Below, in pieces: positions 1 to 32,365 of a stretch of 32,365 nucleotides of DNA (positions within the stretch are counted from its first letter, which is position 1; each line of letters starts with the position of its first letter). Both the position numbers and the translations under genes were made by a program. The notes under the pieces were generated by a model. That model did not search any database. It had not been told where the DNA came from and saw only the letters and a program-made list of their open reading frames with translations. Source of the stretch: Eledone cirrhosa (lineage: Eukaryota); contig CAXHJY010001103.1 in NCBI GenBank assembly GCA_964016885.1, positions 1-32,365 of the forward strand, written 5' to 3'.

Positions 1-160
1 TACAGCTGGATGCCCTTCCTAACACCAACCTCATTTACAGTGAGTGCTGGGTGCTTTTTCGTGGCGCCTACACGTCCACTTTACAGTGTGGGCTGGGTGC
101 TTTTTTGCCGTGGCACCTCCACGACCACCTTGCGGTGGGGGGGCATATTGTTTATATGCT

Positions 161-3100
161 TCAGCATGTACCCATGGGAGGTCGGGTACCCTGTATTACT
201 GCGTGACGCCAGAAGTCACGGTCGTGTGTCATTGACTTTGAGAGGTGTAGTTGGGTAAGGTCGGCTTTTATCACCTCATCCCAAGTCATCTTGGGTCTCC
301 CCACTCCGCGGTTTCCATCAACTTCTAGTGCTCTGCACCTTTTTATGCAGCTGTCATCCTTCATACGCATCACATGTCCATACCAGCGTAACCGCCTCTC
401 CTGCACGCAGCATTTGATTCCTCTTATGCTCAGTCTCTCTCTCAATTCATTTATGCTTTGTCGTTCACGTATATTACTGTTACACATCCATCGGAGCATG
501 CAGGCTTCGTTTCTCTCTAATCTACGTAAGTCTTCCACCTTCAGCGCCCAGGTCTCACTACCATGCAACATCGCTGTTCGGATACACGCATCATACAGTC
601 TGCCTTTCATTCTGAGGGAGAAGCCTTTTGCAGCTAGCAGTGGTAGTAGTTCCCTAAACTTCTTCCATCCCGTTCTTACCCTAGTTATTGTACTTTCTGA
701 GCACCCACCTCCGTTGCTAATTCGGTCACCTAGGTAGCAGAAGCTGTCTACTGTTTCTACAGGGCCCTCCCAGAGATTGGTGGTACTTGTTTCCTGTGGC
801 TGTTTGCTTGCTGTTTCAGCACAGCTGCTGCATGTGAATCCTACATTCTTAATTAAGCTTCCTGAGATCCCGCTACATCTCTTGTGTACCCATTGTTTGC
901 ATTTGGGGCAAAGAATGGAGTTCCTACCTACACCTTTCCTACATACTGAGCAAGGCCATTTCCCTGAGGGGATCTGGGTTCTGTTTTCTCGTCTACTTAT
1001 AAGGACCTTAGTCTTTGTCATGTTGACTTTGAGGCCCTTTCTCTCTAGTCCCTGCTTCCAGGTTTGGAATTTATTCTCTAGTTCTACCATAGATTCAGCT
1101 ATGAGTGCGAGGTCATCAGCATACAGGAGTTCCCATGGGCATCCGGTCTTAAACTCCTCCGTTATTGCCTGCAGGACTATGATGAACAGGAGAGGGCTAA
1201 GAACAGAGCCCTGGTGGACCCCAACCTGTACGCTAAATTCCTCGCTATACTCATTGCCAATCCTAACTTTGCTGACTGCTCCCCTATACATGGCTTATAC
1301 CGCTTTCACAAGCCATTCATCTACTCCTAGTTTTCTAAGAGCCCACCAGATTACTGCACGTGGAACTCTGTCAAAGGCTTTCTCAAGGTCGACAAATGCC
1401 AAGTAGAGTGGCTTACTTTTAGCTAGGTACTTTTCCTGTAATTGCCTCACAAGGAAGAGCGCATCAGTGGTGCCTTTCCCTGGAACAAACCCAAATTGCA
1501 TCTCGTCTATATTCACCCGGTCCCTAATCAGCTGTGCTATAACTCTTTCTGTTACTTTCATGACCTGGTCCATCAACTTTATACCGCTATAGTTTCCTCT
1601 ATCTAGTGCATCGCCTTTACCTTTGTAGCAGTTGACAATGATGCTACTGCACCAATCTTTTGGTATGGCCCCCTCTAGTATTACCTGGTTAACGATACGT
1701 GTGGTTATAGTGTGACCTACAGACCCAGATGCCTTCAGCATCTCGGCAGCTATACCCGATGGACCGGTTGCCTTCCCTATCTTCATATCTCTGATTGCCT
1801 TACTTACTACGCTGCCGCTGACTTGTACTGCTGGTCCCTCTATAGGGTCTACGTGGGGTAGGGTCTCTTCTTCCCATGCATTCTCCTCATTTAGTAATCT
1901 ATCATAATGACTCTTCCATGCATCTTTCTTCTCAGCACTTGTGAGGGCAAGCTCACCTTTATCATTCCGGATACACTTCTCTCCAATGACATCACAACTA
2001 TCTCTGACACACTGCCTCGCAATCTTGAATACCTCCTGTTTCTGGTCCTCACGTTGTAAAACATGCTTGAATTTTCTATCCTCTGCTTCCCTCCTAGCTA
2101 AGTATACTTGTCGCCTAGCTTCCCTCTTGGTCTCTATGTAATGTACCCTGCTCCCCCCGTTCTTCCATTCTTTCCATGCCTGTCTCTTGGCCTTGACTGC
2201 TTCATCTACCTTATTGTTCCACCACCAAGTCACTCTCCTCCTGCTTGAGGTCTTACTCCAGCCACAAACCTCATCCGTCGCCTCTAGTAAGTTATTTTTT
2301 AGGAACTCCCAGTTCTCTTCTACGTTAAATGTCTCTATCTGTTCTTCTTTACTGTCGTAGGCGTTGAGTAAAATATCTTTAAATCTGTTACTGGTTGAGG
2401 GGACTTTCAGCTTCCAGATCTTTCTTCTCCAGGTTGGCCTCTGTTTCAGGGCTCGTCTAGTTCTGACCGTGAGGTCGCTGACAACTAAGCTATGTTGGGA
2501 TGTACATTCCTCACTAGGGAAGGCTTTTGTGTTTACGACCGTCCATCTGTCACGTCCTCTGATGAGGATAAAATCTAACTGACTAGAGTGCTCCCCTGAT
2601 CTATAGGTGATCAGGTGGTTGTCGGGTTTTTTAAAGTTTGTGTTACATATCGACATGTCATTGGCGTCGCAGAATTCTAGAAGTCTGAATCCTTCCTCAT
2701 TCCTTGTGCCAACTCCATGGCCTCCATGTACTCTATTGAAGCCGTCGCAGTGTTTACCTACGTGTCCGTTAAAATCTCCTGCAATGATTAGGAAGTCCTT
2801 GTCGTCTGTTAGAGCAGTAGTGTGTATTAGGGACTCGTAAAACCTATCCTTAAGTTCGTCTGGCAGCCCCGATTGGGGTGCGTAAGCTGATATTATTGTG
2901 GTAATTGTCTTATTCAGGACTAGTCTGAGTTTAATGATTCTTGCATTTACCCTGTACACTGAGATTACTTTATCTACCCACTTGTCAGCTAATAGTATAC
3001 CTACACCACCCATCCCATCGTCATTTCCCACCCAGAAAAATTTGTAGCACTGGCTTTTTCCTACAAGGACTCTAGCAGACCCTCCTCTCCATCTAGTCTC

Positions 3101-3280
3101 TTGCACACAGCATACATCAACTTCCTTTCGCTCTAGCATTTCTACGATTTCTCCTGCTCTTCCTTTCATTGAGCCTACATTGATGGTACCAACTCGGAGT
3201 TTTGGGCATTTGTCGACACTCGTAGGGGAGGGTCTCTGGGTTGGCGCTTCACGTGGGTGCTTGGTAGCTCGCAGATTCAT
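161..3280 (-). pseudogene. RTE ORF (APE endonuclease + reverse transcriptase with PHD-type insertion), 1039 codons with one in-frame stop
   Basis: EN motifs [41 protein letters not shown] motifs QFGFVPG, FVDLEKAFDRV, GVHQGSVLSPLLF, YADD, FCYLG. ORFs 1295..3280 and 161..1291 are in the same frame, separated by TAA at 1297-1295, which is CAA (Gln) in copy 3 at 15922-15924. Confidence 0.95.
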
Positions 3281-3523
3281 ATTTCATCTATTGATTCAGA
3301 GTTGCTCGTGTATTCCCAGCTCATCCATCCCTAACGGTGGGAAAATTGAGGGCTAGAAGGACAGTGGTGGTGGGGTAATGGCAGGGTGTGTTGGGATGCG
3401 CCAGAGGAGGAGAGAGTTAGTTAGGCAGGTAGTAGCAGCAGCAGCAGTGGAAATGGCATGCTAGGTTTGATTGGTCGAATAGACTATGGTGGTGTGTGGG
3501 GGTGGGGGGGAGGGAAATTGTGA

Positions 3524-6500
3524 GGTAGGAACTGAGGGTCGCATGGTAAATATCCAAGTTAATACTACATCAGTAAAATTAACAATAATAACGTCATGAA
3601 AAAAGCTACTAAGAGAAACCCTCGAAAATTTATCGCTAATACAGCAGGGAAAATTTAACGCTAATACAGCAGGGAACATCATAATATTAACGACATGAAA
3701 AAGCTACTAAGAGAAACCCTCGAAAATTTATCGCTAATACAGCAGGGAAAATTTAACGCTAATACAGCAGGGAACATCATAATATTAACGACATGAAAAA
3801 GCTACTAAGAGAAACCCTCGAAAATTTATCGCTAATACAGCAGGGAAAATTTAACGCTAATACAGCAGGGAACATCATAATATTAACGACATGAAAAAGC
3901 TACTAAGAGAAACCCTCGAAAATTTATCGCTAATACAGCAGGGAAAATTTAACGCTAATACAGCAGGGAACATCATAATATTAACGACATGAAAAAGCTA
4001 CTAAGAGAAACCCTCGAAAATTTATCGCTAATACAGCAGGGAAAATTTAACGCTAATACAGCAGGGAACATCATAATATTAACGACAATATGTAGGCTAA
4101 AATACCTTCGTAGATTAGGTGGATGGCTGGCTGGGAAAATTTGAATCAGCTCTAGTGGTACATTTTAGCAGAGAAGAATGGCAAAGTGTCTTATCTCTTC
4201 AATATTTTCAGATTGAATGAATTAGGTTAAAGACAGGGTAGTAAGCCTTAAAGAAGTGCATAGAGGGGGGGGGTAGGAACTGAGGGTCGCATGGTAAATA
4301 ACTGAGAGAGATACAATAGGATTAGAATACCGCATGGTAAATATCCAAGTTAATAAGTTAATACTACATCAGTAAAATTAACAATAATAACGTCATGAAA
4401 AAAGCTACTAAGAGAAACCCTCGAAAATTTATCGCTAATACAGCAGGGAAAATTTAACGCTAATACAGCAGGGAACATCATAATATTAACGACATGAAAA
4501 AGCTACTAAGAGAAACCCTCGAAAATTTATCGCTAATACAGCAGGGAAAATTTAACGCTAATACAGCAGGGAACATCATAATATTAACGACATGAAAAAG
4601 CTACTAAGAGAAACCCTCGAAAATTTATCGCTAATACAGCAGGGAAAATTTAACGCTAATACAGCAGGGAACATCATAATATTAACGACAATATGTAGGC
4701 TAAAATACCTTCGTAGATTAGGTGGATGGCTGGCTGGGAAAATTTGAATCAGCTCTAGTGGTACATTTTAGCAGAGAAGAATGGCAAAGTGTCTTATCTC
4801 TTCAATATTTTCAGATTGAATGAATTAGGTTAAAGACAGGGTAGTAAGCCTTAAAGAAGTGCATAGAGGGGGGGGGTAGGAACTGAGGGTCGCATGGTAA
4901 ATAACTGAGAGAGATACAATAGGATTAGAATACCGCATGGTAAATATCCAAGTTAATAAGTTAATACTACATCAGTAAAATTAACAATAATAACGTCATG
5001 AAAAAAGCTACTAAGAGAAACCCTCGAAAATTTATCGCTAATACAGCAGGGAAAATTTAACGCTAATACAGCAGGGAACATCATAATATTAACGACATGA
5101 AAAAGCTACTAAGAGAAACCCTCGAAAATTTATCGCTAATACAGCAGGGAAAATTTAACGCTAATACAGCAGGGAACATCATAATATTAACGACATGAAA
5201 AAGCTACTAAGAGAAACCCTCGAAAATTTATCGCTAATACAGCAGGGAAAATTTAACGCTAATACAGCAGGGAACATCATAATATTAACGACAATATGTA
5301 GGCTAAAATACCTTCGTAGATTAGGTGGATGGCTGGCTGGGAAAAATTTGAATCAGCTCTAGTGGTACATTTTAGCAGAGAAGAATGGCAAAGTGTCTTA
5401 TCTCTTCAATATTTTCAGATTGAATGAATTAGGTTAAAGACAGGGTAGTAAGCCTTAAAGAAGTGCATAGAGGGGGGGGGGGTAGGAACTGAGGGTCGCA
5501 TGGTAAATAACTGAGAGAGATACAATAGGATTAGAATACCGCATGGTAAATATCCAAGTTAATAAGTTAATACTACATCAGTAAAATTAACAATAATAAC
5601 GTCATGAAAAAAGCTACTAAGAGAAACCCTCGAAAATTTATCGCTAATACAGCAGGGAAAATTTAACGCTAATACAGCAGGGAACATCATAATAATAACG
5701 ACATGAAAAAGCTACTAAGAGAAACCCTCGAAAATTTATCGCTAATACAGCAGGGAAAATTTAACGCTAATACAGCAGGGAACATCATAATATTAACGAC
5801 ATGAAAAAGCTACTAAGAGAAACCCTCGAAAATTTATCGCTAATACAGCAGGGAAAATTTAACGCTAATACAGCAGGGAACATCATAATATTAACGACAT
5901 GAAAAAGCTACTAAGAGAAACCCTCGAAAATTTATCGCTAATACAGCAGGGAAAATTTAACGCTAATACAGCAGGGAACATCATAATATTAACGACAATA
6001 TGTAGGCTAAAATACCTTCGTAGATTAGGTGGATGGCTGGCTGGGAAAATTTGAATCAGCTCTAGTGGTACATTTTAGCAGAGAAGAATGGCAAAGTGTC
6101 TTATCTCTTCAATATTTTCAGATTGAATGAATTAGGTTAAAGACAGGGTAGTAAGCCTTAAAGAAGTGCATAGAGGGGGGGGTAGGAACTGAGGGTCGCA
6201 TGGTAAATAACAGAGAGATACAATAGGATTAGAATACCGCATGGTAAATATCCAAGTTAATAAGTTAATACTACATCAGTAAAATTAACAATAATAACGT
6301 CATGAAAAAAGCTACTAAGAGAAACCCTCGAAAATTTATCGCTAATACAGCAGGGAAAATTTAACGCTAATACAGCAGGGAACATCATAATATTAACGAC
6401 ATGAAAAAGCTACTAAGAGAAACCCTCGAAAATTTATCGCTAATACAGCAGGGAAAATTTAACGCTAATACAGCAGGGAACATCATAATATTAACGACAT

Positions 6501-7739
6501 GAAAAAGCTACTAAGAGAAACCCTCGAAAATTTATCGCTAATACAGCAGGGAAAATTTAACGCTAATACAGCAGGGAACATCATAATATTAACGACAATA
6601 TGTAGGCTAAAATACCTTCGTAGATTAGGTGGATGGCTGGCTGGGAAAATTTGAATCAGCTCTAGTGGTACATTTTAGCAGAGAAGAATGGCAAAGTGTC
6701 TTATCTCTTCAATATTTTCAGATTGAATGAATTAGGTTAAAGACAGGGTAGTAAGCCTTAAAGAAGTGCATAGAGGGGGGGGGGTAGGAACTGAGGGTCG
6801 CATGGTAAATAACTGAGAGAGATACAATAGGATTAGAATACCGCATGGTAAATATCCAAGTTAATAAGTTAATACTACATCAGTAAAATTAACAATAATA
6901 ACGTCATGAAAAAAGCTACTAAGAGAAACCCTCGAAAATTTATCGCTAATACAGCAGGGAAAATTTAACGCTAATACAGCAGGGAACATCATAATATTAA
7001 CGACATGAAAAAGCTACTAAGAGAAACGCTCGAAAATTTATCGCTAATACAGCAGGGAAAATTTAACGCTAATACAGCAGGGAACATCATAATATTAACG
7101 ACATGAAAAAGCTACTAAGAGAAACCCTCGAAAATTTATCGCTAATACAGCAGGGAAAATTTAACGCTAATACAGCAGGGAACATCATAATATTAACGAC
7201 ATGAAAAAGCTACTAAGAGAAACCCTCGAAAATTTATCGCTAATACAGCAGGGAAAATTTAACGCTAATACAGCAGGGAACATCATAATATTAACGACAA
7301 TATGTAGGCTAAAATACCTTCGTAGATTAGGTGGATGGCTGGCTGGGAAAATTTGAATCAGCTCTAGTGGTACATTTTAGCAGAGAAGAATGGCAAAGTG
7401 TCTTATCTCTTCAATATTTTCAGATTGAATGAATTAGGTTAAAGACAGGGTAGTAAGCCTTAAAGAAGTGCATAGAGGGGGGGGGGGGTAGGAACTGAGG
7501 GTCGCATGGTAAATAACTGAGAGAGATACAATAGGATTAGAATACCGCATGGTAAATATCCAAGTTAATAAGTTAATACTACATCAGTAAAATTAACAAT
7601 AATAACGTCATGAAAAAAGCTACTAAGAGAAACCCTCGAAAATTTATCGCTAATACAGCAGGGAAAATTTAACGCTAATACAGCAGGGAACATCATAATA
7701 TTAACGACATGAAAAAGCTACTAAGAGAAACCCTCGAAA
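3524..7739. repeat. Hierarchical tandem array: 98/99-bp monomers in blocks of 5,3,3,4,3,4,1+partial, separated by six near-identical 305-311-bp spacers
   Basis: Monomer starts at 3592,3691,3789,3887,3985 | 4391,4490,4588 | 4994,5093,5191 | 5600,5699,5797,5895 | 6298,6397,6495 | 6902,7001,7099,7197 | 7606,7705 (partial). Spacers start at 4083,4686,5289,5993,6593,7295. Each monomer holds two copies of the 25-mer GAAAATTTAWCGCTAATACAGCAGG. Confidence 0.97.
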
Positions 7740-7786
7740 TATATATATATACATACATACATATATATACATACATACATATATAT

Positions 7787-7835
<49 letters not shown>

Positions 7836-7915
7836 CATACATACATATATACATACATATAGACATACATATATATATACATACATACATACATATATAT
7901 ATATATATACATATC
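7740..7915. repeat. (TA)n/(TACA)n compound microsatellite
   Basis: Seen directly. Confidence 0.98.
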
Positions 7916-7937
7916 TACACCTCTCACAACACACACA

Positions 7938-8432
7938 CCCACATACCCACCCACTCGAAACCCCATCATTTGCCGCTACTCTCTACGCTATAGAATATGT
8001 ACGGATAGTGGCTGCAAATCCACCCATTTACCTAGGACAAAACAGTCTATCCCCACAAACAGCCACCACCATAATACATACTCTAATTTAACACCAACAC
8101 AACCACCAATAACTCAAACAAGGAATCCACAAATCTGCCGCTTTTCCCTGCGAGACAGATTGTGTTTACACCGGGATTGTCCCTTTACCCATCTCCCGGG
8201 GACCCGTCGGACAAATGAAAATAAAAATAAAAATAAAAGCAAATACAAAAACCATAACCTACATAAAAATAACCACTACCACAGTCACCAACAGTCTCCT
8301 AAACAGGAAACTTCTTCCTCTTTTTTAGCTATAATGAATCTGGCAAAAGAACTGGAAAAAAACATTCGAGCTATCACCCAGCAACACCCTCCACTATCAC
8401 ACCACTGCACAAACTCCCATTGCTGCCATTAA
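7938..8432 (+). pseudogene. C-terminal remnant of LINE ORF1 with two CCCH zinc fingers
   Basis: A stop-free frame continuous with the tracked ORF 8160..8432 reads [25 protein letters not shown] (7971-8027) and TRNPQI-CRFSLRDRLCLHRDCPFTH (8136-8192), both C-X8-C-X4-C-X3-H. No start codon; the 5' boundary is approximate. Confidence 0.75.
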
Positions 8433-11429
8433 CAAACAAACAAATTAACAACACACCAAAACAATTAAAACCATCCACTCTCGCCTCAACATTTTTGCTT
8501 AACGCCCAAGGCATCATCCCTTCCACCAATACTCAAAAATGGAAGATCAAATTCCTAGAGGACTGGGTTGATGTCCATCCAAACCACATCCCTTTCTTCG
8601 TCCTCACTGAAACCCATCTCAGCAACCTCCACTTGGAAGCCGAGGTGAAAGTGAAAAATTTCAAAGCCATCCGTGCTGATCGCGCTGGCAGAAGAAAGGG
8701 TGGGACTGCCATTTATGTCCATAATTCTTTCTCAACAGAGGCTATGAACATATTTATTAATGGATACTGCGAAGCAGTCACTGTATTCAGTCAAACCAAT
8801 AACCTAATAGTAGTTGAGCTCTATAGGCCACCCCAAACGCCTCTACCATGCTTCAATGAATGCCTCAACAGCATAAAGTGTTTCATCCAAGAGTGTCACC
8901 CTGACAACATCTTAATGATGGGGGACTTCAACCTCCCCGGAGTCGACAAACAGCCTGCCACCAGGTTCTTCTGCCTCAACCTCTGACAGGGAAGCAGTGG
9001 AATCGCTTCTTGACTTCATGGATGATTTCTTCCTGTCCCAACTGGTGCTCGAACCAACGAGGTGCCACAAAAACGTCCTAGACTTAATTTTCAGCAATCA
9101 CACTGACACTATCCACAATATTGCAGTGGAGAAAACTCTACTCTCTGATCATGACATGGTTTTCTGTGATCTGAGATTCCACCGTCCAATATACAAACCC
9201 AATGTCATCTCTCCTGTCCATCCGTTTGACGCTATGGATTTCCACAATGCAAAAGCGATCAGTCATGATCTTGCACATGTCGACTGGTTCTTCACGCACA
9301 CTCACACACCCACTAACATCAAAAAGTCCTGGCAGACATTTGTGGACACTGTTACAAACATATGTGCAAAACACACCCCATTAACAACTATAAACAAATC
9401 TAAGAGCAGAATCCCTAGAAATAGAAAAATGCTCATCAGGAAAATTAAGAGAACTAACAAAAAAATCAACAAGCTGAAATACAGTCAGCAGCAACTCACC
9501 ATTAAAAAACATAACCTCCAAAACAATATGATGTCTATCATCAACAATCAGAGAAGAGCTGAAGAGGCCTGGGCCATTGAGAAGATCAAACTCAATCCCA
9601 AAGTGTTCTTTTCATTTGCAAAAAAACACAAAATCACTGGCTCTACTGTTGGCCCTCTAATTGATGAAAATGGCACTCTTCAAGACAATGCTAAAACCAT
9701 GGGTGAGATACTGCAGAAACAATACTGCTCTGTTTTCAGCAATCCTGATATGGCCGATCTGGGCTGTATCGGCGATGTTACTCCCCATTACACCTTATCG
9801 AACATAACGTTTGGCGCCCCTGATGTCTTAGCGGCAATAAAGGAAATCAAGCATAATTCAGCAGTAGGTTCCCAATAGGTACCCTGTCTTGAAGGCGTGT
9901 CAACACCAACTTGCATCTCCTCTTGCCAATCTGTGGCGGAACTCACTGGATGCTGGATATGTGCCAGAAAACCTTCTATCCCAGTCTGTTGTCCCAGTTT
10001 TCAAAAAAGGAAACAAATCCCTTGCCGTGAATTACCGTCCAATCTCACTCACCTCTCATATCATTAACGTATTTGAGAGAGTGGTGAGATCGCGAATGAC
10101 TCACTTCCTTGAGAGTAACAATATGCTGAACTCCAACCAGCATGGATTCCGTAATGGAAGGGATTGCCTGACGCAGCTACTGCATCACTTTGATGACATT
10201 TTGAGAGCCTTGGGAGAGGGTTCCAACACTGATGTTATCTACCTTGATTTCAGCAAGGCCTTTGACAGGGTTGATCACAACATTCTACTGAGAAAGCTGT
10301 CCAATATTGGTGTCACTGGAAAGCTGCTGCAGTGGATCAAGAGCTTCCTGTCAAACAGAACCCAACATGTTGTAGTCGAAGGAGTCAAATCCAGCCCAGC
10401 CAAAGTCAGTAGTGGGGTCCCACAAGGCACTGTATTGGGCCCACTTCTCATCATCATCTATATTAATGACATCACTGACATCATCAAACACAGCAACATT
10501 AGAATTTTCGCTGATGATTCCAAGCTCCAAAAGGTCATCAATGGCGTGGATGACCGGATAAGCCTTCAGTCAGACCTACTGGCTGTTACCCAATGGGCGG
10601 TAAAGAACAACATGTTACTGAACGAAGACAAATTCGAACTGATTCACTTTGGAAAAGAGGATGCTCTGAAACTCCCGTACTCCCTTCCCTCCGGTGAAAC
10701 TCTCGTGGCATCTAACAACATCAGAGACTTGGGAGTAACCGTGGACAGCAACATAAGCTGGGCCACGCATATAAGCAGCAAAGTTGACATGGCCCGCAGA
10801 ATTTGTTCCTGGATCCTCAGAACCTTCCAGTCGAGAGATTCCCACACCATTATCCTTCTCTTCTCCACTTTTGCCCGACCACACCTTGAATACTGTTATC
10901 CACTGTGGTCTCCCCACACAAAACAAAGTATCATGAAACTTGAAGCTCCCCAAAGGGCAATCACGAAAAAGATAGATGGCATGTCAGACCTTGACTACTG
11001 GGGGTCGACTAGAAAAGCTGAAACTTTACTCACTCCAACGTCGCCGTGAGCGTTATATTATCTGCATGATGTGGAAAAATGTTTCATCAGCACTGCCCAA
11101 ATGATGTTGGCATCACCTTCAAAATACACCCAAGGCTTGGGCCCCGTGCTATCCGTCCCAAACAAAAATCTAAATCGCAACTCATAACAACAATACGGCA
11201 CAATTATTTCACCTCAATTGGCCCTGCTCTCTTCAACATCACACCAGGACACGTCAAAACAGAAACTGACCACACAAAATTCAAGAAGACTTTGGCCAAA
11301 TTCCTCCAAGTAATCCCGGACAAACAACACCCACACCCGGATATGTCTCCGCAAACAGTAATTCCCTTCTCAAATGGGCCATGGTGCCCAAATCCTGAAT
11401 TGAAAGACTTCGCCAGATGGTGCTATTAA
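8420..11429 (+). pseudogene. LINE ORF2 (APE endonuclease + RT) broken by several frameshifts
   Basis: EN motifs LLNAQG, LTETHL, GGTAIYV, YRPP, GDFNLP, PTR..LDLIF, SDH. RT motifs FKKG..NYRPISLTS, QHGFR, YLDFSKAFD, SGVPQGTVLGP, FADD, RPHLEY..WSP. Pieces 8420..8986, 8997..9878, 9889..11049 and 11079..11429 change frame at each junction. Confidence 0.93.
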
Positions 11430-11476
11430 GTTAGACATGGCCTGGGCCAATACTGGCCAAAGTTATTCAAAGTTAT

Positions 11477-11517
11477 ATATATATATATTACATATATATA
11501 TATATATATATTACATA
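11477..11517. repeat. (TA)n with TATTACATA interruptions
   Basis: Seen directly between two tail-to-tail LINEs. Confidence 0.95.
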
Positions 11518-12546
11518 TCATCATCACCGTTTTACATCCGTTCTTCCACGCTAGCATGGGTTAGACAGGTTGTCCTGTTGTGGGCAGTGTCTGGTCGGCT
11601 GACCATGCTTGCTCATACAGGAACTGATTTGGCTTGATTTCTACAGCTGGATGCCTTTCCTAACACCAACCTCATTTACAGTGAGTGCTGGGTGCTTTTT
11701 CGTGGCGCCTACACGTCCACTTTACAGTGTGGGCTGGGTGCTTTTTTGCCGTGGCACCTCCACGACCACCTTGCAGTGGGGGTGTGGGGGCATATTGTCT
11801 ATATGCTTCAGCTTGTACCCATGGGAGGTCGGGTACTCTGTATTACTGCGTGACGCCAGAAGTCACGGTCGTGTGTCATTGTCTTTGAGAGGTGTAATTG
11901 GGTAAGGTCGGCTTTTATCACCTCATCCCAGGTCATCTTGGGTCTCCCCACTCCGCAGTTTCCATCAACATCTAGTGCTCTGCACCTTTTTATGCAGCTG
12001 TCATCCTTCATACGCATCACATGTCCATACCAACGCAACCGCCTCTCCTGCACACAGCATTTGATTCCTCTTATGCTCAGTCTCTCTCTCAATTCATTTA
12101 TGCTTTGTCGTTCACGTATATTACTGTTACACATCCATCGGAGCATGCAGGCTTCGTTTCTCTCTAATCTACGTAAGTCTTCCACCTTCAGCGCCCAGGT
12201 CTCACTACCATGCAGCATCGCCGTTCCGATACATGTATCATACAGTCTGCCTTTCATTCAGAGGGAGAAGCCTTTTGCAGCTAGCAGTGGTAGTAGTTCC
12301 CTAAACTTCTTCCATCCCGTTCTTACCCTAGTTATTGTACTTTCTGAACACCCACCTCCGCTGCTAATTCGGTCACCTAGGTAGCAGAAGCTGTCAACTG
12401 TTTCTACAGGGCCCTCCCAGAGATTGGTGGTACTTGTTTCCTGTGGCTGTTTGCTGCTTGCTGTCCCAGCACAGCTGCTGCATGTGAAGTCTACATTCTT
12501 AATTAAGCTTCCTGAGATCCCGCTACATCTCTTGTGTACCCATTGT
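11518..12546 (-). mobile_element. RTE LINE copy 2, 5'-truncated inside the PHD finger
   Basis: Colinear with 1..895 plus a complete 3' end with a (TGA)3 tail at 11518-11526. Nonsense AGA>TGA at 12260-12258 and one extra codon (TASSKQ versus TASKQ). Confidence 0.96.
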
Positions 12547-13623
<1,077 letters not shown>

Positions 13624-14668
13624 TTTCTGGGTGGGAAATGACGATGGGATGGGTGGTGTAGGTATACTACTAGCTGACAAGTGGGTAGATAAAGTAATCT
13701 CAGTGTACAGGGTAAATGCAAGAATCATTAAACTCAGACTAGTCCTGAATAAGACAATTACCACAATAATATCAGCTTACGCACCCCAATCGGGGCTGCC
13801 AGACGAACTTAAGGATAGGTTTTACGAGTCCCTAATACACACTACTGCTCTAACAGACGACAAGGACTTCCTAATCATTGCAGGAGATTTTAACGGACAC
13901 GTAGGTAAACACTGCGACGGCTTCAATAGAGTACATGGAGGCCATGGAGTTGGCACAAGGAATGAGGAAGGATTCAGACTTCTAGAATTCTGCGACGCCA
14001 ATGACATGTCGATATGTAACACAAACTTTAAAAAACCCGACAACCACCTGATCACCTATAGATCAGGGGAGCACTCTAGTCAGTTAGATTTTATCCTCAT
14101 CAGAGGACGTGACAGATGGACGGTCGTAAACACAAAAGCCTTCCCTAGTGAGGAATGTACATCCCAACATAGCTTAGTTGTCAGCGACCTCACGGTCAGA
14201 ACTAGACGAGCCCTGAAACAGAGGCCAACCTGGAGAAGAAAGATCTGGAAGCTGAAAGTCCCCTCAACCAGTAACAGATTTAAAGATATTTTACTCAACG
14301 CCTACGACAGTAAAGAAGAACAGATAGAGACATTTAACGTAGAAGAGAACTGGGAGTTCCTAAAAAATAACTTACTAGAGGCGACGGATGAGGTTTGTGG
14401 CTGGAGTAAGACCTCAAGCAGGAGGAGAGTGACTTGGTGGTGGAACAATAAGGTAGATGAAGCAGTCAAGGCCAAGAGACAGGCATGGAAAGAATGGAAG
14501 AGCGGGGGGAGCAGGGTACATTACATAGAGACCAAGAGGGAAGCTAGGCGACAAGTATACTTAGCTAGGAGGGAAGCAGAGGATAGAAAATTCAAGAATG
14601 TTTTACAACGTGAGGACCAGAAACAGGAGGTATTCAAGATTGCGAGGCAGTGTGTCAGAGATAGTTGT

Positions 14669-15220
14669 TTAGCAGTATTAGTTATAGATGTTATCGCCAC
14701 ATTAGCAGGGTGGCAGAATCAGTGGTCGTTAGTTGCCAGTGTGGTAAGTGATAGTATCCTCGTTGGATTATCTTGTTGACATAGACGTGAGGGAAGGTCC
14801 CTCGATCTATTTACCATCTATTTACAATATTCCTTTCGTCAGGTCGCCAATTCCAGCAGCATGGATTAAAGATGTCATTGAGACAAGAGTAACATAATAA
14901 CGACTTCAACCGCAGTAATTAGAGATGAAATGTTTGTTTATTTATATGGTTGAAGTTACAGATAAAAAGAGGTTACATTAGGGAATGTGCCATTGCGCCG
15001 TTAGGCCGGCGAGGCTAGTGGTGCAATATCTCACTGTTACATTATGCGTGTTGCTGGCTCGAAGTTTCTGGTACAAGAGCGAGATTCTTCAAATCTTCGC
15101 GGGGAATTTCTTCCTCAGGGCGCGTAGGGATACATCCTCTTCTACTGGCGCTGATTGGCTGAACTGAGCCAAATCACGCACAGAGAATGTATGTGAGCCT
15201 GCGGAATGTAGGTCACTACA
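14669..15220 (-). mobile_element. 552-bp nested insertion, solo-LTR-like
   Basis: The empty site in copy 1 is GATAGTTGTGATG; here GTTGT flanks both sides (14664-14668, 15221-15225). The minus strand begins TGTAGTG and carries CCAAT (15158-15154) and then AATAAA (14942-14937). No recognisable protein coding. The insertion is certain; the LTR identity is inferred. Confidence 0.7.
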
Positions 15221-17075
15221 GTTGTGATGTCATTGGAGAGAAGTGTATCCGGAATGATAAAGGTGAGCTTGCCCTCACAAGTGCTGAGAAGAAAGATACA
15301 TGGAAGAGTCATTATGATAGATTACTAAATGAGGAGAATGCATGGGAAGAAGAGACCCTACCCCATGTAGACCCTATAGAGGGACCAGCAGTACAAGTCA
15401 GCGGCAGCGTAGTAAGTAAGGCAATCAGAGATATGAAGATGGGGAAGGCAACCGGTCCATCGGGTATAGCTGCCGAGATGCTGAAGGCATCTGGGTCTGT
15501 AGGTCACACTATAACCACACGTATCGTTAACCAGGTAATACTAGAAGGGGCCATACCAAAAGACTGGTGCAGTAGCATCATTGTCAACTGCTACAAAGGT
15601 AAAGGCGATGCACTAGATAGAGGAAACTATAGAGGTATAAAGTTGATGGACCAGGTCATGAAAGTAACAGAAAGAGTTATAGCACAGCTGATTAGGGACC
15701 GGGTGAATATAGACGAGATGCAATTTGGGTTTGTACCAGGGAGAGGCACCACTGATGCCCTCTTCCTTGTTAGGCAATTACAGGAAAAGTACCTAGCTAA
15801 AAGTAAGCCACTCTACTTGGCATTTGTCGACCTTGAGAAAGCCTTTGACAGAGTTCCACGTGCAGTAATCTGGTGGGCTCTTAGAAAACTAGGAGTAGAT
15901 GAATGGCTTGTGAAAGCGGTACAAGCCATGTATAGGGGAGCAGTCAGCAAAGTTAGGATTAGCAATGAGTATAGCGAGGAATTTAGCGTACAGGTTGGGG
16001 TCCACCAGGGCTCTGTTCTTAGCCCTCTCCTGTTCATCATAGTCCTGCAGGCAATAACGGAGGAGTTTAAGACCGGATGCCCATGGGAACTCCTGTATGC
16101 TGATGACCTCGCACTCATAGCTGAATCTATGGTAGAACTAGAGAATAAATTCCAAACCTGGAAGCAGGGACTAGAGAGAAAGAGCCTCAAAGTCAACATG
16201 ACAAAGACTAAGGTCCTTGTAAGTAGACGAGAAAACAGAACCCAGATCCCCTCAGGGAAATGGCCTTGCTCAGTATGTAGGAAAGGTGTAGGTAGGAACT
16301 CCATTCTCAGCCCCAAATTGAAACAATGGGTACACAAGAGATGTAGCGGGATCTCAGGAAGCTTAATTAAGAATGTAGGATTCACATGCAGCAGCTGTGC
16401 TGAAACAGCAAGAAAACAGCCACAGGAAACAAGTACCACCAATCTCTGGGAGGGCCCTGTAGAAACAGTAGACAGCTTCTGCTACCTAGGTGACCGAATT
16501 AGCAACGGAGGTGGGTGCTCAGAAAGTACAATAACTAGGGTAAGAACGGGATGGAAGAAGTTTAGGGAACTACTACCACTGCTAGCTGCAAAAGGCTTCT
16601 CCCTCAGAATGAAAGGCAGACTGTATGATGCGTGTATCCGAACAGCGATGTTGCATGGTAGTGAGACCTGGGCGCTGAAGGTGGAAGACTTACGTAGATT
16701 AGAGAGAAACGAAGCCTGCATGCTCCGATGGATGTGTAACAGTAATATACGTGAACGACAAAGCATAAAGGAATTGAGAGACTGAGCATAAGAGGAATCA
16801 AATGCTGCGTGCAGGAGAGGTGGTTACGCTGGTATGGACATGTGATGCGTATGAAGGATGACAGCTGCATAAAAAGGTGCAGAGCACTACAAGTTGATGG
16901 AAACCGCGGAGTGGGGAGACCCAAGATGACTGGGGATGAGGTGATAAAAGCCGACCTTACCCAACTACACCTCTCAAAGACAATGACACACGACCGTGAC
17001 TTCTGGCGTCACGCAGTAATACAGGGTACCCGACCTCCCATGGGTACATGCTGAAGCATATAAACAATATGCCCC

Positions 17076-17180
17076 CACTGCAAGGTGGTCGTGGAGGTGC
17101 CACGGCAAAAAAGCACCCAGCCCACACTGTAAAGTGGACGTGTAGGCGCCACGAAAAAGCACCCAGCACTCACTGTAAAT
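17076..17180 (+). repeat. Internal 46-49-bp tandem motif in the RTE 3' UTR (about 2.2 copies)
   Basis: CACTG..GTGG.CGTG.AGG.GCCACG..AAAAAGCACCCAGC starts at 17076 and 17125, with a partial copy at 17171. Also present in copies 1 and 2. Confidence 0.85.
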
Positions 17181-17344
17181 GAGGTTGGTGTTAGGAAGGG
17201 CATCCAGCTGTAGAAATCAAGCCAGATCAGTTCCTGTATGAGCAAGGCATGGTCAGCCGACCAGACACTGCCCACAACAGGACAACCCGTCTAACCCATG
17301 CTAGCGTGGAAGAACGGATGTAAAACGGTGATGATGATGATGAT

Positions 17345-17354
17345 ACATACATAT

Positions 17355-17402
<48 letters not shown>

Positions 17403-17412
17403 GTATATATAC

Positions 17413-17459
<47 letters not shown>

Positions 17460-17736
17460 CATATATATATATACATATATATATATATACATATATACAT
17501 ATATATATATACATATATATATATACATATATATACATACATATGTATATATATATACATATATATATATACATATATATATATACATATATATATATAC
17601 ATACATATGTATATATACATACATATGTATATATATATACATATATATATATACATATATATATATACATATATATATATACATACATATGTATATATAC
17701 ATACATATGTATATATATATACATATATATATATAC

Positions 17737-17767
<31 letters not shown>

Positions 17768-17836
17768 CATATATATATACATATATATATATACATATAT
17801 ATATATACATATATATTTACATATATATATATATAT

Positions 17837-17915
<79 letters not shown>

Positions 17916-17950
17916 TATATACACATACATACATACATACATACATATAC
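17345..17950. repeat. (TA)n/(TACA)n microsatellite
   Basis: Seen directly. Confidence 0.98.
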
Positions 17951-18096
17951 AATATTAAATAAATGGAAAACTATATTTATAAAACCATATTTATTTCATT
18001 ATATATATTTCGGGGATATCATATTAACAATATGCTATGCCTTCATCAGACAAAATACAATATAAACAGTTTTATAGATAAATATATTCGACATAC

Positions 18097-18132
18097 CGTA
18101 ATAAACATCAACTTCATTTGAAGAGGTTCACT
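18097..18132 (-). CDS. Candidate 36-nt phase-0 host microexon ([12 protein letters not shown])
   Basis: Minus strand: roughly 100-nt polypyrimidine tract (18240-18137) ...ttttcactgctag|AGTGAACCTCTTCAAATGAAGTTGATGTTTATTACG|gtatgt. Only one of three frames is open. It sits in a 400-bp non-repetitive island. No transcript or homology evidence. Confidence 0.45.
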
Positions 18133-18354
18133 CTAGCAGTGAAAACACAGACAGAAAGAAAGAGAGAGAGAAAAGAGGGAAATAAGAAAGAAAGAAAGAC
18201 AAAACGAAGAAAAGGAAGAAAAAGAAGAAAAAGAAGAAATGCATGGGACAAAATAGAGAGATGGAAAAATAGATAAAGCGAAGAGCTTCATGTAAAGAGA
18301 CCGAAAGAGATATATTTACTAGTTGTAACCCAACAATTTTAAATATAACTTTAC

Positions 18355-21324
<2,970 letters not shown>

Positions 21325-21507
21325 GGTGGCTGCCAACTCGTTTTCGAGTACGGCCACTACTTTATATCCATGTAGGAGAACCCCTACCGATACTCTGAAC
21401 GAGTGTGACTTCTTAGTCCAGCCAGCGACTTGAAAACTCTCGTACAAACACTACACTTGTGACAATTATTGACGCATAGTGCTGGGCCCATGGTACCATG
21501 TGACGAC
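21325..21507 (-). mobile_element. 3'-terminal fragment of a BovB-like RTE relative (terminal C2H2-like finger + 3' UTR)
   Basis: Encodes [20 protein letters not shown]. The 3' end GTGGCCGTACTCGAAAACGAGTTGGCAGCCACC is homologous to 25527-25646 and 25666-25850. Confidence 0.8.
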
Positions 21508-21675
21508 GATATACATATATATACATATATATATATACATACATATGTATACGTACATATATACAATGTACGTATTTGTTTGCGTGCATGTATTTATTTA
21601 TTTCTATTACTTCTGTATTGTATTTATTTACTTTGTTCTTAACTCTGTAGCGGAGATTCATTCGGTCTCCTAGTT

Positions 21676-21847
21676 AGAATTTTAGTCTACGACTTCTGCT
21701 ATACCATTTACGTGGTCTTGTCTTTGCGTGTTATTGTTCTCCACGCTCCACATATGACGTATTATCTTCGTTTTTTTCGTTCTTCGCCAGAGAACGTCTC
21801 TATGAACCACCTAAGAGAACATTAGTCTACGATCTCTTTTATACCAT
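21676..21847. repeat. Diverged direct repeat with a 32-bp core at 140-bp spacing
   Basis: AGAATTTTAGTCTACGACTTCTGCTATACCAT (21676-21707) versus AGAACATTAGTCTACGATCTCTTTTATACCAT (21816-21847): 26/32 identical, ungapped. Confidence 0.8.
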
Positions 21848-21860
21848 AAAGTATCGTCTT

Positions 21861-23031
21861 TCATCATCATCGTTTAATGTCCATGTTCCACTCTTGCATG
21901 GGTTTGGACGGGAGTTTTCCCACTTGAGGCAAGAGTGGCTGTCTTGCTCGCATAGGACTGTCTGGCGGGTTTTCTACAGCTGGATGCCCTTCCTAACACC
22001 AACCACATTTACAGTGTGGGTCTGGGAGGTTTTTACCGTGTTGCCTATACGGCCACATTACAGCGTGGACTGTGTGTTTTTTGTCGTGACACCTACACAA
22101 TCTCATTTGTTTCGGCCTGGATGTTGTGGCACCAACATAAACTTACATTGAAAGGGGCGGTGTGGATGGGGTAGTGGTGGTGGGACGGGGGTGTGTTTTG
22201 TTAGAGATGCCTACTGACTGTAGTAGGTTTTACTTTGTATTTCAGGTAAGGCGGGTCTTCTCTATTACTGAGTACCGCCAAAGATCTCGGTCCAGTGATA
22301 TTCTTTTGGAGAGGTGTAAGTGTGTGAGGTCGGAATTTATTAGGTCGTCCCAGGTTTTTCTGGGTCTGCCTACTCCGTGGCTACCGTCTATCTTTATTTC
22401 CCTGCACTTTTTTATACAGCTGTCGTCTTTCATGCGCATCACGTGACCATACCAACGTAGCCTTCTCTCGACTAAACAATATCTGATCCCTCTTATTTCT
22501 AATTTTTCCCTTAGTTCGTTTATGCTTTGCCATTCGCGTATATTACTATTACACATCCAGCGGAGCATGCAAGATTCGTTCCTCTCTAGTCTGCGTATAT
22601 CCTCTGCACACAATGCCCAGATCTCACTGCCATGCAACATTGCTGTTCGTATGCAGGCATCATACAGCCTGCCTTTCATTTTTAGGGAGAACCATTTAGC
22701 GGCTAATACTGTACTTTCAGAGCACCCTCCCCCACTGCTGATTTTGTCACCCAGGTAACGGAAGCTGTCCACTATTTCTATAAAACCCTCAGCGCAATTG
22801 AAAGAGCTAGTATTTTGTGGGCACATGCTGCTACTTATTGCACCAGAGCACCGGCCACATGTAAAATCTATGTTCTTAGTTAGCTTACCTGTGATCCCAC
22901 TGCATCTTTTATGCACCCATACTTTGCATTTGGGACATAAAATGGAGTTTCTACCTACGCCTTTCCTAGACACCGAGCATGGCCATTTCCCGGAAGGGAC
23001 CGGTGCCTTATTTTCTTTCCTACAAACTAGA
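21861..23031 (-). mobile_element. RTE LINE copy 4, a diverged subfamily of the PHD-bearing element, 5'-truncated
   Basis: Frame ending at 22242 reads PSGKWPCSVSRKGVGRNSILCPKCKVWVHKRC..FTCGRC..FRYLG..RRLRWYGHV, with an in-frame deletion after SEST. The 3' UTR shares GGTGTTAGGAAGGGCATCCAGCTGTAGAAA. (GAT)n tail at 21861-21871. Confidence 0.92.
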
Positions 23032-23046
23032 ACATATATATATATG

Positions 23047-23394
23047 CATCATCATCATCATCATCATTTCGTTTTACGTCCGCTTTTCCCTGCTTGCAAG
23101 GGTGGGACGGGAACTGATGCTGGCTTGATTTCTACAGCTGGATGCCCTTCCTAACACCAACCTCATTTACAGTGAGTGCTGGGTGCTTTTTTGCCGTGGC
23201 ACCTCCACGACCACTTTACAGTGGAATGATAGAGACTCCGGTCCCTATCATCTCATTTCTACAGCTGAGTAAACTGGAGCAATGTGAAATAAAGTGTCTT
23301 GCTCAAGGGAACAACACATCACCCGGTCTGAGAATTGAACTCACAACCTTTCAATTGCAAGGCCAATGCTCTAACCACTAAGCCATGTGCCTCC
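23047..23394 (-). mobile_element. Full-length tRNA-derived CORE-type SINE with an RTE-derived 3' tail
   Basis: A box TGGCTTAGTGG (23385-23375) and B box GAGTTCAATTC (23342-23332). CCCTTGAGCAAGACACTTTATTTCACATTGCTCCAGTTTACTCAGCTGTAGAAATG resembles the MIR/CORE domain. 23224-23110 matches the RTE 3' UTR. (ATG)7 tail at 23067-23047. Confidence 0.9.
23332..23385 (-). promoter_or_regulatory. Pol III internal promoter (A and B boxes) of the SINE
   Basis: Matches to TRGCNNARYGG and G(A/G)GTTCRANNC with tRNA-like spacing. Confidence 0.8.
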
Positions 23395-23460
23395 ATGCAT
23401 ACATATATATATATACATACATATATATATATATACATACATATATATATATACATACAT

Positions 23461-23575
23461 ATGATGGCTGCCCCCTCGTTATCGAGTATGGCCATTGCAC
23501 GAGAAAGAAAAAAAAAAAAAAAAAAAAATAATGATAATAAATAAAAATAAAATAAAAATTTAAAAATAAAAAAAG

Positions 23576-23616
<41 letters not shown>

Positions 23617-25454
23617 CATATACATACACATATACACACACACACATATACACACACACATACATTAATAACAATAATAATAATAACAATAATAATATAC
23701 ATATACGCACACACATAAGCATATCTACACACACACACACACATGATAGCAACTAACAGCGCTGCGATCGAATGTGGCTTTTTAGCCCAGCCAATGATCT
23801 AAAATGTCTTGCACAGAGTCGGCAACCAAAACATTCACTGGGAATAGTCGGCTGTGGTTGGAGTTTGTGTACTTTTGCATGTCGCTTGAGCCCTCCTGCT
23901 GATTTACATTCTCTACCACATGTTTGGCAAGCATGATGAGTAGCATCTCCAACAGCAGCCTGGTAGTCAACCACTGGTCTTACTTTATGACTGCGAAGAT
24001 GACTTTCGAGTCCAGCTTTGCTTAGGCAGAGTCTCGCACATACGCTGCATGTCAGCACCATAGGAGGACCCTCGCCGTCTGGAAGTGCAACAGCAATGCC
24101 CTTCCTCACATCCTGCTTTACTTTCTCGTATGCGATTCGAGATGCCTCAAAGGCAACTTTTCCCTCATATACAATCTTTCTCCATTTATTACGATCAGCA
24201 GCAATATTCTCCCATGTATCAGCAGAGATGTTAGCATCATTCAGAGAAGCTTTCAAGGAATCCTTATACCTCTTTTTTGGTTTATGTGGCGGTCATTTTC
24301 CTTTAACCAACTCTCCATAGAAGAGTTGTTTTGGTATTCTAGAATCCTTCATCCTGGCAAGGTGACCACTCCAACGGAGTCGTTGCTTAAGCACAAGAGC
24401 TTCTATACTGTCACACATAGAGCTTTCCAAAATCTCAACATCACTGATGTGGTCCCTCCAGTGAACGCCATGGATCTGTCTGAGACACATCTGATGGAAA
24501 CGCTCCAATTGTTTAAGGTGGTGTCGATATGTGACCCAGGTCTCGCAGGCATAAAGAAGACAAGAGAGCACACATGCCCTGTACACCTTTACCTTTGTCC
24601 TCCTGCATATGTCTCACCGACCCCAGAGTCGCCTTTCTAGCTTTCCGAAAGCATCACTTGCTTTCCTAATCCTAAGTGAGATTTCACTGTCAAGGTTGCT
24701 GTATCGATTGACAGTGCTTCCCAGGTAGACAAACTGATCAACCACTCCAAGTCGTTTGCCATACACATAGATGTTTGGTTCAGTGTACTACTTACCAGGG
24801 GCAGGTTGGTACATGACGACGGTTTTCTTGAGACTGACAGTCAGACCTAGGGCAGTGCAAGCGTCAGAAAATGCATTCAAAATGTGCTGCATATCACTCT
24901 CTGTGTGCGCTACAAGATCGCAACCATCTGCATACAAGAGGTCTCTTATGATTGATGTAAATACTTTTGTCTTCGCAGCAAAGCGCCTGATGTTAAATAT
25001 GCTACCTGAGGTTCGATATCGGATGTAAACACCATGCTCGCAATTCCTGAATGCAATACAGAAAACCATTGCAAAGTATATGGCAAACAGGGTCGGTGCT
25101 GGAATATCCCCCTGTTTCACTCCATTTTTTACTGAGATAGGCTCCGACATGTTACCTCCGACATTAACCCAAGCCTTCATGTCGTCATGGAAAGACCTAA
25201 CTAAAGCAAGGAACTTATCAGGGCAACCAAGTTTCTGGAGAACCTTCCATAATGCATCTCTTAACAGTATTGAAAGCTTTTGTCGGATCGACAAAAACCT
25301 GATACAGATCCAAGCCTTGTTCCATGCACTTCTCCTGGAGTTGTCTAGCTGAGAAGATCATATCAGTAGTGCCGCGTCCAGCACGAAAACCAGTTTGACT
25401 TTCAGGAAGAACACAATCTGCAATGTGTGTCAGCAGCCGGTCCAGAAGCACCCT
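23461..25454 (-). mobile_element. BovB-like RTE LINE, 5'-truncated in RT, decayed, with three C-terminal C2H2 fingers
   Basis: Motifs LPESQTGFRAGRGTTDMIFSARQLQEKC, GVKQG, IRYRTSGSIFN, DLLYADG, FVYLG, LRWSGHLARM..RIPKQLFYGEL, with frameshifts and a stop at 24790-24788. The ORF ends at 23753. The probable 3' terminus TGGCCATACTCGATAACGAGGGGGCAGCCATCAT lies at 23494-23461, beyond a simple-repeat tract. Confidence 0.9.
23503..23742. repeat. Mixed simple repeats: poly(A), (TA)n, (CA)n, (AAT)n
   Basis: Seen directly; lies between the BovB-like stop codon and its apparent 3' terminus. Confidence 0.9.
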
Positions 25455-25526
25455 ACATATATACATACATACATACATACATATATATACATACATATAT
25501 ACATACATACATATATATATATATAT

Positions 25527-25646
25527 GGTGGCTGCCAACTCCTTTTCGAGTACGGTCACTACTTTATATCAATGTAGGAGAAATCCTACCGATGCGCTGA
25601 ACGAGTGCGACTTTTTAGTCCAGCCAGTGACTTGAAAACTCTGGTA
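25527..25646 (-). mobile_element. 120-bp 3' fragment of the same family as 21325-21507
   Basis: Direct alignment by eye with 21325-21444 and 25666-25785. Confidence 0.85.
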
Positions 25647-25665
25647 TACTCATACATACATATAT

Positions 25666-26126
25666 GGTAGCTGCCAACTCGTTTTCGAGTACAGCCACTA
25701 CTTTATATCGATGTAGGAGAACCCCTACCAATGCGCTGAATGAGTGTGACTTTTTAGTCCAGCCAGCAACTTGAAAACTCTGGTACAAACACTACACCTG
25801 TGACAATTATTGACAGATAGTGCTGGGCCCATGGTACCACGTGACGACAAGTGCAGAGAGATCAGAGATCTCCAGATATAAAGCAATGCCTGTGCCGCGA
25901 AGCTTTTATAGTGAGCAAAGGCACTGCACAAAGCCAGTCCCACTCTCTTAACCAAGATAATATTTACCAAAAAGAAGAACAAGTCAACATCATTGGATAC
26001 CATCAGGGTTGCAGGTGTTATATCAGAGTTTTCTTTCTCCTAGAATTCTGCCTTGACAAAGGCTAAGGGGTCATCTCTCTCGGTGATTTTGGATGGCCAT
26101 TGACTCTTAAGAGCGCCTTTGCCCTT
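25666..26126 (-). mobile_element. 460-bp 3' fragment of the same family, with degenerate coding remnants
   Basis: [22 protein letters not shown] finger. Upstream frameshifted PDG..PMMLTC resembles PDGEGPPMVLTC of the 23461-25454 element. Confidence 0.75.

Positions 26127-32365: not shown

Follow-up and report, generated by a model that had tools for sequence, protein, structure and literature searches.

A variable-length tandem array with a predicted spacer promoter forms the 5' end of an abundant RTE-type LINE in Eledone cirrhosa

The window analysed here, a whole small unplaced contig of 32,365 nucleotides from Eledone cirrhosa (CAXHJY010001103.1), carries on its minus strand an RTE-type LINE whose 5' end is an array of 98-bp monomers divided by spacers of about 308 bp. 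The array belongs to the LINE at loci across the genome, and as a whole it is best explained as a self-renewing array whose spacers hold a predicted promoter, a reading to which we give a probability of about 0.6. Since a predicted start signal lies in each larger unit, the promoter is probably retained and rebuilt by the LINE itself, in the manner of mouse LINE-1.

Results

Architecture of the element at the locus

The features of the element are as follows.

1..160, minus strand: 3' UTR of the LINE, from which the contig lacks the last 135 bp or so; other copies run on for about that length into a (TGA)n tail
161..3280, minus strand: single ORF of 1,039 codons with AP endonuclease, reverse transcriptase and PHD finger (ORF and domain search)
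3281..3594, minus strand: unique 5' UTR (tether), in which 3524-3594 is a shortened spacer-end copy (sequence comparison)
3595..4085, minus strand: monomer block 1, five monomers of 98/99 bp that each hold a 25-bp pair (repeat analysis)
4086..4393, minus strand: spacer 1, 308 bp, with a G-run and an internal 13-bp direct repeat
4187..4220, minus strand: predicted core promoter of spacer 1, with Inr-like TCATTC (A+1 = 4218), G at +24 and DPE-like AGACA at +28 to +32
4394..4688, minus strand: monomer block 2, 3 monomers
4689..4996, minus strand: spacer 2
4997..5291, minus strand: monomer block 3, 3 monomers
5292..5602, minus strand: spacer 3
5603..5995, minus strand: monomer block 4, 4 monomers, substitution at 5695
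5996..6300, minus strand: spacer 4
6301..6595, minus strand: monomer block 5, 3 monomers
6596..6904, minus strand: spacer 5
6905..7297, minus strand: monomer block 6, 4 monomers, substitution at 7028
7298..7608, minus strand: spacer 6
A+1 at 4821, 5425, 6128, 6728 and 7430, minus strand: predicted core promoters of spacers 2-6
7609..7739, minus strand: last full monomer and a 32-bp partial one, the 5' truncation point of this copy
7740..7914, strand not applicable: (TA/TACA)n microsatellite, the likely insertion target

The ORF of the window copy is interrupted by one in-frame stop (1295-1297), and an open frame of at least 1,030 aa was found in 68 of 93 near-full bodies. No ORF of at least 100 aa was found on the minus strand from the start of this ORF to the end of the array, and there is no ORF1. 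The domain order recurs in many of the 120 relatives listed, at about 50% identity; a PDB search with the protein returned distant matches to reverse transcriptases and PHD fingers only. A single ORF with AP endonuclease and reverse transcriptase, together with a simple-repeat 3' tail, places the LINE as RTE-type, a name that rests on this architecture. The 3' end and the (TGA)n tail are common to nearly all copies fetched in the first two sets (L035 lacked the anchor). The family is very young and abundant. Most sampled bodies are more than 99% identical, and 5'-complete candidate copies number on the order of a thousand.

Our recount agrees with the three levels described in an earlier note on this DNA, namely 25-bp pairs (detected by TRF) inside 98-bp monomers that are grouped by six spacers. 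The 24 monomer starts represent 23 full monomers and one 32-bp partial (7708-7739), in blocks of 5/3/3/4/3/4/1, a count that is read from the assembled contig with no single spanning long read behind it. The monomer that opens each block measures 99 bp owing to an extra A, the others 98 bp, and the spacers measure 308, 308, 311, 305, 309 and 311 bp. The variation that the note had reported between units was also seen, with spacer G-runs of 9, 9, 11, 8, 10 and 12 in order (G8-G12) and monomer substitutions at 5695 and 7028. The same holds for its two finer observations: the UTR at 3524-3594 (to 3591 in the note) is a spacer end that lacks the segment between two CGCATGGTAAATA repeats as well as one AGTTAATA copy, and the array breaks off at base 32 of a monomer, directly abutting the microsatellite at 7740. 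Older copies retain a longer spacer-type end at the 3524-3594 position of the tether. The true repeat unit is a spacer plus n monomers, with n = 1 in older subfamilies. Monomers have 35% GC and 4 CpG, and the two spacer halves 37% GC with 1 and 3 CpG.

The array belongs to the LINE across the genome

According to the earlier note, the array could be a 5' end of variable copy number, to be checked by mapping its units in the genome, or a nascent satellite. Mapping places the units 5' of the RTE with varying copy number. In the first 182 Mb of one chromosome, all 34 spacer loci were joined to the LINE, as were 17 of 17 in a separate set, counts that cover arrays with at least one spacer; none of these loci was an array independent of a mobile element. 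When copies were anchored on the UTR, 33 of 34 continued into monomers; among 34 anchored on the ORF, 20 had monomers, 14 ended before the first monomer, and none revealed an alternative shared 5' end. A 27-base spacer motif has 1,811 exact matches genome-wide, and 83 of the 99 other loci retrieved have monomers 5' of the LINE, for the most part on contigs of chromosome scale. Units contain a spacer and 1-19 monomers, and the longest array exceeds 7 kb (L026). Array units also occur in public short-read contigs. Of the findings that the note had named as speaking against an element-borne array, none was seen where they could be tested. A nascent satellite at this locus is unsupported because hundreds of loci share the design; on the strength of this linkage, the array is the normal variable-length 5' end of the LINE family and not a local satellite. 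In a sister family of 75% identity, no long array was found among 20 copies, and in 2 of the 20 the UTR-proximal segment recurs as a partial second copy, at 350 and 382 bp.

The microsatellite seen at the window insertion is typical: it flanks both sides in 42 of the 74 copies with both ends. Target-site duplications of at least 6 bases were found in 3 of 23 plain-flank copies, compared with 6 of 506 null pairs, and would be masked in 51 of the 74 copies because a microsatellite flank is present there. In the consulted part of PMC2887409, the target-site duplication of the RTE clade is given as 6-12 bp. No allele of the window insertion was found via its distal flank, a repeat with 722 candidates. 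Loci L088 and L089 appear to be a single insertion that was duplicated.

Arrays are remodelled faster than element bodies

In eleven copies whose 3,084-bp bodies are identical, the array measures anything from 480 to >6,095 bp, and the arrays of 24 copies with no private substitution span 108 to >6,095 bp. A one-base marker that splits the family is uniform in 44 of 47 multi-spacer arrays; the three others (L065, L012 and L086) are mosaics with units typical of other loci. Unit variants are inherited with the body, and arrays remodel faster than one base changes in 3 kb. Arrays longer than 2.5 kb were seen in 7 of 20 cases, whereas truncation at the rate observed within the UTR would leave 0.5. 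At 9 loci the ORF-proximal UTR-type end has been copied again at outer positions (20 times in L040, 14 in L049), and three re-copy junctions read by eye have 0-2 bases of homology. By these unit markers, arrays seem to regrow from a single unit around the time of insertion, likely by template switching.

The same integral promoter array might instead grow at the DNA level after insertion, by unequal sister exchange, replication slippage or gene conversion, with long donors favoured because their daughters still have a promoter. Minisatellites mutate far faster than single bases, and nested markers with periods of 2 to 4 units (L046, L052, L108, L041 and L026) imply successive segment duplications. 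Array singletons are also fewer than a static array would hold (40 against 52 expected, a 24% shortfall, P 0.046). Both routes have been proposed for mouse L1, as far as the consulted parts of 10.1101/2022.08.06.500894 and PMC6454616 go. However, older bodies do not carry longer arrays (rho -0.24, p 0.056), and the copies with no private substitution already span 108 to >6,095 bp. The mosaics, too, hold units from other loci, which conversion could also yield. We regard growth after insertion as unlikely, though it deserves to be taken seriously.

A predicted core promoter in the spacer

Every spacer contains the Inr, the G at +24 and the DPE at exact spacing, with A+1 at spacer position 133. 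The letters resemble the Drosophila Inr/DPE consensus with its G at +24, and the motif was searched only after the cluster of 5' ends described below had been seen. Shuffled spacers held Inr and DPE in 34 of 3,000 cases and in 6 of 3,000 with the G at +24; a looser Inr and DPE definition matched 216 of 3,000. The spacing is kept in a spacer of only 76% identity (L084), and the strict Inr and DPE pair is absent from the 7 longest of the 20 sister-family copies. RNA sampling comprised one small-share run with a single 174-base contig, from which no inference is drawn; the low-depth pieces of runs X6 and X7 were left out. These motifs suggest that the core promoter likely lies in the spacer and not in the 98-bp monomer. 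Of the higher-order monomer promoter proposed in the earlier note, the array as an integral part of the RTE stands; the promoter-like signal and the end cluster moved to the 308-bp spacer.

Element ends, called from trimmed BLAST alignments, accumulate at spacer positions 120-135, with 12 of 80 in these 16 positions against 2.06 expected; the remaining 68 lie elsewhere. The discovery set gave 8 of 47 (reached in 1 of 1,000 simulations after scan correction) and new loci 4 of 33 (p 0.015; with a weighting for the last two bases, 0.022), a significance that depends on adding 13 spacer-anchored loci. ORF-anchored loci alone, the test fixed beforehand, gave 2 of 20 against 0.53 expected, which is not significant (p 0.098). 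L023 and L064 end precisely at A+1, an inverted piece in L051 begins at the Inr, and one public short-read contig departs from the element at 4218 into (TA)n. Neither L051 nor L110 (136) was scored as a cluster match. Outside the cluster count are also L084, called at 111 though its diverged spacer reaches about 160, and L026, called at 57 though 12 further monomer bases follow. Copies ending before the first monomer and three whose arrays exceed the fetched stretch (L040, L046 and L052) were left out of the end counts.

It is improbable that the array is a mere by-product of a slippage-prone reverse transcriptase that reiterates the 5' UTR, with repeats that do nothing as promoters and transcription from the tether or by host read-through. 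This would fit the scatter of most ends and the monomer, with its 35% GC, 4 CpG and no structure. Amplification also takes place regardless of the motif: the Inr is missing from the 20 units of L040 and the 14 of L049, which multiplied as readily, and a spacer with a mutated Inr is repeated three times in L052. Against it stand the ends at the Inr/DPE site, which exceed expectation five- to six-fold and in several cases fall exactly at +1, the motif spacing preserved in the diverged L084 spacer, and the scattered ends within the UTR, where no cluster is seen.

A self-cleaving HDV-like ribozyme in each unit would likewise cluster 5' ends at its cleavage site, and RTE is listed among the clades with 5' ribozymes in the consulted part of PMC3774820. 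This is very improbable here: an Rfam search to E 10 gave three chance matches and no ribozyme, the folding of the 133 bases that follow +1 is no more stable than that of shuffled sequence (z -0.27), and a loose HDV-like descriptor gave AU/GU-rich partial matches in monomers only. Finally, an assembly expansion or one-off satellite, suggested by a small unplaced contig in which no spanning read was seen, is refuted for the family and scarcely credible at this locus, given the genome-wide motif matches, the monomers at other loci, the units in short-read contigs and the locus-specific markers that run along whole arrays.

Discussion

In the self-renewing array that we favour, transcription would start at the Inr/DPE site of one spacer. 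Because the start lies inside the spacer, a daughter would keep the core promoter and the downstream units and lose those upstream, and random 5' truncation would remove more. This loss would be balanced whenever the reverse transcriptase slips, or jumps to a homologous unit of its template RNA or of a sibling RNA, and copies that unit anew. The 98-bp monomers would have been amplified more recently, within the unit, and are candidate factor-binding modules. We hold only tentatively the stronger proposal that reverse transcriptase routinely rebuilds a multi-kb two-level Inr/DPE stack at each insertion, by re-copying 5' units and switching between sibling RNAs, a solution reached independently of rodent L1.

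These results suggest that stacked promoters also arose outside L1, on another type of core promoter, and that predicted promoter arrays of kb scale were recently scattered by the hundreds through the Eledone cirrhosa genome, where short-read assemblies would have missed them. If the stronger proposal is true, promoter renewal is part of retrotransposition and can be read across hundreds of near-identical copies. The regain of lost monomer units in mouse L1 is still called unclear in the consulted part of PMC6454616. As the Eledone copies are near-identical, marked and two-level, comparisons of donors with daughters or of alleles could separate renewal by reverse transcription from exchange at the DNA level.

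Comparison with known systems

The element shares with RTE-clade LINEs (RTE-1, JAM1, Bov-B, SR2 and octopus RTE-2_OV) one ORF of about 1,000-1,100 aa with AP endonuclease and reverse transcriptase, and a simple-repeat 3' tail; in the consulted parts of PMC2887409 and PMC9115989, however, their 5' UTRs are described as short and unique (276 bp; about 600 nt). Compared with these, the Eledone family has a PHD finger after the reverse transcriptase, a multi-kb tandem 5' array, a (TA)n site preference and mostly no clear target-site duplication. Among the papers searched, we found none that describes such an array for an RTE.

To our knowledge, Drosophila LINEs have one promoter per element, whereas the Eledone LINE has a tandem stack. 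The consulted part of PMC2377424 describes DPE promoters in Drosophila LINEs, and jockey, Doc, F, G and I, as well as Penelope, resemble the Eledone element in having Inr and DPE within the transcribed 5' end. Because of this position, a daughter of such a LINE keeps the core promoter. The A-modules of Dictyostelium TRE5-A can be tandem, and we know of no higher-order unit there. Its 200-bp 5' module has promoter activity (PMC3159450, in part), but TRE5-A is a two-ORF element that targets tRNA genes.

The closest likeness is to mouse L1Md (A, Tf and Gf, with monomers of about 200 bp) and rat L1 (about 650 bp). According to the consulted parts of PMC5381506, PMC6454616 and 10.1101/2022.08.06.500894, these link a varying number of tandem units to the ORF through a unique tether of about 250-310 bp; some of their 5' ends gather at a site within the unit, arrays can be mosaic, and renewal is needed to make up for shortening. 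Most young mouse L1 have 2-5 monomers; Eledone arrays reach more than 7 kb. L1 has ORF1, ORF2 and a poly(A) tail, whereas the Eledone element has a single ORF and a (TGA)n tail. Its unit is two-level (a spacer plus 1-19 monomers) and AT-rich (35-37% GC) with no CpG island, and an Inr/DPE-type motif would take the place of YY1. By analogy, the array would work like mouse L1 monomers in an element that is not an L1, with promoter activity and additivity of the monomers as predictions.

An integral 5' array of a young LINE

The window is one entire contig of a 3.0-Gb genome and contains the following features.

Features of the window (coordinates, strand, description)
161-3280, minus strand: ORF of the LINE, encoding AP endonuclease, RT and PHD domains and having the array on its 5' side
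3281-3594, minus strand: unique 5' UTR of the LINE
3595-7739: array of 98-bp monomers in blocks split by spacers
7915-11475, plus strand: another, degenerate LINE in which pieces of endonuclease and RT lie in shifted frames
11517-12552 (minus), 13621-14668 (minus) and 15220-17340 (plus): three further fragments of the RTE family of the first LINE, at 96-99.6% identity
26127-32365: (TA/CA)-rich array with a 26-bp period, about 240 copies, occupying the contig end

The earlier note had described a 5' UTR fused to a nested array, and parsing bore this out: as assembled, six spacers of 305-311 bp divide 23 full monomers into blocks of 5/3/3/4/3/4/1, with a partial monomer of 32 bp in addition. Its observations that units differ in their G-runs (8-12) and by substitutions at 5695 and 7028, and that UTR and array are homologous, were reproduced, positions 3524-3594 corresponding to the end of a spacer that lacks the stretch separating two 13-bp direct repeats as well as one 8-bp copy. 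The ORF of the window copy is interrupted by one in-frame stop; in 68 of 93 near-full bodies, the frame stays open for 1,030 aa or more. The PHD finger (821-952, minus strand; residues 115-158 of the C-terminal ORF piece) lies C-terminal to the RT domain and is also found in many relatives; it could read chromatin in target choice. Copies terminate 3' in a (TGA)n tail, and the 3' UTR (window 1-160; also loci L119 and L133) contains a 47-49-bp tandem repeat found in the element family and its sisters.

Genome searches yielded 1,345 candidates with a spacer query, 1,204 with the UTR and 1,130 with the ORF start, and the best 40 of each list were all 100% identical; the genome contains 1,811 matches to a 27-base spacer motif. 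Besides the window, 99 further loci of the LINE family were sampled. As the earlier note had proposed, the spacers sit 5' of this RTE: all 17 spacer-anchored loci met the element at the identical junction, and on one chromosome the first 100 matches of the spacer motif formed 34 loci, each attached to the element. UTR-anchored copies ran on into monomers in 33 of 34 cases. ORF-anchored copies did so in 20 of 34, the other 14 ending before the first monomer at unrelated flank, and no alternative shared 5' end was found among these 34. At L098, the array is broken by a younger copy. For the design as such, the suspicion of an assembly expansion can be set aside, since linked copies at many loci share the design and its units are present in public short-read contigs. 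These contigs covered monomer-spacer-monomer in 30/30 bins for one sample (three runs) and in 26/30 for a second, the samples possibly not being independent of the assembly. Copy number proved as variable as anticipated: 11 copies without a single substitution between them across 3,084 bp have array lengths ranging from 480 to more than 6,095 bp and widely differing block patterns. We conclude, with a probability of about 97%, that the array is an integral and rapidly changing 5' part of a young LINE of RTE type.

Layering and inheritance of the array

In the most diverged copies, whose bodies share 97.6-99.2% identity with that of the window, each unit has one monomer, in some cases with only one 25-mer, and the UTR retains the full spacer end, while the first block of the youngest copies has mostly 2 and at most 19 monomers. 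This difference argues that a spacer and a monomer together (about 400 bp) form the basic unit and that the block of monomers was added recently as a second layer. L078, L079 and L086, whose bodies are 0-1 substitutions apart, have spacer markers in common; L079 and L086 also have marked monomers in common, in related but different orders. Unit variants track the body tree, which indicates that the array is transmitted along with the element.

In the public sequencing runs X2-X5, the spacer variant of the older one-monomer subfamily made up about 60-100% of depth at window 4182, depth being no copy number. Among sampled units of the assembled genome, the young spacer type accounted for 173 of 242 and the older variant for a minority, in a sample that favoured young copies. 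Individuals or populations may differ in the multi-monomer subfamily. Runs of two other organisms (X6, X7) contained 99%-identical stretches of the element at low depth, for which prey, contamination and transfer are all possible sources.

A predicted core promoter in the spacer

In the sense direction, each spacer contains TCATTC, whose A+1 lies at spacer position 133, followed by G at +24 and by AGACA spanning +28 to +32, in agreement with the consensus letters of Inr, G+24 and DPE. Within the window, the strict Inr/DPE motif occurs only in the six minus-strand spacers; shuffled units contained it in 34 of 3,000 cases (6 with G+24; 216 under a looser definition). The spacing is preserved in a 76%-identical spacer at L084. 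DPE-type internal promoters are present in Drosophila LINEs, according to the accessible text of PMC2377424. Rfam matching, descriptor and folding tests found no ribozyme at the element's 5' end.

At the discovery loci, 8 of 47 array-internal 5' ends fell at spacer positions 120-135, where 1.11 were expected (1 of 1,000 simulations was as extreme over all windows). The prediction of this cluster was fixed before new loci were obtained. The new ORF-anchored loci alone placed 2 of 20 ends there (0.53 expected; p 0.098); with 13 spacer-anchored loci included, the count was 4 of 33 (0.96 expected; p 0.015, or 0.022 once the last two bases are weighted for). Pooled, 12 of 80 ends lay in the cluster vs 2.06 expected, the remaining 68 falling outside it, and 36 monomer ends (window included) were scattered along the monomer. 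L023 and L064 end precisely at +1, an inverted piece at L051 starts there, and one short-read contig departs from the element at 4218, the A+1 of the first spacer, into (TA)n. We consider it likely that the spacer contains a promoter. Truncation profiles have been put to the same use in mouse L1, as the available part of PMC6454616 describes.

Renewal of the array

Of 47 arrays with at least two spacers, 44 were uniform and three mosaic for a one-base marker dividing the family, so most arrays derive from one unit, with foreign units occasional. The UTR-type end, native only beside the ORF, reappears further out in 9 loci, and three junctions inspected by eye (L040, L049, L026) had 0-2 bases of homology. 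Older bodies did not carry longer arrays (rho -0.24, p 0.056, 66 loci), array singletons numbered 40 vs 52 expected for arrays static since insertion, and 7 of 20 arrays exceeded 2.5 kb vs 0.5 predicted from the UTR truncation rate. Arrays would grow at or near insertion, most simply by RT slippage with template switching. Growth by DNA-level exchange would suit markers recurring at periods of 2-4 units, which point to several duplication steps. The shortfall of array singletons, borderline significant (P 0.046), also counts against growth at insertion, as does the overstatement of age by private body changes. We nevertheless rank exchange below RT renewal, which is favoured but unproven. For mouse L1, both routes have been proposed and the matter is unresolved in the accessible text of 10.1101/2022.08.06.500894 and PMC6454616.

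Amplification is blind to the Inr/DPE motif (L040, L049, L052), so a link between array and promoter would arise by selection among donors. At L022:7478-8778, the spacer breaks off at about position 125 and gives way to the ORF of a diverged sibling, followed by the latter's array; 5' pieces are inverted at L020 and L051, and L056 carries a short terminal duplication. These structures all fit a jump-prone RT.

Insertion sites and neighbouring repeats

Microsatellites, mostly (TA)n or similar, flank 42 of 74 copies with both ends on both sides and 51 on either side, a strong tendency among these copies. RTE insertion is reported as not sequence-specific in the available part of PMC2887409. Insertions into minisatellites were seen at L011, L028, L044 and L061, and a sister-family copy has an unrelated minisatellite nearby (40-bp unit, about 99 copies; L123:3081-7000). 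The degenerate LINE, whose 5' part has 722 genome candidates at ~98% identity, faces away from the array across a (TA)n tract. Pieces 13621-14668 and 15220-17212, in opposite orientation, meet at about element position 1,995 with ~550 bp between them and look like an inverted or rearranged copy.

Comparison with known systems

The LINE is assigned to RTE by architecture, as given in the accessible text of PMC2887409. The octopus element RTE-2_OV has UTRs of ~600 nt, tandem structure not being mentioned in the available text (PMC9115989); that of a 2026 O. vulgaris repeat annotation (PMC13282606) does not mention promoter, UTR or satellite. No RTE element with a tandem promoter array at its 5' end was found in the accessible literature. 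In the sister family (75% identity), 2 of 20 copies carry part of the UTR a second time, weakly hinting at an older origin of the tandem design. With one ORF, a (TGA)n tail and AT-rich units, the element does not belong to rodent L1, but in its mode of working its array resembles the rodent L1 monomer promoter as described in the available part of PMC5381506.
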